Origin: a virus
Lineage: Duplodnaviria; Caudoviricetes
Reading direction: 5' to 3' (one strand)
Virus record (IMG/VR): IMGVR_UViG_3300027851_000046
Location: 1 to 46,995 of that record
Length of the DNA: 46,995 nt
Part shown: positions 1 through 46,995 of the stretch, piece by piece
Numbering within the stretch: position 1 is the stretch's first letter
How the letters are laid out: each line of letters begins with the position of its first letter
Notes under the pieces: generated by a model
Told to the model about the DNA's origin: nothing
The model's database searches: none
Seen by the model: only the letters and a program-made list of their open reading frames with translations
Program-made: the position numbers and the translations under genes

Positions 1-238
1 GGAAAGGCTCAGCGGCGTGGAAGCGGTTGAACTCGGCCTTGGCTTCGGCCTCGACTTCACTGGTCGAAGCTTGATCCATGGCGTTGATCTTGGCGACCTC
101 TTGCAGCTTGAGCATGTCGGCCAGCTCGGCTTGCAGCTCCAACAGCTCAGCACCCTTGGCCTTGATGCGGTTCATCAGGTCAATTTCTTCCTGACTCAGA
201 TCACGATAACCCTTGATCTTGCGATGTTGGTTTTCCAT
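1..238 (-). CDS. acb2: Acb2 anti-CBASS protein, allele A (truncated by the window edge)
   Basis: Translates MENQHRKIKGYRDLSQEEIDLMNRIK...; second copy of 45104-45424; TAATG overlap with the upstream gene. Confidence 0.85.
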   Translation of the reverse strand, partial: MENQHRKIKGYRDLSQEEIDLMNRIKAKGAELLELQAELADMLKLQEVAKINAMDQASTSEVEAEAKAEFNRFHAAEPF

Positions 239-582
239 TATTTTTCCACCTTACCCAGCCCGCCCTCTTTGGCGTCGCCGGTCAGTTGAGGCAGTTGCTC
301 GGTGCCGGACTTGTTGCCTTTCTTGTCCTGAGCCTCAGCTTTGACCGAACGCTCTTGAGCGTGGGCAAACACAAAGCCGCCTTTGACCAGCTTGGAATCT
401 TTGAACTGCTCGCGCCAGGCGTCCCACAGGTCTTTCGGCACGTCATGGGTGATGCCGTGGCCAGTGCCCTGAATCAGGTTCTGGTTCCAGCCGTTGATTC
501 GGAACTCGGCTTCCTTGCCGCCCACCTGGGCCGACATAAGGATGCCATTCGGAAGTTTACAGCCGATTGTTACAGTGCTCAT
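238..582 (-). CDS. Conserved head-region protein downstream of the major capsid gene, allele A
   Basis: 114-aa ORF with GGAG RBS; preserved in both repeat copies with only a few residue changes. Confidence 0.75.
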   Translation of the reverse strand: MSTVTIGCKLPNGILMSAQVGGKEAEFRINGWNQNLIQGTGHGITHDVPKDLWDAWREQFKDSKLVKGGFVFAHAQERSVKAEAQDKKGNKSGTEQLPQLTGDAKEGGLGKVEK

Positions 583-597
583 TCGTTTCTCCAGCAG

Positions 598-620
598 TAA
601 AGGCGGGGCCGAAGCCCCGC
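598..620 (-). terminator. Intrinsic terminator-like hairpin after the major capsid gene
   Basis: GCGGGGC-TTCG-GCCCCGC followed by CTTT; hairpin identical in copy B although the flanks differ. Confidence 0.65.
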
Positions 621-626
621 GCTATG

Positions 627-1631
627 TTAGGTCAGAATCAGACTGGCGACCATCAGAGGGCGATAGATGATCGCGCCAACGGTGCCTTGGCTGCGCTTCT
701 GCTGCCAGCTCGACAGACCCAGCACCATCGGATGCACGCGCATCTTTTCGGTGAAGGTCGGCTCAATGGTGCGAACTCCTTCGTACTCGTCGGCGATCAT
801 GTACACCAATTCGCCGGCAGGGGTGGACAGTTCCGGCGCGGTCTCAATGCGCAGGTTCGGGAAGTTTTTCTTGAGCTGATCAACCACGTTGACGTTGTAC
901 TGGTTGGTTTTCAGCAGGTTCACTTCGTTCTGCGGCGACAGCAGCAGTACACCGGCGAAGTCGCGGTCGATCAGGCCCTTGGTTTGACCGACCAAGCGGC
1001 CATACAGCGCACCCTGAACCGAGGCAAACACCTGGTCAGCAGTCAGCGCGTCCCAATCAGAACCCGGCAGCGAAGCCGACAGCGACGGATCGTTCAGGAT
1101 GCCGTAGTTTTGCAGGCCGGATACGCCGTAGAAATACGACTTGTTCTGAAACTTGTTCAGCACCAGCGCGGCAGCGATCTGCTTACGGGCTACCCAGTCC
1201 AGCTTAGCGGCACCGGCACGCTCTACCTCACGCTCGCCCACTTCGACGATGGTCTGGTAGTGGTACGGCTGGCGGTTTTCCCAGTTGACGTTCGCGCCCG
1301 ACATGCCGTTGGTGCCGAAGTCGTCATAACTCGACACTTCACCAGTCGATTCTGCAATCGGGAATTGCAGGTTATCGTCAACCCAGGTGCCTTTCTTGGT
1401 CTCTCCGAAGATCTGCGCGGCCTTCATCGGCTCAACAGCGATCTCGATGACGCGCGGATCGACGTAAGTGGTGAATAAGGCCAGGATGCCGGCGTTCGGG
1501 GCGGTGATCAGGTCGGCGTCGTTGGCAACGGTGGCGCGAGCCATGTTGTCCAGCTCTCGCGGCTGAAAACCAGTTTGATACACGATGCCCGCATCTTGAG
1601 CGAGCGCGTGAAAGTTCAGTTTCTCAGACAT
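627..1631 (-). CDS. Major capsid protein (DUF2184-like), allele A
   Basis: 334 aa; follows the protease and decoration genes; C-terminal G(T)VGAIIYRP motif typical of this capsid family. Confidence 0.88.
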   Translation of the reverse strand: MSEKLNFHALAQDAGIVYQTGFQPRELDNMARATVANDADLITAPNAGILALFTTYVDPRVIEIAVEPMKAAQIFGETKKGTWVDDNLQFPIAESTGEVSSYDDFGTNGMSGANVNWENRQPYHYQTIVEVGEREVERAGAAKLDWVARKQIAAALVLNKFQNKSYFYGVSGLQNYGILNDPSLSASLPGSDWDALTADQVFASVQGALYGRLVGQTKGLIDRDFAGVLLLSPQNEVNLLKTNQYNVNVVDQLKKNFPNLRIETAPELSTPAGELVYMIADEYEGVRTIEPTFTEKMRVHPMVLGLSSWQQKRSQGTVGAIIYRPLMVASLILT

Positions 1632-1642
1632 TTGCGCGCTCC

Positions 1643-2131
1643 TTAGATAGACGCTTTGGTGATTTTGACCAGCTCGCCGGCGGTCTTGGCTTCTGCGGCC
1701 TTGAACCCGGTAGCAATATTAGGAACTGGTGTGACAGCGCCATTATCGGCAGCAAGAGTAGGCGCGCCCGTTACAGGGTCCGCATACACGGCAGCGCCAA
1801 CAGTGGAGTCGCCGCCCAGCACGCAATAGAAATCGCCATCGGTGAACAGGACGGTCTCGCGGCCAGCCGGGACAACCATGCTAGCAGCCTGACCCAGCGG
1901 GACAATGGCTTGGTTGTTGCGGTGAACGAAGCCCACGCGGCGGCCAGCAGCGTTAGCTGGGTACACCAGGCCGGTAGCCAGGTCGGCAAACGCGAAGTAC
2001 CCGACAGTGATTGCGGCGGCAGTGCGCAGCGAGCCTTCTCCGGCCAGCATTGCATTGCGCGGGTTGGTAGATGCGAAGTCACCGGCAACGGCACGGGACG
2101 GATCGCGGTTCAGAGTCTGTTGAAATGCCAT
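1643..2131 (-). CDS. Head decoration/cement protein
   Basis: 162 aa, Ala/Gly/Val-rich, AGDFASTNP motif, between the protease and capsid genes. Confidence 0.75.
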   Translation of the reverse strand: MAFQQTLNRDPSRAVAGDFASTNPRNAMLAGEGSLRTAAAITVGYFAFADLATGLVYPANAAGRRVGFVHRNNQAIVPLGQAASMVVPAGRETVLFTDGDFYCVLGGDSTVGAAVYADPVTGAPTLAADNGAVTPVPNIATGFKAAEAKTAGELVKITKASI

Positions 2132-2143
2132 GATGGTATCCCC

Positions 2144-3319
2144 TTAGGCTTTACGGAAGCGGCTGGTCAGAGCCGAAGGCTCGTGCATCGCAGAGTCAAG
2201 CGCGACCTGCGGGCGTTTGGATTGCGAGGTGGCCATGCTGACAAGCTGGGCCAGGCCGGCTTCGTTCACGCCGTCACAGGCGATGCCTTTCTGCTTGAGC
2301 GCGTAGGCGTAGATCGCGGAGGCGTCTTTGAAGCCATCCAGGGCGATACGGCCCACCAGCGGCTCAACCTTGTCTCGTGCGGCATACTTGCCCTCGATGC
2401 GGGCCTGTACGCTGGCAGCAATGGCGTCGACGTCCATGGCGGTCTCTTTCTTCGGCTCATCTTCCACTTCTTCGGCCTCTTCGTCTTTCTCGTCTTCAGC
2501 AGGCTTATCAGCGCCGCCTTCGGGTTTTTCCGGCACTTCGTCCTCAGCAGCCTTGCCGCCCAACATCTCGACAATGGCGTCATAGTTGTCGCCGGCCAGT
2601 TCGCGCAGCTTGGCTTCGTCGAAACTCGGCTTGTGCTCGATGTTTTCCGCAACTTCGCGGATTACTTCTTCGACATCGCTATCGTTAGCAATGCCACCCT
2701 TTGCGAGAGTTTGCAGCTTGGCCGCGACTCGCTGTTTGGTGCCTTTTTTCAACATATGGAACTCCAGTTCTAAAGGTAGTTTGTCCGAAATGATGGCATC
2801 GCGGCCAATACGTCCACGCGCGACCAATGCCACATGGTTGCCGTGGATGTCAAGCATAGTACCATCATAAGCCTCGCCCTGAAACTCACCCGGCACCATG
2901 TTTGCTTTGTACCAATAGGACGCCGATAGTTCGGCCATCTTCTCGGATTCGATAAGTTCGATTGCCTCGGCATCCCATACGGTGATATCGCCGTAGACTT
3001 TACCGTCTTCATATTCGATATTGCTGCCGACAGTGCCGATGACAAGTTCCTTCTCGGGTTTCTTGCTATCGACATACTCATGTTTGATCAGCAGTTGCTT
3101 GCCCTTGAACGTATCGGCGCCGCTTTCCAGTGCGGACGGGTCGCGCAGCAGTTTGTAGACTTTATCGGGGTCTAGGCCAAGTTCCAGATAGTCGGGGATC
3201 TCGCGCCCGAAGTATGGGTTTACGGCGGCTTTGCTTAGGACGGTGCGCGCGACCTTCAAATGCCCCGACTCGTCTTTGGAGCGCTGGCTATCCAATGCAA
3301 GTTTTTCATTCATGTTCAA
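2144..3319 (-). CDS. Prohead protease/scaffold fusion (DUF2213-like)
   Basis: ELSASY and NHVALVARGR motifs; acidic, helical C-terminal half. Confidence 0.85.
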   Translation of the reverse strand: MNMNEKLALDSQRSKDESGHLKVARTVLSKAAVNPYFGREIPDYLELGLDPDKVYKLLRDPSALESGADTFKGKQLLIKHEYVDSKKPEKELVIGTVGSNIEYEDGKVYGDITVWDAEAIELIESEKMAELSASYWYKANMVPGEFQGEAYDGTMLDIHGNHVALVARGRIGRDAIISDKLPLELEFHMLKKGTKQRVAAKLQTLAKGGIANDSDVEEVIREVAENIEHKPSFDEAKLRELAGDNYDAIVEMLGGKAAEDEVPEKPEGGADKPAEDEKDEEAEEVEDEPKKETAMDVDAIAASVQARIEGKYAARDKVEPLVGRIALDGFKDASAIYAYALKQKGIACDGVNEAGLAQLVSMATSQSKRPQVALDSAMHEPSALTSRFRKA

Positions 3320-4086
3320 AACTCAATAATGCTGCGAGAAACACAGCCGCAATTAATCTTCTCGCCGGCCTGGATGTACTCGCCGTCAATATAGCAGCCT
3401 TTGGCAATTTCAAACACTTTGTTGTTTGCCTTGACGTGAGACTGGCGCGGTTCTTTCGCTGCATGTGAGTGTACCCACACTGCGCGTTTTATTCCAAGTT
3501 CTTCCCGCCTTGCCTTCTCAATAACGGCGTTAGCCTTGTTACTTTGGTCCTTCGCAATCAACTTCGCCCGATTCCGGCTAATACCGTAAGCGTGCTGCAA
3601 GTTGTTAGTCAGCGTGGCCAAGTCAAAACCCGCGTTAACCGCCTCGCTAACGTACTTCTCAACTTGCCCCAGGTACTGCGACGGAATAGAGCGGATCAAG
3701 CCGACATTCATGCCCATAGACGCCTGCAATGCTTCGCGGGTCTTGTCAGTCAGTTGCAGCTTGACCGTAAACCCATGCTGACGCATCTGCCGCTTCAGGT
3801 TGCCGTCATAGTGTTTCAGGCTGCCTTTGATGAAGCCACGCGCAATGTTCTCGCCCAAGTCGCCAAGCTTGGCTATCCAGCGGATCATCAGGGCACGAAT
3901 GGCGTTCTCCAGCGGGTGCGCATCCAGCGCCACTGGCTGCACCGGCACGTCCTTGTACCGCTCGACCTCGGCCAGCACCTCGTCACGCACCTGGCGCAGC
4001 AGGGCGTTAAGCTCTGCGCGGTACTTGGCCTGTAATCCGGCGTTTGGCCGGATTGGGCGTAGGGTGACTGATTTGCGGGTGATCAT
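3316..4086 (-). CDS. Head morphogenesis protein (SPP1 gp7/Mu gpF-like)
   Basis: RAKLIAKDQ...W.HS...R.SH...GEKINCGC pattern; follows the portal gene. Confidence 0.85.
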   Translation of the reverse strand: MITRKSVTLRPIRPNAGLQAKYRAELNALLRQVRDEVLAEVERYKDVPVQPVALDAHPLENAIRALMIRWIAKLGDLGENIARGFIKGSLKHYDGNLKRQMRQHGFTVKLQLTDKTREALQASMGMNVGLIRSIPSQYLGQVEKYVSEAVNAGFDLATLTNNLQHAYGISRNRAKLIAKDQSNKANAVIEKARREELGIKRAVWVHSHAAKEPRQSHVKANNKVFEIAKGCYIDGEYIQAGEKINCGCVSRSIIEF

Positions 4087-5573
4087 TCTTCACCAAGGCC
4101 GGACATATCAAAATCAGGCTCAGGCATCTCCGGCACGTCTTCCACAACGATGTTCGAGTAATCGCTAGCCGGGTCGTCGGCAAGCGTCTGCCGCGCCTCT
4201 TCCTGGGAGATGATTCCGCCGTCCACCAGGGTAACGCTGGTGCGGGCCTTGATCTCGCCGATCTCAGCCAACTCCTTGCCGTCCATCTGCTTAAGCGGCT
4301 CAAACTCCCAGCGAATCGACTGATCAACCTCACCGAACAGGCTTAGCTGCATCAGCTCGCTGATACGCTCGATGACGGGGCGGATGTGCGCCTCGTTCTG
4401 CGCGCTGATGTAGTCGCGGTATACCTCGATTTCACCCTCGGCGCTGGCATTCAACCCGGACGGCGTGACGCCCAGCAGCTTGACCAGCGGCGTATGAGAC
4501 GGCGCGGCCATCTGTTCCTGTGCCTGGCGCAGCAACTCAGGCAGGCCAGTCAGCGGCGTGTTGATCTGGCTGATTTCCTCGGCGTCCTTGTCCAGCAGCA
4601 TCAGGCCGGTATTGTCGCGGTACTTGTTGAACAGGCCAGCGCGCAGCAGGGTGTTCGGGTCGTTCTCGCCCGCGAGGATGCTGCTCATATCCGTGGCCAG
4701 GATGGTCAGGCTGAACGCATGCACCAGCTCGGCAATGCTATCGGCAGTCCGCTGGTAGCGCTGCACATACGGCATCATGAGTTGCAGCATAGAGATGCCG
4801 CCGAAGTTATAGGCTGGCTTCAGCATGTCAGGCACGGGCCGCATGATGACGGTGATCAGTCGGTCGGCATGCACGTCCTGGCCCATGACGTACCAGCGCT
4901 CGGGGACAAAGAAGTCTTTGCGGGTCGGGTCGTTGGCGTTGTACGCGCTCGGAGTAGACCAGATTGGCTCAATGACACTGAAGCCACGCAGCGCGCCTTT
5001 CTTGACGCCAATGGGGCTTGTAACGAACGGCAGCGACGTGTCGGCGTGGTCAAGGTCGATGAACACTTGGGCGCGTCCCATGGTCATTTCCACTTCGATG
5101 ACACGCTGAATCATGCTGCGAATGTCGTGGCGCTTGAACTCAGTTTCGAGCGCTTCGATTTTCTCGGCGCGGATTTCAGCGTCGGCGTCGTTTTCGTCAT
5201 CGCCCACCGGCACGAATTTCCCCCACTTGCGGGTCATCTCGGTGGCGGTGGTCTCTGGCACGCTGCGGTAGTCGCTCGACTGGCTCAACATGGCCAGCTG
5301 CGGATAGCCCACGAACGCCGGGAAGAAGTTCGCGTCCTGCTCGCCGGCATATTGGTAGATGCTGGAGCAACTGTCCTGGGCTACGGGCGCGGTCTTGCCT
5401 TGGGGCACTACGCCTGCGGGCAGCCAGGGGGCTTTGTATTCCGGCGCTTGTTTTGGCGCGGACTGCTCGGCCAGCATGTGCTGGGCCAGGCGCAGGCGCT
5501 TCTTTTCAAGCTCCAGCCTCTCGCGCTCCAGCTCAATCGCAGGGTCAGGCTTGCGCCGGAATAGGTTAATCAT
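4083..5573 (-). CDS. Portal protein (DUF1073-like)
   Basis: 496 aa directly after terL; PLVKLLGVTPSGLNAS motif. Confidence 0.85.
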   Translation of the reverse strand: MINLFRRKPDPAIELERERLELEKKRLRLAQHMLAEQSAPKQAPEYKAPWLPAGVVPQGKTAPVAQDSCSSIYQYAGEQDANFFPAFVGYPQLAMLSQSSDYRSVPETTATEMTRKWGKFVPVGDDENDADAEIRAEKIEALETEFKRHDIRSMIQRVIEVEMTMGRAQVFIDLDHADTSLPFVTSPIGVKKGALRGFSVIEPIWSTPSAYNANDPTRKDFFVPERWYVMGQDVHADRLITVIMRPVPDMLKPAYNFGGISMLQLMMPYVQRYQRTADSIAELVHAFSLTILATDMSSILAGENDPNTLLRAGLFNKYRDNTGLMLLDKDAEEISQINTPLTGLPELLRQAQEQMAAPSHTPLVKLLGVTPSGLNASAEGEIEVYRDYISAQNEAHIRPVIERISELMQLSLFGEVDQSIRWEFEPLKQMDGKELAEIGEIKARTSVTLVDGGIISQEEARQTLADDPASDYSNIVVEDVPEMPEPDFDMSGLGEE

Positions 5574-6982
5574 CTTAGTGCCTCTGGGTTGATTGTCATG
5601 CTGCCAGATACCGGCGCGTACGCCATTATAAAGGCATCTGCCATGTTGGGCGATGGTACTTCGCGCTTGGCCAGGTCTTTCTTGGACTCTACCTTGACCT
5701 TGCCATTGTTGTCGAACTCTCGGTGAGGCGTGGCAAGCTCCATCTTTATCTGTTCCAACTTAGGTGTCTTGCTGCAAATGCTGATTAACTCATCGGCTTT
5801 GTACTTTGGCGGCTCCTTACCTTCTCGCAATGCCTTTACAACCTGATAGGTCAGGCGGAAGCGGTCAGCAACAAGCCACCAAGCTTGGCTTTTGGCTCCC
5901 GAGAAAAAGTCTTCATTGGTGGTCTTGTATTCGTAAATCGCCTTTGGCTTAACAACTTTTCCTCCAGCGTTGAACTTGGAGTATCGCAATTTGTTGGCGG
6001 ACGACTGATTTTGATTCAGCTCGGCAATATATGCGCCTGCACTCGCACCAACACCAATGCAGTCGTAGATGATATGCGCGCCATACTTCGAAGCACTGCG
6101 ATATGCGCGAGTGGTTGACTTTAGAAGCTCGTCCTCCCGGCCCGACCATTCGTCCGCATCAAATACAAGTCCGCCTTTTCGAGTAACGGTCGCGCACTTG
6201 TCCGCGCCGTCGTCGGCAATATCATAGCCGAGGAAATATGTGCCCTCTGCAATCTCTGGTATTAGCAAGTGCGCATCAACTGCCGCATTGATCCAGTCCG
6301 CTTTAATGATGCTCGACTCGTCGTCAAGCAAATAATGACCTTCCCAGATGTGGTTATATAGCGAGGCCGGCATTGTCTCCTGATCGTGTTTTCGCTGTTC
6401 TTCCAGTTCTGGCGGGAAGTATGGGTTATCCGAATGATTGATGCACACTGACATTGTTCGTGGCGGGAAAGGCCCATTGATGAAGCTTTCCGCAACCCAG
6501 CTTGCGGGGCTCTTCGGGTTTAGCACTATCCAGAATTCAGAACCAGGCGCACGGATAGTCGGTATAAGACCCTGCCAGCTTGAATGCGGAATATCCTCGG
6601 CCTCTTCGACAATGCACAGGTCGATTTGCGCCATGGACTTAATAGACGAAATATTGTGGCGCAGCCCCCTAAACAGAAAAGTAGTTCCGTTTTTCCCTTT
6701 TATGTAATCGACGCCAACATCATAGTGAGCGGCCAGCCAGGGCTGCGACTCAATGGAGTTCTTTATCTCAGCGTGCATCGATTCCTTAATCGATACCTGA
6801 AGCTCTCGAGTGCATAGAATTCGCAGGGGTTCAATATAACCCCATATCGCGGCCATCAGGGCAAAGCTGAAACTTTTGCCGCTCCCCCTTCCCCCGTAGG
6901 CAACCCTATACCTAAGCTCGCCCCGCTTAGGGGCGAACAGTGGTATTAGCTTTGATGGTAGGTTAATCCTTGCGACGGTCAA
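5570..6982 (-). CDS. terL: Terminase large subunit (PBSX-type)
   Basis: Walker A YGGRGSGKS, Walker B CIVEEAE, C-terminal SPNMADA nuclease motif. Confidence 0.93.
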   Translation of the reverse strand: MTVARINLPSKLIPLFAPKRGELRYRVAYGGRGSGKSFSFALMAAIWGYIEPLRILCTRELQVSIKESMHAEIKNSIESQPWLAAHYDVGVDYIKGKNGTTFLFRGLRHNISSIKSMAQIDLCIVEEAEDIPHSSWQGLIPTIRAPGSEFWIVLNPKSPASWVAESFINGPFPPRTMSVCINHSDNPYFPPELEEQRKHDQETMPASLYNHIWEGHYLLDDESSIIKADWINAAVDAHLLIPEIAEGTYFLGYDIADDGADKCATVTRKGGLVFDADEWSGREDELLKSTTRAYRSASKYGAHIIYDCIGVGASAGAYIAELNQNQSSANKLRYSKFNAGGKVVKPKAIYEYKTTNEDFFSGAKSQAWWLVADRFRLTYQVVKALREGKEPPKYKADELISICSKTPKLEQIKMELATPHREFDNNGKVKVESKKDLAKREVPSPNMADAFIMAYAPVSGSMTINPEALR

Positions 6983-7649
6983 TTTCTCTTACCTTAAAAA
7001 ACATTGAGAGCTCTCTCTCGCAATATCTTGCGCTCTTTGAAACATTATCACTAGCCCACAATGGTTGCAGGTTCGTGTAATGACAAAGCATTTCCACTTC
7101 TCTTTCGTTTTTTGCTGCCGAGAATGGAAGCTTGTGATCTAAATGCCACTCCCCATAGTTATCCCAAGTCATTCCTTCTTTAAACTTGCTCTCGATATAT
7201 GAGATCAGCTCTTCTTTAGAGCATCCAAGCAAAGCGAATGTTTTGGTTTTTTTAGAATAACCTTTCTCGAAAAATGCCGCCCATACTCGCTTTCGGCACC
7301 TTGCGACAAATCTGTAGTGAGGGTCGGTCTTTAGTCTGCTTAAGTGGTATTCGCCGGACTTTTTACTGTTAGCGTCCCGGTCGCTCCAGTATTTGGCTTT
7401 CCTGTACTCTCGAAACGTCTCGATGTTGTCAAGATAATACTGTCTCGATCTTGCTTTAGCCCGATCTTTGTTGCCTGCGTGCCAGTCTCTGCTGGCCTGT
7501 TTTAGGTGCTCTGAATTTATTTTGTAATACGAAGCGCGATAAGCGCGAGTGCAAGGGATGCAGCGACTAACTTTGCCGTCTTTCTTGGTTTTATCGTTGT
7601 GGAAATCAGAAAAAGGCTTTTCAGCCCTGCAAGAGGTGCATACTTTCAT
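6963..7649 (-). CDS. HNH endonuclease with N-terminal zinc finger, between terS and terL
   Basis: CTSC...CIPC finger; GMTWDNYGEWHLDH...HYTNLQPLWASDN; visibly more AT-rich than its neighbours. Confidence 0.85.
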   Translation of the reverse strand: MKVCTSCRAEKPFSDFHNDKTKKDGKVSRCIPCTRAYRASYYKINSEHLKQASRDWHAGNKDRAKARSRQYYLDNIETFREYRKAKYWSDRDANSKKSGEYHLSRLKTDPHYRFVARCRKRVWAAFFEKGYSKKTKTFALLGCSKEELISYIESKFKEGMTWDNYGEWHLDHKLPFSAAKNEREVEMLCHYTNLQPLWASDNVSKSARYCERELSMFFKVREIDRRKD

Positions 7650-7748
7650 TTTGAAACCCCGTCAAAGGCCGTCTGTTGAGGATGTGGCAGCGAGGGTGAC
7701 GAACCCCTCGCACGGCTTGCAAACCGCTGCCACACAAACAGTATATCA
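7650..7748 (-). promoter_or_regulatory. Extended -10 promoter plus C4-like structured leader of the HNH gene
   Basis: TGATATACT; three-way junction closed by TGTGGCA/TGCCACA; loop GTTCGTCA complementary to GACG/TGACG sites at the RBS. Confidence 0.55.
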
Positions 7749-8123
7749 GTCCTCCAGGTTTGGCGCGACCAGCTCGATGCGCGTCGGACTCATTGAACCA
7801 TCCGGCGAAGTATGCGCCTGCTCGATCTTGTCAGAGTATCCATGCTTGGTGAGCATCATCTTTGTAATGGCCGGGTTAAACGTGCCAGACAGCCCGTTAT
7901 TGACCAGCCCCTGATGCTGCAACTGCTCTACACGCATAAAGATGCTCAAAAACTCAGGACTAACTTCGTCGTTAGCCCAGTTGTATATCGTGTTTGTGGC
8001 AACTCCAAGGGACAGTGCCAGGCCTACAACAGTGGGGACAACATCCCCAAGCTCTGCGTAGTTCTCGACGTAGTATTCAGCCTTGGACTGCATTTCCTCT
8101 GAATACTTGCTAGGCCTTGCCAT
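7746..8123 (-). CDS. terS: Terminase small subunit
   Basis: MARPSKY start, HTH-like PTVVGLA..LGV..NTIYNWA, G.FNPAI.KMML.KHGYSDK; upstream of terL. Confidence 0.85.
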   Translation of the reverse strand: MARPSKYSEEMQSKAEYYVENYAELGDVVPTVVGLALSLGVATNTIYNWANDEVSPEFLSIFMRVEQLQHQGLVNNGLSGTFNPAITKMMLTKHGYSDKIEQAHTSPDGSMSPTRIELVAPNLED

Positions 8124-8125
8124 CT

Positions 8126-8428
8126 TCAATACCCATTCAAACAGTTAACGTAAACACGATCCCGAAACGCCTCGATGATGATCCGGCGAATCTTAACCTG
8201 GTGGTCGCCGTTGAACACCTGCACGGTGTAGGCGTCCTCGATGATGCTGCGACCGTACTCGCTGCTGACCATGTTGAGCATATGTTGCTTCGGAATGCCG
8301 TTCTGGCGCTCCTGCATGATGCTGCGTGCGGTAGCTGCAACCATGGCGCAGCCTTGGGCGCGTTGGTTCCAGTCGGCCATGGCTGGCGTGGTGATCAGCA
8401 GTGCGGCAAGTAGTGTGATAGTTCGCAT
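8126..8428 (-). CDS. Small secreted protein with signal peptide
   Basis: MRTITLLAALLITTPAMA-D signal peptide; GAGG RBS; two Cys in the mature part. Confidence 0.7.
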   Translation of the reverse strand: MRTITLLAALLITTPAMADWNQRAQGCAMVAATARSIMQERQNGIPKQHMLNMVSSEYGRSIIEDAYTVQVFNGDHQVKIRRIIIEAFRDRVYVNCLNGY

Positions 8429-8693
8429 GTCAGTTACCTCGCCACACATGGGCAATGTTCAGCGGAACAGTCCGGGCAGTGTAGCATGGGGCCGGCGTTG
8501 GTTGTTAGGGATGGGGCTTTGTCGCCAGTGGCGCCCCTACCACCGCAAAGGGAAACACTCTGTTAGAGCTTCACAGAGCCAAACCTTAGCTGGCCGCTTG
8601 ACCCAGAGTCGCAACGGCTTGGAGAACCGTTTCAGCGTTGTTCTGGAGCCTAATCCATCTAGTCGGCAGCGTGCCTCACCACTAGCGGATATT

Positions 8694-8711
8694 TGGCTGG
8701 CACGGCAGGAC
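8694..8711 (-). pseudogene. Orphan tRNA 3' fragment (T-stem 3' strand, acceptor strand, CCA)
   Basis: GTCCTGCCGTGCCAGCCA versus the tRNA-Asn 3' end GTCCGGGCGTGCCAGCA. Confidence 0.55.
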
Positions 8712-9109
8712 TATTTACCATTCCTGCCGTACCGATCAGATCTACGTTGCTTGCTGTACTTGCTTCTTGCATACAGTCTATGCGCCTCCCTACAAAGATC
8801 ACATCTGCAACCTTTGATGTACATAGAGTTTGTTCCGTGCTGGGAGGATCTTCCAACATGTCTCCTCTCGGCAACATTGCACTTGTGGTGACTAAACGCA
8901 ATGTTATCTAGGTCAAAAAACATCTTTACCGGATCTTCACTGTCAAGCCATGGCACCTTGTGCTCAATAGTGAAGTTTTCCCTTGTCATCCCCATACCAC
9001 ACTGGAAGCACGCATTCCCAGATTTCTGCACAAATGAAAACAAAATGTCTTTAACGAGACGATTACTAGCTGTGCTTGGGTTCATACCAAGCTGAGTTTG
9101 CTTCTTCAA
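8711..9109 (-). CDS. HNH endonuclease associated with the tRNA cluster
   Basis: CFQC...IEHKVPW...NIAFSHHKCN plus a C-terminal HGT..Y..GCRCDLC zinc motif. Confidence 0.75.
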   Translation of the reverse strand: MKKQTQLGMNPSTASNRLVKDILFSFVQKSGNACFQCGMGMTRENFTIEHKVPWLDSEDPVKMFFDLDNIAFSHHKCNVAERRHVGRSSQHGTNSMYIKGCRCDLCREAHRLYARSKYSKQRRSDRYGRNGK

Positions 9110-9140
9110 TGACTGACCTCGGTCGTCTATTTTCTAAATG

Positions 9141-9212
9141 CTGGCACGCCCGGACTCGAACCGGGAACCTCGGAGTTAACAGCTCCGCGCACTACCATTG
9201 TGCTACATGCCA
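9141..9212 (-). tRNA. tRNA-Asn (GTT), CCA not encoded
   Basis: Acceptor TGGCATG/CGTGCCA, anticodon arm CGGAG-CTGTTAA-CTCCG, T arm CCCGG-TTCGAGT-CCGGG. Confidence 0.9.
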
Positions 9213-9216
9213 AAAC

Positions 9217-9291
9217 TGGTGCCCATCCTAGGACTTGAACCTAGCTCTGCCGCTTACAAGGCGGCTGCATCGCCATCTATGCTTGACGGGC
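9217..9291 (-). tRNA. tRNA-Thr (TGT)
   Basis: Acceptor GCCCGTC/GATGGGC-ACCA, anticodon arm GCCGC-CTTGTAA-GCGGC, T arm CTAGG-TTCAAGT-CCTAG. Confidence 0.9.
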
Positions 9292-9298
9292 TTTGTAT

Positions 9299-9443
9299 AA
9301 CTATTCGGCTGGTGACTGCTTGGGATTCGAACCCATAAGACTTACGCCTGCTTTCGGTGGCGCCACCTAATCGCCTGCCGCTCCGCACTCTGGCGGCGCC
9401 CCTGATCCCCGTGAGGCAAACCGCAATCACCATGCGAATAGTT
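9299..9443 (-). ncRNA. tRNA-like structured RNA of unknown class
   Basis: About 21-bp imperfect closing stem, T-arm TGGG-TTCGAAT-CCCA, ACCA end, 9-bp internal stem GGCGCCGCC/GGTGGCGCC; no canonical anticodon arm. Confidence 0.5.
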
Positions 9444-9564
9444 GCCGGTCTTCCCCGGCTGCCACCGATCTTCGAGCTGTCGGCGCTTTGTGCTCAGGTA
9501 AATGGCAGTGATCTCAACTGCGATCCACCCGTGTCATTTCCGGCAAATATCCGAGCACACTACC

Positions 9565-9593
9565 ATTATACAGCGCTATTTAGTGGGGCGCGA
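9565..9593 (-). promoter_or_regulatory. Candidate promoter for the tRNA/late region
   Basis: Perfect TATAAT (9570-9565) with a weak -35; followed by a hairpin-rich non-coding leader. Confidence 0.45.
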
Positions 9594-10379
9594 AACGAAT
9601 TTAATCTCCGTATTGTCGTTTACTGCCCACGAGCTACTGCCATCAAACTCAATAACCCAATGACCTTTCGCAATGAACGAATGAAGAGTCAGTTTTCCTA
9701 CCATCCCTTTACGGTCTCTCCATCCATAATTGTCACTATGCACAATCTCAACTTCCATGCCTTCGCGCCATGTTGACTGGTCTTTTGGATCAGGCAGCTC
9801 TACCGCTTCCCGCTTGATCAGCTTAAACCCTTCATCGGCTAGCCTCTGAATCAGACTTGCGCGCTCTTCCTCCAGCGCTTCGACGGCGCGGTCGATTTCC
9901 GTCACACGGTCGCGCCATTGCAGCGGGCCGTCAACTGGTGCCGTCACTTCTGGAGTTTCGGAATCTACCGACTCATTCACGTGATAGGCCATCACGTCGA
10001 AATGATTCCCGGTGTGAATCCAATGCAGATTCTCTGAGAACTTGCCCATAACCACTTCACCAGAGCGTAGGCGCGCATCCACCAGGGTGCACAAGTCGAA
10101 CGGATTTTTGCGCCCGCGATGCCGAATCCACCCCTGCGCATTGGCCTTTTGCTTGCTCATCTTGGCGCGTTCGGCTTCCCATTGGGGGCGTGTGACTATG
10201 GCTATCATCCAATCATCTGCAAGCGTATAGCGCTCAAATGTATGCCTTACATGATCACCTATTCCAGGCAAATGCAGTGATCCTTCAGATGCTTGACCTA
10301 CATCCAGAAAACCCTCCGGCCATTCCTTCAGCTCTACCGCCAGAATCTCGACCAGTTTCTTGCCTGATTGCTTTTTCAT
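9576..10379 (-). CDS. Mosaic hypothetical phage protein
   Basis: 267 aa; ATGA overlap with aca1; central coiled coil and an SH3-like C-terminus by pattern only. Confidence 0.65.
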   Translation of the reverse strand: MKKQSGKKLVEILAVELKEWPEGFLDVGQASEGSLHLPGIGDHVRHTFERYTLADDWMIAIVTRPQWEAERAKMSKQKANAQGWIRHRGRKNPFDLCTLVDARLRSGEVVMGKFSENLHWIHTGNHFDVMAYHVNESVDSETPEVTAPVDGPLQWRDRVTEIDRAVEALEEERASLIQRLADEGFKLIKREAVELPDPKDQSTWREGMEVEIVHSDNYGWRDRKGMVGKLTLHSFIAKGHWVIEFDGSSSWAVNDNTEIKFVSRPTK

Positions 10380-10600
10380 TTGATCTCTCCAGATTCATGC
10401 GCCAGGCATTCCAGCGCAAATTGAACCAAGTATGGCGCGGGCCTGTATCCGTCCGATTTAGGGTCAGTCAGGTAATACCTCATCATGCGCGCAGATATTC
10501 CGATTGTGCCCGCCGCCCTATTCTGGCTAATCCCAGCTTGCTCAAGCAGCCCGCGCAGATAGCGCGGGTCTGGGTTGTGGCGGGAGGAGTCGGGCCTCAC
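10376..10600 (-). CDS. aca1: Anti-CRISPR-associated HTH repressor Aca1
   Basis: PD.S.H.PDPRYLRGLL..AGISQ.RAA...G.S.R.MRYYL.....GYRPAPY.VQFALECLA matches the Pseudomonas phage Aca1 sequence as I recall it. Confidence 0.93.
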   Translation of the reverse strand: MRPDSSRHNPDPRYLRGLLEQAGISQNRAAGTIGISARMMRYYLTDPKSDGYRPAPYLVQFALECLAHESGEIK

Positions 10601-10854
10601 CAGATACGCTCTAGAACTTGAACCGCATACTGATAGTCGAGGCTATCGCGGCCTACGTCGGCATCTTGGTCGTCGCTCTCCAGGCGCAGAACGCTGCCCA
10701 TGCTGTCAGTCTGGCCAACCTCGATTTCGGCATTGGGGAATGTCTTGGCCAGCGCTTCGGTGGCGAGCTTGCGCCATTCGGCGTGATCCTGTTCGGTGGC
10801 GTCATTGCCAATGTTCAATTCGCCGCTGGTGATTATGATTTTGGTGATGGCCAT
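10597..10854 (-). CDS. Candidate anti-CRISPR/anti-defence protein (acidic, 85 aa)
   Basis: Only gene between the Aca1-operator promoter and aca1; GTGA coupling; 17 D/E versus 7 K/R. Confidence 0.75.
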   Translation of the reverse strand: MAITKIIITSGELNIGNDATEQDHAEWRKLATEALAKTFPNAEIEVGQTDSMGSVLRLESDDQDADVGRDSLDYQYAVQVLERIW

Positions 10855-10900
10855 GGCTGTTGTCCTCTTTTCGCCTCGCCGTTGTGGCTGGCATGTGCGT

Positions 10901-10929
10901 AATATAGGCAGCCACTGCCTATATGTAAA
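10901..10929 (-). promoter_or_regulatory. acr-type promoter with Aca1 operator
   Basis: TTTACA-N17-TATATT; perfect 10-bp inverted repeat ATATAGGCAG-N3-CTGCCTATAT (10902-10924) with core TAGGCA-N5-TGCCTA. Confidence 0.85.
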
Positions 10930-10937
10930 GCACTATT

Positions 10938-11501
10938 TTATCCGTTCGTCGCCTTTAGCTCTCGCGTCTTCGCCCTGTATTCCTTTGCGATCTGCTGTAG
11001 ATCGTCGATGGTGTAGCGCTTAGGCTCATGCTTCCCTTCCAACCATTCAACTGCATCAGCTCCAATCCTGCGCAATAGCTCTGCCCTGTAGTTCACGATG
11101 TCGCCGCTTTTGTGGTTGTTGCATGGAGCGCACTGCTTCCAGGCGTTCAGCGGCTCATATCGCAGCTCAGGGCTTCCGGCGACGGTTCTATAATGCCCGG
11201 CGTGGTATTGCCCCTGGTGATGCCTGCCGCAGCTAACGCATGGCAAATCACGGTCGCGCTCTCTTACCCATGCGTTGAATGCGGTTTGCGCCTCCCTGGC
11301 GTAGTCTGCTCGCGTTTTCAGTCTCTCCCGCGCCCGCCTTGTCTGCTTGCGTTCTTCCTTGGCTAGCTGCGCCTCCTTACGCTCTCTCGCCTGCCTGGCC
11401 ATCAGTAGGCCGCACGCAGCCGAGCACACTACCTGCATGCTGTTATTCGGCTGGAATGACTCACGACAGGCGCGGCACTTCTTGGGCTTTAGGGGCTTCA
11501 T
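10938..11501 (-). CDS. ninG: NinG/Rap recombination endonuclease
   Basis: KKCRAC...VCSAAC; RERDRDLPCVSCGR...HAGHYRT...N.WKQC.PCN.HKSG; start moved to MKPLKP. Confidence 0.9.
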   Translation of the reverse strand: MKPLKPKKCRACRESFQPNNSMQVVCSAACGLLMARQARERKEAQLAKEERKQTRRARERLKTRADYAREAQTAFNAWVRERDRDLPCVSCGRHHQGQYHAGHYRTVAGSPELRYEPLNAWKQCAPCNNHKSGDIVNYRAELLRRIGADAVEWLEGKHEPKRYTIDDLQQIAKEYRAKTRELKATNG

Positions 11502-11659
11502 GCTTTTCTCCGGCCTGATAGCGCGACTACAAACCAGAAAACAGGCCAAAGAATAGCGGCTCGAAAATGATTGACCCTTGATTTGAACTTCACTGTATGT
11601 AAAAGGGTATAAATTCCAGCGTAGCAGTAAAATATCAGCCATAAAATAGGATCATTCAT
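11498..11659 (-). CDS. Small AT-rich membrane protein (53 aa, not in the ORF track)
   Basis: MNDPILWLIFYCYAGIYTLL...AILWPVFWFVVALSGRRKA; ATGA overlaps at both ends. Confidence 0.6.
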   Translation of the reverse strand: MNDPILWLIFYCYAGIYTLLHTVKFKSRVNHFRAAILWPVFWFVVALSGRRKA

Positions 11660-12129
11660 GCTGGCGCACCCTCACTCAAAATATCGTCAAACACAACGCC
11701 ATTCTGCTCAAACTCGGCAACGATCTGCTCAATGTAGACCGCTCCCTGCGCCCGGTCGAATAGGCGTGTCACTGGGAAGCCGTCCGGCCCAAATAAAGCG
11801 CACGGCCCCATAAGTTCCAACTTAGTCTCGTAGGTCAGATTGAGAAACGATACATTCCACCCGTGCCGAAATTCCTCGCACGCCTTGCGCATGATTGGAA
11901 CGCCGATGTGAAGCTTGCACCACTTGCGCACGTCTTCCACGTCGCCCATCTGCGTCATCTGCGCTATACGCTGGTACATGGCGAAGAACATCGCGTTCTG
12001 GTCTAGCGTTCTGTCTTTGCCGGGGCGCAAGCTCACGACAACGTACTTCTTTTCGCGGTACAGCTCAGTAAGGCGCTTGATTGCCTCACTGAGCCGCGCT
12101 GGGCTGTTGACTGCGATTTTCTCAGCCAT
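11656..12129 (-). CDS. NinB/Orf-like protein
   Basis: RTLDQNA..FAMY..IA motif; upstream of ninG. Confidence 0.6.
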   Translation of the reverse strand: MAEKIAVNSPARLSEAIKRLTELYREKKYVVVSLRPGKDRTLDQNAMFFAMYQRIAQMTQMGDVEDVRKWCKLHIGVPIMRKACEEFRHGWNVSFLNLTYETKLELMGPCALFGPDGFPVTRLFDRAQGAVYIEQIVAEFEQNGVVFDDILSEGAPA

Positions 12130-12131
12130 GC

Positions 12132-12548
12132 CTAGGCACCCGTCGAACCATACGCCCCATCGCCGCGCATAGTCTCCTCCAGGCTACCAACCTCCACGCA
12201 TGCGCCGTGATAGCAGGGCACGACCACCAACTGAGCTACGCGCTCGCCTGCGCTGAACTGCCAGGGCGCGTCACCGTGGTTGATCAGCAGGACGCCTAGT
12301 TCTCCCCTGAAGTCTGAGTCGATCACGCCAGCGAGAACGTCAATACCGTGTTTCAGCGCCAGCCCCGAGCGTGGCTTGATGATGCCAACCATGCCATCTG
12401 GAATGGCCACGCTCAGCCCGGTTTTGATCAGCAGGCGCTGCCCTGGGTAGATCGTCGCGCCGGTAACTGCGCACAGGTCATAACCGGAGCTTCCCGGTGT
12501 CGCCTGTTCTGGAATGCGTGCGGCGTCATAAAGTTTCGTGACGTTCAT
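12132..12548 (-). CDS. dut: Trimeric dUTPase
   Basis: GYDL, PRSGLA, GVIDSDFRGE, RVAQL and RGDGAYGSTG motifs. Confidence 0.95.
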   Translation of the reverse strand: MNVTKLYDAARIPEQATPGSSGYDLCAVTGATIYPGQRLLIKTGLSVAIPDGMVGIIKPRSGLALKHGIDVLAGVIDSDFRGELGVLLINHGDAPWQFSAGERVAQLVVVPCYHGACVEVGSLEETMRGDGAYGSTGA

Positions 12549-12553
12549 TATTG

Positions 12554-12871
12554 CTATTCCCCTTTGGCTTTGGCGATGGCGGCGATGGCCTTGCTGTGCA
12601 TTTGTCCCTCGTGGTCGCCAAGCTCAAGCCACTGCACTACTTCATCAAGTGCCTCAAGCAATTCAGGAGCGGCAGCGATTAGCTGGGCGTTTGCCCTGGC
12701 CTTTTTAAGCCCTTTACTAGGCGATTCCTCGCATCCGTAGGCCATTGCAATCCCTTCCCACGATTTATAGTCAAGGTCACGATCCCCACTTGGCGCGTCG
12801 ATACATACCCACTGTTCGAGAAAATCACTAGCCCCAACTTTCCACGGCCCTGGCGTATGCTTAATTTCCAT
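12554..12871 (-). CDS. Hypothetical phage protein (HTPGPW...ANAQLIAAAPELLEAL family)
   Basis: Common phage module. Confidence 0.7.
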   Translation of the reverse strand: MEIKHTPGPWKVGASDFLEQWVCIDAPSGDRDLDYKSWEGIAMAYGCEESPSKGLKKARANAQLIAAAPELLEALDEVVQWLELGDHEGQMHSKAIAAIAKAKGE

Positions 12872-13031
12872 TCTTGCGATCCCCTCTTGATGTGTTGATC
12901 AGTGGTTTCTGCCCATCGTCAAGCGTCCATTCCTGTTCTCGCTTGCATCCGCTACATATGCGACGGGAGAGGCTGCTAAGCGATACCAGAGGCGCTCTGC
13001 AATAAGGGCAGGGCTTGCCTAGTAGGCTCAT
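12861..13031 (-). CDS. Small zinc-ribbon protein (56 aa, not in the ORF track)
   Basis: MSLLGKPCPYC...ICSGC; ATGA overlap with the upstream gene. Confidence 0.6.
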   Translation of the reverse strand: MSLLGKPCPYCRAPLVSLSSLSRRICSGCKREQEWTLDDGQKPLINTSRGDRKNGN

Positions 13032-13285
13032 TGGTGCGCCACCATAGCTGCGTCTATGGCCTTTTCTAGATTATCAAAATCATCCGGGTCTACTCGCAGG
13101 ATGTTCATCCACTGGCAGGAATCCCCTTGATTCAATAGCAACTGGAAACAGCGAGCGTCATTGATCACAGCATCCAACGCCTCGCCTATCATGCGCGGGG
13201 TTATGCCGAAGTCCTCTAGCGTGCGGTTGCCAGTGCGGTCGCGGCGCCAGTCGTTGTAAGTGCGCAGGATCTCGATATTAGTCAT
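13028..13285 (-). CDS. Hypothetical protein
   Basis: 85 aa, ATGA-coupled on both sides. Confidence 0.65.
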   Translation of the reverse strand: MTNIEILRTYNDWRRDRTGNRTLEDFGITPRMIGEALDAVINDARCFQLLLNQGDSCQWMNILRVDPDDFDNLEKAIDAAMVAHQ

Positions 13286-13878
13286 TTGGATTGCTCCCGT
13301 GACATAGCTGCGTCTAGATGATCTCCCCTTAATGGCTCAGGATCATCGGAGTTATCAAACACGGCAGGCCATCCACTGCCATCCCTGAGCTGGCGATACC
13401 GCTCCGCATCTTTTGCCATGCGCCTAATCTGCTCTTGAATCGAAACATCACCGCCGTCCGGCAAATCCATATAGGCCACGCCAGGGATTGCCGCAGTGAC
13501 CTCAGCGATAACATCCAGTGCGTTCGAGTACCACTCGGTTAATGTGCCGACCTGAATGCGCAACGACTCAAGCTCAGCCAATGCGGCGGCGCGCTCGGCT
13601 GCAACTTTGCCGATCTCTTCGGCAATGGCGTCGTTCTGCCGATCCAGTCCTTCGCAAGTGGCCTGAAGCCTGTCGCACTCATCCAGCAGCGAGAGGACGG
13701 CGGCTGGATTAGCGGCGGCGATGAAAGCTGAGTTTACCGGGACGACCTCTGATGAATCACATACGTATTCATCTTGGTTATCACGCACCTCACCCAGCCC
13801 ATTGGAAACATACCACGGCCCTGCATTTGCCGCCTCTGCCAGCATACGCAGCTCGGCCTTGCTCAATTCATTCGTCAT
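13282..13878 (-). CDS. Ead/Ea22-like protein
   Basis: AEAANAGPW...FIAAANPAAVLSLLDE motif plus coiled coil. Confidence 0.7.
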   Translation of the reverse strand: MTNELSKAELRMLAEAANAGPWYVSNGLGEVRDNQDEYVCDSSEVVPVNSAFIAAANPAAVLSLLDECDRLQATCEGLDRQNDAIAEEIGKVAAERAAALAELESLRIQVGTLTEWYSNALDVIAEVTAAIPGVAYMDLPDGGDVSIQEQIRRMAKDAERYRQLRDGSGWPAVFDNSDDPEPLRGDHLDAAMSREQSK

Positions 13879-13983
13879 CTTCGCTCTCCATCCCACTAAT
13901 CCAGTTATCTATCACCAGCACCAATGCGCTGAACAATAGCGCCATCATTACCATGATGATGGTTAGCCATTGGCCGGCGGTCA

Positions 13984-14208
13984 TCACAAAATGTCCTGGT
14001 GAACCCAAACAATAAAGCCTCTGTCAGTAAGCATTTTTCTGTAAACGTGAATCTTCATCTCTACATTTTTAATTGCTGAAGGCATTGCCTTGAATGGTCT
14101 CACGGTAGGAGGCGGAAGCTCTGCGTGTTTAAATTCATCTCCAATGCAAGCAATGAATTTACCGTCAAGCGGTCCGCCAATGCACTCGTATTCATTTTTA
14201 TCTGTCAT
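13984..14208 (-). CDS. Hypothetical protein
   Basis: 74 aa, GGPLDG motif, coupled overlaps. Confidence 0.6.
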   Translation of the reverse strand: MTDKNEYECIGGPLDGKFIACIGDEFKHAELPPPTVRPFKAMPSAIKNVEMKIHVYRKMLTDRGFIVWVHQDIL

Positions 14209-14699
14209 TGCTCTACCTTCCTATATCCAGCGTCGTATAGCACTTCAGCCAGCCCGCGCTCCTCATTAGCAAACCTGCCGATAGTACGGCTCCATACCTT
14301 TACCATCGCGTCCACAGCCTTCTCCCGCTCCTCTGCTGCTATTTGCTCTGGTGTGCGGATAGGGCGAATCTCGTGAGCATGGCAGCCAGTGTAGCCATCA
14401 TTGTGAGAAACAACCGCTACCATGCCGTCATGACCGACTACGCGACCACCAAGCCAGCCGTATTGAGCGGAAAGCCATTCGATGTAAGTGCCCACAGGAG
14501 GCAGGCCATCGCCAGACCAGGTGGATGGGCGCTCAGTCACGACAACGCCTTCAGTCTCTTTGACTTCACTGATAACCGCATAAAATCCATTTTCCCGAAC
14601 ATAGCGATCACCAATAATTTGATAGAAGTGGCTGTAATCACCCCAGTTAATGTGGATGTCATAACCTGGCTTTGCTTCACTCCAATCAATCTCGCTCAT
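14205..14699 (-). CDS. Hypothetical phage protein
   Basis: IDWS..., WSGDGLPPVG..., IRTPEQIAAEERE, LYDAGYRK modules; start moved to MSEIDW (ATGA overlap). Confidence 0.7.
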   Translation of the reverse strand: MSEIDWSEAKPGYDIHINWGDYSHFYQIIGDRYVRENGFYAVISEVKETEGVVVTERPSTWSGDGLPPVGTYIEWLSAQYGWLGGRVVGHDGMVAVVSHNDGYTGCHAHEIRPIRTPEQIAAEEREKAVDAMVKVWSRTIGRFANEERGLAEVLYDAGYRKVEQ

Positions 14700-14998
14700 T
14701 TCATTTGCTCCCCGATAGAGGCAGCGGCCCGGACGATGGCGCGTCGAGTTGCCTTCATCTCGCCACACAGCACGTCCTCACCGAAAGCCGGCCCATATGG
14801 GCTATGCCAGCACTTTCCTGGCTCAACAGTAAATCCGAGCTTAACGGCAAGGCGAAGCGCATCGCCGTCATCATCAAGCGGTCGCCACAAGTTGCCATCT
14901 CTGATTTGCATGCCAATAAACGGCTGCGTCATTACTACATCAAGCCCAGCAGCACGCGCGGCCAGCTCCAGCAATTCACGATCAGTTTTGTCTGTCAT
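14696..14998 (-). CDS. Hypothetical phage protein
   Basis: DRELLELAARAAG...WRPLDDDGDALRLAV...TRRAIVRAAA; AGGAG RBS. Confidence 0.75.
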   Translation of the reverse strand: MTDKTDRELLELAARAAGLDVVMTQPFIGMQIRDGNLWRPLDDDGDALRLAVKLGFTVEPGKCWHSPYGPAFGEDVLCGEMKATRRAIVRAAASIGEQMK

Positions 14999-15000
14999 TT

Positions 15001-15090
15001 GAATCTCCTGTCAAAGAGTGTCGAGATATGAGCGCCAGGCAGTGACAAGCTGCTTTTCGGATGCCTCCTAGGCGCAGTCGAACTATAGCA
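15001..15090 (-). promoter_or_regulatory. Extended -10 promoter plus C4-like structured leader
   Basis: TGCTATAGT; hairpin GCAG-CTTGTCA-CTGC inside GCGCC/GGCGC; loop complementary to CGACA and TTGACAGGAG at the RBS. Confidence 0.5.
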
Positions 15091-15153
15091 AACGCCCAGC
15101 CACTTTCACATTCCGATTTTTCATTGATAATGCAAAAGTCATTACCTTGGCGA

Positions 15154-15891
15154 CTACCCTGCTAAAAAATTGAATGCTGTTGCCGCCACTCGTGGAACCT
15201 GGCCATTTCCAATGGCTTTAAGTCTGTCCACCCTAAAGGCCACCCCATTATCAATTCGACCCATTCCGGCATCAGACGGCCACCCACGACCTGAGGGAGG
15301 CAATCCCCCGCCTTGCTTCCAGTTCGCTCCAGCCTGCTTTTGCCAGGAGACCTGTAGTCTCTCCTGACCGGAGTGGGCAACAATCCATATCCTGTCTCTT
15401 GGATGGGGCGCGCCAAGGTTGGATGCTGATATACAGCACCACTGCGCGTCATACCCCATTTCGGCAAGGTCACTGACGACCACTGCAAGTCCTCTGGAAA
15501 TAAGGAGAGGTGAATTTTCCACGAAGACGAACCGAGGTCGTACCTCACCGATGATTCGCGCCATTTCTCGCCACAGCCCGGAGCGCTCCCCGTCGATTCC
15601 TGCGCCCTTTCCAGCGGCGGATATGTCCTGACAAGGGAAGCCTCCAGAAACCACGTCAACAATGCCTCTCCACGGCTTTCCGTCAAAACTGCACACGTCA
15701 GACCAAATCGGGAAAGCTGGGAGGGCTCCATCGTTTTGTCGTTGCGCCAGAACTTGTGCTGCGTAGGCATCACGCTCAACTGCGCAGACTGTTCGCCAGC
15801 CAAGGAGGTGTCCGCCGAGGATTCCGCCGCCTGCGCCTGCGAAAAGTGCGAGTTCTCGTAATCCTGTATTAGTGCTCTGCTGAATATCCAT
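15154..15891 (-). CDS. C5-cytosine DNA methyltransferase, alpha polypeptide (lacks motif IX)
   Basis: Motif I LFAGAGG, II VE, IV GGFPCQD, VI FVENS, VIII PHPRDRIWIV, X LKAIGNGQVP. Confidence 0.9.
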   Translation of the reverse strand: MDIQQSTNTGLRELALFAGAGGGILGGHLLGWRTVCAVERDAYAAQVLAQRQNDGALPAFPIWSDVCSFDGKPWRGIVDVVSGGFPCQDISAAGKGAGIDGERSGLWREMARIIGEVRPRFVFVENSPLLISRGLAVVVSDLAEMGYDAQWCCISASNLGAPHPRDRIWIVAHSGQERLQVSWQKQAGANWKQGGGLPPSGRGWPSDAGMGRIDNGVAFRVDRLKAIGNGQVPRVAATAFNFLAG

Positions 15892-15896
15892 GACAT
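15162..15896 (-). CDS. C5 methyltransferase beta polypeptide in an overlapping frame (putative target-recognition segment and motif IX)
   Basis: 244 aa open across the whole alpha gene; LLPTP..RD and RLMPEWVELIMGWPLGWT; TAATG coupling and GGAG RBS. Confidence 0.8.
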   Translation of the reverse strand: MSWIFSRALIQDYENSHFSQAQAAESSADTSLAGEQSAQLSVMPTQHKFWRNDKTMEPSQLSRFGLTCAVLTESRGEALLTWFLEASLVRTYPPLERAQESTGSAPGCGEKWRESSVRYDLGSSSWKIHLSLFPEDLQWSSVTLPKWGMTRSGAVYQHPTLARPIQETGYGLLPTPVRRDYRSPGKSRLERTGSKAGDCLPQVVGGRLMPEWVELIMGWPLGWTDLKPLEMARFHEWRQQHSIF

Positions 15897-16024
15897 TACT
15901 CAACTCCAATTGCTTGTGGCCAAATGCTAAGCACGCACTCAAGCGCCTCAGCGTGTGTCAGTGGGATGGTGGATACCATGGCGAACCGATAGCCTGGTAG
16001 CGTCACCTGCCAGCAGGTTTTCAC
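15896..16024 (-). CDS. Small hypothetical protein (42 aa, not in the ORF track)
   Basis: MKTCWQVTLPGYRFAMVS...IWPQAIGVE; GTGA overlap with dnaB and TAATG overlap with the beta ORF. Confidence 0.6.
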   Translation of the reverse strand: MKTCWQVTLPGYRFAMVSTIPLTHAEALECVLSIWPQAIGVE

Positions 16025-17373
16025 CTGGCGTACCTTCCTCGGGACGGCGCTTCCTGTTCTTCCTCGCGATCCTGGGCGCAGCTAACGAACCGTGCGAACT
16101 CTCCCTGGAATTGCAGCAGGCAATATCCTGGCTTCGCATGGCGGCATTTCACCACGTCAATCTCCGTGATCCCGTTCTGCCCTCGGTCTGACTGCATATC
16201 GCGGTGCGCCATGATGATAACGTCCGCGTCCTGTTCAATCTCGCCAGAGTCACGAAGGTCGCTCATTTTCGGCTTGGCGTCGCCTCGCGTCTCGATGCTT
16301 CGGTTCAACTGAGCAAGCGCGACGATAGGGATGCCGAGTTCTTTCGCCAGCGCCTTGAGTCCACGACTGACTGCGCCAAGCTCTTGGTTGCGGTTCTGGT
16401 GCTTAGCGCTTGGGTCTGAGGCAATCAGGCCGATGTAGTCGATAACGATCAGGCTTAGCGGCTTGGCGCGATGCTGGAACCTGGCAATTGAACAGATTCG
16501 CGCAAAGGTCAGCGCAGGCTTATCGCAAATACGCACGTCAGCCTGCGAGACCTTGGCCACCGTCGCAGTCATGCGCATGATTGCGTCTTCATCCTTGAGC
16601 GCTTCGCCCGATTCGATCTTTCCTTGTGACACGGCAGACAGTGCCGCCAGAGAGCGCTTAGCCAATTCAGCCTGCGACATTTCCAGCGAGAATATCAGGC
16701 TAGAGCCGCCATGCTTGACGGCAATTTCATCGGAAAGGCCGACACCCAAAACCGTCTTACCAGTGCCTGGACGCCCCGCGATGATGGCCAAGTTCCCCGG
16801 TCGCAGTCCTTGGATGATCTTGTCTAGGTCAGGCAGATTGAAACCGAGCCCGATTGACTTCTCGCCATTGAATCGCGCCTCCATCTGGTCAAACACCGGG
16901 TTCATCGCCTCGGCCAGTGTAACTACGTCCGGCGTCTCTTCCTGGGCGGTCAGCTCAAACACCAATGCCTGAGCCTGGGCGATCTGCTGCGCCATCTTGC
17001 CGCGCTCCTGAGCAATCTCCATCAGTCGCCGGCCTGTTTCGTAGAGCGCCCGAGCCTTTGCCCTCTCCTGCACAATGCGGGCGTAGTGAACGGCGTTTGC
17101 AGCGCTCGGGACGTTGCTCCATAGCTCTCCAGCGTAAACCATCGTCAAATCGCCGCTGGGAAGCTCTGGGCGCACTTCTGCCAACGCCAGCGGGTCAGGT
17201 TTTACCTTCTTCGAGTGTAAGGCCAGGATCATGTTGTACAGCGCGCCGTTGTCGGCATAGCTGAAGTCAGTGTGAGCCAGGAATGCGCCTACCGTCTCGC
17301 ATAGGTCTGGCTCTTTCATCAGGGCGCCTAGAACGCCGTGCTCGGCCTCCATGGCGATCAGTGGTCTTTCCAT
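16021..17373 (-). CDS. dnaB: Replicative DNA helicase
   Basis: AGRPGTGKT, FSLEM, VIDYIGL, ALAQLNR, DLRDSGEIEQDAD; start moved to MERPL (TGATG overlap). Confidence 0.95.
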   Translation of the reverse strand: MERPLIAMEAEHGVLGALMKEPDLCETVGAFLAHTDFSYADNGALYNMILALHSKKVKPDPLALAEVRPELPSGDLTMVYAGELWSNVPSAANAVHYARIVQERAKARALYETGRRLMEIAQERGKMAQQIAQAQALVFELTAQEETPDVVTLAEAMNPVFDQMEARFNGEKSIGLGFNLPDLDKIIQGLRPGNLAIIAGRPGTGKTVLGVGLSDEIAVKHGGSSLIFSLEMSQAELAKRSLAALSAVSQGKIESGEALKDEDAIMRMTATVAKVSQADVRICDKPALTFARICSIARFQHRAKPLSLIVIDYIGLIASDPSAKHQNRNQELGAVSRGLKALAKELGIPIVALAQLNRSIETRGDAKPKMSDLRDSGEIEQDADVIIMAHRDMQSDRGQNGITEIDVVKCRHAKPGYCLLQFQGEFARFVSCAQDREEEQEAPSRGRYAR

Positions 17374-18125
17374 CAGTTCATCCGCTCCATCAGTTTGATT
17401 GCGTTTGCTGGCTTGGTCACAAAGTCGAAGTCTGCCGTCCAGCCCCTCGCGTTGTCGCCGCACCAGTGTCGGTCAGTCAGGCAGTCAGTGAAATACTGCC
17501 GCCATACCTCGATGCCCTTGCGGAATGGCTTGGTGCCCATGAAGTCAATCTCGCACATGGCTCTGATTTGCTTTTTGCGCTTTTCGTTCATCACGGCACA
17601 CGCTGGGAACGTAGGCGGGCAAATCTCGTTGTACGCCTGTTGAACCTCTGCGTATTTCATCCTTGGCGCCTTCGGAAGCTCGTCCGGGTCGCTGTCAGGC
17701 GACAATGGCTTTTGATCTATTGGTTCTTGGTTATTGGTTAGTGGTTTATGGTTAGTGGTTAGGTGGCGATCCGTGCACGTTTCGTGCTCGATTCGTTCAC
17801 GCTTCGCCCTTCTTGCTTCTTCCCTTGCAAGCGCTATCTCCTGATTTTTCAGAGACTTAGCTTGATAAGCCTCTATTTCATCCTTGACGCGCCGCTGTAC
17901 GTAAAGACCATCCTCAAGGTCGAAGAACTTGCCCAAAACGAAGCGAACCGCAGCAATTTCTTCATCTGTGCGCGCCCATGTCCACTCGATTGCATCATCA
18001 AACGTGGGGAATCGTTCACGGTCATAGCACGCATCAAGCAAGAGCGTGTACGCTCCGTGCTCTAGCATCGAAAGGCGACCTGCCTTCTTGTGGTAGTCGC
18101 CGATATTGCGTTTGAAGTAGTGCAT
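17373..18125 (-). CDS. Replication initiator (YdaU/DUF1376 family, lambda O analogue)
   Basis: MHYFKRNIGDY...LSMLEHGAYTLLLD; C-terminal GDNARGWTADFDF; precedes dnaB. Confidence 0.85.
   Translation of the reverse strand: MHYFKRNIGDYHKKAGRLSMLEHGAYTLLLDACYDRERFPTFDDAIEWTWARTDEEIAAVRFVLGKFFDLEDGLYVQRRVKDEIEAYQAKSLKNQEIALAREEARRAKRERIEHETCTDRHLTTNHKPLTNNQEPIDQKPLSPDSDPDELPKAPRMKYAEVQQAYNEICPPTFPACAVMNEKRKKQIRAMCEIDFMGTKPFRKGIEVWRQYFTDCLTDRHWCGDNARGWTADFDFVTKPANAIKLMERMN
17721..17762. repeat. Six tandem 7-bp repeats (TGGTTNN), candidate origin element
   Basis: TGGTTCT TGGTTAT TGGTTAG TGGTTTA TGGTTAG TGGTTAG within the initiator gene. Confidence 0.7.
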
Positions 18126-18134
18126 GGCGCCTCA

Positions 18135-18317
18135 CTAGATCCCGAGCTCGTCCACGATCCGGTTAATGAAGCGGTCGTATTCCTCTACGCTGGCGCCTCG
18201 GTTATTTTCGTCAAATTCGCGCTTCAGTCTGGCGTACTCCTGCCATAGCTGATCCTCGCTGTAGTTGCGGCATTTCGGATTGGTGCCTTGGAATTTCTGA
18301 GTCATATATTCACCCAA
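18135..18317 (-). CDS. Small hypothetical protein
   Basis: 55-60 aa ORF between the attenuator-like leader and the initiator gene. Confidence 0.6.
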   Translation of the reverse strand: MGEYMTQKFQGTNPKCRNYSEDQLWQEYARLKREFDENNRGASVEEYDRFINRIVDELGI

Positions 18318-18318
18318 T

Positions 18319-18491
18319 AAAAAAGCCGCTTAGGTAGCGTGGTGTGGAAAGGACTATGGCGCCGACGATCCCCCGAGCTGTGAGAAACGCCATAGTCCGA
18401 CCACGCTACCTAAACGGCCTGCGTGCTCAGGGGTTATCGTCATTTACCTCTTGCGCCCGCTTTCCACGGCAGGCGCAAGGGGAGTATATCA
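18319..18491 (-). ncRNA. C4-type attenuator-like leader upstream of the replication genes
   Basis: Long hairpin (TAGGTAGCGTGGT/ACCACGCTACCTA and GGACTATGGCG/CGCCATAGTCC) ending in a U tract, with two long-range complementarities. Confidence 0.6.
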
Positions 18492-19451
18492 GAACAGGTC
18501 GTATTGGGTAGACTTCGCCAGTTCAAGGTTACGAATGGCCAGCTTGAAGTACGATTCCTTAAGCTCTGCGCCGATGAACTTACGCCCAGCCTTTAGGCTC
18601 ATGTAACCCTCGCTGCCGATGCCCATGAATGGCGACCATACAATTTCCCCCGGATTGCTCCAGAGTTGCAGGCATCGCTGGATAACGTCCAATTGCAGCG
18701 GGCAGATATGGCGCTCGTCGTCGCTCTCACGGCCCTCACGGAAGTTAAGCGTGTCAGTCTGGTTGATATCCATCCACACAGGCGATGCATAGCGCTGCCA
18801 CACGTCTACGCTAGTGTTATGGCTGCCTTCCTCTACCGTCCAGCATTCGCGGCCATCGTTCCATACGTGACGCTTAAAGCCAGGTGCAGGCTGATCGCCA
18901 ACGTAGTAGGTGAAAGCCCCACTGATAGGCTCTGCATTGTCGCCTGGCTTGCGCATCATGATCATCGTGTCGGGAATGCCCATGCGGCTCATGCTGCTGT
19001 CTTTCTTGATGGTCTTGTGCAGCAACCCGAGAGCCTTGGTGCGCTGCATTGCCACTACCGGGTCTTTCCAGATAACAACCTCAGAGTGAAAAATGAAGCC
19101 AGCATCCTGATATGCGCGGATCAGCTCGCCACGGAAATCACGAATGCCAATAAACCCATCATTCTGCTTGCTGGTCGGCAAGTTCATGCAATGGATAGCG
19201 ATAATCCGGCCAGGCTTCATGACTCTGAATTGCTCGCGGATCAGGAAAAGATACTGCTGCCAAAACTCGCCTGAGTCCTTGCTGTTTCCCATGTCACGGT
19301 CAGAGTTGGAATATGTGTAAAGCGACTCGAAAGGGGGACTGAACAGACTAAAGTGAACTGAATCGGCGGGCAATTTCATTGCGACCTCTACCGTGTCTGC
19401 GTGATATGCAGCAAAGTCGTTAGTTATAACTTGATCAATTACATTGCCCAT
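18489..19451 (-). CDS. DNA amino-methyltransferase (N4-C/N6-A, beta class)
   Basis: N-terminal FSPPF catalytic motif; HICPLQ and C-terminal SPFMGIGSEG SAM-binding motif. Confidence 0.9.
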   Translation of the reverse strand: MGNVIDQVITNDFAAYHADTVEVAMKLPADSVHFSLFSPPFESLYTYSNSDRDMGNSKDSGEFWQQYLFLIREQFRVMKPGRIIAIHCMNLPTSKQNDGFIGIRDFRGELIRAYQDAGFIFHSEVVIWKDPVVAMQRTKALGLLHKTIKKDSSMSRMGIPDTMIMMRKPGDNAEPISGAFTYYVGDQPAPGFKRHVWNDGRECWTVEEGSHNTSVDVWQRYASPVWMDINQTDTLNFREGRESDDERHICPLQLDVIQRCLQLWSNPGEIVWSPFMGIGSEGYMSLKAGRKFIGAELKESYFKLAIRNLELAKSTQYDLF

Positions 19452-20806
19452 TTCGGAAGCTCCATTTTTACTTGCGGGTTATATTCAGTTTTGGTTGTAG
19501 CAGCAGCGAAGATGGATTGATCCATCATGGTTTTCATGTGTTCAACCATCTTTTCGCCCAGAACTTTGTTCTGCTGGTCTTTGCGCTGGATGTTCTCGAT
19601 AACTGCACCCTCGGTATCAGCCGAGACAACGTGAACATGCACCGGCATCGTCTGACCGAACCGCCAGCACCGGCGGATTGCCTGGTAGTACGACTCCCAG
19701 CTATCGGACAGGCCGACGAAGATCATCTGGTGGCATCCCTGGAAATTCATCCCAAACCCGCATATTTTTGGCTTGGACACCAGTACTCGAACCGATCCAT
19801 GAGCAAACCCCATCATGGAATCAGTCTTGTGTTCCGCTGTATCTGCACCCTTTACCTCTACCGCATCACGAACGGCATGAGTCAGCAGGTCGCTTTCTTC
19901 GTTCAGGTGGCACCAGATCAGAACCTGTCCCTCCATGCTGTTGGCAATCTCTGCGGCCATAGCCACGCGATCACGCACGCTATCCTTGCGCGCCTTGTTG
20001 CGATCCTGAAGCCCTTGCGCCGGCTCAACAAATAGCGAGTCTTCCGGCTCAGTCTCAATGACGTGCGAGTGATAAACCAGCTCAGGCAGCGCATGGCGAG
20101 ATCCATCAAAACCCAGATCGTCAGGCTTGCGGATGACGATTGCCCAAGTTGCAAGCCATTGGAAGAACTTAGACTGGCCGTGACCCTTCAATCGCCACTT
20201 GGCCACGTCGCCGCCATCATGGATGAAGAACATCGCCAGCATTTCCACCTGGCTCATGATGCCCAAGAACTCAGATTGCGTGCCAAGCTCCATAAAATCG
20301 TTGGGGCTTGGTGTAGCGGTGCAGCTCAGGCGGTACGGGATAGACTGCGCAAACTCGGTTATCTCTTTCCGGCGCCGCCCATCCATGCCTTTGAGAATGC
20401 TAGATTCGTCTAGCACTACACCTTTGAACACGTACGGGCTGAATTTGTGCAGTTGCTCATAGTTAGTGATCACCACATGCGGGCCAGACATAGGCGCGTC
20501 ATGGTTTGCCTTCTCTACACGGATGCCATATTTGGCGCCTTCCTCGATGGTCTGGTTTGAAACAGCCAGCGGCGCCAGGATCAGGACAGGGCACCCGGTA
20601 TGCTTTGCCACCTGATCAGACCATGCGAGCTGCATGATGGTTTTGCCCAGTCCGGTGTCTGCAAAAATAGCCGCCTTCCCGCGCTTGAGCGCCCACTTGA
20701 CTATTGGCGCCTGGTAGTCAAATAGCGGGTAAGGCAAGTCAGCAACAGCGAAGCCGGCTTCTACATGCCTGAACGATTTAGCGCTGATGAACTCCTGATA
20801 ATTCAT
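19439..20806 (-). CDS. SNF2-like superfamily 2 helicase
   Basis: ADTGLGKT, VLDESS, TATP, QAIRRCWRFGQ; start moved to MNYQEF. Confidence 0.9.
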   Translation of the reverse strand: MNYQEFISAKSFRHVEAGFAVADLPYPLFDYQAPIVKWALKRGKAAIFADTGLGKTIMQLAWSDQVAKHTGCPVLILAPLAVSNQTIEEGAKYGIRVEKANHDAPMSGPHVVITNYEQLHKFSPYVFKGVVLDESSILKGMDGRRRKEITEFAQSIPYRLSCTATPSPNDFMELGTQSEFLGIMSQVEMLAMFFIHDGGDVAKWRLKGHGQSKFFQWLATWAIVIRKPDDLGFDGSRHALPELVYHSHVIETEPEDSLFVEPAQGLQDRNKARKDSVRDRVAMAAEIANSMEGQVLIWCHLNEESDLLTHAVRDAVEVKGADTAEHKTDSMMGFAHGSVRVLVSKPKICGFGMNFQGCHQMIFVGLSDSWESYYQAIRRCWRFGQTMPVHVHVVSADTEGAVIENIQRKDQQNKVLGEKMVEHMKTMMDQSIFAAATTKTEYNPQVKMELPKWAM

Positions 20807-20973
20807 GCTTCTCTCCATGACTCAAAATACCGAACCTTTTGGATAGTCCGATGGTGTACGTTGTAAATTGCTGCCTGCTGTTTCATGGTCAGGCCGCGCC
20901 GGTTTTCGCGTATCTCATGCACCTGGCGTTCGCTGAGCTTGGGCCTGCGGTGCGGTCTGTGTGCGGCTGGCAT
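20803..20973 (-). CDS. Small HTH protein (56 aa, not in the ORF track)
   Basis: KLSERQVHEIR...TMKQQAAIYNVHHRTIQKV; TAATG and ATGA overlaps. Confidence 0.65.
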   Translation of the reverse strand: MPAAHRPHRRPKLSERQVHEIRENRRGLTMKQQAAIYNVHHRTIQKVRYFESWREA

Positions 20974-21173
20974 TAGTCCTCCCCTAGCGCCAGAAAGTCG
21001 CTAACCTTCATCTCGAAGAATGCCGCCAGCGTCTCAATGGTCGCCATTGATGCCGAGCGTGAGTTAGCCAGGCGGTTTACCCATACCTGGGTCACGCCAA
21101 GTTGCTCGGCCAGCTTTGCCTGGCTCATGCCCTTACTGATCAGCGCGTGCTTGATGCTTTTACCTACGTTCAT
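20973..21173 (-). CDS. Cro/XRE-family HTH regulator
   Basis: GMSQAKLAEQLGVTQVWVNRL; first gene of the leftward operon; no peptidase domain. Confidence 0.85.
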   Translation of the reverse strand: MNVGKSIKHALISKGMSQAKLAEQLGVTQVWVNRLANSRSASMATIETLAAFFEMKVSDFLALGED

Positions 21174-21206
21174 CTTGACCCCTTGTGTCGTTGCTTGGTT
21201 TTGCGA

Positions 21207-21235
21207 ACTATAAACCGGCCAGTTTGCCAATGCAA
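21207..21235 (-). promoter_or_regulatory. Leftward sigma70 promoter
   Basis: TTGCAT-N17-TATAGT. Confidence 0.7.
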
Positions 21236-21258
21236 ACGGATTAGGGTGAAAAATTATC

Positions 21259-21287
21259 TTGACTCGGTTTTTGGATGCATCTACAGT
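21259..21287 (+). promoter_or_regulatory. Rightward sigma70 early promoter
   Basis: TTGACT-N17-TACAGT with an A-rich upstream tract. Confidence 0.7.
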
Positions 21288-21373
21288 TCACCCCATGCCA
21301 GCAACAACGGCACAGGCAGCGTCAGACTGGAATAGCTGGCGATCATTTATGACGTAGGGTTTAGGAGATAGAG

Positions 21374-21904
21374 ATGGGCCTTGATATTACCGCTTACAGA
21401 AAGCTGACCAAGATCGACGCTGTATTCGATGCTGACGGCGAACCAATCGACCCAAAAACGCGAGAGAGCATCGATTACGATTTTCATGCCTATCTGAACC
21501 CCGACTTCCCTGGGCGTGCTGACGATATCGAAGATCGAGCGATCTACTCGGCTCAAGACAGTATGGGCCTGCGCGCTGGAAGCTATGGCGGTTACAACCG
21601 CTGGCGAGATCAGCTGGCAAAGGTTGCCGGATATCCAGCTACTGACTACGAGCAGTACGGAAGAACAACAAAACGCCACGATGCAGGCGCATGGGATGCT
21701 GACTCAGGCCCGTTTTGGGAGCTGATCAACTTCAGTGATTGCGAAGGGGTAATTGGTTCTGCTGTTAGCGCGAAGCTGGCCAAGGACTTCGCAGAATTTC
21801 AGCAAGCCGCCGACCTTGAAGACGATATGTTCCGCACTAAATACGCCGAGTGGCGAGAGGCGTTTGAAATGGCATCCGAAGCTGGCGCCGTGCATTTCCA
21901 CTAA
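21374..21904 (+). CDS. Acidic early protein, first gene of the rightward operon
   Basis: 176 aa; AGGAG RBS; GSYGGYN.WR..L and F.ELINFSDCEG motifs. Confidence 0.8.
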   Translation: MGLDITAYRKLTKIDAVFDADGEPIDPKTRESIDYDFHAYLNPDFPGRADDIEDRAIYSAQDSMGLRAGSYGGYNRWRDQLAKVAGYPATDYEQYGRTTKRHDAGAWDADSGPFWELINFSDCEGVIGSAVSAKLAKDFAEFQQAADLEDDMFRTKYAEWREAFEMASEAGAVHFH

Positions 21905-21954
21905 CCCGCCGCACTGCCGGTAGCAGGGCAAGCCTAATTTGACTGGAGAGCAAA

Positions 21955-22329
21955 ATGACCGCCCCACTTTTCCACCTACAGCCTGACCAGTTCCTCGACA
22001 CGACCGAGGGCCAGAACTGGCTGGCCGGCGCAGTTGATGACCTGATCGAAGGCACGCTGTATATCGACGGCAAGCGGATCGAAGAAGAAGTAATGCGGCT
22101 TGACGATGCGCTGGCAAAGCATGTTGTCGATACCTACAACTTTGGCGAGGACTACGACGGCGCACTAGGCCAGGTACTGCGCAACGTCCTGGCTGGCGAT
22201 ATCGACAAGGCAAGCGCGGCACTGCGCCTGCTGATCACCAAAGACGAAGTACGCGCCATGGCTGAAGAGCTGGTGCGCCCACTGACTCAGGTTTATGCGG
22301 ATAGTTTGGAGGATGAAGATGGCGAGTGA
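21955..22329 (+). CDS. Acidic hypothetical protein
   Basis: 124 aa, GGAG RBS. Confidence 0.75.
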   Translation: MTAPLFHLQPDQFLDTTEGQNWLAGAVDDLIEGTLYIDGKRIEEEVMRLDDALAKHVVDTYNFGEDYDGALGQVLRNVLAGDIDKASAALRLLITKDEVRAMAEELVRPLTQVYADSLEDEDGE

Positions 22330-22588
22330 GAATGTAGTGAAACGGTACGTGACGACATGCGATTGCATGAGCGAGGCTTCATGGGGTGATTACGTGAGGC
22401 ATTCCGAGTACGAAGCCCTGCAATCCCTGAATGCCGAGCTGCTGGAGGCGCTTGTCGAAGTAACGGCAAGCCTTGCATGGAATGCACACGGAGAATGCCG
22501 CGCAATCCATGACGGGCCAATCATGCCGTCAAGTGGAGCGGTTGAGATGGGTAAAGCCGCCATCGCCAAGGCAAGGAGACAAGAATGA
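22319..22588 (+). CDS. Hypothetical protein
   Basis: Start moved to MASENV; ELLEAL...AAIAKA tail. Confidence 0.65.
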   Translation: MASENVVKRYVTTCDCMSEASWGDYVRHSEYEALQSLNAELLEALVEVTASLAWNAHGECRAIHDGPIMPSSGAVEMGKAAIAKARRQE

Positions 22589-22809
22589 CCGCCCACGAAC
22601 GCGAGGCACGCGAGGCGATACGCCGCCTGGGTATATCGCCAGCGCCTATGATCGAACTAGGCGCACTGATCAGCTATATCAGCGACGGTCACTATCAGCG
22701 GCAGTATTGCGAGGGTGCGCGGGATAGTCTGATAGACAAGGCTAGGCACGCGGCAAACAAGCAGCGCCAACGATTGATTGATGCCGATTATTTGAGGAGA
22801 ACAGCATGA
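22585..22809 (+). CDS. Hypothetical protein
   Basis: ATGA-coupled, GGAG RBS. Confidence 0.65.
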   Translation: MTAHEREAREAIRRLGISPAPMIELGALISYISDGHYQRQYCEGARDSLIDKARHAANKQRQRLIDADYLRRTA

Positions 22810-23099
22810 CCACGCCATTGGTGCAATCGATCAGCGATGAGCAATTGGCTGACAGTGAGCGACTGATAACAGAGCTTGATCGTGTGGCCGGCGCGCTGCC
22901 ATCCGTGCGCGCCATGATAGCCCGCCTGCGCGCTGCTGAGGCTGATGCTAAGCGGTATCGCCATCTCCTTGAGAACGCGGTGAGCAAGCACAGCGCAGAG
23001 CAGACGCCAGTTCTGGTTTGTCAGTTCGATCTGCCTCTAAACGACTGGCGAAATGAGGTAAGCCGCAGGATCGACGCCGCCATGGAGCGCGAGCAATGA
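22806..23099 (+). CDS. Hypothetical protein
   Basis: ATGA-coupled; DAKRYR...IDAAM module. Confidence 0.65.
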   Translation: MTTPLVQSISDEQLADSERLITELDRVAGALPSVRAMIARLRAAEADAKRYRHLLENAVSKHSAEQTPVLVCQFDLPLNDWRNEVSRRIDAAMEREQ

Positions 23100-23304
23100 C
23101 TATTCACCCTACCATGATCTACGCCCTGTTCTTCCTCGGTGGAATCTGGGCATTCGCATCGGCTTTTGCTGAGATGCTGGCACCATGACCCGCTACCAAC
23201 GCGCCCGCCGCTACGCCATCTGGCGCGGCCTATGCTGTTCTATCAGCGTCTTTACTCTCTACGTGCTGGCTCTGGGGCTGGCTGACAAGATAACGGGGTG
23301 ATCA

Positions 23305-23604
23305 ATGGAAGACTACGGCGACCGCGACATGATGGCCATCTGCGCATTCCGCTACTGCCTGGGGCGCAGAACCTACGTGGTGAGCGAGTGCGTGGCGTGG
23401 CTGATTCGCGTGTGGGATAAGCTTGACGCGAAGGCGAGAGCGGTTATTGAGCGCGATCTACTGGAGGAGATCAAGCGCGACGATGATGCACGGGCAGAGG
23501 GTAGCCAGTGGCACCCGCTGGGCATGGACTTCGACCGGGCCGACTGGCTGAGGTTGCGTGACTTCATTATTGATAGCAAGGGGATGGATAAACGTACAGG
23601 TTGA
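23305..23604 (+). CDS. Hypothetical phage protein
   Basis: AFRYCLGRRTYVV motif, 99 aa. Confidence 0.7.
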   Translation: MEDYGDRDMMAICAFRYCLGRRTYVVSECVAWLIRVWDKLDAKARAVIERDLLEEIKRDDDARAEGSQWHPLGMDFDRADWLRLRDFIIDSKGMDKRTG

Positions 23605-23783
23605 CGAGGTTGCTTAGTGCGGTAGACTGGGCGCGCTGAAGGTTTGAGACCCGGAAGCAAGCAAGACCAAAAGGGGCAGCCCGCAATGGCGAGCACCTTC
23701 CTACCCTGCGACCTTTAGCTTCCCCGCTATGGTCGGGTTGCAGGGGAAGTCTCAAAAGGTGTTCGACCAATGCGGGCTTTTTA
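23601..23783 (+). promoter_or_regulatory. Promoter plus C4-type attenuator-like leader upstream of the recombination genes
   Basis: TTGACG-N16-TAGACT; long hairpin GCCCGCA...TGCGGGC followed by TTTTT; TTTGAGAC/GTCTCAAA and GGAAGC/GCTTCC complementarities. Confidence 0.6.
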
Positions 23784-23796
23784 TTGGAGATTTGAA

Positions 23797-24861
23797 ATGA
23801 CTACAGATACTCAGATTGTCGCATTGCCTGAAAAGGAAACCGCGCTACAGGTTTACAGCGCGGCAAATGGCCTTGATCCGTTCCTGGCAAAAATCCGCGA
23901 AGAGATCGACGGATTTACGCCGGACGTGACCACTCGCAAGGGGCGCGAGGCGATTGCTTCTATCGCCTACAAGGTCGCCCGCTCCAAAACTGCGCTGGAC
24001 AACGTAGGCAAGGAACTGGTTGCCGAGCTGAAAGAGGTGCCGAAGAAGATCGACGCCGAGCGCAAGCGCATGCGTGATTTGCTGGACAACTGGCAGGCCG
24101 AAGTGCGGCAGCCGCTTACCGAGTGGGAAGAGGCCGAGGAAGCGCGCAAGGCTAAGCATAAATCAGGAATTGATCAAATCAATCTGCGACTTGAGTGCCG
24201 CGACCTGGACGCCGAAGAACTGAAGTCAAACATTGCTTTGCTGGAAGGCATGGCAATCGGTGCCGAATGGGAAGAGTACGAAACAGAAGCCGCTCGATCC
24301 AAAGAAAAGGCACTGTTAGCGCTGCGCGAATCTCTGGTAGCACGCGAGAAGTACGAGGCCGAGCAGGCCGAACTGGAGCGACTGCGCGCCGAGGCCGCAG
24401 CACGCGAGCAGAAAGAACGCGAAGAACGCATCGCCCGCGAAGCAGCAGAGGCAGAGCGCTTGGCAGCAGAACGCCGAGCGCAAGAAGAGCGCGACGCTAC
24501 AGCGCGTCGAGAGGCTGAAGCCAAGGCCGCAGCAGAGCGCCGCGAGCTGGAGCTAAAGCTGGCCGCAGAGCGCGCTGAACGCGAAGCGCTGGAGGCCAAG
24601 CAGCGCGCAGAACAGGCAGAGCGTGACGCACAGGCACGAGCTGAAGCAGCGGCAGCAGCCGAACGCCAGCGCCAGGCCGACGAGCAAGCACGAATCGAAG
24701 CCGAAGCGCAGGCGCGTGAAAAAGACCGCGCACACAAAAGCGCTGTCATGAAAGCAGCAAAAGAGGCAATCATGACCGCTGGCGTTACCGAAGAACAGGC
24801 CAAGGCCATCGTTAGGCTGATCGCGTCCGGCTCCGTGCCGCGCGTATCCATTTCGTACTGA
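23797..24861 (+). CDS. Coiled-coil protein preceding the recombinase
   Basis: DVTTRKGREAIASIAYKVARSKT N-domain and long E/A/R-rich helix; GGAG RBS before MTTDTQ. Confidence 0.8.
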   Translation: MTTDTQIVALPEKETALQVYSAANGLDPFLAKIREEIDGFTPDVTTRKGREAIASIAYKVARSKTALDNVGKELVAELKEVPKKIDAERKRMRDLLDNWQAEVRQPLTEWEEAEEARKAKHKSGIDQINLRLECRDLDAEELKSNIALLEGMAIGAEWEEYETEAARSKEKALLALRESLVAREKYEAEQAELERLRAEAAAREQKEREERIAREAAEAERLAAERRAQEERDATARREAEAKAAAERRELELKLAAERAEREALEAKQRAEQAERDAQARAEAAAAAERQRQADEQARIEAEAQAREKDRAHKSAVMKAAKEAIMTAGVTEEQAKAIVRLIASGSVPRVSISY

Positions 24862-24868
24862 GGTAGTT

Positions 24869-25606
24869 ATGACTAATGCAATCGTAGAGCGCCACGAATC
24901 GGCGCCAGTAGTGGCAAGCAACAGCGGCGCGGATATTCTGCCGGTAATCATGCAACTTGCGTCTAATCCGCAGTGCGACCTGGACAAGATGGATCGTCTG
25001 CTGGCAATGCATGAGCGCATGACCGCGAAGAACGCGCAGACTGAGTTCAACGCTTCGATGGCTGCAATGCAGTGCGATATCCCTAGCATTGCAGAGCGTG
25101 GCGAGGGCCATAACCGCAAAACCTACGCCACGCTTGAGGATATCAACGACGTAATCAAGCCAATCATGCAGCGCTATGGCTTTGCCATGTCGTTTCGTGT
25201 TGAGCACAAGGCCGAAGGGGTTAGCGTCACGGGCGTCCTGATGCACCGCGCTGGGCACCGTGAAGAGACTACGATGCTACTGCCTACCGATACCAGCGGC
25301 GGCAAGAATGCCGTCCAGGCCGTCGCCAGCTCGGTGAGCTACGGCAAGCGATACGTCATGTGCGCAATGCTGAATATCAGCACCAGAGGCGAAGATGACG
25401 ATGGTTATGCAGCCGCGCCAGTGGCCACCATCACGGAAGTGCAGGCAAAGGCCATTCGTGAACTGCTGGCCAAGTGCAAGCCTGAAACTCAAGACGGCTT
25501 TGTCAAGATGTACGGCGAGCCTGAAATGATCCATAAGTCAGACCACGACAAGGTTCGCGCCCAGCTTTCCAAGGCCGTACAGCGCGACCAAGGGGCGGCG
25601 CAATGA
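24869..25606 (+). CDS. erf: ERF-family single-strand annealing protein
   Basis: YATLEDI...LMHRAGH.E...QAVASSVSYGKRY...EDDDG. Confidence 0.88.
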   Translation: MTNAIVERHESAPVVASNSGADILPVIMQLASNPQCDLDKMDRLLAMHERMTAKNAQTEFNASMAAMQCDIPSIAERGEGHNRKTYATLEDINDVIKPIMQRYGFAMSFRVEHKAEGVSVTGVLMHRAGHREETTMLLPTDTSGGKNAVQAVASSVSYGKRYVMCAMLNISTRGEDDDGYAAAPVATITEVQAKAIRELLAKCKPETQDGFVKMYGEPEMIHKSDHDKVRAQLSKAVQRDQGAAQ

Positions 25607-26214
25607 CCATCATCGACAATATCGAACAGGGGTCAGCCGAATGGCTGGCCGCAAGGCTTGGCATCGTAACCATGTCAGAGCTGGATTGCCTGCTAGTGAA
25701 CGGCAAGGGTGAGGCTGGCTTTGGCGTGGCTGCGTTCAGCTACATGAATCAGCTAATCGGTGAGCGGATCACTGGAGAGGCGGCAGAGTTGCCGTTTACC
25801 ACCCGAGCCACAGAAAGGGGGCATGAGCTTGAAGGGAAGGCGCGCGACCTCTATATCGCCCAGGAAGGCGCCGAGCTGAGCCAGTGCGCCATTATCCTGA
25901 ATCATGGGTGCGGTTACTCTCCCGACGCGCTGTCAGGCAATGACGGCCTGCTGGAGATCAAGACCAAGCTCCCGAAGTTTCAGGTTGACGTGATCCTGTC
26001 CGGCGAGATCCCGAAAGAGCACGTGGCCCAGTGTCAGGGAGGACTCTACGTTAGCGAACGCGAGTGGATTGATTTTGTCAGCTACTGGCCTGGCATGCCG
26101 ATGTTCGTCAAGCGCGCCTATCGTGACGAAGAGCTGATTCGCAAGATTGCCGAGCGCATTGCGACGTTCTACGAACTGCTGGAGGCTCGCATGGAAAAGG
26201 TGCTAGCGGCATGA
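25603..26214 (+). CDS. YqaJ/lambda-exonuclease family protein
   Basis: EQGSAEWLAARLG..T.S, RGHELE..AR, SPD, LEIK, QCQGGL. Confidence 0.9.
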   Translation: MTIIDNIEQGSAEWLAARLGIVTMSELDCLLVNGKGEAGFGVAAFSYMNQLIGERITGEAAELPFTTRATERGHELEGKARDLYIAQEGAELSQCAIILNHGCGYSPDALSGNDGLLEIKTKLPKFQVDVILSGEIPKEHVAQCQGGLYVSEREWIDFVSYWPGMPMFVKRAYRDEELIRKIAERIATFYELLEARMEKVLAA

Positions 26215-26534
26215 AGCGCCAGCGACCGACACGAGAGCAGATGCTAACGTGCTCCAGCATTACCGAGGCTATGCGCAAATACCGCATGGGACACGGCGTA
26301 GCTAAGCGACTGATGCAGGTGTACGGGATCGACTACGGTTATCAGAACACGCTGGAGCGGTCGATGGCAAACGAGAAACAACGTCACCGGCTGGCCCTGA
26401 CGATTCGCCGGATGAAGGCGCAGGGAATGTCAGACCGCAAACTAGCAGAACACCTGGGCGTGTCAGTCTGGCAGATCCAGCAGGCGCGCCGGGAATACGA
26501 AATTGGACATACACACGGAGAGAACCATGGATAG
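26211..26534 (+). CDS. HTH DNA-binding protein
   Basis: GMSDRKLAEHLGVSVWQIQQ. Confidence 0.65.
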   Translation: MKRQRPTREQMLTCSSITEAMRKYRMGHGVAKRLMQVYGIDYGYQNTLERSMANEKQRHRLALTIRRMKAQGMSDRKLAEHLGVSVWQIQQARREYEIGHTHGENHG

Positions 26535-26703
26535 CCAGGCACTGATCAAACAGCTACGCGCAGAGCAGCGCGATATCAAACCATCGACCAAATCGCCCCA
26601 TGAGGGCATCCGCAAGGCAGTGCAGGCGCGATTCACTGAGCTTGGTCTAGCCATCGATGCCGAGCTGCTGCGCCATTCGCAGCGCGTAGTTTCTATTGTG
26701 TGA
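26527..26703 (+). CDS. Small hypothetical protein
   Basis: GGAG RBS before MDSQAL. Confidence 0.55.
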   Translation: MDSQALIKQLRAEQRDIKPSTKSPHEGIRKAVQARFTELGLAIDAELLRHSQRVVSIV

Positions 26704-26710
26704 GGTGGGT

Positions 26711-26908
26711 ATGAGCTGGAGACCAATCGAGGAATATCTCAAGTTAAGCCCCACGAAACGGCCAAAACCATGCATGTTCCGATATGCGCCAACAGAACCA
26801 TCTAGGCCTGGCGGCAGTTGTCTTTCGGAGGCATATACGCATGAATATCCGTTCGGGAAGAGGGTGGCAACTCACTATTTCCATGTTGGAAAGGTGCCGC
26901 AATGCTAA
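26711..26908 (+). CDS. Hypothetical protein (MSWRPIE-type)
   Basis: GAGG RBS; W.PIE...TH(Y)F pattern. Confidence 0.55.
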   Translation: MSWRPIEEYLKLSPTKRPKPCMFRYAPTEPSRPGGSCLSEAYTHEYPFGKRVATHYFHVGKVPQC

Positions 26909-27285
26909 TTCCAACAAACGCCATCGCCATCAACGACAGCCAGCGCGAACACCTGGCACGACTAATGGCCGAGTTCGAGCAGCGCAATGGGCCAGTGCAG
27001 ACTGCGCCCATTCGCATCGGTGACGCGCCAGAGTACAAGTTCTGTGTCACGCCACCTGGCAAGCCTAAGCCGGATGTGCAGAATCGTGACAAGGTGCCTA
27101 CGGTGCGCAAGGACGTACTCAGGAAGCGGGAGAAAACGGAGACTATCCGCACGCTGGCAGCGCAAGGCATGGACTCCCGTCAGATCGCAGCTCAGACGGG
27201 AATGCGGCAAAAGTACGTGGCCGACCTGGCGTTTCAGGCAGGCATCAAGCTGCCGATGAACCCGCGCCGGAAGGTGGCAAAGTGA
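26902..27285 (+). CDS. Hypothetical protein with C-terminal HTH
   Basis: GMDSRQIAAQTGMRQKYVADL. Confidence 0.65.
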   Translation: MLIPTNAIAINDSQREHLARLMAEFEQRNGPVQTAPIRIGDAPEYKFCVTPPGKPKPDVQNRDKVPTVRKDVLRKREKTETIRTLAAQGMDSRQIAAQTGMRQKYVADLAFQAGIKLPMNPRRKVAK

Positions 27286-27554
27286 GCTGTGTAGTAACCC
27301 TCCACGCAGTGGGCGGCAAGCGCGCCATCCCTCTGGTCAAGGGCACGCAACCACGGCGCCCGGTATCGTGGGATGTTCGGGCATGGTTCGTCCTGCCATC
27401 AGGCGAGAAAATCACGCATTCCGCTAAGGTGCCAGGCCAGACAGCGGTTAGCCTGGTTCCGTTCGTAGGCGCGCTAATCGACAGCCTGGTGGCGGATCAC
27501 GGGAACGAGGTTAGGTCATGCGGATGGCAGGCAATGACGCACGGGAGGAAATAG
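27282..27554 (+). CDS. Hypothetical protein
   Basis: GTGA-coupled 90-aa ORF. Confidence 0.6.
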   Translation: MSCVVTLHAVGGKRAIPLVKGTQPRRPVSWDVRAWFVLPSGEKITHSAKVPGQTAVSLVPFVGALIDSLVADHGNEVRSCGWQAMTHGRK

Positions 27555-27555
27555 G

Positions 27556-27762
27556 ATGGCAATGACAGCGGCAGAGCGTAAGGCCAAGCAGCGCGCAGAG
27601 GAAAACGCAGCGCTAGCCAAGCTGGGAGGCGGGCGTATCAATTTCCTCGTCTACGGCGAGACTATGCGCAAGCTGGAGGCGATTGCTAAGCAGCAGGGCT
27701 TTACCGGCCAGCAGTGGAAAGGAGAGGCCCTTACCTTTTTGATCGAAAACTATAAAATGTGA
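27556..27762 (+). CDS. Small basic DNA-binding protein (ribbon-helix-helix-like)
   Basis: MTAAERKAKQRA, then a strand-helix-helix pattern; GGAGG RBS. Confidence 0.6.
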   Translation: MAMTAAERKAKQRAEENAALAKLGGGRINFLVYGETMRKLEAIAKQQGFTGQQWKGEALTFLIENYKM

Positions 27763-27792
27763 CTTGTCACGCTGTTGGTTGGTTGCTATATT
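27759..27792 (+). promoter_or_regulatory. Internal sigma70 promoter with a palindrome over the -35
   Basis: TTGTCA-N17-TATATT with TG extension; GTGAC-TT-GTCAC. Confidence 0.65.
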
Positions 27793-27831
27793 GAACCCAT
27801 CGAAACGAACAACGCCCTGGAGGGTAATGCG

Positions 27832-28047
27832 ATGAAACTGATGACAAACCGTAACGGTAACCTGGGTGAGCAAATGATCGGCACCCGTGAAGAGTTCAAA
27901 GCAGCCCTGACCGAGTGTTTCGCCGAGTGGCACCGCGACGCGGATACTGATCTTTCGCTTGAAGATTACATTGAAAAAAACCTGGACGAAAACCTAGACA
28001 CGCCGACCGAAGAGGAACTGGAAAGCGTCGAGCGCCTAAACGCCTAA
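27832..28047 (+). CDS. Highly acidic 71-aa protein, candidate DNA mimic
   Basis: GGAGG RBS; 19 D/E versus 7 K/R; has its own promoter. Confidence 0.75.
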   Translation: MKLMTNRNGNLGEQMIGTREEFKAALTECFAEWHRDADTDLSLEDYIEKNLDENLDTPTEEELESVERLNA

Positions 28048-28089
28048 CCAACCCGCCCGGTTCGCCGGGCATCACCACTGGAGGCAATC

Positions 28090-28251
28090 ATGAGGCAGCG
28101 AGCAATACCAATCGAGAAGGTCGCCCTCGCGTATGAATTGCGCACCGAGGGTATTAGCTGGAAACGCATAGGCATAGTGCTAGGGCATCACCCGATACAT
28201 TTGCGGGATGCACTGGCCTATGTCATCAAGAACGGATTTAGGAGAGCGTGA
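28090..28251 (+). CDS. Small HTH-like protein (53 aa, not in the ORF track)
   Basis: GGAGG RBS; ALAYELRTEGISWKRIGIVLGHHPIHLRDAL. Confidence 0.65.
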   Translation: MRQRAIPIEKVALAYELRTEGISWKRIGIVLGHHPIHLRDALAYVIKNGFRRA

Positions 28252-28252
28252 A

Positions 28253-29203
28253 ATGAGCGAGCAGAAAGATTTGGAGAGGGCGGATTTTGAGAAATGGGCG
28301 GCAAGCGTTGGCTATCACACCGAGCGTGATAGGTTCCAGCGCGAACATTACCAATCAACGCTAACTTGGGAATTGTGGCGAGTTTGGCAAGCCCGCGCCA
28401 GCCTGCCGGTTGGTGTGCCGAATGGCTACATGCCAATCCCGACAGCCGAGCAACTGGCCGATGCGCTAGATGGAGTCAGCTGCTACCACGATCTGAGCGC
28501 TGAACTGATCGCGCCTCGACTGCTGGCTAATCTGCTGGCCTCCACAACCGTCAAGGCTGAGCAGGTGCAGTGCAAGACCTGCAACGACACAGCCATGATT
28601 GGCGACCTGCCGATTGAGTGCCCTGACTGCTGCCACGACGAAGTCCACTCCCTGCCGGCTGCTGGATCTGCCGACCTTACCGCCGTGCGCTGCCAGTGCT
28701 GCGCGACCGAGTATCCGCATGACAGCTACGACGCGGGATTCATCGCTGGTAGCGGCATGTGTCAGGTATGCGACGCAGCTATGCCGCCGAAGGACCTGCC
28801 AGCCGCCGAGCAATCCGCGCCGGGTGAGGTGGAGGAAGTTGAGGTGCGTGGATTGCAATGGCTGGACACTGGTCATTATCGAAAGAAGCCGCCACAGTTT
28901 GGCTATAACCCACATGACTGGAACCCGCTCATGACCGTCGCCCAGCACAAGCGGCTGATGGCGGCAGAAATACAGAAGCGATTCGACGGAAACGAGCAGT
29001 CCAGTCGGGAGCACCGCGAAGAACTGGCCCAGCTCGCCGCCCGCGATGACGGGGAGGTGCGGGTGCCGGTGGAGTTGGCTGAGCGCATTGCTACCCATCT
29101 CGAATGGGACGGAGAGGAATCGCTAACAGTAGTTCAGTACGCGAATAAGTGCGATGCACTGGCTGCCGAACTCCGCGCCCTTCTCAATGGGGGTGAGGCA
29201 TGA
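28253..29203 (+). CDS. Mosaic hypothetical protein with two zinc-finger segments
   Basis: CKTC...CPDC and CQCC...CQVC; start moved to MSEQKD. Confidence 0.7.
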   Translation: MSEQKDLERADFEKWAASVGYHTERDRFQREHYQSTLTWELWRVWQARASLPVGVPNGYMPIPTAEQLADALDGVSCYHDLSAELIAPRLLANLLASTTVKAEQVQCKTCNDTAMIGDLPIECPDCCHDEVHSLPAAGSADLTAVRCQCCATEYPHDSYDAGFIAGSGMCQVCDAAMPPKDLPAAEQSAPGEVEEVEVRGLQWLDTGHYRKKPPQFGYNPHDWNPLMTVAQHKRLMAAEIQKRFDGNEQSSREHREELAQLAARDDGEVRVPVELAERIATHLEWDGEESLTVVQYANKCDALAAELRALLNGGEA

Positions 29204-29523
29204 GCGGGACCATCACAATGACCGGCGAGGAATACGACGCCCTGCAGGCAGAGGCCGAGGCGCTGCGGGCTGATAGTCAGCACTGGAAGAAAATGCACGC
29301 CGGCTCAATGGCTATGCGAATGTCTGCTGAGTTTGATCGCGATGAACTGCGCACCGAGCTGGATGAGGCTCGGGGATTGCTGCGTGAGGCACGAGAAGCG
29401 TATGCCGAGGCGACCCACTGGGAAGATCAGCACCCGGTAATGAAGAAAATAGACGCCTTCCTCACCGCCACCACATCGCCGGAAGTGCCAGACCATTTTG
29501 CCGAAGCCAGCAAAATGGTTTAG
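29200..29523 (+). CDS. Coiled-coil hypothetical protein
   Basis: ATGA-coupled, 107 aa. Confidence 0.65.
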   Translation: MSGTITMTGEEYDALQAEAEALRADSQHWKKMHAGSMAMRMSAEFDRDELRTELDEARGLLREAREAYAEATHWEDQHPVMKKIDAFLTATTSPEVPDHFAEASKMV

Positions 29524-29610
29524 CAGGGAGAGCGACAAGAATGACCATCATAATTGCATGGGTGTGCCTATCGCCGCTATTTGCTGCGGTAGCGTGCCGG
29601 ATAATCAGGA

Positions 29611-29883
29611 GTGACTATGCGTAACTTGGATTGGAACGAAGGGGCGCCGGGTGAACTGGTGCCGGGGATGGCACTACACATTGTGGGCGGCGGCATGGAT
29701 CGAATCATGATCATTGGTCACACTGACGCAGCAGGGCAATCATCGCTTAATGATCCTGATGCAAGGGGCGTGGTGTCTGAAGACTATCGGGAGTACGTCA
29801 AGCGTTGGGCATACATCATCCAGCCTTATCAACTGGAATGGCTTGAATCAATGAATAAGCAGCATGGGAAGGGGAATAAATGA
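29611..29883 (+). CDS. Hypothetical protein
   Basis: AGGAG RBS, about 90 aa. Confidence 0.6.
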   Translation: MTMRNLDWNEGAPGELVPGMALHIVGGGMDRIMIIGHTDAAGQSSLNDPDARGVVSEDYREYVKRWAYIIQPYQLEWLESMNKQHGKGNK

Positions 29884-30383
29884 GCAGGCCAGAGCGATAC
29901 ACCGAGAACAATTCCAGCCGGGACTGGATCGACGAATTTTGCGCGACAAGCTCAGTCGAGGAAGTGCGCGGGGCTTTCCGGTTTACTATCGGGAAATACC
30001 TGAGACGGTATGGCAAGAAAGATGACCCATTGCAGGAAGCAATCAAGATTCAGGACTACGCCAATCGACTGGTGGCGTTTGAGCGAGAACAGAGGTCGTC
30101 CGACCATCTGGAGAATCGCCGCCACCCAATGACGCCGAACGTGATAGAGCCAGCTTATTCTTATGGATGCCTGGTTTGCGGAAAGCATGGCGGGCATGGC
30201 GGCCTTCAATGCCCCAAGGTGGGCACAGTAACAGCGGTAAGCGCCATTGAGCCGGCATCTCAGATTGATGACGATAGCCCGAGAATGCAGGCGATTGCGC
30301 AGAACGGCAATGATGGGCTGGCTTATTCCGAGCTTGACCGACTACGGGATGCGGCTGATTTCAATGATGACCTGCCCGCTTAA
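29880..30383 (+). CDS. DUF3310/SaV-like protein
   Basis: GA..F.IGKYLRRYGKKD...E..K...Y motif; last gene of the plus arm, converging on Rz. Confidence 0.7.
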   Translation: MSRPERYTENNSSRDWIDEFCATSSVEEVRGAFRFTIGKYLRRYGKKDDPLQEAIKIQDYANRLVAFEREQRSSDHLENRRHPMTPNVIEPAYSYGCLVCGKHGGHGGLQCPKVGTVTAVSAIEPASQIDDDSPRMQAIAQNGNDGLAYSELDRLRDAADFNDDLPA

Positions 30384-30874
30384 TTGCGGGCCTTCTCCAT
30401 AACCTTGTTCGCGTATGCGTGGCACTTCAGCAGTAGACTGTATTGCTCCGCATATGCGCGCTTGTAGTCCAGATAATCTTTTCCAGCTTGGGCGCTAAGT
30501 CTTGCGGCGGTGTCAGCAGTTCCGCTGGCGGCAGTAGATCCATCGGCTGACACTGCGGGGCAACTGGCCTTGACGTACACGACGCGACGGCCAGCGGCAA
30601 TATCAGCGCGCTCAGCTTCAAGATCGGCCACCTTTTGGGCGTGGGCATCGTTCAATTCTCCTATCTGGCCGGTCAGCTCAAGCTGGCGATCATGGGCAGC
30701 CTTCGCTGTTGCGGCAACGCTATCGGCTATGGCCTGCATTTGCTCAGCATGGGAGGCGCGTAGCTGGTCGATTTGGCTGTTCAGGCGGTATCCGTTCACG
30801 CTCCAGGCCAGAAAGCCGCACAGAGCGCCTACGGCTGCGTATGGCGCAACCTTTAGCGCCCATGCAGGAATCAC
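30380..30874 (-). CDS. Rz: Inner-membrane spanin (Rz)
   Basis: N-terminal transmembrane segment, coiled coil, GRRVVYVKASCP. Confidence 0.85.
   Translation of the reverse strand: MIPAWALKVAPYAAVGALCGFLAWSVNGYRLNSQIDQLRASHAEQMQAIADSVAATAKAAHDRQLELTGQIGELNDAHAQKVADLEAERADIAAGRRVVYVKASCPAVSADGSTAASGTADTAARLSAQAGKDYLDYKRAYAEQYSLLLKCHAYANKVMEKARN
30427..30648 (-). CDS. Rz1: Outer-membrane lipoprotein spanin embedded in Rz
   Basis: Signal peptide with lipobox AVAS-C; Pro-rich mature part; alternate frame inside Rz. Confidence 0.8.
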   Translation of the reverse strand: MPTPKRWPILKLSALILPLAVASCTSRPVAPQCQPMDLLPPAELLTPPQDLAPKLEKIIWTTSAHMRSNTVYC

Positions 30875-31107
30875 TGCTCTTGATCCTTTGTCAGAGATTC
30901 CTGCTTGATCACCCGAGACACAGCAGCCAGCAGGGCGCAGATAGTCGATAGCGCGGCGAACGTGCTCTCAGGCACTACGCCACGCCATAGCGGCAATGCA
31001 AGCTCAGCAGCGCCAAGGATAGCGGCCAGGATGGCGAACCGAAGCGACCAAAGCCGATGGCAGGCCGGCACGTTGTCGATCAGCTTCAGCCGCTTTGCGC
31101 GCTTCAT
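30871..31107 (-). CDS. Two-TM holin/antiholin-like membrane protein
   Basis: KLIDN...LWSLRF..., two hydrophobic helices, RVIKQ; ATGA overlap with the endolysin. Confidence 0.65.
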   Translation of the reverse strand: MKRAKRLKLIDNVPACHRLWSLRFAILAAILGAAELALPLWRGVVPESTFAALSTICALLAAVSRVIKQESLTKDQEQ

Positions 31108-31529
31108 TGCCACTGCCCTGTCGCCATCTGATTGCTGAGTCGCCTTGCCCTGGCCGGCGTCTGAGTTGCCCACTTGCTTTGCAGCATGGCCTTTGCAGCT
31201 TCCTGATATCGTCCGGCCTCGATCATGGCCAGTGTGTTTTTGAAACCAAGCAATCCGGCAACGCCCATCTGAAACGCCATGTTGATCAAGACGCCCTTGC
31301 GGGCCGGATCAAGTTTTGAGATCCACGGCAGGCGGTCGGACAATTCAGCATCAAGCAGCTTGAGGCGGTTGCGAAAAATGAACTCCGACTCTTCCGGTCG
31401 CAGCCCGCCGCCCTTGCGCTTGTCGATCAGGATGCCGATTCCGATAGTCCAGTATCCCAAATGATCTTGATAGGCGTGCAGCACCTCGCCTTCGTCGCGC
31501 TTGAGCTGGGCGTAGCTGTCGGTGATCAT
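31104..31529 (-). CDS. Endolysin (T4-lysozyme-like muramidase)
   Basis: DEG...AYQDHLGYWTIGIG (E-D-T triad); SKWATQTPARA. Confidence 0.92.
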   Translation of the reverse strand: MITDSYAQLKRDEGEVLHAYQDHLGYWTIGIGILIDKRKGGGLRPEESEFIFRNRLKLLDAELSDRLPWISKLDPARKGVLINMAFQMGVAGLLGFKNTLAMIEAGRYQEAAKAMLQSKWATQTPARARRLSNQMATGQWQ

Positions 31530-31732
31530 CGCTTAACCTCGCATGTGAAGCCGGTGCGCTTGACGGCAAACGTTCCAGAAGCACGGCAGTCATTGGCAAT
31601 TTTCTGCCGCTCGTTTCCGGCTCCGATATCAGAACCAATCATGATCAGGATGGCTGCAAGGGCAGCGGCAAGCATAATGGCCAACCATGGAGCGGCAGCA
31701 GACAGCAAGATTTCGCGTTTTGATTCGGTCAT
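31526..31732 (-). CDS. Small single-TM protein in the lysis cassette
   Basis: 68 aa, one hydrophobic helix, two Cys, coupled overlaps. Confidence 0.65.
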   Translation of the reverse strand: MTESKREILLSAAAPWLAIMLAAALAAILIMIGSDIGAGNERQKIANDCRASGTFAVKRTGFTCEVKR

Positions 31733-32040
31733 TTCTCTACCTTACCGTTTGCCCACTTCTGAGCGATCACTCGCACCTGATTGACGCCGAGAACTCCGGT
31801 AAACCCAGCGCACGCATAGGCCCAGCCGCTCGACATTCCAAAGTGCTCAGCGCTAAGACCCACCACTACTGTGATGCAGGCGCCAAGTAACGCCTCAATA
31901 AACTGGCGCATTGGCTTAGACTCCCGATCATCATAGATGATACGCAAATAGCCCAGCACAAACGCCAGCAGGCCTGCTAGGCCATGAGTGTTTATCGCTT
32001 CCATCAGAGCCTGGAAAACTCCCGTATATTTTTCAGGCAT
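31729..32040 (-). CDS. Holin (lambda S-like)
   Basis: Three hydrophobic segments, YLRIIYD, basic C-terminus; start moved to MPEK. Confidence 0.8.
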   Translation of the reverse strand: MPEKYTGVFQALMEAINTHGLAGLLAFVLGYLRIIYDDRESKPMRQFIEALLGACITVVVGLSAEHFGMSSGWAYACAGFTGVLGVNQVRVIAQKWANGKVEK

Positions 32041-32089
32041 AGCAGCCTCTTTCGTCCTGATCTTCAATTTCGTCTGCCATGCCTCGCCC

Positions 32090-32647
32090 TTAGTCGCCGT
32101 ATCCGTCGAACGGGTTGAAAGTGTTTACCAGTTGCGCGAATCCGTACCGCTGGAACTTGTCTGTCATGATCTTCCAGCCCAGTCTAGCACGCAGGCAGCG
32201 GCCAAAGCCCCAAGGGAGGACACAGTAGAACTCAAACGCCACTGTGCGGCCTGCAAGGTCTACGGCTTCTGCGTAATACCATCCGGGCCGCTTGTACTTG
32301 TCGCTGATCGACTCGTCGCCTACATGCGTCACCGCAAGCGATGGCGAATAATCGACAGCGGCCTTGCGCGCATACCCATACAGCGGGTTGCGGATCATCC
32401 ACATGCAGCGATTCAGGTATCCGCGCCAGCCGGTCGTATAGCCGGGGAATGGCGCCCGCTGTCGAACGTAGCCTTGATCGCCCTGCGGCGGGTTGTCGTA
32501 GGTGCCCCATAGCCAGCCCCATGAGTATGGGGCTAGGCCGTAAGGTTGCTCACGGTATATTGCCGCGATGATTGGAGCCGCTACTGGGACGGTCAGAAGC
32601 AGCGCCCAGTCCAGCAGGGATAGGGCGAGCCAGCGTAGGTAGATCAT
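32090..32647 (-). CDS. Trp-rich membrane-associated protein after the tail fibre genes
   Basis: N-terminal hydrophobic segment; WGTYDN...GD and WMIRNPLYG. Confidence 0.7.
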   Translation of the reverse strand: MIYLRWLALSLLDWALLLTVPVAAPIIAAIYREQPYGLAPYSWGWLWGTYDNPPQGDQGYVRQRAPFPGYTTGWRGYLNRCMWMIRNPLYGYARKAAVDYSPSLAVTHVGDESISDKYKRPGWYYAEAVDLAGRTVAFEFYCVLPWGFGRCLRARLGWKIMTDKFQRYGFAQLVNTFNPFDGYGD

Positions 32648-33015
32648 GGCCACGGAAACTCGGCCTGAATCTCAGCATATCGCTGGGCACCTGCCGCGTT
32701 TGCCGCGTCGATCTCCTCTTGCGGTGCTCCAGTTGCTTGCAGTCGCACGGCCTCCGCGAAGTGTCGATCACTTCCGGTTAATGGGTCGGCGTAGGCGCGT
32801 AGGCGCGCGGCCTCTACTTGATAGCGGGTCGGCGGGGCTGGCGGCGGAGGGTCGATCAGGATCGGCATTCCCATGTCGCTCCTACAAATAACTTTGCCTG
32901 ATGCCACTCCCGCAAGGAGTTCGGCATGCTCGGCTAGTTCTATCTGTTTAGCTCCCGCCATGGGGTTTAGAGTAAATAGCCAGCGCCCATCGGCCTCAAT
33001 AAATTTTGCGTACAT
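32644..33015 (-). CDS. Tail fibre assembly chaperone
   Basis: G.PILIDPPPP...RLRAYADP..GSD...EIQAEFPWP; follows the fibre gene. Confidence 0.75.
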   Translation of the reverse strand: MYAKFIEADGRWLFTLNPMAGAKQIELAEHAELLAGVASGKVICRSDMGMPILIDPPPPAPPTRYQVEAARLRAYADPLTGSDRHFAEAVRLQATGAPQEEIDAANAAGAQRYAEIQAEFPWP

Positions 33016-33019
33016 AAGA

Positions 33020-33943
33020 TTAGACTCCGAAGCCAACGGCGATATATGACGACGAAACACCACCAGAAACGCTAACAAAGCCGGACGCCGTAATACTGGA
33101 GGTACCGGTTGCATATACGATGCTCGGCACGGTGGCGTTATAAGAATTCATGTTTCCAAGCCTTGGGGGTGCAGAGAATCCTAAGGCAAAAGTCACCGAC
33201 TGCCCGCTATCTCCTGTCGTACCGCCCCAGGCGATCTGAAACTTTCCAAGCCAATCGGGAAAGCGTATTGCGCCTACGCTAGCATCGCCCACCAGGATAA
33301 AGCCGAGGCGCAACTTCTTCGGCGACACCGCCACATCATCCAGCGCGCCGGCGTCCACCTCAGCCTGCGTTCCCACCCGCAGCACGCCGCGCAGCGTCTC
33401 TGTAGCATTTGCAGCCAGCGAACGGATAGCCTGGAAAACGCGCAGGGACGTGGAGTAGTTTGTGTTATCAGTTCCTGCCTCAGCTTGTGCTTGGGTCGCC
33501 TTGCTCGCCTTGTCCAGCTTCTCATTCAGCAGCGCATCCAGCCCACTAAACGCAATCCGCGCCCACTGGGTAGGCGTGCCGGTGTTGAAGTCCTGCACGT
33601 TGTTGTTTTGCAGCGACACCCACAGCGACAGGCCGTCATTCGCGGACAAGACTGCTCCAAGCGGATAACCGCCAGCGGCAACAATGTCAGCCTCGAACTT
33701 ATACATGCCGCCCTTATTCTGGTGGACAACATGTTCGGTAATGTCGCGCAGGATGCCGTTGAAATCCTGGCCCTCGGGAGGGATGCCGCCTGCAACAAGC
33801 GGGATAGTCGTGATATACGGGAACCCCTGTTTAAACGAAGCAAGCTGCGGCTCAAGCACGCTCGGATCATCAGGGATATCATTAATCATATCCGGCACGG
33901 CATCCCGTGCAAACGGAATGGTTAGAACTTTATAGTCCGGCAT
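33020..33943 (-). CDS. Tail fibre protein
   Basis: GGIPPEGQDFNGIL N-terminal anchor; TQA..AG..D repeats; FPDWLG.FQIAWG C-domain. Confidence 0.85.
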   Translation of the reverse strand: MPDYKVLTIPFARDAVPDMINDIPDDPSVLEPQLASFKQGFPYITTIPLVAGGIPPEGQDFNGILRDITEHVVHQNKGGMYKFEADIVAAGGYPLGAVLSANDGLSLWVSLQNNNVQDFNTGTPTQWARIAFSGLDALLNEKLDKASKATQAQAEAGTDNTNYSTSLRVFQAIRSLAANATETLRGVLRVGTQAEVDAGALDDVAVSPKKLRLGFILVGDASVGAIRFPDWLGKFQIAWGGTTGDSGQSVTFALGFSAPPRLGNMNSYNATVPSIVYATGTSSITASGFVSVSGGVSSSYIAVGFGV

Positions 33944-34559
33944 AGAATGTCCCTTGGTTGAAAGGTTGGAAGCCAGTGCCAGTGAATCCGAAAGTCTCTG
34001 GCGGTATTGCGTCTAGCACTTCAATTTCAACGCCGCACGGTAGCGGCAATATATCCGTATTGTAAACTAGGTAACGCTCAAATGGAGTCAGCGCAAACTC
34101 AAATACATATCGAGCCTTCATATGGCCGGTAATCAGAAAATAGCACTTCTTGCCGTTAAAAGCAGCTTTCATCAACCGGTTAATATTTGGCGCGGTGGCA
34201 TTGATAATGTTCACGGTTGCCTTGATAAAAATCAGTCCACGGTAAACATTATCCGGCAGCTCGTATGCGTTCTGAGTTGGCGAGAAAAAAGGACGCTGAT
34301 TGAACGGATAGAATCCATCAGCGAACCCGAAATATTCGCCCTCCGGGTCGGCGATGGATACGCGCCGAGATATACCGACAATGCGGCCCCATATATCAAG
34401 GCCAAAGCCCTGAGCGGTATGCAAGTTCATGACGATATTGTAAAACTGTTCAATATCGGCAGACGGATCAAGACGGTCGCCAATATCCTCGATCAAACGC
34501 AACAGCACAGGGCTGTTAGCGTATTGAGACATGATGGTCGATTTAAGGAACGGCGACAT
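33930..34559 (-). CDS. Baseplate wedge protein (DUF2612-like)
   Basis: SQYANSP, TAQGFGLDIWGRIVG, LPLPCGV. Confidence 0.82.
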   Translation of the reverse strand: MSPFLKSTIMSQYANSPVLLRLIEDIGDRLDPSADIEQFYNIVMNLHTAQGFGLDIWGRIVGISRRVSIADPEGEYFGFADGFYPFNQRPFFSPTQNAYELPDNVYRGLIFIKATVNIINATAPNINRLMKAAFNGKKCYFLITGHMKARYVFEFALTPFERYLVYNTDILPLPCGVEIEVLDAIPPETFGFTGTGFQPFNQGTFYAGL

Positions 34560-35754
34560 ACTGGCTAACCGTTATCAAGTTTGCAGCGGTGGACGGGAAC
34601 TGATCAATGCCAAATTCTATCAGGCTAAGCCAAGTTGCGCCGTCTGTTGAAACTTTGATTTCAACAACGCCAAGCGCCGAATCTAGGCCGCAGCCAAACG
34701 ACGACGCAACTACAGTCCCGCCGATGCGCGCGCGGCGCGACCCGGATGCTAGCTGGTCGGCAATACTCTGGCGTGCGGCGGTGATTTGCGGGCCAGATAC
34801 TGAGTTGAAGTCGGCAACGCGAATATCGAAGTACAGCGGGATAATGTCGGGGCGCAGGAGCTTGACGTTATATTCAGGCGGGAAGCCGTCGTCATAGTTG
34901 TCCGTGTCTTTCCACAGAACATCCGTATTGCCGACGAACGCGCAGCCGGTGCCGCCCTTAGCCATGATCTTGCCGGCGATTTCGTAATCGTCGCCGCCAA
35001 CCACGGACACAAGCAAGCTGTTGCGAATCATCGGGTAGTTTGTGGCGCCTACGGTGATGGATTCGTCGGTGGGGTTGTCGATCACGCGAACGTCAATAAC
35101 GTCTGTCAGATCAAACACTGCGCCGAACACCGCGCTGTTTGTCAGCCTGCTATTAGCAGCCACCGAGTCCGCGCGGCGCAGCTCGAAGTCGGAGCGGGAT
35201 TCTTCATTGCTGCCAGGCACTGCCGGGACTAGGTTCTCTGCCCGGTCGATGCCTGGCAGCGTGTCCAGCAGGTTGTTAATCGTGCCGGTGGCAGCCTGAA
35301 TAGGGCCGGGGACTTGAGCGCGCGCGCTAACCGTAACGGTTCCGGTTGGCACGTCAACGGTGCCCATCTGCGTAGTTTCCCATATATTGCCGTTGCCATC
35401 TTGAACCTTAGCGCCAACAGGTACGATGCTGCCAGCCAATCCCGTGAAAGCAAGCGTGACAACTGAGCGCGTTGCTTGCGAACGGCTCAGGAAATAGATC
35501 GCGCCAAGCGCCTCCTGAAACTTGCCGAACGAATAGCGCGGATCGAAGTTGTTTGCCAGCTCGATAAACTGAGAATCCCGGTCAGTGATAACGGCAGTCA
35601 GCGACGTGACTAGCTGGCCTTGCGGCGTGCGTGAGTCCTCGGTGATATTCGGCCCGAACGCCTGACGCATGAGCGCCCACAGGCCATTCGTCACCGCTTC
35701 GCGTGTCGGCGCATCGATGCCCTGTGCCGTAAACTGAATGTTCGGGATTGTCAT
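34543..35754 (-). CDS. Baseplate J-like protein
   Basis: TPQGQL, G.NEES...E.RR; position in the baseplate cluster. Confidence 0.85.
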   Translation of the reverse strand: MTIPNIQFTAQGIDAPTREAVTNGLWALMRQAFGPNITEDSRTPQGQLVTSLTAVITDRDSQFIELANNFDPRYSFGKFQEALGAIYFLSRSQATRSVVTLAFTGLAGSIVPVGAKVQDGNGNIWETTQMGTVDVPTGTVTVSARAQVPGPIQAATGTINNLLDTLPGIDRAENLVPAVPGSNEESRSDFELRRADSVAANSRLTNSAVFGAVFDLTDVIDVRVIDNPTDESITVGATNYPMIRNSLLVSVVGGDDYEIAGKIMAKGGTGCAFVGNTDVLWKDTDNYDDGFPPEYNVKLLRPDIIPLYFDIRVADFNSVSGPQITAARQSIADQLASGSRRARIGGTVVASSFGCGLDSALGVVEIKVSTDGATWLSLIEFGIDQFPSTAANLITVSQYVAVP

Positions 35755-36107
35755 AGACTAATCTGGCCCGTCTGGTTTTCTTCGTTCGTGAAGATGATAG
35801 CGCCTATTACGTTGCGCCGGTCATTTGTTCTGATTGCAGCTTGCGCCGAAACAACGCCGCCGATTGATTTGGCGGCGTCCTCTAAATACATCTTGTACAG
35901 CGCCAGGGGAAACCCGGTTCCGCCTAGAATCTCGGTGTCGTAAGGAATCCCGGTCGCCGTATCATAATACAGATCACCCGTGAAAGTCCGGCATGCTGTC
36001 GATATGTCCTGAGCCTGCTGATAAATATCAGTGGCCACCGCGATATTGCCGTCTGCGTCTAGTGTTAAGTCCCAGGTGGTGGGCATAAGAAACAGTGTCG
36101 TAGCCAT
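35751..36107 (-). CDS. Baseplate wedge/sheath initiator
   Basis: WDLTLDADGNIA...F.GD.YYDT..GIPY. Confidence 0.7.
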   Translation of the reverse strand: MATTLFLMPTTWDLTLDADGNIAVATDIYQQAQDISTACRTFTGDLYYDTATGIPYDTEILGGTGFPLALYKMYLEDAAKSIGGVVSAQAAIRTNDRRNVIGAIIFTNEENQTGQISL

Positions 36108-36763
36108 TACATTTCCTGATTCGGTGTCGGGCCACTGCCGTGATTGTGCCCATTATACACAGCGCGTGTGCCGGCCATACTCAAGTTCTGAGTGCTCACG
36201 TTATCGGTAATATCCCCAGTAGCGCGGATCGGGCAGTTAACCTGCAACAGTGTGCCATTGACTGTAACGGTGCCGGTCGAAGTTATGTTGATGCCCGACT
36301 CCAAGAACTCGATGAACTGAACCGGGGCGCCATTCAGGAAGCCGCCGATATATAGGCCGTCCGAAACATCGTACTCACGGCGCGAGGGCGGGGGGCCTTC
36401 CACCTTGTCTTTCTTCACGCTGGTTATGTCGCGCATGGCAAACGATGCCAACCCCAGGTCGCCGACTTTTGGGTCAATGATTATTGCGTTATGGCCACCT
36501 TGCAATCGGAAATATGGCAGCTTGTACAGCGTTTCGTTTGGTATGCCGTTGTTGTTGGCGTCCAGTTGCTGCACCAGGTCTACCACATCTACAAAACCCA
36601 CCGGGCCGGTGACACCCGGCTCAACAGCGACCACGCGGACAACGGTATGCGTGAAAACGCGGCCAATCAGCCGGCCAATAATCGCTTCTTGCTGCATCGG
36701 CCCCGGCACGGATTGTTCCGGCGTAAACGGCCTACGCTCTGCTGATGGCGGCATCGTTTGCAC
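36107..36763 (-). CDS. Baseplate spike protein
   Basis: DPKVGDLG...RDI N-domain; C-terminal HNH metal-binding tip motif. Confidence 0.82.
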   Translation of the reverse strand: MQTMPPSAERRPFTPEQSVPGPMQQEAIIGRLIGRVFTHTVVRVVAVEPGVTGPVGFVDVVDLVQQLDANNNGIPNETLYKLPYFRLQGGHNAIIIDPKVGDLGLASFAMRDITSVKKDKVEGPPPSRREYDVSDGLYIGGFLNGAPVQFIEFLESGINITSTGTVTVNGTLLQVNCPIRATGDITDNVSTQNLSMAGTRAVYNGHNHGSGPTPNQEM

Positions 36764-37616
36764 CTCTGAAAGTTGCTTGAATATCCATGAACCACGCGCC
36801 GCCTGGAATCTCAGATTCTAGGGTGGTGGTCACGCCGAACGCGCGCCAATCGCCGTTAGTGGTCTCCATCAGCGAATCAGCAATGCGGATAATCCCGCCA
36901 AACCTGATCATCGGGTCCCACAGGCAGCGCACGTCAACGCCTTGGATGGTCGGCACCGGGTAGCCTAACAGGCCGGTCTTGGGCGTCAGGACTGGAATGC
37001 GCAGCGCCCTCGGCGCGCCCTGGGGCGCAATGGCAATCAACCCATGCTCGACGTACAGGTCAATCTGATACGCCGCGCACAGCTTGCGAATCTTGTTCAT
37101 GTCGGTGTCAACCATCGTCACATTCTGCATTGTCAGTGACTCGGGTACGCCGTTGTTCTCAAATATGTAGCCCATGCGCTCGCATATATCAGCGATGGCC
37201 TGCACCACTGGTGTGTCGCCTGGCAATGCCAACGGGGTGGCGGGGCGGTATGCCTCCAAAATCCCCGCCATGCTCGATATGCGAAGCGCAATCTCTGGCG
37301 CGTTGCTGGTGTCGATATACGCGAACGTAATGTTGCCCTCGAACACATGCAGCAGTGGCTGGTCTTGCTCGCCGGCCTCGATACGAATGCGGTTCAGCAT
37401 ACTGTTCAGGTCTTGCCAGCGGATGCGCATTAGCTTGTGCATCGTCGAGAGCGACAGGCCGTAAATCGTGACCTCGGCGCTTGGCATGATGGCGCCGCCG
37501 CCGAACCGAACAACGGTAGAGACGCGCAACCCCTCGGCGGTCAGTACGTTGGTGCCGCTCTCGTCGAACGTATCGCCAATGAGCGTGATGGTGGCGCGGA
37601 TGACCTTCTTATTCAT
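36732..37616 (-). CDS. Baseplate hub protein
   Basis: 294 aa; VFEGNITFAY and TGLLGYP; precedes the spike gene. Confidence 0.75.
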   Translation of the reverse strand: MNKKVIRATITLIGDTFDESGTNVLTAEGLRVSTVVRFGGGAIMPSAEVTIYGLSLSTMHKLMRIRWQDLNSMLNRIRIEAGEQDQPLLHVFEGNITFAYIDTSNAPEIALRISSMAGILEAYRPATPLALPGDTPVVQAIADICERMGYIFENNGVPESLTMQNVTMVDTDMNKIRKLCAAYQIDLYVEHGLIAIAPQGAPRALRIPVLTPKTGLLGYPVPTIQGVDVRCLWDPMIRFGGIIRIADSLMETTNGDWRAFGVTTTLESEIPGGAWFMDIQATFRGANDAAISRA

Positions 37617-37887
37617 CGGCAGGCGGCCAGTATGTCAGCAGTAAGCGCTGCCCGAGTTGCTGCCAGTCGGGATCGCTGTAACCTTGGTTGTCTACCATCA
37701 TCAAGTCGCCTTCGATGGGTGCATAGGACAGCAGGGCGCGATTGCGAACGATGGTCTCGCCATTGACGCGAACAGTGATATACAGCCTGCCGCGACGGGT
37801 CACTATATCGATTGCGTACACGCTGCCGCCAGGGCGCGCGACTAGCGACTGGTTCGGCACGGCGCGCAGCGGGATGACTTCAATCAA
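37609..37887 (-). CDS. Small baseplate protein
   Basis: IPLRAVPNQ...D.QG.SDP....LG.R..L.Y. Confidence 0.7.
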   Translation of the reverse strand: MIEVIPLRAVPNQSLVARPGGSVYAIDIVTRRGRLYITVRVNGETIVRNRALLSYAPIEGDLMMVDNQGYSDPDWQQLGQRLLLTYWPPADE

Positions 37888-38585
37888 AATTGCACCTCAA
37901 TATCGCCTAGAGCCGACTGCACCTGATCCAAGAATTCCAGACCCTTATCACGCAGACCGGTGGCGATTTCACCCGCAGCACGCGCGCCCTGGCTCAGAAT
38001 GGACTCGCCCGGCTCGCTCTCGACTTCTCCGGCATCAGTTGTATTGGCGTCTTCGGGGTTGGCCACGTCTTCCTGCTCGTATTGCACCCGCACCTCTCGA
38101 ACCTCTTTCAGCTCGATGTTCGCCACGATGATCCTGTTGCCTTCATTCGGCAGGCGCCGATAGCCAAATCCAGTAATAGCCGCGTTGCGATGGACGTATT
38201 CAGGCGTCAGCACGTTGAACAGCAGGGTAGAGCGGGACAGCGCTTCAAGCTGAGCGATGAACGCCCCGCGCTCAAGCGTGCCGCCGCTGCCCTTTGTCAT
38301 CTGCACGGTGGCGGTGTACGGTTCTTGGACTTTGTTGTAGCTGGCGAACGTGCCTTTCTCCAGAGGCGCATTGGCAACATTGGCCGTGTTCTGGAACTCC
38401 ACCGAGGTGACGTTATCCGCCAGCAGGATGGGAATGCCGAACTCGTTGAATATGCCCCAGCGGTCGCCAAAAATCAGGCCGATGGCAAACGCACCGCCGA
38501 AACTGATCAGCGAGTTTAGACCTTCCTGAACTATCCCGCCTGGCCCAGGGGGCAGGACGGGGATGTTGGGCATTCCCGGAATCAT
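37884..38585 (-). CDS. Tail tube initiator/Dit-like baseplate protein
   Basis: PLEKGTFASYNKV; follows the tape measure gene. Confidence 0.72.
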   Translation of the reverse strand: MIPGMPNIPVLPPGPGGIVQEGLNSLISFGGAFAIGLIFGDRWGIFNEFGIPILLADNVTSVEFQNTANVANAPLEKGTFASYNKVQEPYTATVQMTKGSGGTLERGAFIAQLEALSRSTLLFNVLTPEYVHRNAAITGFGYRRLPNEGNRIIVANIELKEVREVRVQYEQEDVANPEDANTTDAGEVESEPGESILSQGARAAGEIATGLRDKGLEFLDQVQSALGDIEVQF

Positions 38586-40693
38586 AAGCCGCTCGCCGTC
38601 TGGTTAAGCATGTTTGCGCTCTTGTCCATAGCTGTCCCAAGTGCCTCAGTTGTAATAGCCGGCAGTGTAGCAGCAGTGGTATGCACATTCAGCTCATGGA
38701 TATCCACTTTGGTTTCATTGCGCACGCTTGCGGATGCTTGCGGTGCGCCGCCAGTGACCGATGCGCCACGGGAGAAACTGCGCGCCGCTGCCGGTGCGTT
38801 AAGGCGGTTTTCGATCTTGCGGGCGTACCCTTGGCCTTCGCCGTAGCGGCCAAGCCCGCCAGCCAAGCTGCCAGCATCTTTCTCCAGCGCGTACAGGTAC
38901 TCGAACGCGAACCGAATCTGTTCTTCAAGCGACTTGTTTTGCAGCGGCGTTACGCCATAGCCCGGATCGCGCGCAGTGGACTCCAGAATGCCGAACGGGC
39001 CGAACGCAGTGGACACTTTGCCGGTATGCGGCGCGATGCGCTTACCCTCGGCGTTTTTCTCGTAGTGGTACTTGGCCGGGTTGTCGATGAACTCTTTACG
39101 CCCGCCCGTTTCCTGCATCCATACGGCTTTTGCCAGTCCCTCGGGCCATCCGTACTTCTTGTCCTGCGCGGCCAGCATGGCGTCGATATCGGTGCCTTCT
39201 GAGTCGCCACCGAAAAACCCGCCCACGGCATCACGCACGCCGCGCACGATACCCGACAGCGTACCGCCCTTCGACGGGTCTTGCCCAACGGCTGTATCAA
39301 CTGCGCCAGCTACATGCTCCACGGCGCCGCCAAGTAGGCCGGCAGCGTTCTTGAATGCAGCCTTGGGGATTCCGGCAAGATCACTCAGCGCGCCGCTGAT
39401 ATCGCCCGATGCAATCTTGCTCATGGCGCTAATAATGGCCTGCAATACCGGCATGGATTCCAGCATGTCGCGGCCAAGATTGCGGAAGCCTTCAGCCAGC
39501 GAATCGATGGACAGCTTGCCGTCATCAATAAAGCCTTTCAGCTCCAGCCACTTGCGGAATGCGCCTAGCGCTTCCTCCCAGTTGTTGTAGCCGGTTAGCA
39601 GACGAGCGAACCCGTTGGCCAGGTTGTCCACAGACAGTTCCGTGCCGTCTATGTACGCCTGGAACGCCTCCCAGTCGAACAGCGACTTGCCGCCCTCGGC
39701 CCACGTCTTGTAGTCGTCATATAGCAACAGGAAGCCGGCAGACAACAGAGCAACGGCAGCAATCAGTGTGGCGAAAGGCGCCAGCAGCGCTAGTGCCGCC
39801 AGCGTAGCCTTACCAAACGCCACCACCAACAGCGCACCGGCGGCATATGCGATCCCCTCAAACACGCGCTTAACGGCACGTTCGTTGCGCATCAGGTAGT
39901 CAACGAGCCGCTGCGCACCCTGCGTAACCTTGAGTAGCAGCGGGACAATCGCGTTACCCAGGATGGTTTTCATGCTTTGCCAGTAAGCGCCAAGCAGCGC
40001 CTGCTGACGACGCAGCTCACGACTTGCGGCCAGCTCCTGTTCGGTGCTGGTGCTCAGCGTGGCCTGCGCGTCGATCATGGCCTGCATGGCTTCGCGGCCT
40101 TGCATCAGAGCATTCGCAGTGTCGTCATCAATGCCCATGGCGGATGCCAGCGCATAGCCCTGGCGCCGATCCATGCGGCTAAACGATTCGGCCATGTCCA
40201 GCATGATGGCGTTCATGTCGCGCACCTTGCCGTGAGCATCGGTAACGCCTACACCCAGCGCGTTGAAGAACGGGAGCGCGGATGCGTCGCCCATGATCAC
40301 CAGTTGCTGAATGGACTGATTCAGCCCCTTCATCGTGTTCTGCATAGCAGCGGCATCGCCGCCGAGTGCAGCAGCCGCGTTGCTCATGAGGGTAATGCTG
40401 CGGGCAGACTGGCCAAGGCGTTGCTGCATGAAATACAGCTGATCGTTGACCTTGGCGATGTTGGTGGCCAGACGCTCAAGAACCACGCTGCTACCCACGG
40501 CTGCGAACAGCGCGCGAATGCCGGAAGCGGCAGACACCAATGAACTAGATGTCTGCTTCGATTCCTTGCCAGTCCGCTCCATGGACTTCTGGACTTTGCC
40601 TGATTCGCGCTCGGCCTCTTTCGTCTGCTCACGGAACTTGCCTAGCTCAAGCTCAAGCTCCATGACCAGCTTATCGACTAGATGCGAACTCAT
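38582..40693 (-). CDS. Tape measure protein with C-terminal lytic transglycosylase-like domain
   Basis: Ala-rich helical 703 aa; central TM segments; AVWMQETGG...AFGPFGILESTARDPGYG. Confidence 0.85.
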   Translation of the reverse strand: MSSHLVDKLVMELELELGKFREQTKEAERESGKVQKSMERTGKESKQTSSSLVSAASGIRALFAAVGSSVVLERLATNIAKVNDQLYFMQQRLGQSARSITLMSNAAAALGGDAAAMQNTMKGLNQSIQQLVIMGDASALPFFNALGVGVTDAHGKVRDMNAIMLDMAESFSRMDRRQGYALASAMGIDDDTANALMQGREAMQAMIDAQATLSTSTEQELAASRELRRQQALLGAYWQSMKTILGNAIVPLLLKVTQGAQRLVDYLMRNERAVKRVFEGIAYAAGALLVVAFGKATLAALALLAPFATLIAAVALLSAGFLLLYDDYKTWAEGGKSLFDWEAFQAYIDGTELSVDNLANGFARLLTGYNNWEEALGAFRKWLELKGFIDDGKLSIDSLAEGFRNLGRDMLESMPVLQAIISAMSKIASGDISGALSDLAGIPKAAFKNAAGLLGGAVEHVAGAVDTAVGQDPSKGGTLSGIVRGVRDAVGGFFGGDSEGTDIDAMLAAQDKKYGWPEGLAKAVWMQETGGRKEFIDNPAKYHYEKNAEGKRIAPHTGKVSTAFGPFGILESTARDPGYGVTPLQNKSLEEQIRFAFEYLYALEKDAGSLAGGLGRYGEGQGYARKIENRLNAPAAARSFSRGASVTGGAPQASASVRNETKVDIHELNVHTTAATLPAITTEALGTAMDKSANMLNQTASGL

Positions 40694-40928
40694 TCTTTAA
40701 AGACTCCAGAAGCCCATCATTGTGGGTTGATACGTGGTGCAACTCGATTAGATTGAATGCGTCTTCTAGCGTTAGCTGTGCGTCTAGCTCGGCGTACGTT
40801 GCAAGTTTGTGATGCATGCAATAGTACGCTTCGCTCGACAGGTTCACGCAGCGAGCAAACGCCGCTTGATTCAGCGGCATCTGCACCCCGTCACTTTCGA
40901 TTACCGGGTAACGCCTGCCTTCAAAAAA
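40671..40928 (-). CDS. Tail assembly chaperone C-terminal extension (-1 frameshift product)
   Basis: The -1 frame is open from the slippery T-TTT-TTG (40928-40922) to 40671. Confidence 0.7.
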   Translation of the reverse strand, partial: FFEGRRYPVIESDGVQMPLNQAAFARCVNLSSEAYYCMHHKLATYAELDAQLTLEDAFNLIELHHVSTHNDGLLESLKNEFASSR

Positions 40929-41347
40929 TCGAGGTTAACCTTGATCGCCTCGATGCGCAGTTTCCACAGGGTTGCAATGCTCGTGATATCGCCGGCTGCG
41001 TGCTCGGTTGGCGGGATGATGGGCCGGGTCGCGCCGTCAGGAAGTTTCAGCTTGATAACGGTCAACAGTTCATCCAGCAGCTCTTGCGCCACGTGTTCCT
41101 CGATGCCGCCCAGCGCCTTCAATACCGCGTTCAGGATCTCGGCTATATCCAACATGCCGGTGAAGTCGCCAGAGCGCGCGCCATCCAAGCCCTTCAGCGC
41201 CGAAACATCCACGCCCGACTTCATCACCGCCAGCGCCGCACGGTTAGCCCAGCGGTCGCCACGAAGCAAAGGCATCTGGGAAACGACGAAGGTCTTGCCC
41301 TCGTCGCTACCCTCGGCAATCGTGACCTCTTTAGTCAGAATCGCCAT
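40901..41347 (-). CDS. Tail assembly chaperone
   Basis: Between the tube and tape measure genes; ends with a slippery site. Confidence 0.8.
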   Translation of the reverse strand: MAILTKEVTIAEGSDEGKTFVVSQMPLLRGDRWANRAALAVMKSGVDVSALKGLDGARSGDFTGMLDIAEILNAVLKALGGIEEHVAQELLDELLTVIKLKLPDGATRPIIPPTEHAAGDITSIATLWKLRIEAIKVNLDFLKAGVTR

Positions 41348-41793
41348 CAGATGGATTCCTCACCGTTGATGACCAGGTTGAACACGTACTGAGTGCCGGC
41401 CAGCAGCTTCTGCGCGCTGGTGCCGCCGCTGTGGCTTACCATGAAGCCGGAAGCGTTGACGCGCTGGCCAGTGCTCGGCATGGTGATATCGAACGTGACG
41501 CGTTCGGTCTCTTTCTGCGCGTTGCAGTAGGCTCGGAACTGCTCCATCTGGATGCGGCTGGCGCTGTTGGCTTCGAGGAACACGGTGAAGGCCACTTCAT
41601 GCGATACCCAGCCGCCAGACTGGAGGCCGTCAACACCGATGCGGGTTTCGCCGTTGGTGGCGTCGCCGAAGCCGAAGGCGTTATCGGCCTGAAAGCCTTG
41701 GAGTTGGATCGGGCTGGAAAAGTAGTTCTCAGTCGAGAACAGCACGACGCTGTTCGCGGCGGTAATGGTGCGGGGGTTGATGCCCATGGTCAT
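41347..41793 (-). CDS. Tail tube protein
   Basis: ITAANS...LQGFQADNAF...GVDG...GG; follows the sheath gene. Confidence 0.8.
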   Translation of the reverse strand: MTMGINPRTITAANSVVLFSTENYFSSPIQLQGFQADNAFGFGDATNGETRIGVDGLQSGGWVSHEVAFTVFLEANSASRIQMEQFRAYCNAQKETERVTFDITMPSTGQRVNASGFMVSHSGGTSAQKLLAGTQYVFNLVINGEESI

Positions 41794-41805
41794 GTCAGTG
41801 GCTCC

Positions 41806-43302
41806 TTATTGTACGTTGACGGATGCGAGGTTGACCGACTGGACACTACCCCCATCAGTATAAAAAAGGGTGAATGGCATGGAGCCGCGATTTCCTCTAA
41901 CCTGCGCGTCAGCTGTCTTGATGTCAATCACATAACCCTTCGCCAGCAGATCAGGCACAACATCGCGGCCCGCCTGGCTGTTGATGATGGACTTCTGTTG
42001 TTGGCTGAGCGCTGCCGGGTCAACCAGCGGGCGAATGCCGCCGAAGTTGATCATTTCGTTGATCGGGTCCATAACGGCGGCGCGGTGGTATGCCTTGCCG
42101 ACGTCGTTGTATGGGATCGAACCGTAGCTGATCAGCATGTTCATCAGGGCCAGTTGTAGCTGGCTGTTCAGGTAAATCTGATTGATGTAGTTGTCCGCCC
42201 AGCGGAACTTACCGGCCACAGCGCCGTTAGTCTGGAACTGGAAGCGGTCGTTAGCAGTGGCAAACGCAGCATAGAACGTGTATCCGTTGCTGATCAGCGC
42301 GGTGTAATCGGCTTCGCTGGTCACGTCAGCAGACAGGCCAGCCTGACGCATGAACATGATGTTGCGCCGGCCATTCTGGCGCTTGAAGTCAATCGCAACA
42401 ATACCACCGCACAGCGCCGCGATCTTGTCGATGCTGCCGAAGTACGGCAGCGTGCCATCCTGCTCGGTCTCGGTCAGCCAGGCGCCGAACGATGCCGGGT
42501 TGTTGGCTACCAGAGCGCCGCCAGTGGTGTCCTGCACGACAGACATAAACCGGCTACGACGCAGGGTAGTCCACTCGGCAATCTCTTTCTTGGTATCGGC
42601 GTCCGGCTCGACCAGATCAGCAAAGACGGCGAAGTTGCTGGTGAACCCGATGTAGTAGCTGCGCGCCTCGGCAACGGTCATGGCGGCGGTGCCGTTCTCG
42701 GCTTGCGCGCCTTCTGCCTCGCTCAGTCGCAGCACGTCTGCCATCGCGCCAGTGGCGAGAGTGATGGTCGCAGCGGTGCCGGTCGCGGTGGTGGTGATCT
42801 CAAACACCTGGGCGCTCGCCACGAATGCACACGAAGCCGGGGCGGTCGCAGTGGTCAGAGCGGTGGTGATGATCGAGGCAGCATCGCTGAAACTGGTAGC
42901 GCTGGCCAGGTTCACGGTCAGGTTGTAATTGGTGCCGCCAATGACCAGGCTTAGCGCGCCGGTCTGCTTGATATCGTCAAGCGTCACGCTGCGCAGGCTG
43001 GCCGATTGCAGGACGGCAGGCAGGGCAGCGGATTTGTCGCCGGCCATCCACAGGCGCTCTGGAATCTTGGTGGCGCCTTCGTAGCCGAGGAAGTAGCGCT
43101 CAGCGAACGCATATTCGTCAGACAACAGGCCGAACACCTGGCCGACTTCTGCGGCGCTGCCGAACTCTCGCACACCGATAATGCGCGGAGAAGTAGCGGG
43201 GGAAATAAGCAGAGTGGACATAGACAGCGCGGTGCCGCCCGTTCCAATTGCGCTTGGTACTACGCTGACAATACGATCAGCGGGGATACTGGAAAAGGCC
43301 AT
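41806..43302 (-). CDS. Tail sheath protein (DUF3383-like)
   Basis: 498 aa; SIPA..IV.V.P start, SIPYN..G, YTDGGSVQ end. Confidence 0.88.
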   Translation of the reverse strand: MAFSSIPADRIVSVVPSAIGTGGTALSMSTLLISPATSPRIIGVREFGSAAEVGQVFGLLSDEYAFAERYFLGYEGATKIPERLWMAGDKSAALPAVLQSASLRSVTLDDIKQTGALSLVIGGTNYNLTVNLASATSFSDAASIITTALTTATAPASCAFVASAQVFEITTTATGTAATITLATGAMADVLRLSEAEGAQAENGTAAMTVAEARSYYIGFTSNFAVFADLVEPDADTKKEIAEWTTLRRSRFMSVVQDTTGGALVANNPASFGAWLTETEQDGTLPYFGSIDKIAALCGGIVAIDFKRQNGRRNIMFMRQAGLSADVTSEADYTALISNGYTFYAAFATANDRFQFQTNGAVAGKFRWADNYINQIYLNSQLQLALMNMLISYGSIPYNDVGKAYHRAAVMDPINEMINFGGIRPLVDPAALSQQQKSIINSQAGRDVVPDLLAKGYVIDIKTADAQVRGNRGSMPFTLFYTDGGSVQSVNLASVNVQ

Positions 43303-43812
43303 TTAGCCACCCTCATTTACTGGAATGATTGCAATCTCTGCGCTGTCCGCAAAGTCTTGCGCGTGAGTTACCACGGGATTGTATTGTAAAGCAAGGTCTA
43401 AGATATAGCGATCTTCGTACTGATTGGAGTCGTTGATATACGGCAGGCGCTGCCGAGACTGGACATAGAGCGGCTTGCACTTAGTCAGGCGGTCGTATGC
43501 ATAAGAGTTTCGCCACACCTGGGCAATGATCCTGCTTCGCCTGGGCGCCTCTTTGCCGTAGAACGAGAATTGCACTCGCGCCTCGACTGAGTTATGCACG
43601 GCGGCAAGTTCTGCGTCTGCGTCGTAATACGTCGAAGAATAGTCCAGCTCAGAATCGAACAACATGGCGATAGTTATCGCGTTATACGGCAGCGCGGCAT
43701 AGTTCTGCGTGTCGCGGATAACTTGCGCGGGCGTAGCATCCGGCAGAGTCGCCAGGATGAACTGCCGCAGTTCCGTGATTATTTCGTAGTGATCGTCACT
43801 AGAAGTCGCCAT
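43303..43812 (-). CDS. Neck/tail terminator protein
   Basis: Precedes the sheath gene; EDRYILD..LQYNP; start moved to MATSS (TAATG). Confidence 0.7.
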   Translation of the reverse strand: MATSSDDHYEIITELRQFILATLPDATPAQVIRDTQNYAALPYNAITIAMLFDSELDYSSTYYDADAELAAVHNSVEARVQFSFYGKEAPRRSRIIAQVWRNSYAYDRLTKCKPLYVQSRQRLPYINDSNQYEDRYILDLALQYNPVVTHAQDFADSAEIAIIPVNEGG

Positions 43813-44195
43813 TATGTAATCCTCACAAGCAACAGCCTCACCCACGCTCTGTACGATTCCAGCACTTTGTCAACCGACCAGCGGACGGGCAGCGACTCGC
43901 CGTAGGGCGTAAACACCAGCTCAGACGCGCCACGCTCCAGCCAGCGCTGAATGGCCGTGATGCTGCCGTATGCGTACACAGTGATGTACTCGCCTTGTCG
44001 GTCAACAAGGTTCAAGTGGTCTTTTTCCTCAGACCCCAGCGACTGCGCCTGAATCTGAATCGGATGCTCGACAAAGTTCGGCACTTGGTTGCCCTCGGAG
44101 TCAACCGTTGAGCCTTCGTTCACCCTCAGCACGGCTGCCAGGTTCGGGTTAACCAGGCTGGTCATGCCGTTGGCCATTGCGCGGACGTTAATCAT
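43812..44195 (-). CDS. Head closure/neck protein
   Basis: Position; VNPN...QAQSL...W.V.KVLE pattern. Confidence 0.65.
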   Translation of the reverse strand: MINVRAMANGMTSLVNPNLAAVLRVNEGSTVDSEGNQVPNFVEHPIQIQAQSLGSEEKDHLNLVDRQGEYITVYAYGSITAIQRWLERGASELVFTPYGESLPVRWSVDKVLESYRAWVRLLLVRIT

Positions 44196-44604
44196 CTGGG
44201 TTTATCTCATACGAAAAGGAGTTGCGGAGGAGGCGGTCGGGGCCGCGTAGGGGAGCATCCCAACCCTTCTGGCGTATGGTGCTCGGCGCGTTCGGCGGCT
44301 CTTCCCAGGTCATGACGGACATCTTCAATTCATCGGCCATGTGCTCACACACCAGCCGCATCGCCGTTTCGGGTTCATGCTGTTTCAGAAGCGCCGCCAT
44401 CATGGCCGGCAGCTTGTCGCGGTTGTCAGCCACTGCTTTACGGAAGAACGGGCGCGGCGGGATCGTTTCGGTGCCGTATTCGTTCATATAGCCGACTTCT
44501 GCAACGCCTGCGCCATCCGGATACGTCTTATCCTCAAGAATCCCGACACGCGCCTTAACCGCACGCTGGGCGGCGATCTTTTGCAGCTTGTCGGCCAGGC
44601 TCAT
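44188..44604 (-). CDS. Neck/tail completion protein
   Basis: NEYGT..IPPRPFFR...PPNAPSTIRQKG...PL. Confidence 0.72.
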   Translation of the reverse strand: MSLADKLQKIAAQRAVKARVGILEDKTYPDGAGVAEVGYMNEYGTETIPPRPFFRKAVADNRDKLPAMMAALLKQHEPETAMRLVCEHMADELKMSVMTWEEPPNAPSTIRQKGWDAPLRGPDRLLRNSFSYEINPDD

Positions 44605-45023
44605 TGCACATACGTCCTACGCACCGGCATGGGCGACTTGCCGAGGCGGTACAGGAAGGAGCGGTATTTCTTACTGATTTGCCAGTACGTCGCGCCGTAG
44701 GGCGTCTGCAAGTACCAGCGTTCGTTATTCCCGAGAGTACCGTAATCCAGCGAGATCGACACGGAGCCTTCAGTGGCGCTAGCCACCCGGCCCACGACAG
44801 CGTTGCCGCTTTCAGTCTGCTGATTCAGCGTCGCCAGGTGCGCCACCAACAAATAAAGCATGGTCTTGCGCGCCTCCACGTCCTTCACGATGCTGCAATC
44901 CGTGTTGTCGAGGAAGCCCTCGGCAATGCTGAAGAACATCCGAAGCTGTGCGTCAGTCGCCACGATGGTCGGGTACAGTGCGCGGAACTCTGCAATATCA
45001 AAAACTACAACGGCCATGGTCAT
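44601..45023 (-). CDS. Head-tail adaptor (DUF4054-like)
   Basis: FRALYP, LLVAHLA, GRVASATEGSVS, QTPYGATYW. Confidence 0.82.
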   Translation of the reverse strand: MTMAVVVFDIAEFRALYPTIVATDAQLRMFFSIAEGFLDNTDCSIVKDVEARKTMLYLLVAHLATLNQQTESGNAVVGRVASATEGSVSISLDYGTLGNNERWYLQTPYGATYWQISKKYRSFLYRLGKSPMPVRRTYVQ

Positions 45024-45056
45024 TCTGCCCTAGTGGGTGGTGCGTTTCAGCATAAC

Positions 45057-45081
45057 AAAAAAGCCGCACAAAGGCGGCTTT
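45057..45081 (-). terminator. Intrinsic terminator after acb2
   Basis: AAGCCGC-CTTTGT-GCGGCTT followed by TTTT. Confidence 0.8.
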
Positions 45082-45103
45082 CATGCATGTGGCGCTGGGT
45101 TAC

Positions 45104-45424
45104 TTAGCACTCAGATGGCTGGGCTACGGCACGCACCAGCGCCATGATGCCAGTCTGGATGTCGGTCTTTCCGATGGCCGACCAGCGGAAAGGCTCAGCG
45201 GCGTGGAAGCGGTTGAACTCGGCCTTGGCTTCGGCCTCGACTTCACTGGTCGAAGCTTGATCCATGGCGTTGATCTTGGCGACCTCTTGCAGCTTGAGCA
45301 GGTCGGCCAGTTCGGCTTGCAGCTCCAACAGCTCAGCACCCTTGGCCTTGATGCGGTTCATCAGGTCAATTTCTTCCTGACTCAGCTCACGATAACCCTT
45401 GATCTTGCGATGTTGGTTTTCCAT
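45104..45424 (-). CDS. acb2: Acb2 cyclic-nucleotide sponge (anti-CBASS), allele B
   Basis: M.NQH.KIKGYR.LSQEEID.MNR.K...AEP.RW.AIGKTDIQTG.MA..RA.AQP matches Pseudomonas phage Acb2 as I recall it; Y11 and K26 in register. Confidence 0.9.
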   Translation of the reverse strand: MENQHRKIKGYRELSQEEIDLMNRIKAKGAELLELQAELADLLKLQEVAKINAMDQASTSEVEAEAKAEFNRFHAAEPFRWSAIGKTDIQTGIMALVRAVAQPSEC

Positions 45425-45768
45425 TATTTTTCCACCTTACCCAGACCGCCCTCTTTGGCGTCGCCGGTCAGTTGCGGCAGTTGCTCGGTGCCGGACTTGT
45501 TGCCTTTCTTCTCGTTCGCCTCGGCCTTAACCGAGCGCTCCTGAGCATGGGCAAACACAAAGCCGCCCTTGACCAGCTTGGAGTCCTTGAACTTCTCGCG
45601 CCAGGCGTCCCACAGGTCTTTTGGCACGTCGTGGGTGATGCCGTGGCCAGTGCCTTGGATCAGATTCTGGTTCCAGCCGTTGATTCGGTACTCGACTTCC
45701 TTTCCGCCCACCTGTGCGGACATAAGAACGCCGTTCGGGAGTTTGCAGCCGATTGTCACAGTGCTCAT
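45424..45768 (-). CDS. Conserved head-region protein, allele B
   Basis: 114 aa, near-identical to 238-582. Confidence 0.75.
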   Translation of the reverse strand: MSTVTIGCKLPNGVLMSAQVGGKEVEYRINGWNQNLIQGTGHGITHDVPKDLWDAWREKFKDSKLVKGGFVFAHAQERSVKAEANEKKGNKSGTEQLPQLTGDAKEGGLGKVEK

Positions 45769-45783
45769 AAATTCTCCAGTAGT

Positions 45784-45805
45784 AAAGGCGGGGCCGAAGC
45801 CCCGC
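45784..45805 (-). terminator. Terminator-like hairpin after the major capsid gene, copy B
   Basis: Same TTCG hairpin as 598-620. Confidence 0.65.
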
Positions 45806-45812
45806 TAATAGT

Positions 45813-46817
45813 TTAGGTCAGGATCAGGCTGGCGACCATCAGCGGGCGATAGATAATCGCGCCGACGGTGCCCTGGCTGCGCTTCTGCTGCCAGCTCGAC
45901 AGACCCAGAACCATCGGATGCACGCGCATCTTTTCGGTGAAGGTCGGCTCGATGGTGCGGACGCCTTCGTACTCCTCGACAATGAGGTACACCAGCTCAC
46001 CGGCTGCGGTGGACATTTCCGGCGCAGTCTCAATGCGCATGTTCGGGAAGTTCTTCTTGAGCTGATCAACCACGTTCACGTTGTACTGGTTGGTCTTCAG
46101 CAGGTTCACTTCGTTAGCCGGGGACAGCAGAAGAACCATGCGTGCGTCACGGTCAACCAAGCCCTTGGTCTGGCCGATAAGGCGACCGTACAGCGCGCCC
46201 TGAACCGAAGCAAACACCTGATCAGCGGTCAGCAGATCCCAGTCAGCACCAGGCTGCGAAGCCGACAGCGACGGGTCGTTCAGCAGGCCATAGTTGGCCA
46301 GACCGGAAACGCCGTTGAAGTAGCTCTTGTTCTGAAACTTGTTCAGCACCAGAGCGGCAGCGATCTGCTTGCGGGCTACCCAATCCAGTTTGGCGGCACC
46401 GGCACGCTCTACCTCACGCTCGCCGACTTCGACGATGGTCTGGTAGTGGTAAGGCTGGCGGTTTTCCCAGTTGACGTTCGCACCGGACATACCGTTGGTG
46501 CCGAAGTCGTCATAGCTGGAAACTTCACCAGTCGATTCTGCAATCGGGAATTGCAAGTTATCGTCAACCCAGGTGCCCTTCTTGGTCTCGCCGAAAATCT
46601 GCGCGGCCTTCATCGGCTCTACAGCGATCTCGATGACGCGCGGGTCAACGTAGGTGGTGAACATGGCCAGGATGCCGGCGTTCGGTGCGGTGATCAGGTC
46701 GGCGTCGTTGGCAACGGTGGCGCGAGCCATGTTATCCAGCTCTCGCGGCTGAAAACCAGTTTGATACACGATACCCGCGTCATTGGCGAGCGCGTGAAAG
46801 TTCAGTTTCTCAGACAT
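45813..46817 (-). CDS. Major capsid protein, allele B
   Basis: 334 aa; 20 residue differences from allele A by manual comparison. Confidence 0.88.
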   Translation of the reverse strand: MSEKLNFHALANDAGIVYQTGFQPRELDNMARATVANDADLITAPNAGILAMFTTYVDPRVIEIAVEPMKAAQIFGETKKGTWVDDNLQFPIAESTGEVSSYDDFGTNGMSGANVNWENRQPYHYQTIVEVGEREVERAGAAKLDWVARKQIAAALVLNKFQNKSYFNGVSGLANYGLLNDPSLSASQPGADWDLLTADQVFASVQGALYGRLIGQTKGLVDRDARMVLLLSPANEVNLLKTNQYNVNVVDQLKKNFPNMRIETAPEMSTAAGELVYLIVEEYEGVRTIEPTFTEKMRVHPMVLGLSSWQQKRSQGTVGAIIYRPLMVASLILT

Positions 46818-46828
46818 TTGCGCGCTCC

Positions 46829-46995
46829 TTAGATAGACGCTTTGGTGATTTTGACCAGCTCGCCGGCGGTCTTAGCCTCGGCAGCGATGAAGCCGGTAGC
46901 AATATTAGGAACTGGTGTGACAGCGCCATTATCGGCAGCAAGAGTAGGCGCGCCCGTTACAGGGTCCGCATACACGGCAGCGCCAACAGTGGAGT
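46829..46995 (-). CDS. Head decoration protein, 3' part, allele B (truncated by the window edge)
   Basis: Copy of 1643-1809 with GFIAAE in place of GFKAAE. Confidence 0.75.
   Translation of the reverse strand, partial: STVGAAVYADPVTGAPTLAADNGAVTPVPNIATGFIAAEAKTAGELVKITKASI

Follow-up and report, generated by a model that had tools for sequence, protein, structure and literature searches.

The window, by which we mean the whole 46,995-nt stretch of DNA analysed here, is a tailed-phage genome of about 45 kb in which terminase, portal, sheath, DnaB, Erf and nin genes are present and no tyrosine integrase was detected. P. aeruginosa cannot be assumed as the host of this phage, since its GC content is 56% and the sequencing runs that hold at least half of the stretch are water metagenomes. 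The first and last 1.8 kb of the window (1-1809 and 45187-46995) match at only 91.5% identity and duplicate the major head gene; the probable cause is an overlap, in the assembly, between two strain variants. On the minus strand lies a two-gene cassette that a sequence-only reading of this DNA had described as an acr-aca1 operon, and the layout given there holds. The cassette sits directly after ninG (10938-11498, minus strand; PF05766, E 1.4e-64), which forms its upstream flank and adjoins the locus together with ninB. It begins with a promoter that contains a perfect inverted repeat, continues through an acidic 85-aa ORF (10597-10854, minus strand; 17 D/E versus 7 K/R, pI 4.20, net charge -10), and ends with a coupled aca1 homologue (10376-10600, minus strand, 74 aa) whose GTG start overlaps the stop of the ORF by 4 nt. 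What that reading overlooked is a 267-aa ORF (9576-10379, minus strand) whose ATG is overlapped by the aca1 stop and to which no function was assigned. It is a resident phage gene that is possibly co-transcribed with the cassette; a search of 9600-12000 revealed no terminator on the minus strand, and a homologue likewise lies 3' of an Aca1-like gene in a related contig (L105). Genes for tRNA-Asn and tRNA-Thr (9140-9291) separate the 267-aa ORF from an HNH gene.

The promoter is of the sigma70 type (TTTACA-N17-TATATT, 10901-10929, minus strand), with 10 of 12 matches, and is expected to be active. The stretch 9600-12000 holds no second promoter-like site; the match alone is not above chance, since shuffled sequences average 1.8 such sites and one was found. 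Between the -35 and -10 hexamers lies a predicted Aca1-type operator (10902-10924), a perfect inverted repeat with 10-bp arms (10902-10911 and 10915-10924) and a 3-nt gap. It is the only perfect repeat in the whole window with arms of at least 10 bp and a gap of at most 6, where 20 Markov-simulated sequences lead one to expect 0.25 per 47 kb, and its TAGGCA-N5-TGCCTA core occurs once in the window, at 10905. The same core and the same order of promoter with operator, acr and then aca1 are found in the acrIF1-aca1 operon of phage JBD30 (Aca1 structures PDB 7C0G, 7FA3 and 7VJM). JBD30 differs in having two operators, whereas the window has one, and the half-site in the window, GGCAG, agrees with JBD30 GGCAC at four of five bases, the inner C being replaced by G in both arms. 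The phages themselves also differ, JBD30 being Mu-like and the window phage having a tail sheath with lambda-like replication and nin genes.

The aca1 product is homologous to JBD30 Aca1 (PDB 7C0G, E 1.4e-28, residues 2-69) and keeps the equivalents of R22, S31, Q32, S42, R44, R47, Y48, Y49 and R59, while R33 is changed to N and V45 to M. In JBD30 Aca1, R44, R47, Y48 and R59 are reported to read bases and S42 and Y49 to contact phosphate, and the specificity of the operator is dominated by two G and an A, with the C bases of lesser weight (PMC8633003); all of these base-reading and phosphate-contacting residues are present in the window protein. Because the main base-reading residues are intact and both G and the A are retained in the operator, it is likely that Aca1 represses the promoter through the predicted operator. 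The operator and the recognition helix of Aca1 apparently co-vary: V45 goes with GGCAC in JBD30 and M with GGCAG in the window (10902-10924), an A in the recognition helix goes with GGAAC-N3-GTTCC upstream of the gene in L004, L005, L006 and L015, and in L105 (1985-2066) a much changed recognition helix accompanies another imperfect palindrome. Ahead of the ribosome-binding site, the 5' UTR holds a hairpin of 6 bp in two stems (10873-10892, minus strand). It is kept in eight aligned loci, with 95% of cells paired over seven distinct rows and a folding z of -0.8, and these seven rows show no covariation. RNA binding by Aca proteins is reportedly the subject of one paper; a literature search for such binding found no paper.

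The 85-aa ORF is a real coding sequence under constraint, since the differences that separate it from nine related loci concentrate at codon position 3 (43-46, against 11-13 at position 2, or about fourfold). Entries for the protein exist in UniRef and, with the exact sequence, in NCBI nr, and the ORF is barely covered in RNA runs, where contigs only were searched. In standard libraries, the best Pfam match was DUF3889 (E 0.027, below the cut-off), the best PHROGs match had an E of 0.14, NCBIfam returned nothing, and the best match among PDB sequences had an E of 0.59. Profile matches to GyrB (PDB, E 0.045) were judged to be chance. Neither the 50,697 phage records nor the 72,556 plasmid records searched by tblastn gave a match to the ORF.

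A single-sequence search with the ORF recovered 11 clusters at 66-98% identity. When a profile of 12 close relatives was searched against 1.84 billion representatives, five matches were obtained at E <= 0.001, among them a 94-aa protein (P0014, E 1.2e-5) whose 90% cluster contains WP_003294373.1 (P0021), the accession given for AcrIC7 of P. stutzeri (León et al. 2021, PMC7913775). Compared by eye, the letters of WP_003294373.1 are those of the AcrIC7 row in Data S1 of Duan 2024 (PMC10799925). BLASTP aligns it with the ORF at 23 of 62 identical positions (37%, E 2e-11), over residues 3-63 of 85, and comparison of the ORF with AcrIC7 profile to profile gives a probability of 97% (E 5e-11). An HMM made from 15 long AcrIC7 sequences alone, run over 908 window frames, ranked the ORF first at E 2.8e-10, with the next frame at 2.4. 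In neither direction did any of 5000 shuffles score as high as the real sequence, and acidity therefore does not account for the match to AcrIC7. The homology to WP_003294373.1 thus held in the reciprocal as well as the shuffle controls, and the ORF also has two further marks of the family, being a small, strongly acidic protein and lying beside an aca gene on a mobile element, here a phage genome. Judged by its sequence, the gene belongs to the AcrIC7 family as a divergent member and does not found a new Acr family. The sequence-only reading had held that the ORF resembles no named Acr and proposed a new anti-CRISPR. The resemblance had been missed; the acr-aca1 operon is supported and the guess at an anti-CRISPR strengthened, whereas the novelty is lost, a match to a named Acr being what that reading itself had said would remove it. 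The AcrIC7 family is easily missed and rediscovered as "new", because AcrIC7 matches no NCBIfam model and the ORF has no useful match in Pfam, PHROGs or NCBIfam. A tblastn search with AcrIC7Pst likewise found no match in the phage records (50,697).

A wider AcrIC7 profile gathered 54 clusters at E <= 0.01. In a tree of 30 rows, the window protein falls within an 11-row clade of 81-85 aa that is split from the long forms with support of 99/96 and has a long branch. A CxWxW tail closes most of the long forms, whereas short forms, including the window protein, end at the preceding tryptophan. By both alignment and tree, the ORF falls outside the long (Pst/Pci) clade, which we define here, in terms of our own rather than published ones, by a length of about 94 aa, the CxWxW tail and grouping with AcrIC7Pst. 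Nine acidic positions are kept across the short and long clades. Two 148-aa homologues in the long clade (P0067 and P0083) carry a C-terminal extension of about 60 residues and are possible fusions. Compared directly, the ORF is 37-39% identical to AcrIC7 (Pst/Pci) over the N-terminal 60-70 residues and has in common with it a pattern of TKI, G, D, L, FP-AEIE, DS and E-D, strong acidity, the predicted order of structural elements and the place of first gene after an aca-type promoter. AcrIC7 differs in its length (94 aa versus 85), in its CPWxW tail, in being more acidic (22 D/E and 5 K/R versus 17 and 7), and in its linkage to aca4 or aca10 rather than aca1. In addition, an acrIC6 neighbour is reported for AcrIC7, and none is present in the two-gene cassette of the window.

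The function of the family is best known from León et al. 2021, who report that AcrIC7Pst and AcrIC7Pci (P. citronellolis) inhibit both type I-C and type I-E, that AcrIC7Pst blocks CRISPRi, i.e. DNA binding by Cascade, in both types, and that phages expressing these Acrs, AcrIF2 excepted, had no activity against I-F (PMC7913775). The same study describes AcrIC7Pae, an aca1-adjacent homologue from P. aeruginosa with 37% identity, which inhibited I-E and not I-C; a CRISPRi readout is reported there for AcrIC7Pst, not for AcrIC7Pae. Specificity drift is thus real in this family, since two published clades already differ. AcrIC7Pae is like the window ORF in its stated 37% identity to AcrIC7Pst and its aca1 neighbour, and differs in coming from P. 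aeruginosa, which is not established as the host of the window phage. The 37% figure is not unique, as members of the short clade are 27-42% identical to AcrIC7Pst. The sequence of AcrIC7Pae was sought without success in the main text of the NAR article and of its bioRxiv preprint, in supplementary data of two further papers (PMC10799925, PMC9765179) and by full-text searches, and the main text of PMC12248084 does not mention AcrIC7. We conclude that the window gene probably belongs to the clade of AcrIC7Pae, and the window protein may be AcrIC7Pae itself, already tested.

The homology, layout, operator, conserved Aca1 residues and slot, taken together with the function of published relatives, make it likely that this AcrIC7-family gene in an Aca1-type operon inhibits type I-E by binding Cascade and blocking its binding to target DNA. 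Like AcrIC7Pae, the gene product is predicted to be inactive against I-C. Counting against the I-E reading are an alignment limited to residues 3-63 of 85, the long branch of the short clade, and the absence of aca1 from 5 of 11 short-clade loci. By analogy with published relatives, the strong promoter would fire on phage entry, Aca1 dimers would then bind the palindrome and shut the promoter down, and the acidic monomer would occupy the basic DNA-binding surface of Cascade.

The ORF product could contact Cascade in two ways. First, like other acidic Acrs, it may bind Cas8/Cas7 at the PAM and duplex site, and on balance we lean slightly towards this site. The PAM and duplex site is the target of AcrIF2-type mimics. 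Second, and more tentatively, the contact might be the Cas11 small subunit. This follows from AcrIE8.1, which binds Cas11 (PMC12883894) and reportedly has the fold of AcrIC7, the two being predicted to share it (Duan 2024, PMC10799925). Cas11 would fit because the family hits I-C and I-E, not I-F; Cas11 is described in I-C and I-E, I-F being without a cas11 gene (PMC10161043). AcrIE8.1, from Klebsiella, inhibits I-E, as is predicted for the ORF product, and differs in being about 63 aa long and made up of two helices and two strands, and PDB searches gave no sequence or fold match between AcrIE8.1 and the ORF.

Some room is left for another range, in which this AcrIC7-family Acr would inhibit both I-C and I-E, or another type I variant of an environmental Pseudomonadaceae host. 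AcrIC7Pst and AcrIC7Pci are dual inhibitors (PMC7913775), the ORF need not be the I-E-only homologue, and relatives of the ORF are present in P. paralcaligenes and a Pseudomonadaceae MAG. However, the only tested homologue at such a distance with an aca1 neighbour is reported to have lost I-C activity, and the short clade is without the C-terminal tail of the dual inhibitors, so that we regard another range as unlikely. In a survey of 401 Pseudomonadaceae genomes, four carried the family, one of them with a match to type I-E cas8e, and with only four genomes the CRISPR target is not inferable from this survey. In one genome (G245; L024 and L136), a type I-E cas operon shares a contig with the exact AcrIC7Pst gene. 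As a check, the exact AcrIC7Pst gene was seen in L019, and L020 has an 88% homologue of it behind the Aca10 operator as printed in PMC9410881.

Short-clade genes were found at 17 loci besides the window's own contig, or 11 distinct loci once six duplicates were removed. An aca1 gene lies directly 3' in six of these (L002, L004, L005, L006, L009 and L015) and is absent from the other five (L001, L003, L008, L010 and L011). In three of the latter (L001:1094-1713, L003:1710-2353 and L008:3001-3839), the short-clade gene lies in a cargo operon, and the gene after it is common to all three and not an aca gene; Zot is present in L001 and L003, which resemble filamentous phages, and no Zot was found in the fetched stretch of L008. 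These three homologues are candidate inovirus anti-CRISPRs, to judge from their genes and context. The presence of the short clade in filamentous-phage contigs is the single lead worth following because Roux 2019 reported no Acr activity among 10 inovirus candidates (PMC6813254).

That report can also be taken the other way. The short clade, while still in the Aca1 slot, might have drifted to another defence, as a general acidic DNA mimic acting against restriction or similar, or might have lost Acr activity altogether. Its long branch and replaced C-terminal helix would fit such drift, as would the other regulators at the five loci and the filamentous-phage-type cargo operons of three of them. 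On the other hand, the homologue at the same distance inhibited I-E (PMC7913775), the acidic core is kept in common with AcrIC7, and the coding sequence is constrained, all of which makes drift away from CRISPR improbable and favours the type I-E anti-CRISPR.

The slot between promoter and aca1 is exchangeable, and it contains different genes in other contigs. Two contigs of one run (X3) join the promoter to aca1 across the ORF, and in contig 11 of another (X2) the promoter is separated from the ORF by 256 extra letters (window 10843-10866), which would give room for a second cargo gene. In L105, a ninG homologue precedes a 75-aa ORF unlike that of the window, and an Aca1-like gene (53%) and a homologue of the 267-aa gene come next. 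These joins, the insertion and the different gene in L105 are our reasons for calling the slot exchangeable. Within the fetched flanks of 80 ninG-bearing loci, neither aca1 nor the 85-aa ORF was found, and these loci, only 60-68% identical, contained no exact empty site. The 75-aa ORF of L105 (2063-2290), between ninG and the Aca1-like gene, is acidic, has no Pfam or NCBIfam family and is a candidate Acr.

The fold of the ORF was modelled with confidence (pLDDT 88) as strand-helix-strand-strand-helix, and a low-confidence model of AcrIC7Pst (pLDDT 64.7) has the same order of elements; a fold search with the latter was uninformative, its best match (Z 7.7) being an unrelated fold. Structure prediction with Foldseek, which the sequence-only reading had proposed as a check, thus yielded a good model and no match at E <= 0.001 in PDB and BFVD. 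The best viral Foldseek match was an unnamed 87-aa protein (TM 0.59, E 1.3e-3), and no named Acr was among the 50 matches listed for each fold search. That reading had also called the pattern loosely DinI-like, which is borne out weakly by structure and not by sequence. DinI (PF06183; PDB 1GHH, 7YWA), a small acidic alpha/beta arrangement, is the top VIA-align match in its RecA-filament form (Z 5.4, rmsd 3.2, 68 residues aligned), and alignment with Atlas models from clusters labelled DinI gives TM 0.65-0.74. Foldseek gives DinI a TM of 0.44 (E 0.25), PF06183 matched none of 26 family members at E <= 0.1 nor the ORF at E <= 1, and none of the papers listed by a literature search on DinI and anti-CRISPR was evidently on such a link. 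Since the Z of 5.4 is tied with unrelated folds, lying within 1 of tautomerases, "DinI-like" describes a common arrangement, not membership. It is therefore very unlikely that the ORF acts on RecA filaments to tune the SOS response or recombination, well as its place beside ninB and ninG would fit, given that homology points to AcrIC7 and that the gene lies under an Aca1-type operator, a genomic control different from that of DinI.

The import of the locus is modest, since it adds a further member to the AcrIC7 family, within a standard Aca1 operon, and the protein has perhaps been tested before. As by-products, the family is widened to 54 clusters and extends into Zot-bearing filamentous-phage contigs, and the contrast between two clades makes the determinant of I-C versus I-E activity testable. 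A bolder and rather unlikely reading is that the short, tail-less clade is a distinct I-E-specific subfamily that binds Cas11, that loss of CxWxW explains the loss of I-C activity, and that the clade moved, together with its leader sequence, out of the Aca1 operons of tailed phages and into the filamentous phages of L001, L003 and L008. If so, an inovirus would encode an anti-CRISPR where the earlier survey found none in 10.

Several smaller observations were made at these loci and in the window. In L002, a 50-kb contig with an acr-aca1 pair, the promoter (2861-2960) is 84-91% identical to the cargo promoter of L001, L003 and L008, which suggests promoter exchange between phage types; no Aca1-type operator was seen at the L002 promoter. 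Within the window, two long overlapping ORFs of 262 and 244 aa (15154-15942 and 15162-15896) lie on one strand in different frames, the former being cytosine methyltransferase-like by eye. Finally, the promoters of L010 (2890-3723) and L011 (2890-3796) both contain a palindrome, GGTGCACCA-T-TGGTGCACC, and the gene found downstream is in neither case aca1: in L010 it encodes a 131-aa protein that matched no family, in L011 a Ros/MucR protein. Both proteins may be new Aca-like regulators.
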